The translations under genes and the position numbers were made by a program. Shown here piece after piece: positions 1-64,000 of a stretch of DNA of 64,000 nt; the stretch's first letter is position 1; each line of letters opens with the position of its first letter. The notes below the pieces were generated by a model. That model was not told where the DNA came from. It saw only the letters and a list, made by a program, of their open reading frames with translations, and ran no database searches. The DNA is taken from contig NW_005434666.1 of the NCBI RefSeq assembly GCF_000315625.1, forward strand, positions 321,781-385,780, given 5' to 3'. Origin of the DNA: Guillardia theta CCMP2712 (taxonomy: Eukaryota > Protista > Cryptophyta).

Positions 1-3000
1 ACAACTGTCACGGTAAAGTTCGGCCCGTAGCCGATGAAGCTGGAGGACAAGAGCAGGTTGCCTCGTTGCGACGGCAGGACTTTGACAAGCTGCTGGACTG
101 CCATGAACGGAGCGAGATCGTCGTAGACAAGGACCAGAGTGTCTGTGTCATTCACCATCAGCATCTGCGAGAGGTTCTGATTCGGATCTGGGGTGAAACC
201 TTCAACCATGCTGTACAATTCACCGTGGAACTGGCCGGAGTTCACATCATCTTCAAGGAGGTACAAGATGGTGGACTTGTTTGCATTCAGGCTGGAAACC
301 TTGACAGAGAGAATGTCCCTGTATCTATAATAAGCACAACATGCGCAACAGAGCAGGCGGTGACCTCTGAGTCGCGTCAAGATTCTGGTCATAGTCGATC
401 AACTGGACTGAGAGGATCGACCCCGCGTACATCTGAGCCGAACAAGAGATCTGCCCCAAGAAGGCATTCATGACCTGAACAGACACGTCAGAGGAGGAGG
501 ATGAGGAGGAAGAGAAGAATCATGAGAAGGAGGAGGCAGGAGGAGCAGCAGACAGGAGGAGCAGGAGCAGGAGCAGGAGCAGGAGTAGGAGCGGGAGGAG
601 AGGGCCTGACATTAGCACTATTGCGAGTGACGGCAGGGGGGAACCGATCCAAGTAAGTCCAAGTCAGCAAGTCCCCAGCTGAGACGCCCCCAGAGAAGAA
701 GGTGTTTGCGGGAAATGCCAAAGTCCCGGCGGAGTAGGAGGAGTCGCCAAGGAACAGGAAGCAGGAGAATTCTCCGGCGCGGGTCAGGTCCCTCAGCAAG
801 TTCAGGCCGAGAGATCTCTCGGCGACTGTTGTCTTGATGGTCAAATTGACGGCGATAGAGCCCTCGACAACATCAAGGTCACGCACTCCAACCCTGAGCA
901 GGGAGCAAGTGTAAAGTCAGAGAGACAAGGCAAGGAGGAGCAATGAGGAGCCGAGATCAAGGAGGGATGTTATGAAACTACCTCAGTACTCCTTCCGTTC
1001 TCAACCGCCTCTGGTCGATGGAAAACTTGCCAATGTCCGCAACCTTTACGGACAGGCTCGTCGAAGGGACGGTGATCATGGTTACCAACAGTGTGTCTCC
1101 TTGCACGGCAGCGATCGACTCGTACGCGTATGCTGTGCTGACGTCACCGCCGACCTTCTCGAGCACGAAAAATGAACCTGTCAAACCCTCAACCTACAGC
1201 TCCCAGCAGACTCCCAGCAGACTTACCCGTGTAGACAGTTTGGTTCGATGCGTTCTTGACAAGCTTGATCGTGACAGCAGAAGGGTCGTCATTGACAAAC
1301 ACGTTCGCTCTCAGCTGGGCTTGCGACGAGTAAACGGAGTTGATGTCAACGATTAGCGAAAGGAAGATTCTGTTGCCAAGCAGTGCTGTGGAGTTGTCGC
1401 TCACCAGCCGCGGCATCGCCCTCAGCATCGTTGTTTGGGCCCTTTGCTGGATTCCAGCTGGGGTGACATCGTCATATAGGAAGGTCAGAGAAGACGAGGA
1501 GATGTTCAACGACGAGTTCGACTCTACCAGACAGCACAAGTCAGACTACAGTCCGGGATCGTTATAGACGTTACCGATGATCCAGTCGCTGCATGTTGAG
1601 CCAAGACAGTCTGAATCTTGCTTGCACAATACTACCATGTCCACGTTGGAGCAGGAGCGAAGACCCGCATTCCCCTCATTCCCACCCTGAGCGCTGATTT
1701 TTGAAGTGAAAATTCCGGTCTGGTTGCCGGTCTCTTGGAGGACCAGGAAGTATCTCCCTCCCGCGCTGCTGTTGCTGATGTTTGCTACTTCCACCTTAAC
1801 GGTGTCAACAGCAGGAGACAGGTCGCTGTCGGAGTCAAAGACGGAGACTTCGAGAGGCTGGAGCCAGTCTGCCACAGGAGGAGCAACGAGGACGCCGGGG
1901 ACGGACTCGCGAGCATACAAGAAGTCTTTTATCACCGTCCCACTTTCGTCGAGGTAGACCAGCTCGACTGATGAGCCTGGAAGGACATCGAGAAAACCTG
2001 ACTGGCTGGCACCCATGGCAGTCGACTCGAAACTTTGGAGGAAGCCGGAGAAAATGCCCGTGGACGGGCCCGTTTCGATCAAAGTCACGTTCTCCACGTC
2101 GCGGGTTGACGGGTTGGTGACCATGGCACTTGCATTCTCTGTCACGGAACTTTTCCTGCCATGACGTCATCTCCTCTCAGGTCACGCGGAAGACGAGTAC
2201 AACTCCTTACCGGTCGAGATTTCTGGCAGCAAGGACGACATGAATCCTTGCTCCGACCTTGAGGATGTGGTTGTACAGGAGAAACTTTCCGTTAATCTTT
2301 GCCCGGAAGAGGAACTGGCTGCGGATGGAAAAGGTAGGAGAGTTGTCTTGATAGTATGCCTGCAAGGAATATCAGCTAGAAGATTTCCGTTTTGCATGTC
2401 ATACCGCAATGACATTCCCTGGTGTAACCACAACCAAATTCTCACCACCTGGCACCCTAGAGATGTTGGTGACGCTTTCAGCTGCGATGGTCTGGAAGGT
2501 CCCAGTGAAAGTCGAGCTGTCCTGTGAAGACTCTGTGAGGATCACTTGGTACAAACTCTCATCAGGAGCAGCCGACACCACAGCAGAGGCCTGCTCTGTC
2601 TGCGAGGGATGCTCGTTGAGATCAGGATCCCAGACCGAGATCGTGAGCGTAGTCCCCACGTCAAAGGCACAGATCTCCTCTGATTGGTAAAGAAAACAAT
2701 CTGATGACCCTGATAGCGCGACATTCCCCACGTTGGAGGAATAGACGTGAAAGGACTGGAACAGCGAGTCGTAGCCTGTGTTGTGGACCAGCTGGAGGAG
2801 GTCGCCAGCCCTGGCTGGGATGACATTTGAGTTCGGAGTGAACTGAGCGGCACAGTCCCGTAGTTCATCTATGATCTTGACTTGGCCTGAGAAGGTCAGG
2901 CAGCCACCAGAGCAGTTCCTAGCAAGAGAGACGTCGGAAGTGAAAGTCTGCACGCCTTTGCGGAGGATGGAGATCTGGACGGGGATGGAACCGTTCGAGG

Positions 3001-6000
3001 CGGCAGCAGGAGCGCTGAAATATTCCACCCCAACGTCCAGGAAGCCCTCCAACCTCAACTTCTCCTTAAACCCTCGGGGACGCGCAGAGAAAACCGGCTG
3101 GAGCTCTCTTTGCACAGTCTGGACGAAGGAGACTGACTGATATGGAGCAGAATCTTGATAGTTCAGAGTGAAGTTCCTCCCTGCCTCCACCAGGAGCTCC
3201 ACTGTGGAACCTTGGGGATAAATGCAGGTTGCCATGCCAGTGTCTCTCAGGAGAAGGGTCCCTGCAAAGTACTGCGGCTCCTGCTGGCTTCTCCTGAGGA
3301 GGATGGTGCAGTTTGACAGAGGAGAAGAGACGGAGACGGAGACGGAGTCCTCGAGGACGTCAAGGCCGAAGAGGCGGATAGAGACTTTGTCTCCCAGGCG
3401 AGGAGATGGGGGAGAGATGAAGAAGACCGATTGCGCGGAAGCTGCGACAGAGGTTGAGTTGCTGAAGACAACTGGCTGCGGCATCGAAGAGTTGTACTCC
3501 ACCGTCAAGTTGGATCCAACAGGGAGAGTTTGAGAGCCTCCGATCTGATAGAGGTCGAAGAATGCAGTGAGAGACGGAGGACTCGTATGGTCTGCGGTCA
3601 ACAGGACTTGTTCGCTCCGATTGAGGTAACTCAACGTGACGAAAGGTTTTGTGACATTTCTGCTGTCTTGCAGCAACCTCAAGTATTGTTGATCGAACAC
3701 CTGGATCATCATTCGCCCAGCAAACTGCACGTGCTGAAGCACAATTTTCACCCTAGGGAAGTACTGTACTGTGCGGACGATGACGTGATTGAACGGCGAC
3801 ACGTCCATGTAGGTAACACTGATCGTATGCCCCGTGGCAGTCTGCAAGCTGTGACTCAGGACCTGGTCATAGCCAACGGTCGCCGTGAAGACTCCAGTTG
3901 ACAGTCCAGTCTCAACAAGCTTGACAACGATGCGATCTGAGAACGAGCTGCTGTCCACATGGGCAGAAGCCTCATCAACTTGTTGGTCGTTGAGATTCAG
4001 GTCCTGGTCTTCAACCTTGAGCAATGGACGTGAGCTATAGTAAGGTCCACGTCATCAGCCTTACCCTGACGTCAACGTCCTGCTCCTCGTAAGGGTAGAC
4101 AGGATCGACGACGAGGACGGCAGTGAAACTTTCCACGATCTTCACAACCTCCATGGCAACCCTGGAGAGTGAGCGAGTGAGCGATGGGAGCATGCAATTC
4201 AACAGGTTATTGTACGAGGTTGCCGGAGATCTGTCGACGTACTCGATGAAAACTTCATCTCCAGCGCTGACCACCAGCTCAGCATCAGCTTGGCTGTTAG
4301 CTGGACAGAAGTAGATTGCTGAAGGGTCTCCCGGGGCCATCAGCGAGTTGATGTTGGAGCAGAAACTACTTAGCTGCCTTGACGTCTCTTCTTTGAGCAT
4401 GACCGAGCCCACGAAGCTGCGGGGACGACGTCAACGCAAACAGGGGGGGGGGCAGGAGAAGGAAGGGAGACAAATACCTTCCTGTCTTGAGGCCATCGTT
4501 GATGAGCACAACCGTCTGGTTGCCGTACCTCATGACTCCCGCCGTGCCCAGCACATACAGGCGCACGTCGACACTCTGGACGCTGACCAGGTCGAGATCC
4601 AGCAACTGGATCGAGAGGTTCGTTCCCGACTTGGCGACCTTTGGTGTCAAAATCCTAGAGATTGAACCAGACTGCACGACACTGATCGTGCTGAAACGCA
4701 ACTTCCCAGCTGCGTCCGAGCTGCTTGGAGCGTCCAGGTATGTGACGTTCAGCACATCCCCAGCTAGGACATGAATCACTCCGTCCTGCTGATCATCGAC
4801 AACGGGGCTGTCGTGAGTGAGGAGGACTCCCGTAAAGACCGCGGAGCTGGGAGCAGTCTCCGACAACATGACGACCTCCGCTCGCTCCTTCCCAGCCCTA
4901 ACGACCACAGAGGAGCAAAGGGTGAAGTTGGTACAGTAAGGATTGACAGCCTTGTCTAGCATTGGGATGGAGAGCGAGGATTCTGCACTCTGGACCGTCA
5001 CGTTGACAGTGTCAATGACCAGGTTGTTCAAGTTCCTGTCGGTGTCGTTGACAATGATGACCAGCGAGGATCCAGCAGGAAGGGACGCGCTTGTCACTCC
5101 AGTCGATCCTGTCTGAAAGGTCCCACAGATCGCTGGAACGCTGCAGGAGAAGCTCGGACCGCAAGTACCAGCGTACTGCAAGCTCTCAGCACAGTAGGGG
5201 TTGCGGTCAAAGAGGAAGGAAGGTATGATTTGCGGACAAGCCCCAGAGGAGGAGGAGCAGTCGCTGCCGAAGACGAATTCCTTGATGATTTGCCGCCGTG
5301 GGATGCCCGTGGGGTTTGTGTAAGTGACCACAAGGCGCGAGCCAGGCTTCGGGACGAGATTCGCCTGCTTGAAACGGTCAAAAATTTCTCCTCCACACTA
5401 GAGGCAAGTATTTGGACCTGCGCGAATACGACAGAGGCGCCGTAGAGGGACAGGCTCTTGTTGGCCTCGTATAGGGTTGGAGTGTTGACAGGCCCCGAGT
5501 CCAACTTGTACGTGATCTGAAGGTTCGAGAGAACCGCAGGAGATGGGTCTTGGACGATCAAGGTAATGTTCGGAACTGTGTACAGCAAGGTGGAGGGAGC
5601 AACGGAGAGCCAACCTGGTCTACATCTCAGCAAAATGAACCACCGGGGGCAAATGGAGAAGAAGGGAGAGCGCGAGGGCAGAGAGCGAGCTAGATGCAAG
5701 CTTGCAAAAGGCGACTGACCGGGGTATCCCATGATGCATGAAGAGCTGATGGATGTCAGTGGATTCTTGTCAAAGTAGGTGAACGAGATCGTTTCTCCTT
5801 GCAGTACGCGGTATGTACTTCCTTGCACCGCTGCTGCTGCGTCTGCAGTGAGGATCGACGCTGTGAAGACTCCGCTGGTAGCTGCTGTCTCCGTCAGAGT
5901 CACGTTCTGATCGAACGCTGGAGAACTGACGTGCACCAGGACCAAGCAGCTGCAGGACGATCAGAACAGTCACAGCTATGAGCACGGGAAAGCTCACCTG

Positions 6001-8560
6001 TCGATCCCGTCCGAGACATCCAGGTCCTTGTCAGACACAGTGATCATGATGGATCTTCCTATCTCACACTTGCCAGCATCAGAATCCGTCTGTACCACAT
6101 TCAAGATGCCCGTCCGTTGGGTGTCGATGACTTTCCTTACTGCCGACGCGCCGGCCGTCTGGTCGAAGTATTCAAGAGTGAAGGGGTAGGACTGAACCCC
6201 TGTGAGAATGGGAAACTCCAGCATCGCACTGCCGCTGCCCCTCTGCCCCACCGACACTTGAGCTGAGAAACTGGAAGAGTCGAGTCCATCCTCAGTCAAG
6301 TTGAGCGTGATCGATCCATCGGAGGAGGTGAGATTCAGCAGGCCTACGTAGGACTCCGACATGACCGGGTCCCGGTTCAAGTCCGCATCTACCACAAAGA
6401 CCACCAGCGAGCTGATTCCCGCACCAACCTTAGAAGTCGAGGTGGTCATGGACCCTTGGTGTCCGAACTCAAGGCTTGCATTCAAGTACCTCCAGCCCTG
6501 AGTTGTCATATCAGGGTAAGAGACCAGGAAGCTGATCGGAGTGCCGCTGGTTGACAGGTTTCTCTGCAGCACCGCTTGATAGGCCGACTCAAGGTCAAGA
6601 GCCCCGGTGAAACTTCCCGCATCTAGTCCTGTTTCCAACAGCTTCACGGTAGAAAGGAGAGCAGACTCGAATTGGAGCTGTACAGAGATCTCGTCTTGGA
6701 AGAAAGGGTCGAAGTTCGCGTCCAAGTCCATGACAGAGACAGAAATCGAATGATTGTGCAGTACGGTGGATGAAGGTAGAGAGAGAGAGCCGGGGGTGTA
6801 GATTCGCAGGAGTTTCTGACAGAGCAACGGAGGGGAGTAGTCTATGTAGGAGAACGAGATGAAGGCGTCGGACCACGAGTAGGGCAGGGAAGAAATGCTC
6901 AAAAGCTTTTCGTACGAGCTGCTTGTTGCGATCTCCATCTTCTGACCGAAACTGTTTGTTCCCTGCTGAATCCAGACGGTGGGTCCGAAGTGATCGACTT
7001 GAGACCAAAAATCACTTGAAATATCGAGTTCTTCGTAGATATCATTGTCAACCACTGTTATTGAGATTGGAGATGATGGCAGGATATTATGATTCGGAAT
7101 CATTTCTATCTGGGCTTCTATATCCTTGCTGGCAAATATTGTGATATCCCTGGTCTGACCGTCGTCCTGAACATCCAGGTAGGAGATGGAAAGATTTGCA
7201 GAGCTACTGATATCGTTTGAGAGCTTTGTCGTGAACACTCCAGTACTCTCCCCCGTCTCGAACAGTACCAAGCTGATCGTTGCGGCATCATGATGTATCG
7301 ACGATGAAATGTTTTCAATTGCTGACGGGTCAAGGTTCCTGTCCGAATCTCTTATCTCCAACATTTTGTAGAATGATGCATTTGGAGATGCGAAGAACGG
7401 TCCGAAGGGACTTGTGCTTGAGGCTTTCCAAAGTTTGATGGTTGCATTAGAAAGCACAGGGACGTAAACGACCTATGAGGTATGGGTCAGTTTGAAACTT
7501 CCTTCGACTGGAGACATACCTGTTCAAGACTCGAAACTTCCGAGGTGTATGAGAAAGCTATCAGATCGTGGACTTCAATGCCAAGTATACTATTTTCGAC
7601 AAGTCGACTCAATCCCAGACTTGTTGACAAGTTCCCCGCAAATTCACCCTTCATTTCATCTACCAACCCCAGTGTAAAATTGTATCCCGGGCGCCTCTGG
7701 GATGAAACAAAAATGGAAGCATTTCGAGAATTTCTGACATTGGTATCGAAGACTCTGACAGAAACTCGCGCACCGCTCAGGAGAGGCAGAGCAGGGGGGT
7801 CGAGAACGATCGACGGCCTGCAATAGATCCGAACGCTTGCGTTGAGAGTTCCGACGACGTTCGTGGAAACGGGGCTGTACATGAGAAGTAAGCTGTAAGC
7901 TGCAGCAGACTTGAGATCTTGGCAAGGCATGCTCAAAGTGAATTGGTCATTGTGAGTAGAAATCGTGGTATGTAGCGCGTCAGAATGTGTCTGGATTGCT
8001 GATAGAAATGTTCCCGGAAGCTGCTGGTAGAGAACAACATTCGTGATGTTGTTGCACGAGTCCAGTATACAGATCTTCAGGGTAGCGTTCACTGTTTGGT
8101 ATTGTTGGGCATTTCCATCCTGCAGTTTGACTTGCAGCACCGACCCTAGAAGAATCTGATGTGGCACTATGAAATTGGGTAGATCATAAACATGAACTGG
8201 AGTTGATAAAGTACACGAAGAGTTAGCTTCAAAGTAGATCTCGAGGGGCTCTCCTGGCAGTACTGCCACAGTGTTGCTAGGCAGAATCTGAAGTTCTGAA
8301 CGCCTCACCGTCGTTACGGTCGCCGTATAAGAGGATGAATCATTCCTGCGCAACTGGACTATTCTGCTAGAAGCATTTGATAGTTTTTGAGAGATAGTTG
8401 CATATACAAATTCTGGCCCTGCTGGCAAACCGCCTAGTGAAACAGCAAACGATTCACCTACCGTAACAGACTGCGGCGTTACTAAAAGTTGCTGGGCGTT
8501 CACGACCTCGGCGATTCCCATGAAAAGCAGGAGCGCACGAACGTTCTTGAAGCTGTACAT
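1..8560 (-). CDS. Giant secreted/surface protein (>2,500 aa, multi-exon, 3' end outside window) with repeated DxDxN...LxETGxxTGxF beta-rich modules
   Basis: ATG 8560 with signal peptide MYSFKNVRALLLFMGIAEVVNA. Consecutive minus-strand ORFs (7487-8560, 5994-7457, 5094-5945, 4366-5331, 2399-4024, 1546-2145, 1189-1539, 978-1184) are separated by short intron-sized gaps and share the repeat motif. Confidence 0.8.
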
Positions 8561-9458
8561 GGCTGCGCTATCTCAAACTGACTTGAAACATCATGATCGA
8601 AGTTGGTTTGCCATGTTCTGCAAACATTCTAGAACTTCTATCTTCGCCCCCTCACTCTTTCTCCCAGTCAGCCCAACAATCCTCAAAAGGATGGCGAGCA
8701 ACCGCCCGCATCATCCCGCACCCCTATCTTTAGTGTAGCCCTTGGCATAACCCCACCCAGGTCAAATTGAAGCAAATTCCGTTCCGATGCGGGGTACGGT
8801 ACCAAGAATACCCCACCCCACCCCACTTCAACCCCATGAATGGGTTTGTCAAAATTTGACATCTGACAGGCCCGCCTCAATGTGATTCTACTGAGTTCAC
8901 CCGGCGGCGGGCATCGGGCCATCATTTAGGAGATGTATATAGCGGTTTGGCGAGGCCCGTGCTTCAAGTGGCCATTCAAGTCACTAGTACTAAGTCAACT
9001 TGATGCGGGGGGGCCGGCCGGTGACTGAGTACAGTGTCAATTATTTTGTTCCTGGACTCGTACTGAGTACGAGGCCTCACTCTCACTCAAAGTTAAGTTA
9101 ATCAGTACGAGGAGAGGAGAGGAGGCTTGACCCTGACGCTGTCGGAAAAGACAGCGAGAACCAACCCTCAGCATCCCGCCCTGCCCGTCGGGAAAACTAG
9201 TGACTAACTTGAGTAACTTGAGTGATTTCGCCGTCACGGGAACGGGTTCCGGGCCCCGGCCACCCCTCCGAGTACTTCCCAGGCGGTTGGAAATCTGTGG
9301 TGCGTCTGAGCACTGGGTGGACTTCCATGGACAACCACTACGAGACGAGGGGGGGGCATGGCGGAGCGATGAAACCCTCCTGTCCTCTTGCGACATGAGC
9401 AGTAGGTGCGAGATGAGCTGGCAAGGCGGCAGCTGCGGCAGATAAATCCACACAGGCA

Positions 9459-12400
9459 GTGACGGAGATGGAGAAGTTTTACGGGCTCAAGGTAAGGACT
9501 ATTCAGCGGGACAACCTCTTTAAGGCTCCCAACAAAATCATCAACCTGAAGCCTCTGCCCCGTAGCTCTCTCCGAGAAGCTCTTGCTGAGTCATACTTCG
9601 ACCAGTTCAAGGGCCCCGCTCCGCTCAGCAACAGCTTCCGCGAGAGGACGGAGTTCATAGAAAAGCTCTTGGATCCCGACGACGACGACCTGGAACACGT
9701 CTTCAATGAGTGGGACAAGGACAAGAATGGTTCGATCAGCATGGAGGAGATGCAGGGTGCACTACAGAGGCTGAACATCAACTATGCAAGGGGTGAGATA
9801 GAGGACTTCTTCAACGCCATGGACGTCAACAACGACGGCTCCATCAGCATGCAGGAGTTCAAGAGGGCGGTGAACACTCCCTGCGCGCTTGAGCGCTGGG
9901 TCTTAGCGCTGCCGATCTCTCGCCTGATCGCCAGCGTCCTGCCCAAGGGAGATGCCAACAACCCCCTCAAGGGTCTCCTTGCGATGGACCGAGACGGGTT
10001 CAAGCAAGTCTGCGATCAGTTGCATCCAATGCTGCTGCAGCTGTTCTCTACCAGGAAGGATCGCCTGGCGGCAGCGCTGGACAAGATGCAGATGAGTAAA
10101 AAGAAGAGCACGGAGGCGGAATCGAAATTCAGCATCTATTCGTTGGAGAGAGGGAAGAGTTGTGGGACTATCGAAGACTTCAAGAAGGGCATCCAGAGCA
10201 GAGTCGGTAAGTCAAACCTTGTTTGCTTTTTAACTGCCCTGACCGCGATTGCCTGTTTGAAAGGTTATCCTAATGACAACATCTACGTCGGCATGGAGAG
10301 AGAACACTGCCAGATGAAAGATTCACACAAATACTTCAAGACGACTAACTACGACATCGACACCTTCCCGATGCACGAATGGAGGCTCGTCACCGACCCC
10401 AAGTACCAGAAGAAGGAGAAGCCAAAGATCACAGCTCGTAGCAAGGATCGGAAGCTGGTGCCCGTGGAGGAACTGATGAAGAGCGACTGTGTCGTGCGCG
10501 CGAACCTCTCCCAAGAGGAAGTGATTGCGGTCAACCTCTATTCGGGGCCCATGTTCTACGTCTACAACACAGTCCTCAGGCGATCCCCCCCAGCCTTCTA
10601 CAAGCAGCTAGAGGGGAACAACTATCCGAGCACCATCCATGCGCTCGTGAGCGCTCTGATCAAGCTGCAGTCAGCTATGGACATACCCGAGGGGCTCACG
10701 CTGTACCGAGGACTGGGGCATTCATCGCTACCAGCAGGTTTTTACGGGGAGGATGGGGGGATGAAAGGCTTCACAGAGCTGGGCTTCATGAGCACAACGA
10801 CAGACAAAGATGTGGCGATCGAGTACTCCAAGATGAAGGAGGGAAATCCGGTAGGCCCTGTGCAGCAGCTAGTCCTACGACTGACCTGTGCACTCAGCTT
10901 GCTACAGTCCTGTCGATGCAGTGCGGGGCTGTGGACAGGGCAGCTAACATCCAGGAGATCTCGCAGTATCCTCGTGAGAAGGAGTATCTATGGGTACCCA
11001 TCGCCCGTTGGTCTGTCGCGATGTGACGTTGCCCGCCAGGTCCCGCTATCGTACATCGAGCCACAGGGCGAACAACACATTTTAGTGTCAACCGACGGGG
11101 CAGTGACTGTGATACCTGTGCGGACCAACAGCAACCTGAAGGCGGAGACGGTGGAGGAGATCGAGAAGAGAAGAAAGGACATGTGCATCGCCGCTTTCAC
11201 CTTCAACAAGCAAGATCTCCACATCAAGTTGTCTCAGATCTCTGCCCAACAAGCCTTCACCAACCGCAAACTTGATCCGCTGGACAAAGGGTCCAAGCTT
11301 TCAGTCTTGCAGTCCATCGAGGCCAACTATGAACATCTGGGGAAGAGAATAGAGGACAAGAAGAGCAGGGATTTTCACAGTGATCAAAACTATCGAGCGA
11401 TCTTCACAGACATCATTGAGATGAAGTCTTGGGCGGTGGAAAAGCTAGAGTATTTCCTTGAAGAAGTGACAGAATTTAGCACTAACGCAAACAAGTGGTC
11501 ATTGCGAGATGCGCATCGGAAGCTGATGTTCAAGCTTCAGAAAGAAATGCTAGCAGGGAAGGGCGAAGATGAAGAGCAAATCAAACGCTCTGCCTTCAGG
11601 TTATGCCAGATTCGAGGGTCTGTGATCCTAGACCTTGAAGAGAGGAACGAGCTGGAGGAGACGCCGCTGATACAAGCAGCTGCTGACGGGCGCTTGTCAA
11701 ACTTGGCGCTTCTCATCAAGGCAGGAGCGAAAGTTAACGCCAAGACAAGGGATGGGACGACGGCTCTCATGAAGGCTGCCGAGTACAACAACGCGCAGTG
11801 CTTGGAGGCCTTGATCCTCGCCAAGGCTGACCTCGAGCAGCGGCAGGCAGAGACAGGGCACTCGGCCTTGACGTTAGCTGCGCGGTATGAGGGTCGACGG
11901 ATGATGCGAGGGGGTGATGATGTTTCAACTCAGGCGAGGAAACGCGGCGTGCATGGACCTGCTGCTGAAGAACGACGCCGATGCCAATGCACAGCTGTCG
12001 TCCGGTGGGTACACAGCAGCGACGCTCGTGTGCCGATACAACCATCACGATTGTCTGGGCGTTCTGATCGAGAGGAACGCTCCTCTGAACCTCGTCTTGA
12101 GCAACCAGTGGACGGCGCTGATGGTAGCGAGTTACTTCGGGAGCTCCGGTGACTTGTTCTCCTTTGACTGGGGTTGTGATGACCGTGATCAATCAGAATG
12201 TATCCGACCGTTGATACAGGCCAAGTGTGACGTTGACGAGATCATCGAAGAATCGATGACAACAGCCCTCATGTTCGCCTCCCGCAAGGGTCAACTGGAA
12301 TGCGTCCAAGAGCTGATAGGTGAGCGTGTCCTCTACCACTGAGAACGTCTGACCACGAGGATCCAAGGCTGCAACGCCAAGATCGACCTCGCGAACAAGC

Positions 12401-12740
12401 TCGGGGTCACGGCATTGATGGAGACGGCGAAACATGGGCACGAACAATGCCTGGCTCTGCTGCTTGCCAGCAAGGCAGACGTGAACAAGAGCGACGACAA
12501 GGGATTTTCCGCTCTCATGCATGCTGCTGAGGTGACGTGCTGACCGACCCGAAGGCTCGTTGACGTCTTTGACTGCAGAAGGACAACGTTGACTGTGTCC
12601 AGCTACTTCTGAATCACGAGGCATCGCCCAAGCAGAGGAGTTTGAATGGCAAGACTGCAGAGACTCTGGCGCCGCCCAATAGCAAAAGCCTGCGAGCCAT
12701 CCAGATCGTCTCGCAGGCAAGTCTAGGCAACAGCTCGTGA
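9459..12740 (+). CDS. EF-hand + mono-ADP-ribosyltransferase (R-S-ExE class) + ankyrin repeat protein
   Basis: EF-hands DKDKNGSISMEE and DVNNDGSISMQE. ART motifs LYRG (~10701) and GFMSTT (~10785), and after splicing out 10851-10897, SQYPREKEYLW. Ankyrin repeats ETPLIQAA, GTTALMKAA, TALMVAS, TALMFAS, TALMETA. Start and stop approximate. Confidence 0.85.
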
Positions 12741-13078
12741 TGACGAGGTGAGAGGAGCCTGGCGGCTGCCCTGGGATGTTCGCGTCCTCCAGGTCTCCCC
12801 GCCTCCCCCCAAGGAAAGGCGAGGAGATGCACGGGTGATCTGCATGGCGGGAGGAGCAGGGAGAAGGAGGGAACCTAAAGGAAGGAACAGAGATCGTCGT
12901 TAGCAGGAAGGACGGAGAGGAGAGGAGGAGGAAGGGGAGCTGGGGAAGGGAGGGAGAGCAAGGGGCAGGGGATGATGTGGAGGAATAAGAACAAGCTTGG
13001 CTCCATCTAAATCTGGATTTTCATAACCAAGACATAAATAACATGAATGGGGAACAGGAGCTATGTTCGGCCCAGTCG

Positions 13079-16000
13079 CTATGTACAGCATCGGGAAATG
13101 ATCTCTTCACCCCGAGGATCCTTGAGGAGCAACGCGAACTGGCACAAGGCAGGGCATTCCACGCACGACGTCCTGTCGGCATTGGGGTAGAAGCCAGCAG
13201 AGCACTCGCTGCATACTGTCGACCCTGACCCACGGAGAGTGAGACCGATCCTTCCCCCTCCTCCTCCCCACTCCTCCTCCTCCTCCACCTCCTCCTCCTC
13301 CTCCTCCTCCTCCTCCACCACCACCACCTCCTCCTCCTCCTCCTCCTTACCCACGACCGACGTGACGCTCCCGTTGACGCACGGGCTGCATGGCTCAATG
13401 CCGAATTGTCCAAACTGACCAGGAGGGCAGAGAGGCGAGCAGCCACTGGCTCCTACATTCGATGCGCCTACTCGAACATTCAACTCTCGGTTATGAGTCA
13501 GGCAACCTGCGCACCTGGAGGAGGCGAGGAGGTGCCCGGGGGACAAGCCTTGCAAGCCGTCAGCCCAAGCTCGTCCGCATACGTTCCTTGCGTGCAGGGT
13601 TGGCAGGGCTGCACACGGTTCTGATCATAAGTGCCTGCACGGTGACACGTCAGCACGCAGATTTGTATGGCGGGATGGCTGGACATGGAAAGAGGAGGAG
13701 CAGAAGGAGCAAGAAGAGGAGAGGGAGAGGGAGAGGGAGAGGGAGAGGGAGAGGGAGAGGGAGGGGTGGGGGGGGGGGCAAGGAAGAAAGTCCAGAGCAA
13801 GAGACTGACCGATAGCGCAGAAGTCGCTGCATTGTTGCGCTAGGGTGCTCCCGACATTGCTGGTGTACTTGCCCTCCTGGCACGCCTTGCACCCGCTCTG
13901 ACCCAACTCGTTCTGATACGTCCCTTCTTCGCACGGAAAGCAGGCGGCAGAGCCCGCGGCCTTGGAGTACCGTCCGGCCGGGCATGGGAGGCACTGGACG
14001 AGGGAGTTGGAGGCATACGAGAAGAAACCAGGAGGGCAGGAGGAGAACAAGAACTCGAACTTGACAGGCTCCCCGCTCAAGGCGCCCATTCCAGCTGCCT
14101 CCCACCACGAGGAGAGGAGCATCTTCGAACGAGCCCCGGGCAGGCTGTAGCCGCATGCTGCATCGAGGCAGGCGAGCTGCCAGACGCTCCTCCCGGCAGA
14201 AGTCTTGAGTGACAAGATCGCCTCGCTGGTCTGCCCGTACCGCCATTCCGGCAGAGAGCAACGGACAACATCCGCAACCTGAAAAAGTGGAGAAGGAGGA
14301 GGAGGAGGAGGAGGAGGAGGAGGAGGAGGAGGAGGAGGAGGAGGAGGAGGAGGAGGAGGAGGAGGAGGAGGAGGAGGAGGAGGAGAAGTCAAGAAACGAG
14401 GCTCAAGAGCATTGCAGGGGACCTGAGCTTGAGAGGCGTCGAGAAAGTTTCCCCTGTCGTCGAGGAAGTCCGCCGTCTTCGACTCTACGTAGGTGGAGCC
14501 AAGACTCCATCGACACGTGTAGCCCTCCGAGAGCAGGAATCTTCCTCTGATCAGGACATAGGCCAGTCGAGAGCCTCGGGCAGCGACGTAGCCGGGCGAG
14601 TTGACGTTCGAGTTGGCCACGTCGACACTCGGGGAGTCACCGACCGTCTGGTTGACCCGCACCCAGTAGGACTTTAGCTGGACGTTCTCTAGGTAGCTCA
14701 ACCGGCCGGACGTGAACAGGCTCTGGACAAGGACGTCATTGACGCTGACGTTGTAAATCCGGAACAGAGACATGAAGCCTGCAAGGTGGGGGGTCAGTTC
14801 AGGCGTGTAAGAGCGAATTCAAAATTGCGGACCTCTGTGCGAGAAATATTTCCCACTCTCGTGAGAGTTGTAAGCGCCTCCTATGTTGAACAAGGCTGGG
14901 ATTTTGGAGGACCAGTAGTCTTGCATGCTGGGGTAGAGAATGGTTCCACAGGAGGAGGAGGAACATGCTGGCTGTCGCCCAACGAGGTTCCCGTCTACGA
15001 AGAGGCTGATGGATTGGTTATCGTACGTGGCAACGATGTGGTACCACTTGCTCCATGTGAAGTTCTCGATGCCTCGAACGATCCTCGAGAACTTTCCCCT
15101 CTCTCCAGACAACCCCGGATACATGTACTGATTGAAGTCGTTGCTCTGCTCATTGTTCGCTTCTACTGAGATCTCAAAGAAGAGGAAGAGTCTTTTCCGA
15201 TCTTTTGCGTCCAGCCAGTAGCCCAGGCTCCATCCCTTCTCATAGTTGGTGCCCTGCTCCACGGCGTTAGCAAGCCCATGGATCTGGTTTGCTTCCTTGA
15301 CATTCATCAGAGCCCAAGTCTCGATCGACATTGCAAACTTGGGAAGCTTGTTCATGGCAGTCAGGGCTTCAACCTCGCCCACCACCAGCCCAGGGTTGTT
15401 GACCGCATCAAAGTATAGGCTCTGCACGACCCCATTGTTCGCTAGGAACGTCTGCAGGCCCATCGGGTGGGCCCCACTAACTTCCCACTCAGTTCCCTCT
15501 GTGCACGACGGGCCCCTCAGCTCCGCCTGTCCATACCCACTTGACCCCAGCTGGTCCTTGACCTGCGAAGGAGCCACGACGAGTGCCCTGCCCTCCTTAC
15601 ATCCTAGCTCGTCCCTCGCTGCCCGGGAGTAGGAAGACTGGTAGATCAGCGACTCGCTGTCGAACTTCCACCAGCCCACCAGCCCGAAGGTAGACCAGTC
15701 AAGGCAGTCTTGATCGCCCCTCCCGAGATACCCCAGCGTCGTCTTCCCTTCCGGACAGGTCAGGCAAGCCGAGGCCCCTCGTCCTGAGAACTCCCCATCA
15801 GCACAAGTCCAGCAGACTGAAGAGCCAGATGAAAGCGAGTAGCTTCCATTCTGACAGATGTGACAGGCATCCTTGTTTGAACTCGACACCTCCCCAGCGC
15901 TGCAGAGGTAACAGTAGACAGACCCTTCCACGTCGATGTACTCCCCTTCCCTGCACTCATCACAGCTAATGGCTCCCGTCCGATTCGAAACTTTCCCCTT

Positions 16001-18207
16001 GCCGCAAGTCGAGCAGGACGTGGAGGCGTATAGATCGTTCGAGTGCCCTAGAGAGCAGAGCTCGCAGGGGCTGCTCGCAGTGTCCAGCCCCTTGCTCGAG
16101 GAAAAGGTCCCAGGAACGCAGTTGTGATGGCAGAAACTGACGCTGGTGGCCCCCTGGACCAACGTCCGCATGATCAGCCCGTTGGACGCATACAGATCGG
16201 TCCCGCTGACGTCCTGGAAGTAGACTTCACTTGCATTGTAGAAGTGGGTCTGATTGATCGTCACGGGGTCGTGCGGACATAAGGTGCAAGAGCTCGACGC
16301 TGATACGTCGGAGTACGTGTGGAGCGGACATTCTTCACACGAAGTGCCTCCCTCGCTTGCTAGATAGGATCCAGGGAGGCAGGGGAAGCAGTGGATCGAT
16401 CCTGGAGCATTGTTGTAATATCCACGAGCACAACTTCTGCACCCTGCCGCATTCGGGATATCGCTGTAGGTACCAGGCTGGCACGACTCGCACAGACTCT
16501 CGTTCGATCGATACTGGCCCGGCAGGCAGATGTAGATGCAGGAGGAGGAGCCGGGGAGCAAGGTTGTTTGGTTCGCAGGGCAGGTTGAGCAGGACCCAGA
16601 CTGAGGCCCACTGAAGTATCCTACCGGGCAAGGATTGCACGCCAACGAGGCGACAGGGGAGAAGAAGCCTGCGACGCATCCCTGGCACTCGCTGGAGCCA
16701 ACGGCCGAGAAGAAGCCGGCTTCACATGACTGACAGGTAGTCGCTCCCCCTTGCTCGATGATCTTGGATGTTGACAATGACTTCTCGCCGGCTCCACAGA
16801 GCAGACAAGAGGTGGACATGGTCATGACCGAGTAGCTTCCAGGCGCGCACGGCTCGCACTTCAACGGATTCCTTGACAGGCTGAGGAACCCCGGGGGGCA
16901 AAGCAGGACTGACTCAACGCTATTCGTCTCTTCAAACCAGATCATGCTGAAGTTCGCCTGGGTAGCCTTACAAGACAGAACATGTGACGATGGATTACCT
17001 CGTGAACTGCTGCTGGACACGTCCCTACACTGGGCTCCTTCCCGGATATACAGGGATCGTTGATGTGGTTGTTGTAGTACCTCATCAAGTAATCGTCGGG
17101 GTTGCTGACATTCGCAGTCTGCAAGGGCAGGTAAGAAACCAAGAGAGTGCTTGGCGATCAGACCTGGACACTCAAGAGGGCCTTGTAGATCTGCAGGAGA
17201 CGAGGTCAGGCGGACAATCGTGAGCGGCTGGCCGAACCTGAACTTCGAAGATCGGCTCGTTCAAAGCAGCGGAGCTGCCCAGAGCACCTATGGAAGGAGC
17301 GTTTCTGATTCCGTCCACCTTGCAACAATCAGAGCTGTCTCGGAGATGCAAGCTCCTCACCTTGAACTGAATTCTCTTCACCGATGAATTCGTCATCGTC
17401 CTCAGGTCCCACGGCACTTGAGCTAGGACTGTGAGGTTCCTTGGGTGTCAAACGCCCGACGCATCGTCCTCCCTCTTACCCAAGTCCACGACCCGATTCG
17501 CATCGAACCCACTCGTTGGATCCCTCGAGCCCCTCGTAGACCCCACACGATATTCGGCCCTGACTCCATCGATGAAGGTGGGAAGGTCCTTGGGGTTGGG
17601 CTCCCTGATACCAAATCCTAGAGGCAACGGGGGTCTTTTCATCATGCTCACTTGGCCGTAAGATTCGTAGAAAGTTGGCACGTAATAAGTCTCGTTCACT
17701 ATGTACGCAGTCCCGTTCACGTCGAAGAACTGGCGCGATCGGATCTTGGGGAGGTAGAGGGCGTTGGTGACGTCCGCGGTCTCGTTTGTGATCGTTGCCT
17801 GCTGCGTGTCGAAGCCAGGAGGGAACAAGATGCGAACCATGGTGAGGTACGATCTGTCGTTGTAAGTCGGGTTCTCAACGACGTTATCGCAAGCCCACTT
17901 GTTGAAGAAGCTTGTTGAAGTTGTCTGTCAAAGTTGTCAGCAGGTTCTCAGAACATAAGCAGGCAAGGCCTACATCGTATTTGCACATGGGCCCAGGGTA
18001 CAGGTCTAACGAGATTTCTGCTGTTGACATCATTCCTGCTCCATACTCCGACAAGGAAATGTTGGCGTTGACAGGGAGGACACATGGAAGGGACGGGCAG
18101 TCCCCGCTGTGCAGGAGCAGGCTGGGAGGAGACAAGGAGTCAACGAGAAGGGAGGAGACGAGAAAGAGCCATGACAGGAGGAGGCCTCTTGCTGCTCGCG
18201 CTGCCAT
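13079..18207 (-). CDS. Secreted/surface Cys-rich protein with GCC2/GCC3 (ephrin-receptor-like) repeats and a LamG/ConA-like domain
   Basis: Signal peptide MAARAARGLLLSWLFLVSSLLV. Many CxxCxxGxY/F repeats (15750-16900 and 13100-14050). LamG-like SIETWA...GWSLG...WYHIVATYDNQSISLFVDG at ~14850-15350. Multi-exon. Confidence 0.85.
14296..14385. repeat. (GAG)n trinucleotide microsatellite, intronic
   Basis: About 30 perfect GAG units. On the minus (coding) strand this is a (CTC)n pyrimidine tract ending near a ttcag acceptor at ~14280. Confidence 0.9.
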
Positions 18208-18702
18208 GCGGGCTCCGCTGCTTCACTGCCTGCCCTGCATGTTCAGGTCGCCCCCTCCCACCGCAAGGGACATTCCAGACTGAGCCGTTATTAACGGTTG
18301 AAACAAGTTACAATTTTGACGTTGCAGACGTTACACTCAAGGCTGACCACCCCGTCGGTCGGGCCCGTTCGGCCGCAGAGAGCGAGTCCCGGGCTCGGGG
18401 AGTCCGGGCCCGTCCGATTATCTCATCCCCCGGCCGCGAAAGCCGCGTCCGAGCCTGTCTAGCCGGGGCCCCGCCGCCCGCCGGGGGCGACTGACTCATC
18501 AGTGACGGCGATCGGACTCGGAAGCTGGCTCGGAAGTCAGGGGAAAGTAGGGGAGGCGGGCTCACCGACTGGCATGGCCAGGATCGACGAGTGAAGAGCG
18601 AGGAAGAGGAGAAGAGCCGGGAAGGAAGGAAGGAAGAGGAGAGGAGAGGAGAGGAGAGGAGAGAAAAGGGAAGAATAGCAGGCAGGAGCAGCAGCTCGCA
18701 GC

Positions 18703-21700
18703 ATGCTGTCGCTCTTGTATCGAGCTCTGGATGACACGAAGGTGAGAGGCGACGGATCTGCGACGACATGCTGATTGACTGCCGGCAGACGCGGTGCGCC
18801 AGCATCCACCCGTCGATGCCATGGGTGGCAGCCGGCGACGACCGTGGATACGTGGGAGCAGTGCTGAGGGTGTGCATTGCTGACGGGGTCGACAGGTCTC
18901 GATCCACGACTACTCTCAGAACATGCAGATGTACAAGGCAAGGAGCTTCGCCTCGCTCCTCACGCTGATGTCCCTCCCGCAGGCCCAGGTCGAGCAGGGA
19001 CTAGAGGGGAGGGCCATAGGAGCCAAGTGCTCGCCTGTCCGCCACCTGATCTTCTGCGATGCACACGCCAACGAATGGAAAGAGCGCGCGATCCTCGACG
19101 AAAGCCTGCCGCTTGAGGATGCGGCAACCTTCAAGGGAGACGCCTCGGGTCCTTCGGGCATGATGGACGGGGAGGCGAGGCTGCTCATCGTGACAGACTC
19201 TGCCCTCCTCTTCCTCGACTACATCACCCTCCAAGTGAAGGAGGTGCGGGGGATCGATCCTCGCTCCATCCTTCAGCTGCACCTGGTGCGCCTTGCTATG
19301 CCCTCTCCGCCCTCCTGACAGGCTGCAGGTCCCTGGCAGGCGAATTCCCCGAGTCGCCTGCGCATGCTCAGACGGGATCGTTCGCATCCTGAGCTGCTCA
19401 ATGCAGGCAGGAGCGGCAAAAGAGCTGCAGAGCGGACGCTCCCGTGCCCTTGCCCACCTCTCCTCGTGCGCCTCGTGCAAGCCCAAGGAGGGCCGTGAGC
19501 ATGTCATGAAGGTCGGGCTGGTGGCAGCAAGCTCAGACGGATACATCCACTTGTGGGACCTCAACAACTCGCAGAATGTGAGGATTCTGCTCTGCCCCAC
19601 TCCCCAACCTCCTCCTCCACTTCTACCTTCCCCCTTTCTCAGTTACTGCACTCTGCTTCTCTTTCTTTCCCTGTTCCTTTGCCCTCCTTGTCTTCATACT
19701 CTCCCTCAACAGCAGTCCATGCAGGTATCCACTGTGCAAGCTGCCGGACACATCCAGTCCCTCGCGCCCTCCTCCCCTGCATGCCAGAGCTTCGTTGTGA
19801 TGTACGTGGACAAGACCATGGGGGTAACTTGACCATGTGCCCATCGGACTCTCCTGACTTGTAGTGAAGATGTGGGAGGTCAGCCCTCAGCTGCGGGAGG
19901 TCCAAAGGTGCTGAAGGGTGTCAGACCATCCTGGACTGAACAGGAGGAGCGCAGGTTGAAGCTCCATGAGGCGAAGACAAGACAGGGAAACGCATCCCTC
20001 GATCACGTCGTTGGTCTGCGACAAGTGAGTCAGGAATTCCTTCCGCCACCCCCCCTCCCCCCATCCTCCTCCTCCTCCTCCTCCTCCTCCTCCTCCTCTT
20101 CCTCCTCCTCTCCCTCTCATCCCTCTCTCCTCGTCCTCAAGCTGATCACGGATGCAACAGCGGCATCCCCACGGGCTAGTTTGGCTCCTGCTGGGCTCGA
20201 AGCACGCAAATATCGAGCTTCTCTCCTCTCACTGCAGCGCAAGCGGCTTCATGGTGGAGGCGACTCGGGACTACACAAGTTTGCTGCACCTACCGGATGT
20301 GATGGGGCGAGGAGACAAGAAGATGCCGAGCAAGTGAGACTTTTCTTCCCCTCTGATCTCCATCCTGCTCTGCTCTGCTCTGCTCTGCTCTGCTCTGGCC
20401 GCTACCCCCCGTCCGATCCCCACTCCTCGAACCTCTCGCCACTTCTGCTCTCCGATCCTCTCTTCGTGTAGAAGTATGACAGCAGGTAGGTTCAAGATGT
20501 ACGCTGCTGTTTCCTCCGAGCTGCAAGGAGACGTGCTCGGGCTGGCGACGAGCCACGGGTTGCTGGTGACCGAGCATGTGCTTTCTCCCCCTCGCATGCT
20601 GACAGTCTGCACGAGGTCTTTCGCCTTGAGATGGGAGGAGGGAATCACGTGCAGGTACGAGGGACGCGCGGGGAGAGGAGGAGGTGACTGCTGTTGGCGC
20701 AGGAGGTGCAGCCGGAGAGCGTGGAGGCGAGCAAGAGCTTCGTGATGCTGGAGAGGAATGCTAACGACAAGCATGTGGAGTTCTCCCTCCTCCATGGCTC
20801 TGTCTCTGTACCGAATCATCCTCTCCCTCCCTGCACGGGGCATCTGCCGATGCTGAGGGTGGAGTGGAGACATGCCCTTCCTGGGGAAGCCTTCGCTGCT
20901 GACGATCAGGACGTCAGCTCGAGGCTCCCTGTGCTCAAGACAGCTGGGGAAGGCAGAGGAAGTATCCTCTCCATCCTCTCTCATAAGCCCCCGAGCCCCC
21001 AGGACCCCAGCACGAGACGCGTGCAGTTCGTGCGTAGGAAGGAGGGGAAGTTTCACGTCGTTGAGGCGATGAGCTGCCAGGATGCGGCGTGGGACTCGGA
21101 AGGAGAGAAATGTGCTGTCCTCCTCCCTCATAGTCCCTCCAACATCCCCAGAGGTGACGGGGAGCACAACTTTTCCACCGCAGCGGTCGTGCTCGACTGG
21201 TCCGGTGATCATGCACGGGCGAGGAGAGCGGAGATAATTTTACAGGTGAGAAGGAAGGGGAGGAAGGAGGGAAGAGAGGAGGGAAGAGAGGAAGAAAGAG
21301 AGCAGGGGAGGGAGAGGGGGAGAGGGAGAGGAGGAGGGAGGGAGGAAATGGAGAGGTTGAGGAGAGTGGAATGTTTTGACATGAGGGATAGGCAAACGTA
21401 GAGAAGCTGCTTGATGGTGCTCTGCTCTGCGGGATTTTTGCAAAGAAGGAAGGACAGGGTTCGGGCTGCATGTTCTACCAGTGGGATGGATCTCCTGCCT
21501 CCGCCGTGCTCCCAGTGCGTGCTTCCCCTTCCACCCCCATTCCTCGTCCTCGTCCTCCTTGCTTTCCTCGTCCACCTGCCTTCTCCTTGTTCGTTCTTCC
21601 CGCCTACTTCCATGTACCTTCTTGCTCCATTCCTGTTTCTTTGTCTCCTCCTTCCTCCTCGCCCTTTCCTTCGCTTCATTTAACAGCCGTGATCACGCGG

Positions 21701-23154
21701 CACAGGCACCTGACATGGTCAAGTGGTCGAGGACCCGAACCATGTGTGCGGCAGCGTACAAGGTAAATGAGATGATGATGGAGGAGAAGAGGAAGTTGAA
21801 GAAAGGAGGAGAAGAGGGGAGAAGGAGAGCGGGAGAGAACAGAGGAGGGGAGAAGAGAGTTGGGGAGGAGAGCGGGAGAGAAGAGAGGAGGGGAGAAGAG
21901 GAGGGGAGGAGAGCGGGAGAGAACAGAGGAGAGAAGAGAGGAGGGGAGAAGAGGAGGGGAGAAGGAGAGGAAGGGAGAGGAAGGACCCAGAACATGAGAA
22001 CAGAGCATTAGAGTGCTATCAGGTGTTGTGAGATGTTCCGAGACTTGGAAATGGAGGGTGTCAGACGAGAGGAGCGGCTGGGAGGGGAAGGAGTTGACGA
22101 TCCGCCTGCAGAGTTTCATCTCGATCTTCCAAAGGCGACAGGAGGATGTGTACATGCAGGTTATGAGAACCATCTCGGCCGAACCGACGGATGTCCTGTG
22201 GAGAAATGTCAGGCCGCCATGCTCCTCTCCCCTCCCTCCTCACTCTCTTCTCGCAGAGCATCCTCTTCTTCGCTTCCCGTCACAGTCTTCACATGTGGTC
22301 GGCTGTTTTCCCAAACGACCAGCCCGTGGAGATAGGTCGGGCATTTTGACTAGCACCTGAACTTTTCCCGTTTGACTCGTCGGATCAGCATCGTCGACAA
22401 GGGACAAGATGAAACTCTTGGAGGAAGACTCGACTGATCGACCTTGCCAGCGTCCAGTGAGAAGAAAGGAAGTTCGTACACAGATTGTGACTTGTGACTT
22501 TCTCTCTCCCTCTCCTCTCCTCTCCTCTCCTCTCCTCTTTCATCGCCTCTGCTCAAATCCCCTCCTCTGCCTTCCTTTCCTGCTCTCTCCTTCCTCTTCC
22601 GTTGCACTCTGCCAGGTCTGTCCTCTAGGCCACTTGCACATCTTAGGCATGACCGACGAAGATCCTTCCTGTCTCATTGTCGCCTCCTCCTTGAAGCGCA
22701 CCAACATCAACCTCCTTCCCCTCTGCTCAGATGCTCTTCGATTCCGAACTCTCGCTTCTACAGGTTCCTTTCCCAGTCCCAATACTTCCCTCCTTTCTCT
22801 CTCTTTCTCTGTCTTTCTGCCTTTCTTGGCTCATCTCGCTCCTTTTCTCCTTCATCCTCGACGCCTCTTGTCCTCATTTCACTTCCAGGACATTCCAAAG
22901 TTGCATGGAACGCGATCTCTCAGACCGACGAAGAAATGTACGAGAGGAGGACGTGGAGGGAGGAGGTGAACGAGGAGGTTTACTCTGAGCAGGAAGCAGA
23001 AGCTTCTAGATGCAGCACGACCTCCCATGAGCAGCAAAACACTTCTTCTCCTCATGTGAGCTCGAGAGAGAAATTTTCAAACGCTCACATTTCATGGTGC
23101 AGGATGTGGAGGCTGGAGATGCAGAGGAGCCTTCGAGCAAGAGGAGTTGACTGA
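18703..23154 (+). CDS. WD40 beta-propeller protein resembling the TSET/TPLATE complex subunit TTRAY2/TWD40-2
   Basis: Spliced N-terminus MLSLLYRALDDTK/TRCASIHPSMPWVAAGDDRGYV, then VRHLIFCDAHANEW, LLIVTDSALLFLDYITLQVKEV, VACACSDGIVRILS and LVAASSDGYIHLWD. These match in order my recollection of plant TWD40-2 N-terminal motifs. 3' end uncertain. Confidence 0.6.
21790..21985. repeat. GA-rich low-complexity tandem repeat in an intron
   Basis: Recurrent units such as ggagagcgggagagaacagagga and gagaggaggggagaagag, lying between a donor at ~21763 and an acceptor near 22022. Confidence 0.75.
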
Positions 23155-23280
23155 TTCTGTCCTTTCTACCTGTCCTGCCCTCCTCCCCAACCCTCTCCTC
23201 CCTCCCTCCTCCTCTCCTCCCGCTCTCCTGTCATCTGCGTACTGAGGACAGTCTTTGGCTCCCTGCCGGATCCTTCGTAC

Positions 23281-25666
23281 TTATACAACCTTCACCAACA
23301 ACACATCTCCTCCTGCCTCCTCCCCTCCCTCCTGCGCTGTTATCTTGGCGTTCCGCAGCATCGCCGCTGTTATGAGCACAACTTCCGCCATGGCCGTCTG
23401 AGCTCCAAGGCAATAGCGCGGGCCCGCCCCGAAGGGGATGAAGGAGAAGGCGTCAGCTGGCTCCTCCGGCCTGACATCTCCAGCTGGAGACGAGCTGAAG
23501 CGCTCGGGGCGAAACTCATGAGGGTTGTACCAGGAGTTCTCGTCTTGACCAAGAACCTGCGGGCTCATGATCTGTAGGAGGAGGAGGAGGAGGAGGAGGA
23601 GGAGGAGGAGGAGGAGGAGGAGGATCAAGAGAGGATGAGTCAGTCTCTTCGTAAGTGTGAGGAGAGGCATACCATGACGGAACCTTTCTTGACTTCCAGA
23701 GAGGAGGAGGAGGAGGAGCGAGATAAGGTTGTGTCAGAAGATGCGAGGCGAAAGACAAGGGAGGCAAAGGCATTCTTGCGGAGAACCTGATGAGCTAGGG
23801 TGAGAAGAGGAGGAAGTAGAGGAGAGAGGAAGGGGGAGGAAGAGCAGTCATGAAGAGGTAGACCAGAAGGCAGGAAGGGGAGGGAGGAGGGGGGCACGGG
23901 CATTCGCGACCTCTTTGACGCAACTAGTCAAGTACGTCAACTGCATCAAGTCTTGATATCTCGGGATCTTTGGAAGGGGTCAGGTCAAAAATCGGTCAAA
24001 GATACACTTTTGACCTGCCGAGAGCCGAGGACAAGGTCCAGCTCAGCCTCCACCAGCTCTCTGACCTGCCTGTCTCGGATGATCTGGGAGGAGACAGCAG
24101 CAGACGTCAGCTGCAAGTGTCGGGCCTCCTTCGAGCGTCACCTCCCACACCGTCGAAGAGATGACTTCTCCCGTGCTTCCGACTCCGGCCGTCATGATGT
24201 CCCGCAGAATCAGACAAATCTCTTCATCGCTCAGCGACGGCGACCTCTCCTCCTCCCCTCCCTTCCCCTTCTCTCCCCTTGGGACCTCTGCTGCGATCTG
24301 GAATGAAGTTACTGGAAGCTGCGTGCCAGGGAGCTGATAGCACCAGACGAGTCAGGACGTCGTCAGGTGGTTGTTTTCCCTCTCTCAACTCGTTTCTTCG
24401 TTTCTGCACTATCGGAAGGAAAGGAACTTCGCCGTGTCCCCTCTGTTGCTTTCCGGCTGAGAGTTTTTTCAAGATCCAAAAGCTGAGGGAAGTCAACGTC
24501 TTGACAACCCGGAAGTCTCTTATCTGCCAATAAAGTTTCAGCACGAGCAGGGGCAGAAAGCAGATGACGAGAACGAGAACGAGGATATGGAAGAGCTGGG
24601 AAGGAGGAGGCCAGGGAGGAGGGCAACGGAGGGAGAAGGAGGAGGAGAGTGAGGGTCTCCACCGATTGTCTGCTTCGTGCTCGTAGAAATTTTAGTTGTC
24701 CCTTACGATTTGTGAACGCCTTGATGAACTCGAAGACTCCATCTCCAAAGAGAACCATCTTGACTTGCCTCTTCACCAGCTCCGTCCATGCCATGGCGTG
24801 TTCGGTGAGCTGTCCCAAGTTTGATCAAGAAAGTATCATCAGCGTTACGCAGACACCTTGAAGATGGGATTCTTAGGAGGGAGATTTTCACGGACTTGTC
24901 TCCATGAGAATATCTCCTCTGAGAACAGGATGTTTAGAAGGATCGACTGCACATAGTCAGGCGCGAATTTCGAGTGGCCGTAAGCTCATCACCTGCGACA
25001 GAGCAACACAGTAGGAGGTCAGGTCAACAGCCTTCCTCCTCTCCTTCAAGTCCTCGATCATCGTCATCGTCATCGGCACCAACATCTCCTCGACTGCGTC
25101 ACTGACAACGCAAGGAGAGTCAAGAACTAAGGTACCTCGCAGTGCTCCTGGATCCTGTCGCGCTTGAAAAAGGAGGGGTTCAAGATAGAGCGATACTGCT
25201 CCCAGACATCATCTTCAGCTACTGTAAGCCCGACTGCCGTCATCGGACACCCCCGATGCTCTTCCCGGTTCCTGAACACGCTCGATTGCTCTACGCAGAT
25301 TTCCCGCACAAGCCGAGGGTCGGAGATGAGGTAGAACTCCCTATTGCAGAGCCTCGTCTTGTGAACGGCCCCGCTGCTCCTCGAGTAGTGCTGTAGGAGG
25401 TTGGACAGATCCCCGTGCACCAACAAGTCGACAGTTGACCTTGCCGCCGAGATGTACCTAGCTTCATTGGTGTCTCGAGAGTCCGCACTCCATGGTTGCA
25501 AGTTGCTGCTGGGCTGCGGCTGGGGTCGAGACTCGATCGTGTTGGTCATACAGATTTTTCGTGGTGATAAACGTGTGAATCCACTTGACCTCAAAGATAA
25601 GAAGCAGTCCGTTGAGGGAATGAACTGCATCGCCGAGAGCAACACCACGAAGATTCTTGCAAACAT
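23281..25666 (-). CDS. Cytochrome P450 with a bipartite (signal + transit-like) presequence
   Basis: Heme motif PFGAGPRYCLG, FRPERF, a spliced ExxR (KE/VLRK) and I-helix DIMTAGVGST. N-terminus MFARIFVVLLSAMQFIPSTDC-FLSLRSS. Multi-exon. Confidence 0.9.
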
Positions 25667-26917
25667 GTTCCAAGGAGGTACGAGAAAGAAAACGTGCGCT
25701 CTTAAGAGTATCAACTCAAACGAAAGAAGAATCAGTTCAACGTCATCTGTCTCTCAATATTCTTCATGCCGTCTCTCCATCTCTACCTCCCGCATCACTC
25801 TCCCCATCGCCCACATGCTTCACACATAAACCACTTTGTACGTTACGATATAACTGTCAGTAAAGCCGGAAGCCCCTTCTGGCCTGAGTAAAAAGTGCAG
25901 TACGGTAGTCTATCGGCCGCCGGGGCGGGGTTGGGTACTAGTATAGTCAGCTCTCTTTATTTCAAGTGGTCTCTGTGTCGAACATTTCCAAAGACTTTTG
26001 CCTCCGCTGCCATCGGAGACTAGACTCGTGACCCGCGCCGGGAGCCGCCTAGTAGGGGGCTGGACTCCTTCAAGCGGCGGATGACTCTCAGTGAGTCATC
26101 CGATCTGATTCATGAGCGGCTGCCGGCCCTCGCCGAGTCGGGTAGTCGACCTTTTCGCAATCTGGCTGCCAGGGTCACAAGTTCTTTACGGTTCAAAAAT
26201 TTATCTTTTGGTCTTCAAATGCTGGCGAGCAATCTTCTCTCTGATCTTCTCTCCTCTGACTCTCTTATCTTATCCTCCTTCTCTCGTCATTGCATCCGCT
26301 CGCCAGGCATCTCCCTTATTTGTGCACTGCACATCTAATAGCCCTGCATGAAAATCTTCGTCAGAATGGAAAATCCTTGAATGGTTATTGCTCACTCAGC
26401 ATGACTGTGAACTTGACGTTGTATCATCGTATCTTGACTTGGAGCTGCTGGATTCTTGTTTGTGTGACTTCAAGTGTAACAAACTAGTGCTCCGTCAGAG
26501 ATTCCTCCTACCGTCCGACCTCTTTTCTCAGGCTTCGGCACGCCATCAGTCACTGTCCGATCCTGATCAGAGTGTGTCACGTCACGGCGTTTGATTGACG
26601 GGCGCCGGCAGGCCTGAGATAGGCGGGTGGTCGAGTCCGAGTCGGTTTCAGCACTTCCGCCACTTGGTCTGGACTCCGGACAGCTCTCCTTCAGTCGCAT
26701 TGCAACACAAGTTGAAAGTCTCCCAATTTAGTCCGCCCGGTCATCATGGCATCCACCGGGCCCGTTGGCCCGGGCCCGGGACCGGGCTATTCAAGAAAAA
26801 AAAGTCAAACTTTACCCTACCCCCCTCCCTCATTCCTCTCTGTTGAGAGTGCACAGCCCCAACCGGGTGGGGTAGGTATTGACGGTTGCCCATTTCGGGC
26901 CATTGAACCTTTACGGC

Positions 26918-27900
26918 ATGGAGCGGAAGCGGGAGGTTGAGTACCACTGGACGCGAAGGGAGGAGAAGAGGAGGAGCGTCCGAGTCGAGAGTCACAATGC
27001 AGTCGAGGACCAGGAACGGAGCGGCAACGATGCTAGGGGAGACAAGAATCAGAGTCACCCGAGCTCAAGAAGTCTGGCCAACACCACAATGAAGAAGGAA
27101 GGCAGTAGAACGAGCTTACACAGTCACAACGATGTCCGTCAACATAGCCATGCGAGGATTTCGACTACCCGCGGTGGACCAAGGGCCTCTTCATGTCCAT
27201 GTTTTGTACTAGACAACGAGGATATGCTCAGTACTTGTACGACCAAACATGCAGATTTGATAAAGGTGGAGAGCGTCAGGAGGTATATAGGAATTTTCTT
27301 GCAACCTTTTGAATTTTTTCTGGACTTCTATGATGCCTCAATATTTGCAGGATCAGAGGACATTTTGAAGATTTGCTCAGAGATCAAGATAAAGGTGTGA
27401 ACCGGCTTGTCTTCGTTTGCCGCCCTCAACTCATTCACTTCACGCAGGAAATTCACGGAATGGCATTCAGCTCCCTCGCTACCTTCATTACAGCCCGACC
27501 AAGGGATCGAAAGCTTCGGAAGTTTGGCTTGGCAGTAATCCAAGAGGGAAGAAAAGATTTGGGATCCAAAGATTCAGGGTAATATAATCTCCATTGCACT
27601 TTGCATTGATGCCTGAGTATTGTTGACTGCAATTAGGCGGCGGCAAAAATGGTGACGGCGGCTCAAAAATTGGAAACAGATGAGATGAAAGAGAGGTGAT
27701 CAAAAACTCTTCCGATGAGACAGACGCCTGGTGTACTAAGGACAGCACAGACGCCAAGGCATCAGCTCAAAGACTCTGATGTTGCTGGAGAAGATTAAGA
27801 AACGGAATGCAGATGTGCGCGCATCATGATGTTGATTCGTCCCTCTGACCCGCTGATACTTCAGAAAGAAGCCGCCGAAAGGAATGCTCGAGAGGAGGTA
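26918..27900 (+). CDS. Hypothetical protein (multi-exon, low confidence)
   Basis: ORF 26879-27400 with an ATG near 26918 and GT..AG intron-like segments downstream. No recognisable domain. Confidence 0.3.
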
Positions 27901-28275
27901 GAGAACTTCTCCTGCTGTAAGGTCTCATGAGAGGACGAAATTTTGCAGGCCGAAAGAGCTGCTCGTGCAGCAGCCAAGGAGGATATTCCTCCATTCCCTA
28001 ACCTCATCTGGAATGTCCGAACCAGTTTAGAGGTAACACTAGTCCTGGTCAGCGAAAGGGAGTATTGTTCTCACTTACATTTCAGAGTTTCGTCGGAAAA
28101 GAAGATCTTGGAGGGGTTATTTTGGACAAGGTCAAGAACCTGTACACCATGTTACATTCGCCCTAACATCTCGAAGCATCCCGGATCTATAGAAATCTAT
28201 CTTGTACATTCATTTAAACAGACGAGGAGCTCCCTATCTCGTCATTCTACTTTACATCCTGCACAACTCTTCTAT

Positions 28276-30182
28276 TTACAAGCTGCAGAGCTGATCAGTC
28301 CATTCCAAGAGCTCGTCCAACTCTTTCTCCCACATCTCGCTGTCTGCAGGTGACATGTTGCTTGTTCGCGGTTTGGTCGAGGGGTCAACATTGCCCCTTG
28401 GCGTCTCCTCCCAAGAGGTTTCTAGGTGCGTTACATGCCCGGTGAGCCTCCAAGTCCTGCCATCACTGAAAGACTGTTCCGAAGACACGGAAGTCTCAAC
28501 GGGCGACGCATCCACATGCGGATCTGCGTGGAGGGTATCGTTTCGGTGCTGTGGATGCCCTTCTGCAGTCAGGATGAGCAGTTCACTTCTGGCTAACCCG
28601 GCCCCATGGTCTTCGTGCAAAGATTGTTCACCGTGCAACGATTGATCTCCTTGAGAGCCCTGAGTGCTGAGTCGGCTTGTTGGAGGCCTGCATATGCCGA
28701 TGCTCTCAAGAGCTTTCTTTGCCTTGTCTGCCATTTTCTTTCCATCTCGAGAGAGCAATGGAACAACAGGTTCAGAGGGATGATTTCCTCTCGGTATCCT
28801 GCTAGCTCTGCTTCCGCTGCGACTCGAGCTCAACGCGCTGCTGTCAAGGTCCTCGATCTCTCTTGAGCGATGACTGGAATGCTTGGAGGCCCTCGAAGAA
28901 ATCTGCTTCTGCAGGAAAGAGTGAGCCCTTTCGCAGGATAGAGGTCGTGGAGAAGGAGATTAGATGAAAGTTGGGACAGATGCAACGGATCCTCACATTT
29001 CGCACGGAGTCTCGTGAACGCAAGTCAGAACGTGACAAGAATTCTTCTGTGCTCAGACTGTTGTTGATCTGCGCTCCTCGATCCTCAACCCTCCAGACCT
29101 GACAAGAGGTCACATCCCCCGTCTCTGTCACGAGTGGACTGAGGAGGAAGGTTTCACCTTCTTCATCTTCTCAAGCTTCTGCTTCCTCTTGTCTTGCATC
29201 GTCACGATTTTCTTCGGCTTGATAGTCAAGGGCACATGAGGGCAGAACAGCAGCACAGCCTCACCGGCTTCGTGATCTTCGTCGATTCGGACCTTCGATG
29301 TATCATATCTGACTGCACATATCTAGACATCGGGCTGCAACGTTGAGGTCTCAGTGCAAACAACAGCAATCAGCCAGGCTGACCTCGTCTGGATCGCGTG
29401 CATGATCAGGCGCTCTGCCTCCTGCTCCACCATCTCAACGGCCGAAAACATCACAAGTCCCGGCTCACCTTCTCAGTCTTGGAGGTCGCGATGTCTCGCC
29501 AGATGGAGTAGTACTCAAGATAGTCATCCTGACTAGCATCCGACCTCCGGGAGCTCGACAGGTTCGAGGGCAAGCGCCCGGGGGTGCTCTGGACTGACCG
29601 AACACTCCCGGGGGTGAAGCATTTCTCAGTAGTCTCGCTCTTGGCCGTGATGATGTACCTTGGATGGTTCGAAGGGCAAACGTCACATGTCGACATACAA
29701 GCTCAGCTATCTCCCTACCTGTCCCCTGCTGGATGCTGCCGGATGATGAAATTCGACAGGTCCGAGCCTTGGCTGAGGGGTAGTCAGAGGGTCCTCTATG
29801 CATGCGACATTCTGAAGCGCAAACCTTCGATGTGCATTCTGCGTCACTTTTTGCTGTTCCTTGTTCATCGGTTTCGTTCCGTTCTCTCCTTTTGCAGTGG
29901 AATTTCTGTCCTTCCAAGGAGATTTCGCCATTTCTACGTCAAAGCGCAGCCTCCGGTCTAGAATTCATGCTTGAAATTCCGGAGGGCCTATGGCAACCGC
30001 TGGAGTTCTAACGGGTCTTGAACCAAAGATTGTGAACCTCTAGCTCGAACCCCTCTCACCCACACACTCTACGACTTCCAGACGACTCCTGGACTCAACA
30101 GGGCACCAAACCCTTCTGAATGCACGAAGCTTCAAGAGCTTGTCTCGGCAGCAAGGGATTCTTCAGCCTCAGCCTCGGCATG
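28276..30182 (-). CDS. Hypothetical low-complexity protein (multi-exon)
   Basis: Chain of minus-strand ORFs (29465-29917, 29451-29696, 28844-29131, 28276-28833) ending in MWEKELDELLEWTDQLCSL*. No domain recognised. Confidence 0.4.
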
Positions 30183-31608
30183 ACAGGGAGGTTCCATCAT
30201 ATGGCTCCTCCTACTTCTCTCCGTCTTCCTTGCTCCCCCTCTCCCTCCTTGTCTCCCCGTCCTCTCCCTTAACTTCCCAGCGATTTCTGCCATTCCGTTG
30301 GACTGACCGAACCGCGAGACGTTACAAAAGCTAAATAATACAATAACGGACGCAGTTCCGCCCGTACTGATTTTTTAACTTAACTTTCAGAGCCTAGTAG
30401 CGGCGGCCGCACTGCAAGGGCGGCCCGCCGGGCCCGGGGCCCTGGGGGCCGCGCCCGAGTCACGGATTCCCAGTGAACTCACGAGTCAGGCAGTTCCGAC
30501 AGTTTGAGTCAAAGTTCGGCGGCACTCCAGGGTTTGGTTCTCGCACTGAGTGTCAGGCCCGGCCGGGTCAAGCCGCTCCGCCGAGGCTCCCGGGACTCCT
30601 CATCATAGTAAGCCGCAGTCACAGTTGACTGGCACAAGACAAAAGGGACTCCAGAAACCGTTGAACGGTCCGATCAGTGAGTCCCGGTTCGCTCAGCTGC
30701 ACAGGCTCAGTGCACGCCCGGCGCCACCGTGACTGAGCCGCTCCCGGGCCGGGCCCGGTTGCCTCCGGGACCGGGCCCGGGGCCTCCAGTAGGTTTATCA
30801 CAGGATCTCCTTGAGGATCGACAACAGAACAGTTCTCTTTAGTGCCTATAGTTGTTTTTTTATATGCGTCAACACCGGTGTGTTTGATATGCAATATGTG
30901 GGTCAAGCATGGGGTGAATGAATTTCGTTCGCCAGGATCCTGCTATGGCATGCCATTCATGCTGTACGGGACGAGTAGCACAGGAGCGGAGTGAAGGATG
31001 GTGGAGAGGAAGGGGTGAAGGGGTGAGAAGGGAGTAGAAGGGCCGTTGAGAGAAACTAGCTGGCGACATCTGAAGGAATGGCAGAGGCTGTTTGACAAAC
31101 AAACACTCAATGAAAGATCTTCATGGCACAGGAAGATGTATTCTGTGGGGAATCAAACTGATTTCATATTCTGAAAGCTGAAGAAAACAAAGACATTAGT
31201 GGTTCAGAATTGACACTGAGCTCTAGAAGGCTTCCACCCGATGATAGAATCTGTTAAGTGAGAGTCAGGACCGGAACGGGTGGTGTTGTTGAGATGCGAT
31301 TGGGCGGTGGAAGCTGGGAGAAGCTCGAGGCATTAGGAGGTTGATCGAGAGGATCTCAGAGGGTTTTCAGCTTCTTGAGTACTTACCGACTGTTTGTTGC
31401 AGCTCTTGTTTTCGCCTCACACCGCCGACCCCCGAGCAAACAATGGAACAGACCTTGCTAACACCATGATCGATCCTGCCAGGATTCCAATCCTTGTGGC
31501 TCTCTCGTCCTGTCGTCTTTGACATGCTGTCATGCTGTCTCCTACGCTCTTGCACTTGATTCTTCTTGACAAGCTTTGTCCTCGACGATGAAGGAATCCA
31601 TGGCCACC

Positions 31609-34370
31609 GGCCGCTTGCCCTGCGGTCGCATGGGACGAATTCCCTTCCTATTGAAGTTCGTTCTCCTCGCTCATCTGGTATGGAGGCCACAGGCAGGAGC
31701 CCGCACAGAGACGTCTCAAGGTCCTCAAGTCGTGCAGACGCCTTCCATGCAGGAGAGCAGGAGGAGTGAAGCATGTTGGGTCGGTCTCAGGTTGCGAGGA
31801 GGACAGGAAGGCGGGGCAGGGTGGAGCCTGTTGGAGCGCTACGACAGGGCTTCACGTGTACAGCCGGAGGAGGGCTCAGGCATCGTAGAGGCTCGTGGAG
31901 GGGAGCAGCATGTGGATGCTGCTGTCAGGCAGAAGCATGAGGAAGGGAAAGGTGAACGAGTGAGCCCGGGGGATCAACCGACGATCCTCAAGGCACGGGG
32001 ATATGCTGGGATCCGACTTGAACATGCCATCGCTCGGCGACGAGTGATGAAGATGAGGTCAAGCAACGCGAGCAGGTTGATGGAGAGCCCATATCTCCCT
32101 CTCTTCCTGTGCAAAGGTGGCAGAGATGCTGGTAAGGGAGCATGGCTGGGGTTGGGTCGCCGTTGCTGATTCCCAGTGCGCAGTCATTCAGATGCAAAGG
32201 AGGCGCCTGTGGAGACTTGGACTGCAGAACCCGGTGAGGCGAAGGGAAGAGAGACCTCCTGTGACTGAGAGGCTCCTTGTGGGACAGGAGAGACTTGGGG
32301 AGGACGAGGGCCCGCTGCTCGAGACTGAGCAGTTGTTCGAGCCGGACAACTTGATTCGACTCCAGGTCCGTCCGTGGTTTCTTCTCTTGTGTGTGCCCTG
32401 CCTTCCATGCTTGGGGCGATTTCTTCATATTTGGCTGCTGTCGTGTATTACTTTGCTCCTCGAGCAACAGCGACTGAAGGGCTGGGGCAGGTGAACGACT
32501 GGAAACCCCATCTGGACGTGGGGGAGAAGGAGCAGACGCTGTTCATCGACAAGATGTTGAGAGAGCAGACGGCAGCGGTGACGGAGGAGCATTGCGGGAA
32601 TGACATGACGGATGACTGAGATGGCAGGGTCGTCTGAAACTCCTCGTTGAGTCCAGTGGGAAACTTGGAGAGAAGACTATTGAACAATGGAGGCGACACC
32701 TCAGCATCATCTCCCAAAAGATCCGGGCGCTCCAGGAGCATTGCGCTGCCTGCGATTCGGAGGAGGTGGATCGTGAGGCCGGTTGCACGTTGAAGCAAGT
32801 TGAGACTTGCAGCCTGAATCGTTTTGAAGATGAAATCATGGCTGCCATCAACAACATCGACGACGTGTGCTCTGCACTCTACGACTTCAAGGAGGAGGTA
32901 AGAGGCTCCCCTGCGTTCGGTGCTGCTGGGCTGACCAGGTTGAGAAGGAAGAGATGGGCGTCCCGGTGGAGTGCACTCAGAGATACCTCTACCTTGATGT
33001 GCCAAACATTCCCCGCCCTCTGCCTGTTTGCTGAGTATCTTGTAGATGGCCATAATGGGCTGGGAGTTCATTTTCTCATCCCTTCAGGAAGATTCTCAGG
33101 ATTGCATCTTTGACGGCTCGTTGCTCCCGGAGGGCTTCCCCAGCAACGGCAGCATCGTCGAGCCGGCATCCGTCTCCTCCCCCATCATCTACAACTTCAG
33201 GCTCAATCACTCCGTCGTCCCTCTCAACAGGTCGAGCAAGCTCATCATGGGTAATGACTCGAACTTCCAGCTCTGCGCCTTTGAGAGGTGACGAGTCTCC
33301 TCTCCCTTGTGGGGCCTGAAGGAGTTTTCCTGCAGTGAGGAGACGGTCCTGGATTTCGCTTTCCTCCATTCGGTCCCTGTCGACCCGTACGAGTCTGTTG
33401 GCTAACCTCCCTCGCCCAGACTCTCGGCGACTGCTACTTCGAGCGGGTGCTCGGACCTCCGTACGCCCGCGTCTTCACCCGCGATGATCGACAGCAGAAC
33501 CTCAGGAGGGCGATGAAGGTGATTCCATCCCCTCCCCTCCTCGTCCCTCCTCCTCGTCTCTCATCCTCTTCCTCCTTGTCCCTCCTCCTCGTCCGTCCTG
33601 ACGAGTTGTGCCAGCACTACGACAATGCCAGACAACTGTTTCTCATGCAGAACCCTTTACATTGGGCAAGATGCAACATCGGAATTGCGCAGTGCCTCCT
33701 CCACCTCCCCTTCCCCTATATCGTATCTTGTCGACTCTCCGCTCTCCTCTTTCTGTAACCCACCTTGAAGGACGAGCAGTTGCTGCGCATTGAGCGCGAG
33801 GCGGACGTGGGCAAGATGAGGTTGGATGTGGGGGGCAACAGGAAGGGCGACAGGGCGAGAAATCTGCTGCTGGGTTAGCGATGTTTTGCTGTTCTTCTTG
33901 TCACTCAGTTCATCAGCCTTCTGCCTGCTCCATGAAGCCTCCGTCCTCCTTGAGCCTCTCCGAACCAAGCTGTCCGTCCTCAAGGACTGGGCGCAGGTGA
34001 GACGGGAGGCAGCCAGCGCAGACTAACTGACGGCTGGGTTCGCGACAGGCCAAGTACACGATGACGTCTTGCTTGCTGGAGATGGGAGCAGGTGTAACAG
34101 ATCTCATGGTATCCTTCTTGACTGATCGTGTGCCTTGGAGGAGCAGACGGAGCGAGCCGCCATGTCTACGAGGTGCTCACATACCTTGAGGAGAACCGGG
34201 TCGAGTTGCCCGAGGATCAAAGTATCCTAGCTCTCGTGGGAGCGTCGCAACTGACGTTGACTGCAGAGGCATACATCCACCGTCAGTTAGTCTTCTTGAA
34301 GTGCTCGAAGTAAAGTGCAGCCTTAGAGACTGAGACCCGACCGTGTTTCCCGTCTAACATCTTTACTGCC
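31609..34370 (+). CDS. Hypothetical protein(s): hydrophobic leader + LRLRGG, C-terminal TPR-like helices; could be one or two genes
   Basis: ORF 31576-32169 plus many short exons. TPR-like LGDCYFERV...NLRRAMK/HYDNARQLF...HWARCNIGIAQCLL at ~33420-33710. Confidence 0.45.
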
Positions 34371-34579
34371 TTATTCATGATCATGGAACTATCTAGCAGC
34401 CCATCCTCGATAAGTCGAAGATGAGAGGATATCCGACCTAAGTTTAACATTTCGAGCCAGCGCAGCTTCGATCATCCATCAAAAAAAGCTCAAACACAGA
34501 AACAATCCAACTTCTTCGACAGATCGTGTTCCCACATGTTGTCCTCGATGCATCACCCTCTGACTCTTGACAGAAAACC

Positions 34580-35449
34580 TCAAATCTTGTACTTTGCCTC
34601 CTTCTTGTTCCCATCGCTTTTGTTCTTGATGCTCTGGAGCGCATCGTTGTGAACGTGGTACTCGATGGAATCCTCGGGGACCTTGAAGGTTGTCACAAGT
34701 TGACACACCAACTCACTTCTCACCTCGGTGCCCAGGCACTCAGAGATGGCAGCTTTGAACTGTTGACCGATCTCCCGACATGACTTCTCATCGTCAGCAG
34801 ACTTGGTCCAGACTGCCACTCTGTCTCCCGCCTTGCGCAAACTTTGGAGAAACAAACAGTCATCTCGACCTCACGCAACATCAAGCAAGACGTCTCAATC
34901 ACCTGATGACAGCTCCGCAAAGCTCATCCCCAGCGTCGAAGTTCTCTCCGATCATTGCGAGAACAGTGTAAAGCCACATGTCATCAATCAGCTTCTTGCC
35001 ATCCTTCTTTGGGATGCTACAGAAATCAAGTCAGGATCCGTCCTGCTCTGCCTGCAAGCCGGCATCACCTGTACGTCCACTTCCCCCCATTCATGTTCGT
35101 CGCATGTTCCCAAGTCGGCTCGATGCCAAGCTTGAACAAGTGATAGTTCGAGCCAGGATTGAGACGCGAGGGAGGACGAATGTTGTTGAAGATTCCCCAA
35201 AAGTCCTCGACCACGTCAAAAGTCGCAACCTGTTCCATCCCCAGTGTCAACGCACCAGCAGCTCCGCTTGCTCAACTTCATACTGCTCACCTTCTTCAAG
35301 TTCGAAGACCAGTCCTTCGCTCCCAGACGTTTGACTGGGTTGTCGAACCACAACACCCATGCGTTTTGCAGCGGATGCTTGACAGTGAGCTCCGACGAAG
35401 GCGCTGCTGCCTGATCCTTGTCATTCTGTGCTTCTGATCTTTCAGACAT
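34580..35449 (-). CDS. eIF4E: Eukaryotic translation initiation factor 4E (class I-like)
   Basis: [69 protein letters not shown]. Several short introns. Confidence 0.95.
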
Positions 35450-36776
35450 TGTCCTTTGACGTTGTATGTCCTGCTTGATTCCTTTCAATGTTCAGCGATT
35501 GTCTTGTGTCTTCTGCAAAGTTTTTTGTGTCGTTGAGAGGTAGTTCCTAGTACTCTTGAAGAAACAAGTGCTCCTTCACAAACTCAAGCAGGCTTCCTGA
35601 AAAGGGGAAGAGGAGTTAATCAACCATCGAGCTTACAAGGAAGTAAAGCAAGCAAGCAAGCAAGCTTCGTCCATGTCAAATATCCTCACAGCCCTGCACT
35701 TGAATTGAAGCATGGCCGGCAATGCACATGACTCCCAGCGTACCTTTTACACACAGCAACTAATCCTTTCCTTCCCTCGCATTCAAACTCCTGTCAAGAG
35801 CTGACTGTGCTTGTTGCATCCCTTGATTGACAGCTGTCCTCTTCTAAAATCCATATGACAACCTGTCCCTGCGCTAACCATCTCCCGCTAATCATGTGCC
35901 CCTTATCACGGATGAAGTTGCCATAGCCTCGACTTCTTCCTCATGCACCTGCTTTAATCTGTCCTCCTCCTCCTCCTCCCCCTCCCCCTCTCTCTCTTCC
36001 TCCTCCCTCCGCTGCTCCAACCCTGCCATCCTGTGGCCACATCAGCCCGCGCCCATCCCCTTCGGCGCTGCAATAATTCCGTCAGGGGAACCTACTCACT
36101 ACTCTTTGAAAACTGTTTGAAATCTTTCGGTCCGAATTAGATTCTATCAAGAAGAAAATGACTGTTTGAGCACAGTTTTAGGGGTAATTTTCATCGAAAC
36201 TTCAACCCCACCCCCACCCCAGGGTGGTATCACTTCTGCTCCTCGTGCCATAACGGTTTCCTACATTTCCTGTAACGGGTTCTCACCCCGCGGAAGAGGT
36301 CTTTGATCACCCCACCCCTCCAATTCAAGCTACGAACAACTACCCCTACCCCTACCTCACCTATTGTTTATCACCCTACCTTTCTTTTTAAATCTTTTAT
36401 AGCTAAACTTGGTGGGTACTCTAATTACCCCACCCTCAAATTGTCGCGGATCGACCTACCAGTTGCAGGTGATACCCCACCCACCTTCCCCCCCGGAGGG
36501 CACAGTCGTTTCCCGGGTTTAGACATATAACAGAAATTTTAATTTCTTGTTACAAAAATTATTAATTAAATAATTTTAAACCTACTTTGTCCGGTTGGTT
36601 GTACCAACCTTGTACATATAAAATAATATATTTATGACCCATGCTTTCAATCGGTATACCATAACCAAATTATAAATATTTTATATTAAAAAATTACTCG
36701 GACTGAGTCCGACGGCCCGGCCGGGCCCCCCCGTCCGTCCGAGCCACCACGCCCGACGAATTTCAACGCTCGCACA

Positions 36777-37841
36777 ATGCCAGGAGTTCGTTTTGGGGGA
36801 GAAGCGCCGGGAATGGGGGAGAGAAGGTGTGATGCACAGCCGTACCAGCCTCACAGCATCATCATCATCCTCCTCCTCGCACTTGCTGCTGTTGCATAAG
36901 TTCTCGTCTCGTTTGATATCTTTGTTTCCATCCCACCCATCTCTCCCTCACTTTTTAAAAGTACGAGCCTGACGTCTGGTTTTTGAGCAGGTCTACGTCG
37001 AGCAGCAGAAAGGTCTGTATGCAAGTAGATGCCAAAACAGAAGAAGACACTCCACGAGCAAGAACTCCTTCTTTAACGAAGAAAGCAATGGAGCTGTGGG
37101 CCCTTGACAGGAAACAGTGTAAGCTCGCTGCTGCCATGGGTCAGTTGAAAGACGGAAAAATCCCTTCGCATGCTGATGTCCTACTGGAAGCTCTTGTAAA
37201 ACACGAGTCGGAGATGAATATGCAGGAAGAGAGGGCTGTTGAAAGGGAGAGGAGGAAACGAGAGTTGGACCTTCGAAGACAAAAGACTTTGGAGGAACGG
37301 AGAGCAGCGGTTGCGAACAAGCAGGAAGTTATTTTAGAGAAGAAAGTGGCGAGAGCGAACGAGAGAGTTGAAACGTTGGAGATGAGACGGAGGTTGAAGG
37401 AGAATGATGAGCAACACTTGCTGGAGCTGAAGGCGACGCAACAACAGTACAGGCGCGAACGTGAAAGGTTCGAGCTGGTCGAGAGAGAATGGATCAAGCA
37501 AGATGCGAGGAACAAGAGCATGCAGGAGAGAGAAGCAATTCGGAGAGTAAGATCCTCCTGTCTCGTCAGCAACGAGCTCATCTTGTTGGCAGGTTCATGC
37601 CCACCACCGACAGATGGCCGACTACCAGCTGGAGGAGGAGACCCAAAGTGCCCGAAGGGATGAGAAAGTTGAGAGGCTGAAGAGCGAGCAGACGTTGAAG
37701 GAGCGGCGAGATCCGCAGGTCATGCGAGCGGATCCCGGGAGCCCAGCGGTGATGATGGGACACAGCAAGAGCGTGATCCCTTACGCCAACCAGCAGAGGC
37801 CCTGGGCCTTCCGGTTGTCTCGATGGCAGCATGCAGATTGA
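36777..37841 (+). CDS. Hypothetical coiled-coil protein
   Basis: E/R/K-rich ORF 36983-37663, an intron at ~37546-37592 and a terminal exon to 37841. The start is inferred. Confidence 0.6.
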
Positions 37842-38019
37842 TGAGCGACTATGGAGGGAGTGATGGAGGCTGTCCAGTCATTGGACAGAAGCTCGTTCTT
37901 GAATGTGTTCAGAGCAAAGGAAGTAAAGAAGTTCGTGTTGATAGTAAAGGAGCAAAGAAGGTCATACACATGTGGAAAAGAAGGCAGAGGCGTGGCTTTC
38001 TTGGGTCTAGGCGCCACCA

Positions 38020-40129
38020 TTAGCGTTGCCGTTGGCACCTGGCCCGTTGCGACTCACCATCTTCGTTCGATTCTTTTCTCTGCGCGCAAGTCAGCCGGAC
38101 GGGATTCGAGGCAGCGGAGCCTGATGCGAACCTCCTCGAGACGAGGCGACGGAGGGCGAAGAACGCAAAGATGTGCGTGCCCAGCCAGAGAGCTATGAGG
38201 CACAAAATGTTCTGATAGATCTTGAGATCTCCATCGGCCCCCAGCTGCTTTAGAACCTGATCGCCTGTCAGCCTACCGACGGCAGCAAGAGGAGAACGCT
38301 CGTCACCTGCTCGCCTGTCATCGTTGGGCAGATACACTTGGGCTGTTGCGGGGTGCAGCTTGGCCCCGTGGTGAGCTCGCTAGGAAGACACGAGAACTCA
38401 AGGCCACTTGAAACAAGTCAGCCAGAAGAGCGCACGCAGAAGAGAAAGTCCACCTGAACTCCAGCAGGGCGTAAGCTTCGAAGGCGTACTTCATCGGCGA
38501 GATGTACTTGATCCAGTTAAAGTACGGAGGGATCGAGTTTGTGTTGATGAAGAAACCCGAGAAAATCATTAGCGGGAGAATCAGAGGGGGGGCAGCGATG
38601 AGTGTTATCCTCAGGTCCGAGAAGATTGAGGCGATGAAGATTCCAAGACCGTTCCCCGCGTTGGTGTTGAGAAGGTGTACCACCAAGAAGAGCCCGAACG
38701 TCGCCGCATCGTTCTTGAGTTTCAGTGACCAATACACTATGCAAGCTTGAACGGTGGGAAAGATGATGTTGTGAGGTAACTCAGAGAACACTTTGGGAAT
38801 AAAATATGACATCACGCTGTACATGCCTAGAGCCTGCTCTCTTTCGAACACAATCTTTTCTTGCGCGAAAGCCGAAAGCATGGAGAAGGCGTTCATGACC
38901 ATGTTCATAGCAAAGAAAAACAACGCGCCAGTCCTCGCTTGAATGTCGATTTGATAACGCCCCAGGTCATGATAGATGAGTGCCACGATCGATCCCAGTA
39001 CCAACGCCTGCGCAAGCTTCGCTCGAGCAATCATTGGGTTGCGAACAACATTCTTCATGCTCCGGGCGTACAGGGTACTCATTTGAGAGAGAATTCCTGG
39101 ACGTAGCTCAAGGTCGTTGACGTTGAACTCAACGGCCTTCGTGGTCGACTTGAGCATCGAGTCCACTTGCGCAGAGCCGTTGTAGTGCTCAAGTAACCTC
39201 GTTGTGCGCGCCAGAAGACCTGCCTTGTCACCGTCCTCCTCCATCTCCACGTCATTCAGAACGTTCATGAACAAATGATCCGCTGGGTTCACGTAGGGCG
39301 GACACCTTAGTCCTAGCTCGCCGAAGTAGTCCACCATCTCAGCCGCCTTTCCCTGGTACATAATCTCTCCATTGGCCAACACCAACAGGTTATCAAAGCA
39401 GTGGAACGTGTCGGAGCTCGGCTGATGGATTGTAGCGACAACTGTCCTCCCTGCTGCTGCCAGTTGGCGAAGGGTGTCGACAACGCTGAAGGCCATGAAC
39501 GTGTCAAGACCTGTCGTGGGCTCGTCGAGGAAGAGAATTGAAGGGTTCGTGATCAGCTCCATCCCGATCGCACATCGCTTCCTTTCACCACCTGAAATCC
39601 CTCCCTTGGCTGTCGGCGACCCGATCCTTGTATTGGAGCATTTCTCGAGATGGAGGATCTCGATGACGTGTTTCACTCTCTCCGCCTTCTCCTCCTTCGT
39701 CATACCCTTGGGCAGCCTGAGGTCCGCAGACATCTGGATGGCTTCCCGCACAGTCATCGACGCCATGAGCTGATCATCCTGGAAAACAAACGCGCTGATA
39801 CGACGCATTGTGTCCACCCCCACCTCTGCGCCATTCACCAAGATCTCTCCTTCAATGAAACCTCCCGCGGACTCTCCAGCAATAGCGTTCAGCATGGTAG
39901 TCTTTCCCGCTCCGCTTGCCCCCATGATGGCTGTCAAAGTGCCAGGCTGGAAGACCCCTGTGATGCCTTTCAAGATGTCCTTACTCACCATCTTCTTCTT
40001 GGAACCGCAGATCCCTTTCTGAGGGGCGTCGTCGTGAGAGGGCACGAGTACGCGGTAGTATAAGTCCTTGAAGACAACCGATAGCGGAGGACATTCTGAT
40101 GACTGGAACGACAAGTTTGTCGAAGTCAT
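38020..40129 (-). CDS. ABC transporter G family (White-like) half transporter, NBD-TMD
   Basis: Walker A GASGAGKT, signature ISGGERKR, Walker B LFLDEPTTGLD and H-loop TIHQPS, followed by ABC2 membrane helices. 3' exons approximate. Confidence 0.95.
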
Positions 40130-41701
40130 TGAATCAAGTGGGCCGCAAGGTAACCACGCTAACGGCAGAAAGGAAGGGAACGACCTGTTAAAGAAGTCAA
40201 AAATCTTTCATCCATAGTCAATATGATATGGAATCATGTGTTCACAAATATTCAAGTTGTACTCCACAGCTGTCTCCAAACACGCAAAACTCTTCTACAA
40301 ATTAGTCGCCCACAGTTCAAGCAAAGTTAAATTCCAAACTTTGCAAAGCTAGCTCTCCTCCATGCACTCTCCTCTGATCCCGTTCTGCAATCATTCCATG
40401 CACTCACATCCTCTCTCCCTGTTCTCTCTAGCACCATCTCCCTTTACCGCCTGCTCCCTTGTGCTATACTGCCGATGTCCGCCATGGCCATGACTCCATA
40501 GGTAGCGTGACTTTTAGAAAATGTAAACATAAAACTGTTTTAGATTTGAACCAGAGTTTATAGAAGCTCATCGGGGCAATTCGAAATTTACTTTCAATGT
40601 TTCAAGATATTCGCATTCAAGTAACGTGACCGGGATGGGTATAAGCAGGTAAAAACTACAATAGCATTTTAATATTTTGCTACCTAAAATCAGAGATTAT
40701 AGCACGATTGATAGAAACTATCTTCAAAAACGGAGCTCTGGTACCGGAGTCAACGAGTGTTGGATACAAAACCGAATGCATGTAGCACTTATAGCATTAT
40801 ACATTGAATCTCAAGATTTGATTTGATTTCGAGGGGACGTGCCGGCAGACATGCCGGATAATCCCGATCATAAATAACAATATTAAAGTGTCAGATTACC
40901 ACACATATAAAACATTTTACGTTTGTTGATTACCTATGTTGAGTAAAACATCATGAGCGCACCGATAAATCGTGCACGATGGAGCCGCAACGAGGGCGAG
41001 GCTTGCGAGCGGCATGGGGAGAGCATAAAGCGGCTTGAGGCGGAGAGAAGAGGTCAAGGCAGAGAGGACCTCTTCTGACTTTCAAGCCACATCACGAATT
41101 GCACGATTTGAAATTGCACATCGCACGGTATCCTGTATTCCGCGACCCACGGATTGTTTGGACTGAGTCTGTCTGAAATGCGGTTGTTGATGAGATAAGT
41201 TTTAGCGAAATGGACTATCATCATCATTTTACCAAAAGAGATGTATGCGTTTGTCTGACGCTCGTACCTTCTGTTTTAAATGAAGGTGTAGAGATTGTTG
41301 ACTATTGTTAGAACGTCCAGGAGCCTGATCTGTCCTAACAACTAGCCATTTCTTTCAGCATGCAGGGATCATCTTGTAGCCCTAGATGAGTGTTTCAAGC
41401 TTAATCTTGGCATATATACAACAGCCAAATACCTCTTTTGCAACTTCGCTCCGGGCCAATGGAATATATTGCTCGATGGCTGTGGAGGCATACAGTTGCT
41501 ATCAGGCTGGCATCGATATATGCCTCGATATAGGAGCGAATGCTTTGGGCTGGTCAGGATCTCTCAAGACAAGGAGGGATATGACGTCATTGTAGCCTAG
41601 TGTAGACCATTGAACCTTGTTGTCTGCTGGTTGTGGCTCAAGACTGAGTCAAGCTTCGCGAGTTGGGCTGAGAGTCCGATCAGGTCAGTCATCATCAGAG
41701 C

Positions 41702-41763
41702 CTTGAGAGCTTGAGAGCTTGAGAGCTTGAGAGCTTGAGAGCTTGAGAGCTTGAGAGCTTGAG
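41702..41763. repeat. 8-bp tandem repeat (CTTGAGAG) x ~7.75
   Basis: Perfect tandem copies directly visible. Confidence 0.95.
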
Positions 41764-43561
41764 GGGCTGCCACTCATTACTGCCGAGTCAACTTGGCAAG
41801 TGATGGAGTACGAGTTTGTTAGGCTTGTACCATGACAAAGTAATCAGTGCAGAAATCAGTTGAACTCAGCTTAGCTCCTTGAGTTGAAAACTTCCGCCAG
41901 ATCTCGTTGGAGTTCCATTTGATCCTACTCAAAGATCAAGAAAATAAGGATCGAGTTAGCTCCGAGTGTTTTCTGGCAACATGCCCAGTCCACAGTGTAG
42001 CTGATTTTCGACCGACCAATCTGGCTGGGGAAAGCCTTATTTTTCCTAGAGAACATTCGAGACCAAACAAATCAGTGTTGCTGCCATGAGAGGCCTAAAC
42101 AACTTGCGGCTAGAGAGGGAGGCTGATGGATGAGAAGAGTCATCCTACTGTATACGACTGAGACTCTGAGAGACTGCCATGATTGTCGCACTGCATGAAC
42201 CTGCGGGTGCCGACTGAACAGAACGGCGAACTTCACTTGCTTTGCCTATCAGTGCCCCTCGGTTGAATAAAAAACTCCTACTCCCGGGTCCCTAATACAT
42301 TCCGATTATGACCGAACGGTTACTACCCGGCGCCGGTGACGGGTGACAGCGCGGCCGCTCAGTTGTGCGGCCCTGGGCCGGCGGCCGGGCCCTCGCCGGG
42401 CCGGCCCGGCCCGGCGGGCGGCGGCGGCGCCGCGGCGGGGACTGTCGGCGGCCCAGCCGCCTGGCTACTCACAATAGGGTAGTTGATAGGGTAGGGGTAC
42501 AACATCAGAGTCACGGGTTTGCGAATGTCCAAGAGTACCCCTTGTTTACTCATAGACTTGCGGATATGATGTGAGGTGGGTACATTCCGTGATTGCCAAC
42601 GGGGTAGAAATGACGGGGACCAGTGAAGAATGGGGGTAGGGTCATGAGTACAATTTAGGGTAAGAGAATGAACCCGGTACTTCAACAGAGAAATCTTCTG
42701 ATTTAAAGGGGTAGTCTGGTAGTTCATTTTGTTCAGGTTTTATGCTAGGGGTGGCATATGAAGGCAAATTGGGTAGGGTGGTAGCAGGGATGCGGCTATA
42801 TATATGAATTCTTTAGGGGGTAGGGTTATGAACTTTCAAGAATTCAGGGGGGTGGTGAAGAGGAAAAGGAGCTATTTGGTGGGGCACTTCAGGGAAAGAT
42901 GAGGGTGGGGGTGAAGATGTGCCCTGGGTATTGAAAGTCAAGAGAAGGGGTAGGGTAGAGGTGGTCAAAACCTCTGGAGTGCATTATTATTAGGAAATGG
43001 CCGACTCCGGGGGGCGCGGTGGAGAGAACTAACCTTAGGAAGGGAAGAGAAACAAGGATGAGAGATTGAGGGCAGGGACAAGGAAGGGAGACCAAGAAAG
43101 AGTGTGGAAGAAGCGATGTGATGGATAGGATGCAGCAACATGGTTGCATGAGATTGTGACAGCATATGAACGTACAGGGCCAGGACAGGTCTACCTCGTT
43201 AGAAATTCAGGAGAAGTGAGCAAAATTGCATGAGTGGACTCTGCAACTCAGATGAAATAATTTTGTTGTGAAGGAATATTGGAATTTCCCTCTGAATGGT
43301 GAAAGATCGAGTTACAGTGGAGGAGAAACAGAGATCCATGTTTGAGCCTTGGGCAGCTTCATAGTTGTATTCATCCAAAACTTCAAAATTCCAAGCATGT
43401 TGAATGATCTAGGTTGTGATTCTTTCATGGAACTTGTCTGCCATGAAGCTCTTTGAACTTCCTGCAAAGACAGCAACTTCCTCATATCTCCCGTTATGAA
43501 TGAGTATCGCTCGCAGATGTTCAATTCCTTCATCTCCTTCTCACCACCACGTGCAGGAGAT

Positions 43562-45843
43562 ATGGGACCTCGGCTGAAGCTCGTGCTTATGGCTGCATTC
43601 CTGATGACGACAGCTCAGCTGCTGTTCGTCTATCAAGGAGGCATTTTTGCCTCGGAAGACTCCCTCCTTCAAGGCTATCGCAGCAGGATACAAGAGCGAC
43701 TTAAGAGGACCAAGAGCGTGCATGCGGCTGAGGTGTGTGAAGAGACTTACGGGCTGTTTCCCTGCTCCTCCTCTCTTCCTGGCTCGATCTTCCTCTGTCT
43801 CATGTATGGAGCGCTGCTGTTGAAGGGAGCAAACCTGATCAGCGATGGCTCGGAGCTCTTGCTGGAGGTTCTGGACCCAGGACTGATCGGAGGCCTTCTC
43901 CTCCCTGTGCTGGGAGCGCTGCCAGACTCTGCAATGATCGTGATGAGTGGTCTCGGAGGAACTAGGGAGCAAGCGAAGGAGCAGGTGTCAGTCGGTGAGA
44001 GGTCTTGCTGCTGCCTGGTGGTCTGCCTCACGGTCTATTCAGGTATCGGAACCTTGGCAGGAAGCACCATCATGCTCCTCTCCATCGCCTGGGGAGGATC
44101 GCTGGTGACCTGTCCTTGACCTCTTGTGAGCTGAAAGGCTAACGTGATTGCAGTGGGTAGGACGGTGTGACATCCAGGATGGGATGGCGATCGATCGCAG
44201 GCTCACCCGCAGCTTCGACCTGACCAACACGGGCGTGACAACGGACGAGAGCACGAAGCTGAACGCCTACATCATGATGGCCTCCGCCCTGCTCTACCTG
44301 ACACCTCAGATCCCCACCTTCATGGGGGAGGCTCACGACCCGTCCGCCGCTGGGCTCGGAGGAATCCTTTGTATCGTTGCGCTGGCAGCGTATTGTGCGT
44401 TCCAGGTCTTGTGGCCTGAGCTGCAGAAGAAGAAGAAGGAGGCGGCGCACAAGAAGTTCTTGAAGCACAGCGCCATCATCCTTGCAAGTGAGTTCGCCAA
44501 GAACGCAGGGACTATCCTTGTTGCTGAAAACGGAGAGCTGCGTGATGACGCGCTAAAGTGTCTCTTTGACAAGTATGACACGGACAGGGTGAGGCGACTT
44601 CTGACGTCGGTCATGACCTGAGCGATGACGGCATCTGCGCAGAGCGGGACGATAGAGAGAGACGAGCTGAGGAAGATGATGATGATTCTGTCTCAGTCCG
44701 CCAGCACTCAAACATCGATAGGAGAGATCGACGGAGATCTCGAGTACCTGATGCAGGTAGGAATCAGAGTTTCTTGCAAGCTTGCTCATCACGCCTTTGC
44801 GATAGGAGCTGGATGCCGACGGTGATGGGCAGATCACGTTTGATGAGATGAGAGGAGGGCTACGGAGGTGGCTAAGGGACCTCGAGAAGGAAAGGAAGTC
44901 ACAGTGAGAGCAGATGCACTGTTCGCCATGGCGTTGACGGCCATTCTCAGGGGAGGGTTGCATGGAAGCATTGAAAGCACCCCTTTGCTCGTTGCGGGCG
45001 CAGACCAAGAAGAAGCAGAAGAAAGCGACGATGAGGAGGAAGGAGAGGAGGCTCTCACGCCACGTCAGGTCGTCATCCAGATGCGGACAAGAATGGATGG
45101 GGACTGACGGCACTGCAGATTTACATGAACTCAGCCAAGCTGATGATAGGAGGAACATTTCTTGTTGCCCTCTTCTCTGACCCGATGGTGGATGCTGTGT
45201 CCTCGGTGCGTGGCCGGGTTGAGGAGGAGAGTGAGATCGGGATTGACAGGAATGTGCAGTTCTCAAAAGCAAGCCACATCCCTGCTTTCTTCGTCTCTTT
45301 CTTAGTGACTCCATTTGCCTCGAATGCGTCAGAGCTTGTACAATCTCAAGATGTTCAACAACTTTGGTATGACCATGATCCTCAGGTTAGCAGCCTGCAG
45401 TTTGCCAAGAAGAAGAAGAAGAAGAACATATCCCTCACTTACAGCCAGGTTTCCCCATCTCACTTGACGTGGTCTGGCCTTGATTGCTCTCTAGGTCTAC
45501 GGGGCAGTCACCATGAACAACACCATGTGCTTGGGCCTCTTCCTCCTGGTCGTCTGGTATCGCAACCTTGACTGGAACTTCTCCTCGGAGGTTCCCACTT
45601 GTTTCTCTTCCTCAATTCTGTGACCCTCATCCAGGTGGTTACTACCATGAGCATGATCTTTGCCCTCGGCGTCGTGGCCTGCACGCGAGTTACCTTCCCT
45701 CTCTACATGGGTGAGTCAGTGTCAGGATCATGGGGGAGCACCGAGTTGTGCCTGACTTCACCGCAGCTTTCTTCTCCCTCTCCCTCTACCCCATCGCCCT
45801 TGCGCTGGTCTACTTCCTCGACTACGTCGTCGGGTGGCAGTAA
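43562..45843 (+). CDS. EF-hand-containing Na+/Ca2+ exchanger (plant NCL / EF-CAX type)
   Basis: CEETYGLFPC, GSELLLEVLDPGLIGGLLLPVLGALPD, GTLAGSTIMLL, EF-hands DKYDTD..GTIERDE and DADGDGQITFDE, FSDPMVDAV, TPFASNASE, TMNNTMCLG. Confidence 0.92.
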
Positions 45844-45952
45844 CAGTGATGACGTTATCGGGTCTTTATTCCCCGACTGTTGGATGTACAAATCTCCCTC
45901 AGCTAAACCAGTTGTCAATAAGTCTATCAGTTAATACACTTCACGATCGCCA

Positions 45953-47119
45953 TCAGAGCCTCTTGAGGCTCCTTTTCTTGTCATCCTTCTTCTTTTCCTC
46001 TTTCTTGCCCGCAGTTGAGATGCTGCTGGGCTTCTCCCCCCCGATGCTCTCGATGTTCTTCTCAGTCGGAGCACTCTGAGCAGACACATCAACCTTCCGA
46101 CAGCCCCAACAAGTTTCTCCTACCTCCCTGGTCGCATGGATCTTCGTCATAAGCTGTGCCCGCTGGAAGTACGACTCGTAGTCCTCCATGAAGAGCCTTC
46201 CAGCCTACAGTCAAGTCAACAGCGCCCTCATCCTGCGGCAATTCCTCAGACCTCCTCGTTGAGAGCGGACTCAGGGTTCGGCTCTATCAGCAGGCATCGA
46301 ACCACCTGCTTAGGAGCTGAGCAGATCAAGCGCTAAGTCTCAACACAAACCATCAAGATGTGGCCGAGCTTGCAGTCAGACTTCCAGTCCTTCTTGAGAG
46401 TATTCACACAGATCTCTCCGTTCTTGGCGATGTTCGGATGAAAGATTGGTGTGATGAAAAAGCCTTTCGGCGGCGCAGATGGGAAATCAGGCCCGAACAC
46501 GAGCTTGATCTTGAAAACTCCTCCATGGAATGGAGTTTCAGCTGCAGATCCCCTCCATGTAAGACAACAACTTCCACAAAAGAGGAGATGTCAACCTGGT
46601 CCAGAGATCTCCGCTCTAAGATCAGTGACGTTCTCTTCGTTCACTTGCAGGGTGACATCTGAAACCGGTTGCTTGGTGTAATCTTTGACCTCCTTGATCA
46701 ATCTATTCAACACAGATGAAGAAATGTTCTCGTTGGTAGCCTGCAGGAACACCCTTGTCAGACACAAGGCTAGACATTGGTTGATATGTGGGAGCAAAAT
46801 TTGAACAGCATCAGAAAAGAAATCCTCCTTTTTCTTTTTGACGTCCTCACGAAGTCAACAGTGAATGGAGAGCCAGCGAGCAAGTCATGTGATTTCAATG
46901 AAGAGATTGAACTAGATGTAATCCCAAAGACCACCCACACGTGTCCTCAAAGAAACAGAAGAAGGGCCAATACTTGCGTCAACACTTTGTTGTGACTGCA
47001 GTGAAGTGTGGGCGGCAGAGAGAAGGATCATCGAGGAGGGAAGGAGGAAACGTAGTAGAAGCCACTCAGAGAGAAGAGGAGGGGGGGGGGGTACGAGGGA
47101 AGCAGCAGCAGGTTACCAT
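45953..47119 (-). CDS. UBE2S: Ubiquitin-conjugating enzyme E2 S
   Basis: [73 protein letters not shown]-terminus KKRSLKRL*. An ATG-only first exon at 47119-47117 is inferred. Confidence 0.9.
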
Positions 47120-48127
47120 GGTGTCTTCAGGCAGTGGGGACGCAGAGCTGGTTGTATCGTTCACCCCCTAGGGCATGAAAGTTCCGTTGGCCGCTCTCTA
47201 AAAGAAATTTTGTCATTCAAATGGACTCCCAAATATTAAATTTTGACCCCTAAATTATGAGCACTTTGTTCGTGAAAAGTTCAAATTTGCATACTGAGTT
47301 CCGAAGTTTACAAGCTATATTATAAGAATAATACGTACTGGTACTGATGGCCCTCCACCGTCACATTTCAGTACCAGCAAAAACTTATAAATTCATTGCC
47401 ACTGCTGGTACAAAACCCTGTGGTGGACTCATAACCTGAACAAGAGGCTTCGGAACTCGGAACGGCAGTGCTCAGGCGCCGGGCCCGGCGGCACTCCGCC
47501 CGGCCCCCGGCCACTGGACGGCGTACTGCCGGGCGGCCGCGGTACGAAGTACCGGTTCAGTACCGTGACTCAGTCAGGCCGCTGGCCGGGACTCCTCCGG
47601 AGTCCGACTCAGCCGCCGCTTCGCACTGCGCGCGGCCCGGGCAAGCCGCTGCCCGCCGGGCCGGCCCCCGGGCCCGGCGCCAGGGCGGGCCGGGCCGCGG
47701 GACAGGCTCCGAGGCCCCGAAAGTCCGATCGGAGTGAAATCAGTGACTCTGTGAGCCTCGGAGCGGCGGCGCCGGCCCACCAACGGCAGTGAGGCACGGG
47801 GGCTGTTGCCTCCTCGCCGCCGCTCGTTCGCCGAGTCGGACCGTCCGCCGCGCCGCCCGGGCACGGCCCGGGCCGCACTGAGCGGCATTGGCCGCACAGC
47901 CGGGAGTCGTTGTGACTCACAGAGTCAGTGAACTACCGTAGTAGTACCTGGGGCGTCCGACTCGCCGAGTTGCGAGTCGGACTCAGAAGCTGCTCTCAGT
48001 GCCCGTATGATTAAGCTGACAGTGAAGCTTGAACGTTTTACATTGACGCCATCCGACAAGTTCCTAACTAGCAAGATTTTTCTCCGCGGAGCTCCCGCGC
48101 CTCCCAGCCTCCGGCTGAGCGGCCCTT

Positions 48128-50110
48128 TCAAAAGCCAAGTCGCTCCACGATATCTTGCACTTCTCCATCCTTCGGGCATCGAGCTGTTCCTCCGACATGA
48201 TGGCTGATCTTTTGGCAGCGGAGCAAGTGAGGAGGGAAGGCAATCATTTGATCCCGCAGGTTGATCTCAAACCCATTGACCTCAACTTCGGGATGGACAG
48301 ACCACGATCCCTTCCCTGCATGATGGTCGAGCAACGCCACGTACCCAGGAAAGCTGTACTCCACCAAGTCGTAGGGAGCTTCGCTCCATCGGGCCGGAAC
48401 CAGCTCAGGAGAGACAACGCTCTGCAGAGATTTAGAGAAGAAAGTTGCCATCCAGGAGAAAGTCGAGCGAGAGAGGATCATGTGCCTTGCTTGCACGAGC
48501 TCGTACAGGTCTTGCATCGCCGTGCTCATCACGGTTTCTGCCATGGGAAAGATATCCTTGAGGTAGCCGAGGCAGGGATTGAGGAGGGAGGAGGAGGGCT
48601 CGGTAATCAAGAAGACTCGAGAGCCAGGATACATGGTCAGGTGGACAGCGATGGCGACAACGTAGAAGGCAAGGGGCGGCTGCCACATCCCCTTGCCAAG
48701 GATGTGAGTGAAGGAAATCCTTCTGAGTACATCTCCTGACCTTAGATGGACGCAGAGGTCATCGCCCCGGGCTCTGGTGGGGAAGGGAATAAGAACTTTG
48801 TAGACCTGACCCCTGAAGAAGTTCCATGTCACGTTCTTGTGGAAGTCAAACTCTTGATTGAGGCCGTTGCGGTGGGCATAGCAGTCGCCAAATGCGCTAC
48901 AGTCTTCCACCCACCTCTCGTGAGGTAGGCACGCAGCTCCGCTCAAGCTCTCTGGTCTCATGAATCCTCCGAACACGTCGAATGCTGATGCCATCTGGTT
49001 CTCCACCATCAGCCTGCACGAGTACCAGGGCTCCTCCTGCCGTATCCGTGGCATCCTGATCAAGGTTGCGTTGGACATGAGAGCCACGTGATGGGCTAAG
49101 GCTAAGGTCAGGAAGGTGTTCCCCCACCTCCCGTCAAAGAAGTGAATAGAAAGGATGCAGTCATCCTCATTGGCGGACCTCTGTCCGCTCAAGACCTCTC
49201 TTCTCCGGAAGATGATGCGCTTTGACGCGTTTGCTGATATTAACGACTCAACATCTTCAACAAACACTTCGACCGTTCGATCCCCCACAAGATCTCGGGG
49301 CAATACTACAGATACGCATGATTTCTTCTCCATGGTTCTGGCTCGTCGAAAGTGTCTGATTGCCACCAGCTCACCATCAGCAAGGACTTTCGCCACAAAG
49401 TCAGTCATGGCGTCATTCCAACGTTCACATCGGCTCCTGTATGGCCAAGACACTTCAAAAGATACAACGTGTCCTGCTGCCCCCGTGTTCGAGATTGGCT
49501 CCAGCGGACCTCCCTCAATGCGAAGCATCAGATTGCAGGCAGAGCAGGTTCCATCCAGCACGAGGGTGTTGTAAACGTCGGAAAACATCAAGATGTTTGA
49601 CTCATGGTCGTACAGCATCAAAATCCCGGTGTAGTTGCCGCACTCGACCTCAAACAAGAACGGGTCTGAGGCAGATCCCTTTCTGCAGGTGGTGCTCTCG
49701 TAAACGGCCTTGTAGTTCTGGTCCAGCAGCATTTCTACCCGATACGGCAAACATTGATCTCTGTGTGCTGTTATGAATGGATGAGATACATAAAACCTCC
49801 AAGGATGTACTGCATGCCCGTCTTCCACGTCCACAAAGTAAAGTTGCCCAAACTCAGCGTCAGATCCTTGCGATACAGTCTCCTCCATGTCAGCTTGGGA
49901 GCGAGGCCCTGTATTGATGCTGGCATGTGACGATACTCTGTCATCATCGTTTGTGCATGTCAGGCCGTCATCCATTGAGAGGTCCAGGTTTGGAATAGAA
50001 TCTTTCTCCCTCCTTTGGGGATGGTGAAATTCCGCCTTCGAACCTGCCTGTTCTGCATGCAGGACGAGGGTGAGGACGCAGAATAAGAGGAGGATCAAGA
50101 TACTCTCCAT
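48128..50110 (-). CDS. Glycosyltransferase, GT11/fucosyltransferase-like C-terminal domain; intronless; N-terminal signal/anchor
   Basis: Motifs GRWGNTF, CVHLRSGD, DLYELVQARHMILSRSTFSWMA. Hydrophobic MESILILLLFCVLTLVLHA. Confidence 0.7.
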   Translation of the reverse strand: MESILILLLFCVLTLVLHAEQAGSKAEFHHPQRREKDSIPNLDLSMDDGLTCTNDDDRVSSHASINTGPRSQADMEETVSQGSDAEFGQLYFVDVEDGHAVHPWRFYVSHPFITAHRDQCLPYRVEMLLDQNYKAVYESTTCRKGSASDPFLFEVECGNYTGILMLYDHESNILMFSDVYNTLVLDGTCSACNLMLRIEGGPLEPISNTGAAGHVVSFEVSWPYRSRCERWNDAMTDFVAKVLADGELVAIRHFRRARTMEKKSCVSVVLPRDLVGDRTVEVFVEDVESLISANASKRIIFRRREVLSGQRSANEDDCILSIHFFDGRWGNTFLTLALAHHVALMSNATLIRMPRIRQEEPWYSCRLMVENQMASAFDVFGGFMRPESLSGAACLPHERWVEDCSAFGDCYAHRNGLNQEFDFHKNVTWNFFRGQVYKVLIPFPTRARGDDLCVHLRSGDVLRRISFTHILGKGMWQPPLAFYVVAIAVHLTMYPGSRVFLITEPSSSLLNPCLGYLKDIFPMAETVMSTAMQDLYELVQARHMILSRSTFSWMATFFSKSLQSVVSPELVPARWSEAPYDLVEYSFPGYVALLDHHAGKGSWSVHPEVEVNGFEINLRDQMIAFPPHLLRCQKISHHVGGTARCPKDGEVQDIVERLGF

Positions 50111-51215
50111 GTATCTGTTGCTCTGGAACATTCTGAGAAACGTTCGATGCTCGGAGAATCGCTCTTGCCTTCTCCGTCTGCTCCTCACATTGTCCCGCCG
50201 CCTCCAGCTACCACCCTCCAACAACTTTCAAACTTTGTTCATTTCTGAGTTGATGAAAAGAGTGTACAACTTTCAGCGTCGAAACTTTGAAACTTGGAAC
50301 CCTGTCAAACCTTTCAAACGATCAGAGTTCAAAACTCCGAACCTCACCGTGACTTGGATTCCGCAAGGAGGCAAAAATCTTCAAGTGAGGCCGCATGACC
50401 CTAAAACATTATTCAAAACATCTCGTTTCGAGTCACAAGATGACGATGCACCCAAATCAGTGTGTCGGCCTCCAAGGGTACATGAGGTATGAATCGTTGT
50501 GTAAAATGTTTCTTTCGCGATCTCCGCGTAACTGAGTGTCATCATCTCGAGGTGAAAGATCTTATTTTAGATGTGCCTAAGCGATCTAGAAGCCTTGCTG
50601 ACATAAGAGATCTGAAACGATGACTTATTGATATCTTTCTTCATTACTGCACACACAGCATCACATTCGGGAGGGGTCCATATTCGGGTAAAATTGGGGG
50701 TAGACATAATTTGAAGTGACAAGTAAATGTGACCCTCGAAGATCTGATCCTCACCCCACCCCCTGTCTTCCACTACCCACCTGCAGATTACTCGTATCTT
50801 TCTGCTTCCAGAAAACCTGAGTCACATCTTCAGATACTCTAATTGAGGTACCATACAATTGTGGAGATCCCGTCAGGAAAAGGCTCCATGGGCCAAACCA
50901 CCCCCTCTTGCTATAACCCCCCACCCCATCGCTGAGTCTGACATACGGAATATCCACTCTTGTTGCTAGACTTCACGCACACCTTTCCTGCGCCGCGCGT
51001 AGACGTGATAGTCATTCCTTACTCGTCCCCTCCTCTTCTTCCCACCCCATCCCTTGAACGACTAGAGAGCAAGTTGTCTACCTCCCACCCATACCTTCTC
51101 CTTAGCTCGTGCTGTTTATCTGAGCATCTTCGTCATTCGATTCGATTCAAACGAGCTTTCCGACATTTGGAAAGTTTGAAAATCAAGAACGAAGAAACTT
51201 GACTGGTTTTGAGAA

Positions 51216-52199
51216 ATGGCACCCATCAGTGTTCTCCGAGACAAGAGAAGCGTTGCTGAGATCACAAAGAAGTTTGCTATACCTGATGTGAGCATCGATT
51301 TCTGCAGTGACGACAACGAAGATAGTTTGAAAGACGTCGAATCCTCGCCAAAGCAAGGGAAAACCCCACCACGTGTACCAAAACTAGACTCATTGGCCGA
51401 TGCTATTCAGAGATCACTGCTGGGATACACATCACCCAACACATCACCGAGGAAGTGGGAGGAATGGTACGAATTCCACAACAAGTTCGATGTTGTGTTT
51501 GATGACCACGAGGCTACCTGCTCTCCCAAAGAGTCCAACCGACCCTCAGTTCACCAGAGAGAGCCAGCACAAGACCACCAGGAGAATCAGCATGTCAAGA
51601 AAGTCTTGCCTCCCACCAGACCTAGGGAGACGCTAGCCCGGTGCCTCTCGCCGCAGAGGCGGGTGCACACTGCTCCCACCGAGTGCAAGTCTGAGCGGCA
51701 GAATGTGGAGGAAGAAAGGAGGGTCCAGCGGTCTGTATGCAAGCTGGAAGGAAGAATGGAGCTGAGAGAGCGGGCGGACTCCTTGCAAGGCCTCAGTGTG
51801 CTCTGTCGGCTAGATTCGAAGGGGAATTTCTCGATTTTCTCAGCAAAGAATCTGTCGGATTGCATTGGATCGTTTCTAGTAAGAGACGTCATTGTCAAAT
51901 CGAGAAGCGAGAAGGAACATCTTCTCATACTGGAGCCCTGCGACGATAGAAATAACATGGACACGCCTGACAAGGATGCGATTCATCTCTTCTTCAAGCA
52001 AGTCACTGATCGGAACCTGTGGATGGAGAGGTTGATAGTTGCCGGTGCCAAGAAGGTCGAAAGCATTCTACCGACCTTTCAACCCAGAACACTTCGAAGA
52101 ATGCATTCTGCGGGATGTCAAGCTGAAGCTTCCGACAAACCCTCCCCACCGCTGCGAAGAAAGTCGTATAGTGCCATAGAGAGCAGAAACCGAGTATGA
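51216..52199 (+). CDS. Hypothetical protein with a C-terminal PH-like domain; intronless
   Basis: 327-aa ORF with a disordered S/P-rich N-half, then beta-rich segments ending in IHLFFKQVTDRNLWMERL, typical of a PH terminal helix. Confidence 0.55.
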   Translation: MAPISVLRDKRSVAEITKKFAIPDVSIDFCSDDNEDSLKDVESSPKQGKTPPRVPKLDSLADAIQRSLLGYTSPNTSPRKWEEWYEFHNKFDVVFDDHEATCSPKESNRPSVHQREPAQDHQENQHVKKVLPPTRPRETLARCLSPQRRVHTAPTECKSERQNVEEERRVQRSVCKLEGRMELRERADSLQGLSVLCRLDSKGNFSIFSAKNLSDCIGSFLVRDVIVKSRSEKEHLLILEPCDDRNNMDTPDKDAIHLFFKQVTDRNLWMERLIVAGAKKVESILPTFQPRTLRRMHSAGCQAEASDKPSPPLRRKSYSAIESRNRV

Positions 52200-52312
52200 A
52201 GACTCACTCTAGCACCACTTGAATATTTTTTACTGATTCAATCATCTCTTAAGCTAAGATTCGTTATAAACACGACAAAATGTGCTCTGTTTGAAAATGC
52301 ACCTTGATTTAT

Positions 52313-53877
52313 TCAGAATCTACTGAAACATCCGGGAACGATATCTTCCCCACAACTTTCTCTGGGTCGTCCAGTCCACGAACATGGGCATCCTGAGAAC
52401 CGAATGGATGTCAGAACTTGTGCTATGGGCCGGTAGATCACTTTCCTGAAGACGTTGAAGGATACCCTGGTGAGTCTTTCCGTTGCTTGCAAGCATCTGC
52501 GTATTTCATTCACGCGTGACGAAGCCAGTGGAAACACTTACAGCTCTTGTTGTAAGCTGGTAATCGCTCCCTTCAAGATCTATCAAGCAATGCCAGCATC
52601 ATTGAGAATGAAACTTCTATCAGCAACGAAGATACCGGTCAAGCGGCCTCCTGCCTCTCGGAGGATGACAGCACCGGCTGCTGTGTCCCACGAGTTGAGG
52701 TCTGGCTCAAAGTATGCCGTCAACCTGCCACAGGCAATCCATGCCAAGTGCAGAGCAGCCGACCCAAGCATGCGGATCGACCGGCAGTGAGGCATCAAGG
52801 CGTTGATCCCTCTCAAGGAGGGCGCTATCGACCTCAGGTTCGTTGGGCTCCCTGCCACAATGACCGAGTCCTCCACTGCGCTCTCGCTGCCGCACACGAT
52901 CCTCTGGCCGTTCAGGAACGCCCCACAGGATAGCTTGGCATGAAACAGCTCATCCCGAAAGGGATCGAGGATCACTCCCACCACTGGCTTCCCTCGATGC
53001 GCTACCCCTATGGAGATCACGCTCATCGGCATCCCTTGCGCGAAGTTGGTGGTGCCATCGATGGGGTCAACGACCCAGAGCCACTCCGAGCTGATGAGTT
53101 CAGAGAGAGCCTGAAGCATGCTGGTGACGATTTCGCACAGCATGCTGCTGCCATACCTTGGAGGAGGCGGCAGAACCGGGATCAACGCTCTCCTCACCGA
53201 GGAACTTGTGAAGTGGAAACTGCTTCAGAACCTGGTCGAGGCAGAGCAAGTCAACTCGTCGTGCATCCCTCTTTCAGAAACTTCACCTCATCCTCAATGA
53301 TTTTCTGGCAAATCGGATCGATTTCCTTCCGAACAGAGAGAATTCAGCCTCAGCTCGTTCTCAGTCGAACATGAGACATGTCACCGTGAGCAGGTCCTTC
53401 TTCGAAGCCTTCGTTTTCTTCACATCTGCCCCGAGTCCCTTCTTCATGGCTCTGAGCTCACCGTGACTGAAATAATCTCGATGCTTGACGGAAAACTCAC
53501 TCTCCAGCACTAAATGCGGCCTTCTTGGCGGTAGCTAACACAGTCTCCATGATATCCTGCGAGGCTCTTTCATTCCCAACACGTCGGTAAGCTCGGAATG
53601 AACCTCAGACAATGCTTCTTGGTTGTTCGCAACCGCATTTACTCCTCCCCTGAGTCTTTGGGGGTACCAATGGACATCGAATACTCTCGATTTCGCCATG
53701 AAAGAAGGAAGGCTCCCGAAACAGAAAGAATTCGCTGCAGAGTTCATCAAGAACCAGGAACGACAGAACTGCCCATCCTTTCCACCATCCTTTCCCCCCG
53801 CGAAACCACCTTTGTTCCTTCTCACCTTGCTCCACCATGATCGCCGCGGCCACTGCTAGTACAACCTTGGCCGCCAT
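52313..53877 (-). CDS. Inositol monophosphatase family protein, probably plastid-targeted
   Basis: WVVDPIDGTTNFA, RMLGSAALHLAWIACG, LNSWDTAAGAVILREAGG. Presequence MAAKVVLAVAAAIMVEQ/ANS-FCFG after an intron at 53825-53735. 3' end approximate. Confidence 0.92.
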
Positions 53878-54137
53878 TGCTGATCCTGGGAACAGGTTTA
53901 CCTCTATAGGCGGGACCTTCCGGAGGTTACTTAGAGGGTCCTATATGATTGAGTAAATATTTACTCAAGTTTTCCTAATTGATTTTCCTAATAGGGACTT
54001 AGCGAAAATGCTGCTGCAGTCATCACCATGGAAGGATGTGTAGGTTACAAGAGACTCAGTAGTCGCATCATGTCATGTGCTGGAAAGTGACGTTTTAATG
54101 ATATCTCCATGAAATAGTCATTCATTTCACACCCTTC

Positions 54138-57100
54138 CTATGTTAATATCTCATTCCGTTTGCGTTTTCTTGAAGCTGACTGCGATTTTCTTGAAGCTGA
54201 CTGCGATATCCATGCGGCCTGCTTCGAAGGCCTCATGAGGTCTGATACAGTCATCCATGACAACTCAGAGAATCGTCCCTCTGTCGCCTCCAGTCCTCTC
54301 AATCTTGTGACTCGCTCGTATTCCTCAATCAAGAAATTCTCACATTGCTGATATATGAAGTCTGCTTCTTCCCGATCTGGATCGCTATTGTAAATGTTCA
54401 AGGCTCTTGCTTCTCTTTCTATCACTTTGATGAGGTATCGCAAATCACTCAGCCTTCGACCGTCCGAGGTTGCTGGGGAGAAATCAGTGCCCCTCACTTC
54501 TTTGAAAGGTTTATGTCCTCGCTCTGCATTTCCAAAGTGCCAGAGAATCCATACGTCATATGTCTTCATTCCTCTCCAGTCATGTTGTGATAGCGGGATG
54601 GCATCGGATGCTTCAACTTCGCCTGCTTCGCTGGAGGCTGCCTCGCTTGCGGCAGCCCCGCCAGTCCTCTCCCTTTCTGCGTTGTCGCTGCCCTGCCCGT
54701 CATTCAAGTTACCACTGCTGACACGTGCGTCCTGCGACGCAGCCGATGGAGGACCCCTGCTCTCGGCTCCCGTCGTCGTTGTCTGTACACCGGATTGACT
54801 TCCCCTCCATTCCATCGTGCCGTTTCCTGCCATTTGTAGCAATTCAGGAAAAGCTTCTAGCAATTCCTTGTGCTTTAGTACCAATTCCTTGTTCTTTTGT
54901 ACCAATTCCTTGTTTGATTGTACCAATTCCTTGTTTGATTGTACCAATTCCTTGTTCTTTTGTGCCAATTCCTTGTTTGATTGTATCAATTCCTCGCTTG
55001 ATTTTACGATGGCTGCTTCCATCTCTTCGCTCAAGCCGCATTGCAAACCTGCCGCATTGCAAACCTCACCAGGTCCTCTCTGGCTTCTTCTGACCCTATC
55101 TGCCTGAAATTCTTGTCGGATAGTGGTCGTTACAGCTGCAGTCAATTCTGTCGTCACAGCTTGAGTCACCTCGCCAGGCAAAACATTCATCTGCTTGAGA
55201 AGGCATACATGTGAAGGTATTCCTGTCGCTGTTCGCCCATGACTTTCTATCGTAACATGCTGCCTTAGCGTCTGTACAAAACCTGAATGCAAGAACAGGG
55301 TGGTTCGAAACAAGGGGTGATTCTTTGGCATCACCTCTCGAAGAAACTGTTCGTGGTATATCACTGATGCCAACCCAACTTCAACCACGGCGCGCGTCCG
55401 CGGTGTTGACACATATGGAAATACAAGTTTCACAATCTCGTTGACTCGTTCTCTGCTCTCCTGATCCGTGGTGTGAAAAATTGGTGGTAAAATTGCAAAA
55501 TCCGGGTGCTGAGTCGGCAACCCTGAGGCTATTCTTCCCACATGCTGATCGCCAGCTCGTTCATACCTCATCATAGCGGCTATGTCATTCATCCCACAGA
55601 CCATTCCAACACTGAGTTTCACTTACCTCATATCCGTGTCTTGAATTGCTCCTATCTTCCATCCTGCCCTTACACTGATCGCACCAACGGAAGAAGCAGC
55701 GGTGGTTCCGGCTGCGCAGTATGTCGCGCTTCCTTTACGAATACTGTGTGATCCTGTTTCATCATTTCACACTGAAGCACGGTTCTCAATTCCACTTCCT
55801 CCATGTGTTAGTACCTAAGTCTCCCACACGCTGACCCTTCTCATCTAGTGCCTGCTGGATATCATGGTCCTTCAGTAATCGCTGGCAGAAAAGCTTGCGG
55901 AATCGTTCATATTGTCTTTGACCTGTCCGGCAAGGAAACAAAAAGTAGGTGAATGTATAGGTATCACTTACAGGAAGTATACCTGGAAACAGTTTGCCAC
56001 GAGCTGCAGTATGATCCGCTCCATAGATCAACCAATAAATCCCTGTATCTTCAGTTATCACATACTACTCCGTAAGGCAACACGGATACCGACCTAAAGC
56101 CAAGAACGGGCATATTTCCGGTTTGGTAGGATTGCAATACACGTGTTTTGGATCTCTAGCGCGATCACCTGACTGATCGTCTTTCTGATGAATGACAAAA
56201 AATCTGAGAGAGTCTTCAGAAAAGTCCATATGGTTGTACATCAGAGCAGCTGTGTTACTGGACCGACTCATTAGATTCCAGCCAAGAATCATGAACGTTC
56301 GACCCCAAATGAACTCTCGGTCTACCTTGGTCAACATTACCTTGCCCAATAACTGGTAGATACAAAAAGGCAGAGGGTCCTTTCCCATGGTCAACTTCGC
56401 ACTCCTGTCCCTAGCATTCTGCGTGTTGCATTTTTGTTTCAACCCAACATAATGTTCAGTCAAAGCAAGCTGGAACTGGGATAAACGTTCCACTGGCATG
56501 TCATAGAAATGTAAAATGTACATGAGTGCGGATCTGTAAGAGCAGCATGTTTCAAAAGAAAGATCAGGTTTGATTCTCAGGCAGTGTGCTATCCAGAACA
56601 TGAAATGCTGCACTGTCAACTTGTCGAAGTCTATGGGTTTGATATCCTTTTGAGCCAAGATTTCTCTCAAATATTTTTGAGTAGGTAGTCCGTCTTCAAT
56701 CTTGGTGATTACGTGGTCGGCATCATTCCGGGCTATGTCCGCCTTCATGTCTGCAGTTATCAGGCCCAATTTATCGTCATTTGCAAATATAAATTGAATG
56801 AATCGAACCATTTGACCTCGATACATGACACGGGTGCTTCCAGCGAGAGCGTTATTCAAAATAGCAGCTATATCCCGTTCCAGTACCGCGAAATCTTCCA
56901 TTCTCAACTGTTCAGCTGTAACACTTGTCGTCTTCCGACGCCGTCTAGTATGGGTAGGTTGAGGATCTTGGTCACCGGTAATCGCGCTTGATCCCACTGG
57001 AATCGCAGGGACTGCCAGGATCCTGCTAAGTTGCGAGCAGGAGGGCTCTTGCTCGCATGCATTGGATTTATCTGGACTTCCCGCACATATTGCATGGAAA

Positions 57101-57216
57101 TAACGTCGGCATTTCTCGCATTGTCGCACAGGGGATGTAGAGAGATGTTCTTGGTTGATTTTGCATTGCGATGTCTCCTGAAACAAGCATGATGGGGCTT
57201 GAGGTCCCATCTGCAT
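54138..57216 (-). CDS. Crypton-type tyrosine recombinase (NDC10-II-like YR core; N-terminal Cys/His finger; C-terminal GCR1_C-like region)
   Basis: With four introns removed: WNLMSRSSN, HQKDDQSG..DPKHVYCNPTKPEICPFLALGIYW, LFPGQRQYERF, DLGSHSIRKGSATY, RAGWKIGAIQDTDMRYERAGDQHVGRIASGLP. C-terminal DVWILWHFGN..HKPF and NLS-like RKRKR. Confidence 0.85.
54860..54992. repeat. 21-bp tandem repeat encoding ELVQ(S/K)NK heptads within the recombinase
   Basis: About 6 copies of aattccttgtttgattgtacc and variants. Confidence 0.9.
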
Positions 57217-57632
57217 TTCTTGCCACTCCGGATGATGGTTTAGTCAAATACAAAATATTTTTCTAGCTTTCTTCTGAGGCAGACTTGAAACTTCTAATAT
57301 TAAAAATTCCCGGAATAAGTGAGGGGGACTTCATCGCGTGCAGCCCTTTCCGGAGAGCCCGCATTCCCCCGCTTGACCACTCCGGAATGCCCTCATCCAG
57401 GCCCTCATACCCTCTCCGGAACACCCTACCTGCTACCCTGACCCTACCGGACCCATACCGGACGTGGGTAGGGTACAGAAAATTATCTAAAATAAATGGA
57501 TAGGAAGATCAATAGAATAAGTAAATCTTGTGTTGGGGTATGGGTGGTACCCTAGCCAGTGGTTGTTGGGAGGCGGTTAGTTGAAAGTCGATGTTGCCGC
57601 CGCCGTCGCTCGTTCGCTATGAGGAGCCCACG

Positions 57633-58616
57633 ATGGCAGAAACGCCTCTTGAGGGGAAGAAGCCCAATGCACAGAACTCTACGACTGAAGATATCTTGAA
57701 CTCTATTCTCCCCCCAAGGTATCCCCTGCCAAAGTTTCCTTGCCCCACCTTCGCTTGTCCCTGATCAACGCTTCCAGGGAGTGGAATGACGATGGGAAGC
57801 ATTACATTCAGTACGTGTCTAGCACGCCGGCAACTCGTTTGGATGTCATAAACTTGCAGGTCTGTACTCTATTGACGCTCAATCGCATCCCCTGACTCGG
57901 TGTTGCTCAGGAGGAGTTGGACAAGAGATTGCAGCAGCGCCAAGCGCGCGAAACAGGAATCTGCCCAGTCCGCGAAGAACTCTATAGTCAAACCTTCGAT
58001 GAACTTATCAGACAGGTGAGTCTTGTCGCTACACTGAGCACAGGTAACCTTTCCTCAGGTCACCATTAATTGTGCCGAGCGCGGTTTGCTGCTATTACGC
58101 GTGCGAGACGAGATTCGCATGACGATCGCGGCCTATCAGACCCTTTATGAGAGCAGGTGGGTGTTGAAATACAACATCAAATAGTGCTGTTGAACTAGCA
58201 AAAGTCGAAGGCATTGCCTGATGATTTTCTGCAGCGTTGCATTTGGAATGAGAAAGGCGCTACAAGCTGAACAAGGCAAGTCGGACCTGGAGAACAGGAT
58301 AGTGCAGCTGGAGAGCGAGAAGAAGGATTTAGAGAGACAAATCCAGGATCTGAAGGTTGTCATGCAACACTGCTATTGAGCTCATTCTGATTCACAATCT
58401 TCCACGGCTTTCAGGCGAAATGTGAGGCGATAGAGAAGAGAGAGAGCGAGAGGCGACAGGTTCGTACATGCTTCTACATGGCAGAGGCTGATTTGATGAC
58501 AGCTCGACGAGAAGAAGCATGCTGAAGAGGTCCAATTCTTGCGGAGATCCAATCAGCAACTCAAACAACAGCTGGAGAGCATATTGACCTCAAGCGCAGC
58601 CAACGCCAAGAAGTAG
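57633..58616 (+). CDS. DNALI1: Axonemal inner-arm dynein light intermediate chain p28 (IDA4/DNALI1 family)
   Basis: Spliced EDILNSILPPREW..YVSSTPATRLDVINLQEELDKRLQQRQARETGICPVREELYSQTFDELIRQVTINCAERGLLLLRVRDEIRMTIAAYQTLYESSVAFGMRKALQAEQGK. Not shown in the ORF track because the exons are short. Confidence 0.95.
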
Positions 58617-58904
58617 ATTGGTCGTGTGACTGCTCCTTAATATGCCTCTGGTTTATAATTCTGGATCGCAACGCTGATAGTCCTTGCACACTGTAAAGAA
58701 GCAGATCTTGGCCTGTTAAATTTTTTAATGCATTATTCAAGCGAGAGATTGTTCGTAAAAATAGTAAGCTACAGAATGATGTCTGTTTCGAGCTTGATAC
58801 ACGGTTACTGTTGCAACGTGACATGGAGGAACCGTAGACCAAGCTCTCAGGGATGTAGTTCATCAAAGCGAGTTGTAAGTAGTAAGCAGGTATTACGCAA
58901 ATCC

Positions 58905-59883
58905 TCACACATCCAACCTGTTCTTCCGATTCGAGGATTTGCCCTCATCGTTGAAGATCCTCCAGGCAAACAATGCGGCCATGACCAAGCATGCAACACA
59001 TGGGACCCACATGCTTTCGTTGTAAATCTGGTGTTGTATATCAAGAAACAACTTCACGGCTGCAACCATGTTTGCCATGACAAAGAACCTCGCAATCACT
59101 AAGCGAGATGCCTGCTCCTTGATGAATCCAGCGGACAGAGCAAGGTAGGACGTTGCAAGGAGAAAGCATCCCAGCAAGGTGAAGATGGATGTACTAAATC
59201 CGCATCCAGCTAATTTCTCACACTTTCTAACTGTCCTGTCGGTTACGATATCACGGACAAAATCTGCGCTGAAGAGCAGCGAGATTCCACTTAACGACAG
59301 GATACAGCCTTGTCCCCAAAAGATCTCACGCATCGGAGAGACAGGGTTTCGTATCTTACTCGTGTTAATCCTTAGCTTTGGGAAGAAGAGGCAGAATGTG
59401 GCGTTGGACCAAGGGGACACTCTCGAGAAGAACCACGGAGAAATGCTTTGATGGCGGGAGGCGCAGAAGAAGAGCAGCCAAGTGATTCTTCTCACAACTC
59501 AAGGAGGGAGGAGAGAGGTGATCAGTCAGGAATGAACGGAGAGAACCCGTAGACGGGGCGGGAGGGGCGGGAGGGGCGGGAGCAGGGGAAAGGGAGGAGG
59601 AGCTGTTGACGACAAAGGGAAAGCGATCCTTGTGACGCAACATGTGCCCTCATCCCCTAACAATTCGGACGGGCTGGATGAGGGGCCCAGTGAGGTGGCA
59701 AAGGCGGAATTGAGCGGGGACGAGGTCCCCGTGCGAAGAGGCAGAGGACGACTCCTGACAGACATGCTCTCCAAGGTAAGGAGGCGAGGACGACAGCTGG
59801 TCATGGCGCGTGCGAGCGAGACGCTTCCTGTTGCCTTCTGCCGCTTTTTCATGCTGAATCTGGATGCCTTCGAACCCATGCAT
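58905..59883 (-). CDS. Hypothetical multi-pass membrane protein
   Basis: ORF 58905-59495 has ~4-5 hydrophobic helices. An upstream exon is probably in 59620-59883. Confidence 0.5.
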
Positions 59884-60809
59884 CTGTCCTCTCGCTCCCT
59901 CTCACAGTTGCCTCCACATGCCGTTCCTCGTTGACCCCCTCTCCTCGCTATGCCGTGGTGTCGGCTGATGATTTTTCGTATCCTCGTTGGCAATATCGAC
60001 TCTTCCTCGATGCCTCCGTATCTTATGTTTTGGCCATGTTGATATCTAATGTCTGGTTCTATCTTCCATCTCCCATCTCAAACCATGGTTCGTTCGTGCT
60101 GATTGTGATTCGGTAGAAGTCAACCAACTCATTGTAGATACCTGATATTGCTACTGCTTTCTCTCAACACCTGACTGATCCGCCTCATCTTCTTGATCCT
60201 GTAAATCTATGCCCCTCTTCCATGAACACTTGGTGATGATACCCTCAAAGTTCGGCTTATTTTTCATTCCGGCGTGCTTCGTTAAATCCTATTTTTGACA
60301 TGGCAACTGCAGCTTGAGACTGTAGCTGCATTCTTAGCTGGCCACCATGCTGGAGACACCGGTCCTGGTGGATCCTCCAAGGTGAACATCGAGCGCTGTC
60401 CCTCCCTTCTCCTTCGTGCTGCATCGTGAATCAATGAACTCAGGGACCCTGCGCTATTGCCGGCATGTTCGGATGCGCTCCTGCCGCTGCTTCGGAGGAA
60501 TACGGATCTGTGCGTCTTTCTGATGAGTCTCGTCTTTTCTTGACACCCTTTGCAGCCCTGGTACCCTGCTGACGAGGGCGGCATTGCTCCATGGCCCACC
60601 ACCATGTCCTCGTAAACTCGTCGAGGACCGGCAAGACAACCTCCAACTTACGCTCGTCGTGAATTTGTGCGATTAAAAGGATGAAATTTTGACAGCCACA
60701 GCCTAACAGTTGGCATTTGGTTGATCTTAATTGAGTGTGGCTGCATGTTTCATGTTTCATCCTTGATTTCACAGGATCGTGATTTGGAAATTTATTTTTC
60801 AACTTGTGA

Positions 60810-63422
60810 TCACTCGACAGGAGATGTCACAGATAGCATGAAAGTTCTTTCCATGCAAGGATCCAAACCTTGCTTTCCTCTCACTCTCGTCTTCAGGCCC
60901 ACGAGAATCTGAGGGTCAACGAACCTTCCGTTACAAACCTCAGTTGTTCCGATGCACTTCCATCCAGCAGGGAAACCAAACTTCCTTTCCACGTCTTCGC
61001 TGCGAGCAAGGCTGTTTCTCCGAGCTCGTTCTGGAGGAAGTTGACGCTCGGAGATGGTGGACGCGCTCTGACGCCTTCCCTGATTTTCGTTTGGCTCCTT
61101 GTGGAACAGATTAGTGACTGAATGACAAGCACCACTGCTGATATATCCCAGGCCCTGCATGAACTTGTCGCTGATGTGAACTGCATTGCAGACGGCCGTT
61201 TGTTCCAGTAGCTCAACGTCTCTCATTGTTTGCCCCATCACATGAAATCTTGATTGGATTCTTCCGATAACACCAGATGCTACGATTCCAACTGATATTC
61301 CGATTCGACAAGTCAAGTTTTGTTTCGAACGTTTCCTTTCAGAAAGGATTGATTGAATCATCAGCGACGCCAGATTCAGCATATCTCCGCACGTCTTCCT
61401 CGTTTTTGCCTGCATGAACCAATCGTGGTCACAAGGAAGCCAACCTGCAACAACATAGGCATCTCCAATGGTGTCCACTTTGAATAATCGCTTTTGCATC
61501 ACTGCTTCATCAAACGTTGAAAATAAGCGATGAATGAGACCAGCCAGCTCGAGTGGGTTGATCTCTTGAGACATCTTGGTAAAGTTGCATATATCCAGCT
61601 GTAGAACTACAGCTCTCTCCATTACACAGGGCATCTTGATCGAGCTGCGGATCATCTGTTGCGCTATGTTTTCAGGCATCAGGTCAGTCAGTACTTCGCA
61701 AACGCGACCATACTCAGAGACCATCAACCGGTAGAATTTCATCCTAGCGCTTGCACGGTATCTCAGGGGCCTCGATTCAAGGAACGTCACCACAAAAGCA
61801 GAAAACCCCGCAAGGAGCAACGAAGAAGCATTGACAATTGATTCAGCCACGAGATACGACGGCACGTGCATTATGAGGATCATGGTCACCATGTACATCC
61901 CGTACTTGACTGAAATCAAGGAGCAATGCAGGTGCAGGGTGACGATCCCCAAACCGATGATCATCACCCAGACTCTGAAACCGAACCAGAACCTAGAGAT
62001 CCACAACACAAAAAGTATCAAACCTTTCTTGACGGAGTATCGCAGTAAATACTTTCGTCGAATCTGTGATTCTCGGAAGACTTTCCACCATAATATGAAA
62101 GTGTAGGCTGCTATCGTTGCGCCGTGTATGGAGAATAAAAAATAATATAGGTAGCGATTTGTTGAACTTGGAGCCAACGTGAGATGGATCCAAATTGCTA
62201 CCATTGCAATAAAGTGAAGTATCCTTGCCCTGAGGATGGAATTTCGATGATCTTGCCCTTGTTCCAGGAGAAGTTCCGTCTCGGTATTTGGATCAGTGAG
62301 AAGCTCGACAAATTCATCAAGCTGACTGTCCCTCATCTTCTGAATAACAGGACTATTCGAAGCCATCTGGCCAATGTCAAACTTGGTGAGAAGATCCAAT
62401 CGTGTCTTTGAGTCAATTCTGCGAAAATTGAGCGTTCCACTAGGTCTTTCTCCATCATCAACCACCTGAATTTCAAAAACCTCCATGATACCTTTACCCT
62501 TGATTGATTTTTCACCACATGACTTGAAGCTAATCGAGTTCTTATCTACACTTTTGACCTGCTCCACAACCTCCTGCGTGCATAATATCTGATTGGGTTC
62601 TGCGTATTTGCACATCCTTGCTGCTGTATTTGTCGTGTCACCATACACACAATAGAAAGCCCTATGAATCCCAATCACAGCGCCGGCAGCATCCCCGCAA
62701 TGAATTCCAATCTTCAGATTGAGCTGGTGCTCCTCCACCTTGTAAGTACGCGTGATGTCACGCAATTCATTGGCCAACCGCGCGAGGCTGGCAACATACT
62801 CAGAAGGATAAGGCTTGCATTGCTCACTTTCATCAAAAGGCCGAGCGGCACGTGGGCAGGTAATGATGTACCAATCAGCCACATGCTGATATTTGTGCAT
62901 TCCGTGCCTTTCCACTGCATCGTCAAACTTCTCAAAGATGTTGTCCAGCAACTCAAAGGCTTCCAGAGAAGTCCTGGACTTGAGAACGTCTTGCGGTTCA
63001 AGAGAACAGAACATAATGCTGCAATACGGTATCGAGATACCCAGGAACTCTTTGGGGTCGTGATGACGGGCAAGTTTTTCCAACACATTTTCTGGTATTA
63101 GTCTGTGCACCAGCTTTCGACTCGCTTCTGCGGTGAGAACAGTCTTCTTAGCTAGATCATATTCTTTCAGCTCCAATTTGGGGAAATAAACACAGTAAAG
63201 AAACGAAGCAAGGACAAAAAAAAATTGCAATGAAACAGAAGTTACAAGAGTATATGAGGTATCCGATGGAATAATAATGGCTGTACAGAAAGAAATAAAG
63301 AAAACAAGAACAAATCGCCACGAGCTCGGATTTGCCAGTTGCGCAAAATCCCACACTTCTACAGGAAGTGATTCAAGTTTGAAAAAGGAGCTCATATTCC
63401 TTTGAGAACTCATGAAGCTCAT
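60810..63422 (-). CDS. Membrane class III nucleotidyl cyclase with two catalytic domains (probably guanylyl cyclase)
   Basis: TM - C1 (LKIGIHCG..GAVIG..FYCVYGDTTNTAARM) - ~6 TM - C2 (VLQLDICNFT, KVDTIGDAYV, CRIGISVG). 870-aa uninterrupted ORF; further 5' exons are possible. Confidence 0.9.
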   Translation of the reverse strand: MSFMSSQRNMSSFFKLESLPVEVWDFAQLANPSSWRFVLVFFISFCTAIIIPSDTSYTLVTSVSLQFFFVLASFLYCVYFPKLELKEYDLAKKTVLTAEASRKLVHRLIPENVLEKLARHHDPKEFLGISIPYCSIMFCSLEPQDVLKSRTSLEAFELLDNIFEKFDDAVERHGMHKYQHVADWYIITCPRAARPFDESEQCKPYPSEYVASLARLANELRDITRTYKVEEHQLNLKIGIHCGDAAGAVIGIHRAFYCVYGDTTNTAARMCKYAEPNQILCTQEVVEQVKSVDKNSISFKSCGEKSIKGKGIMEVFEIQVVDDGERPSGTLNFRRIDSKTRLDLLTKFDIGQMASNSPVIQKMRDSQLDEFVELLTDPNTETELLLEQGQDHRNSILRARILHFIAMVAIWIHLTLAPSSTNRYLYYFLFSIHGATIAAYTFILWWKVFRESQIRRKYLLRYSVKKGLILFVLWISRFWFGFRVWVMIIGLGIVTLHLHCSLISVKYGMYMVTMILIMHVPSYLVAESIVNASSLLLAGFSAFVVTFLESRPLRYRASARMKFYRLMVSEYGRVCEVLTDLMPENIAQQMIRSSIKMPCVMERAVVLQLDICNFTKMSQEINPLELAGLIHRLFSTFDEAVMQKRLFKVDTIGDAYVVAGWLPCDHDWFMQAKTRKTCGDMLNLASLMIQSILSERKRSKQNLTCRIGISVGIVASGVIGRIQSRFHVMGQTMRDVELLEQTAVCNAVHISDKFMQGLGYISSGACHSVTNLFHKEPNENQGRRQSASTISERQLPPERARRNSLARSEDVERKFGFPAGWKCIGTTEVCNGRFVDPQILVGLKTRVRGKQGLDPCMERTFMLSVTSPVE

Positions 63423-64000
63423 TCAACCCTCATCGTCGCTTGAAATTTGCAAACACATCTCAGAAAAATGCCCCGCCCAACTGGAACTCTGCTTAAAACA
63501 ACGTCAATGTTTACACACTGTCTTTCTTCCCACAAATTCTACGGAAAACCTGATTGACACAACGCTGCTATTCAAGCGTCCATTTCAAGTTCATGCTTTT
63601 GTCCGCAGAATTATATTGCATCTTCCTGTGAAATCTAAGGATCCCTATGCAATTGTAGTGCCAAATGATGTTTCCATCCTGCCGCGTCTCTCAACTTTAA
63701 CTAATTAACGCTTTGCAATCAATCCTGACATCAACCTTCAATTCTATTCAATGTATTTCCTAAATTTTGTCCCATTTATCTGATCCTGACAGTCCCTTCC
63801 CCTTCCCCACCCTCTTCCGGCCCTTGCTCTGCCATTCCTTGTTCTTTCATCAAGTTTGCCCTTTTGAGCTTCTGCCCCTGTACATGCTCTTCCTGCTTCT
63901 TGACAACCTGAATTTCCTCCAGCTGTTATACAACTAAGTTCCTTCACTCTTCTTGTCCCTTCCCATCCCCCTTCCCTTCAGGTTTGTCCTCTGCCCCCCT

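Follow-up and report, generated by a model that had tools for sequence, protein, structure and literature searches.

Few transposons of eukaryotes have been studied less than Cryptons; these DNA transposons were reportedly the subject of Goodwin et al. in 2003, and we know of no transposition assay for them. According to Kojima & Jurka (2011, PMC3212892), they include a CryptonS group of oomycetes and diatoms. Cryptons possess short direct repeats at their termini (4–6 bp), which act as recombination substrates and read TATGG in most CryptonS; CryptonS elements also code for a C-terminal region that is conserved and distinct from GCR1_C (PMC3212892). Moreover, several host genes derive from Crypton recombinases, that is, the DUF3504 genes KCTD1, ZMYM2-4, QRICH1, and WOC, and the yeast genes coding for Ndc10/Cbf2 and Gcr1 (PMC3212892).

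The locus described here lies in a 64-kb window (i.e., the whole stretch of DNA that was analysed) from the cryptophyte Guillardia theta; no description of Cryptons of Guillardia was found in the literature searched. The gene is a Crypton-type tyrosine recombinase, intact except for an Asp residue (Asp471) at the position of the nucleophile, and the earlier note on this DNA had identified it correctly. Its structure is the following:

54138..57216, (-) strand: whole coding gene, five exons and 948 codons, with the ATG at 57216 and the stop codon at 54140-54138
57216-56094, 56042-55983, 55922-55815, 55753-55627, and 55566-54138, (-) strand: exons 1 to 5
56043..56093, (-) strand: intron 1, 51 nt (X2 joint 56041->56093, cut +1)
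55923..55982, (-) strand: intron 2, 60 nt (X2 joint 55920->55981, cut +2; low depth, 2.3, and a short side of 25 letters)
55754..55814, (-) strand: intron 3, 61 nt (X2 joint 55752->55814, cut +1; side of 112 letters)
55567..55626, (-) strand: intron 4, 60 nt (X2 joint 55563->55624, cut +3; side of 129 letters)
54105..54109, (-) strand: likely poly(A) addition site, where RNA reads of run X22 stop with a run of T and contigs of X1, X2, and X3 diverge

The frame is open over all 948 codons once the four GT..AG introns are removed. A stretch of 3,401 letters was compared with four sequencing runs. The contigs of cDNA type from the public run X2 contain all four predicted joints with zero differences, each intron being spliced out, and the same joints are absent from the contigs of the DNA-type runs X1 and X3; hence, the splicing represents real RNA processing. 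Intron 4 splits the codon of Arg473, between Asp471 and Tyr474. The expression of the Asp471 copy is modest and, in a single raw RNA run, the majority of the reads come from a paralog. The likely poly(A) site is also the point at which several paralogous contigs cease to match the window.

Like the described Cryptons, the Asp471 locus consists of a single intron-containing tyrosine recombinase gene, with neither reverse transcriptase nor long terminal or inverted repeats in a unit of about 3.2–3.5 kb. No other gene lies between the inositol monophosphatase gene and the ORF that comes next upstream, the recombinase is the only enzyme encoded, and no long terminal repeats, either direct or inverted, were found around it. 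Unlike the described CryptonS, it resides in a cryptophyte host and has its catalytic Tyr replaced by Asp, and the search for TATGG or other short direct repeats at its putative ends found none.

The protein is a member of a protist family of very large size, which numbers 9,735 representatives at E<=1e-3 and still 2,366 at E<=1e-30. HMMER retrieved nothing significant from the PDB sequences, whether the query was exon 1 alone or either of two family profiles, so that the fold was shown through structure prediction; it was read from the family member P0016, which shares 38% identity with the window protein. The AF2 model of P0016:9-376, built with a 66-row alignment that included exon 1 of the window, has a pLDDT of 94, and the top 50 Foldseek matches of this model in the PDB are all tyrosine recombinases. 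The VIA-align superposition of the same model on Cre gave a Z of 19.1 and an rmsd of 3.1 Å over 271 residues, with model residues 1-334 lying on Cre 28-319. The alignment of model residue 334 with Cre 319 makes the Trp of the family coincide with Cre W315 and its Tyr with Cre Y324. The domain concerned is the following:

55545..56895, (-) strand: core-binding (SAM-like) and catalytic domains of the tyrosine recombinase fold, approximately residues 108-480, with the four introns inside (P0016 model, Foldseek)

The family is thus predicted to share with Cre of phage P1, as well as with XerH, lambda Int, Tn1549 Int, and Flp, the two-domain arrangement of a core-binding and a catalytic domain, and the possibility that the gene lacks homology to this fold, raised at the outset, did not materialize. 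It shares with Cre also the R-K-H-x-x-R-W set at nearly the same spacing and the nucleophile placed nine residues after the Trp. Unlike Cre, with which sequence identity is about 13%, the window protein has an N-terminal extension and about 470 additional residues past the catalytic domain, in which a helical region in the middle is followed by a coiled coil, a linker without order, and a C-terminal domain, and the Asp471 copy lacks the Tyr at the nucleophile position.

As regards Pfam, neither exon 1 nor exon 5 of the window matched any family significantly, and neither DUF3504 nor NDC10_II rose above threshold for them; among 66 family members, Phage_int_SAM_4 was matched by 24 and NDC10_II, weakly, by 3. 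In the Atlas, the nearest clusters by features and by shape are proteins of diatoms and oomycetes, some of them with NDC10_II. Kinship in sequence to curated Crypton recombinases is suggested indirectly by these weak NDC10_II matches and by the oomycete and diatom neighbours in the Atlas. The locus would represent a single copy from a Crypton-type family of DNA transposons in a cryptophyte, with a layout that appears CryptonS-like (a core-binding domain and a catalytic domain like that of Cre, the middle and C-terminal parts being conserved as well) and with the recombinase as its only gene; this enzyme would normally excise and reinsert the element through a covalent 3'-phosphotyrosine link to DNA.

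The residues of the active site were located as follows:

56263..56265, (-) strand: Arg318, the first catalytic Arg (LMSR); R in 152/152 ungapped relatives
56182..56184, (-) strand: Lys345, the catalytic Lys (HQK); K in 152/153 relatives
55737..55748, (-) strand: His433-x-x-Arg436 (HSIRK); H in 149/152 and R in 152/152 relatives
55659..55661, (-) strand: Trp462 (AGW), equivalent of Cre W315; W in 150/152 relatives
55632..55634, (-) strand: codon 471, GAT = Asp, the W+9 nucleophile position; Tyr in 152/154 relatives
55563..55565, (-) strand: codon 474, TAT = Tyr, W+12, a non-conserved aromatic position in the alignment of 155 relatives

All of these had been correctly read from the letters, including the Asp at W+9 and the Tyr at +12, and the nucleophile position nine residues after W/H, given in the earlier note for Cre and lambda Int, holds for this family. 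The columns of R318, K345, H433, R436, and W462 are invariant or nearly so among the 155 aligned relatives, and the nucleophilic Tyr of tyrosine recombinases is replaced by Asp471 at W+9 in this copy. In the same alignment, two Hanusia phi transcripts of the family, P0002 and P0003, likewise lack the Tyr.

The presence of a Tyr three residues further on and of an otherwise intact active site might suggest that the recombinase is still active, either with Tyr474 (about one helical turn away) as the nucleophile or with a Tyr supplied in trans by a partner, as in Flp, in which the W-to-Y spacing is 13 and cleavage occurs in trans. Tyr474 was rejected as the true nucleophile, since the conserved Tyr of the family aligns at +9, where it is nearly invariant, and the residue at +12 is variable, the commonest being Y in 84 relatives, F in 26, E in 9, H in 8, and Q in 7. 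Furthermore, the fold and the residue spacing of the family match those of Cre, which cleaves in cis with a Tyr at W+9, and other conserved residues of this copy are changing too (P451S, P591S). We regard a still active enzyme as the least probable of the readings considered, with hardly any likelihood left to it.

An artefact would instead place the Asp codon among assembly or sequencing errors, or among the mutations of a culture line, the natural gene encoding Tyr. The codon GAT occurs in contigs with zero differences from X1 (55403-55775), X2 (55624-55752), and X3 (55403-55746), which stem from three studies dated 2011, 2019, and 2021 and include spliced cDNA; thus, it did not arise through faulty assembly of the window, contrary to one of the outcomes foreseen. 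No alternative letter at 55632-55634 was reported in any of the four runs compared. On the other hand, the runs with this stretch carry two organism labels and may all stem from one cultured strain, and contigs can lose rare variants, so that a minor TAT allele is possible. Even if the mutation were confined to a culture line, it would amount to a particular instance of a copy that has lost catalysis, and on the whole an artefact appears very improbable.

Two metagenomic relatives were informative about the direction of the change, and a comparison of codon 471, of the kind suggested at the start, gave TAT in both. The first, L001, is 88-90% identical at the DNA level and reads TAT TTG at the codon 471 position; the second, L002, is 93% identical and reads TAT ATG there. 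As both carry TAT, the GAT of the window is derived, through a T-to-G change. Both relatives are damaged by frameshifts or stops and are located on other contigs, L002 in unrelated flanks; this is the look that a dispersed, decaying transposon family would have. No paralog was found within the 64-kb window.

In the DNA runs, paralogous contigs share with the gene short stretches of at least 95% identity, and the depth at the 3' end is about 10-fold the baseline. At this identity level, the gene as a whole is essentially single-copy (exact contigs have a depth of 42-77, versus 62 for the flanking unique contig), which gives no sign of recent transposition of the Asp471 copy. Word searches and an exhaustive sequence search did not retrieve any ortholog of it; the word search with exon 5, swamped by low-complexity words, gave one match. 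The Hanusia proteins share only 35-42% identity with the window protein (P0002) and are therefore not orthologs.

The substitutions were counted over about 800 compared coding sites with L001 and L002 as the two relatives. Those private to the Asp471 copy amount to 18 nonsynonymous and 2 synonymous, do not differ from neutral (p=0.13), give no indication that purifying selection acts on this branch, and differ from the 12:16 of the L001 branch, which shows a purifying pattern (Fisher p=0.001). Hence, the private amino-acid changes look neutral or unconstrained; besides Y471D, they include P451S and P591S, at positions conserved in the family. The copy deviates at 4/51 family-conserved columns, and 20/150 presumably active members deviate at four or more. 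None of the private indels in the compared part disrupts the frame, as they consist of +6 nt and of about five additional heptad units of 21 nt. Under neutral drift, the entire coding sequence would be free of stops about 4% of the time at 2.5% divergence (the branch value) and 26% at 1%.

The gene is transcribed and correctly spliced and, since its private changes look unconstrained, it is most likely a recently inactivated copy in which decay is starting. In this scenario, a CryptonS-like Crypton copy would have lost catalysis through one T-to-G change from TAT to GAT (Tyr471Asp), with R318, K345, H433, R436, and W462 kept, and would be drifting with its frame still open. The resulting protein would be expected to retain its fold, its binding to DNA, and its assembly with partners; as no covalent intermediate is possible, it would be unable to cut and rejoin DNA by itself. 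Of the two alternatives offered by the earlier note, the recently inactivated Crypton is the better fit, given that the relatives at 88-93% identity keep TAT and that the private changes look neutral, and the decay of these Tyr-bearing relatives and the replacement of the two conserved Pro residues point the same way. We favour it by a modest degree, being somewhat more inclined to accept it than not, because several observations weigh against it: the gene is intact in its frame of 948 codons, its start codon, and its four functional introns, with the low chance of escaping stops by drift given above; the private indels are frame-keeping and the deviations at conserved columns fall within the range of presumably active members; the gene is single-copy at 95% identity or above; and neither terminal direct repeats nor TATGG ends were found, which makes the boundaries and mobility of the element putative.

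In an alternative reading, the nucleophile-less protein would be kept by selection for binding Crypton ends or host DNA, in an early domestication or as a regulator. Such a protein could be a trans-dominant inhibitor that poisons the assemblies of active paralogs, in the manner of the Cre or Flp mutants with Tyr changed to Phe, which bind and pair their sites and do not cleave them; or it could function as a DNA-binding or chromatin factor. The long intact frame, the splicing and expression of exactly this copy, the low probability of its being stop-free under pure drift, the frame-preserving indels, the single-copy state, and the retention of five of six active-site residues and of nearly all conserved columns all agree with selection; the nonsynonymous excess could be adaptive, and the two Hanusia phi proteins without Tyr belong to the same family. 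However, the searches yielded no ortholog that carries this change, those of Hanusia being too distant to count as such, there is no purifying signal and the excess is not significantly above neutral, the close Tyr-bearing relatives are ordinary decaying copies, and expression is modest, with most reads of the raw RNA run assigned to a paralog. We consequently judge domestication possible, though clearly the less probable course. A narrower form of it deserves still more caution: the gene might represent a Crypton recombinase at the very first step, in which selection holds the frame open, the dead enzyme binds Crypton ends and blocks active paralogs (a transposon-derived repressor) or begins as a DNA-binding factor, and the nonsynonymous excess is adaptive.

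The Asp471 gene resembles the known Crypton-derived host genes in its descent from a Crypton recombinase and in the loss of the catalytic Tyr (PMC3212892). Those genes have lost most of the tetrad, all of them being without Tyr and the second Arg, whereas the Asp471 gene lost the Tyr only; they are ancient and single-copy, with conserved orthologs, whereas for the Asp471 gene no ortholog was detected and its own branch shows no purifying selection. Conserved orthologs under purifying selection, outside a repeat family, were not found for it, and the domesticated DNA-binding protein envisaged in the earlier note did not gain support; from the present data, we infer a loss of cleavage activity with DNA binding probably retained and no selected host function.

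The regions outside the recombinase domain, the first two of which had been suspected of being additions linked to domestication, are the following:

57037..57189, (-) strand: Cys/His-rich stretch near the N-terminus (residues 10-60), which may be a degenerate finger of PHD/C1 type (sub-threshold Pfam matches: C1_1 E 0.11, PHD_2 E 0.12)
54834..55007, (-) strand: 21-nt tandem repeat, six overlapping copies of period 21, coding for KEL-V/A-Q-S/K-N heptads in a long predicted helix (coiled coil)
54141..54593, (-) strand: conserved C-terminal helical domain, approximately residues 798-948, with motifs W..W..G and RLSD.R and with RKRKR at the end, conserved across the family (exon-5 model pLDDT 87-98)

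The Cys/His-rich stretch is present as described, but its identity as an added finger was not supported, the PHD/C1 matches remaining sub-threshold at E of about 0.1. It is followed by a basic run, RRRRK, at residues 91-95; the nuclear localization signal formerly proposed was read solely from basic runs and was not corroborated. The heptads correspond to residues 671-705, and the exon-5 model shows long helices. This repeat occurs also in the Tyr-bearing L001, in a version shorter by about five units (by arithmetic from two BLAST segments), so that the repeat is not an addition of the Asp471 copy, as a gain concomitant with domestication would imply.

Like CryptonS elements, the family has a conserved C-terminal region and no GCR1_C in 66 members (Pfam). 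The C-terminal helical domain matched nothing in Pfam or the PDB, and the 66 C-terminal parts share neither GCR1_C nor any other Pfam family. The Atlas feature search lists GCR1_C clusters at 0.84, which is under the level to trust. Foldseek with the exon-5 model retrieved nothing from the PDB at E<=0.001, and the Atlas shape search with the same model gave weak oomycete matches alone (TM 0.33-0.41).

As the evidence stands, the gene is most likely an ordinary outcome of transposon decay and not a new kind of gene. The chief use of the Asp471 copy is that of a naturally occurring active-site mutant, which forms, together with its Tyr-bearing relatives, a ready pair to test whether Crypton recombinases work like Cre. 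If a dead copy of this kind were kept by selection, it would show how Crypton-derived host genes such as Ndc10, Gcr1, and the DUF3504 genes begin.

Concerning the putative ends of the element, neither terminal direct repeats nor a TATGG pair were found: TATGG does not occur downstream of the stop codon and occurs once upstream, at 57457. The paralog contigs diverge from the window at about 54107 and 57299. Just upstream of the gene, a group of palindromes was observed:

57227..57420, no strand assigned: cluster of four TCCGGA palindromes shortly before the ATG, which may be promoter or recombinase-binding sites

A further TCCGGA lies downstream of the gene, at 53919, so that five of the 11 TCCGGA sites of the window flank the gene, and a 26-nt direct repeat is present at 57368-57393 and 57402-57427.

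The gene under study runs on the minus strand from an ATG at 57216 to a stop codon at 54140-54138; it has five exons and, once the introns are removed, an open frame of 948 codons. Its introns are the following:

56093-56043, minus strand, intron 1, short, GT..AG
55982-55923, minus strand, intron 2, short, GT..AG
55814-55754, minus strand, intron 3, short, GT..AG
55626-55567, minus strand, intron 4, short, GT..AG, splitting the Arg codon before Tyr474

A region of 3,401 letters (54000-57400) was compared with four public sequencing runs: X1 and X3 (DNA-type), X2 (cDNA-type contigs) and X22 (raw RNA reads). Exactly the four predicted joints, with zero other letter differences, are present in the X2 contigs, and the joined forms are absent from X1 and X3; the joints are thus RNA splicing rather than a processed DNA copy, and the four-intron model previously proposed is confirmed. 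The coding sequence also contains two perfect tandem duplications, neither of which closes the frame:

54165-54206, minus strand, 21-nt duplication near the C-terminus, encoding a repeated SASRKSQ
55035-55066, minus strand, 16-nt duplication in the segment ahead of the heptad repeat

The residues from which an earlier note had recognized a Crypton-type tyrosine recombinase with Asp in place of the catalytic Tyr were all located in the spliced model (minus strand):

R318, in LMSR
K345, in HQK
H433 and R436, in HSIRK
W462, in AGW
Asp471, GAT at 55634-55632, nine residues past Trp462 (+9)
Tyr474, at +12 from Trp462, the preceding Arg codon being split by intron 4

Contigs of X1, X2 and X3 that match without a single difference contain the GAT codon; the underlying studies date from 2011, 2019 and 2021. 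Since all three runs carry GAT, and not TAT, the codon cannot be attributed to faulty assembly of the window, although a rare allele could be masked in contigs; that the Asp codon is an artefact is unlikely.

Pfam and PDB sequence searches with the exon-encoded pieces gave no significant match, while word searches retrieved two proteins of Hanusia phi, seven without a name and one Guillardia theta transcript product, which shares 60% identity and which its source calls a core-binding-domain protein. As these searches left the family open, an exhaustive profile search was run; at E<=1e-3 it retrieved 9,735 cluster representatives (50% identity clusters), of which 2,366 reached E<=1e-30. Of the 150 top matches listed, the majority span nearly the whole profile; among the best matches listed, the family members have roughly 450-990 aa and lie on 2-3 kb metagenome or metatranscriptome contigs. 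The conserved middle and C-terminal domains of the family correspond to no Pfam family.

The spliced model was then aligned with 155 family proteins. The columns of R318, K345, H433, R436 and W462 are invariant or almost so, and the column of residue 471 holds Tyr in 152 of 154 relatives, whereas at +12 Tyr occurs in only 84 out of 155, with Phe, Glu, His and Gln being common. According to these data, the nucleophile was correctly placed at +9, and Tyr474 was rejected as the true nucleophile; a rescue of activity by this residue, or by a Tyr contributed in trans, is improbable. The two exceptions in the 471 column both belong to Hanusia phi: the transcripts P0002 and P0003 have Phe and Met there, and in P0002 the H-x-x-R and Trp stretch is missing as well, whereas the middle and C-terminal domains are retained. 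Their sequences suggest that Crypton derivatives, dead or retained, arose independently in this sister genus.

As a proxy, the equivalent part of P0016, a family member sharing 38% identity with the window protein, was folded from a 66-row alignment including the window's exon 1, giving a model with pLDDT 94 and pTM 0.88. The top 50 Foldseek matches in the PDB were all tyrosine recombinases (Cre, XerH, Flp, Tn1549 integrase, lambda integrase), and VIA-align superposed model residues 1-334 on Cre 28-319 (Z 19.1, rmsd 3.1 A, 271 residues), so that homology to the tyrosine-recombinase fold was found. In this register the family Trp falls on Cre W315 and hence the family Tyr on Cre Y324, the nucleophilic Tyr of that enzyme. 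The sub-threshold Pfam matches among the 66 members (Phage_int_SAM_4 in 24, Phage_integrase in 3, NDC10_II in 3) agree with this fold.

Concerning the origin of Asp471, two close DNA relatives were compared. L001, an ENA metagenomic contig of 1.6 kb with 88-90% DNA identity, reads TAT TTG, and L002, a JGI metagenomic contig of 6.9 kb that is 93% identical over 56063-55600, reads TAT ATG; from this comparison, GAT is a derived T-to-G change of the window copy. Neither relative is intact: in L001 the 3' part is frameshifted and the 5' end rearranged, and L002 is fragmentary, interrupted by stops and frameshifts; the flanks of the L002 fragment are unrelated to the window, and beside it lies a 630-aa open frame (L002 4249-6141, minus strand). 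The heptad repeat is present also in L001, with about five fewer units (by arithmetic from two BLAST segments); as L001 bears the Tyr, the repeat is a subfamily feature and not, as one of the earlier alternatives had it, an addition that came with domestication.

The private changes of each lineage were counted over about 800 aligned coding sites of the three sequences:

window, 18 nonsynonymous and 2 synonymous
L001, 12 nonsynonymous and 16 synonymous
L002, 35 nonsynonymous and 9 synonymous

The window ratio, resting on about 20 changes, is compatible with neutrality (77% of sites nonsynonymous, p=0.13), but differs from the purifying pattern of the L001 branch (Fisher p=0.001). Set against the wider family, several of the window's changes are derived and hit conserved positions: P451S (Pro in 145/153 family members), Y471D and P591S (Pro in 114/153). 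This pattern is that of a copy released from constraint. Of the two readings offered before, a Crypton copy whose recombinase recently lost its nucleophile is the better supported, given the TAT relatives and the neutral-like 18:2, and we consider it somewhat probable. Early domestication, or a role as a trans-dominant regulator, is kept as a possible but clearly less likely rival; it is given weight because the frame is intact and the gene is expressed. The open 948-codon frame, the frame-preserving window-private indels of the compared part and a departure from the family at just 4 of 51 highly conserved columns, as also occurs among other members, speak against pure drift; in simulations, the chance of no stop was about 4% if the whole coding sequence drifted 2.5%, the amount seen on the window branch, and 26% at 1%.

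If recent inactivation is correct, the T-to-G change (TAT to GAT) would have removed the Tyr471 nucleophile. By analogy with Cre and Flp mutants that lack the nucleophile, the Asp471 protein is expected to remain able to fold, to bind DNA and to pair with partners. It would be unable to form the covalent 3'-phosphotyrosine intermediate, and the element could therefore not move itself.

The exon-5 part, modelled on the sequence of the window itself (pLDDT 79), shows a predicted well-packed helical region directly past the active site, a pair of very long helices containing the heptad repeat of 21-nt period (54834-55007), a disordered linker and a confident C-terminal helical domain conserved family-wide. 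These regions have no match in Pfam or PDB, and the closest predicted structures belong to unnamed clusters from oomycetes (TM 0.33-0.41). CryptonS of oomycetes and a diatom have a conserved C-terminal region without GCR1_C (Kojima and Jurka, PMC3212892), a published description that the window protein resembles in layout. No Crypton of Guillardia was described in the literature searched.

In the organism's DNA runs, contigs match short stretches of the gene at an identity of at least 95%, with scattered differences. Over most of its length the gene is covered by exact-match contigs at single-copy depth (42-77 versus 62 for a flanking unique contig), and the summed depth reaches about ten times baseline at its 3' end (54114-54227). 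In the single raw RNA run X22, nearly all reads lie on the last ~230 nt (bins 54114-54341), show fixed differences at 54118 (T>G), 54148 (A>C) and 54249 (A>T), and terminate in a T run at 54107. The differences and the pile-up together show that these reads stem from a more highly expressed paralog, of which only the 3' end is common at an identity of at least 95%:

54107-54264, X22 read pile-up, paralog 3' end

As for the surroundings, the inositol monophosphatase neighbour named earlier was recovered; the p28 neighbour was not confirmed, since the ORFs 58908-59495 and 59529-59993 have no Pfam match:

52586-53197, minus strand, inositol monophosphatase family gene, directly downstream (Pfam E 1e-46)
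60813-63422, minus strand, adenylate/guanylate cyclase domain gene, further upstream (Pfam E 3e-53)

Neither TATGG ends nor other short terminal direct repeats were found for the element. The window contains 11 TCCGGA palindromes, of which five flank the gene (57227-57420 and 53919). The upstream group has four members in the roughly 190 nt preceding the ATG, three of them at intervals of 32-34 nt in a 26-nt direct repeat; the fifth lies downstream, at 53919, within a 13-nt near-palindrome. They could represent either candidate promoter elements or recombinase-binding sites marking element ends about 3.5 kb apart.
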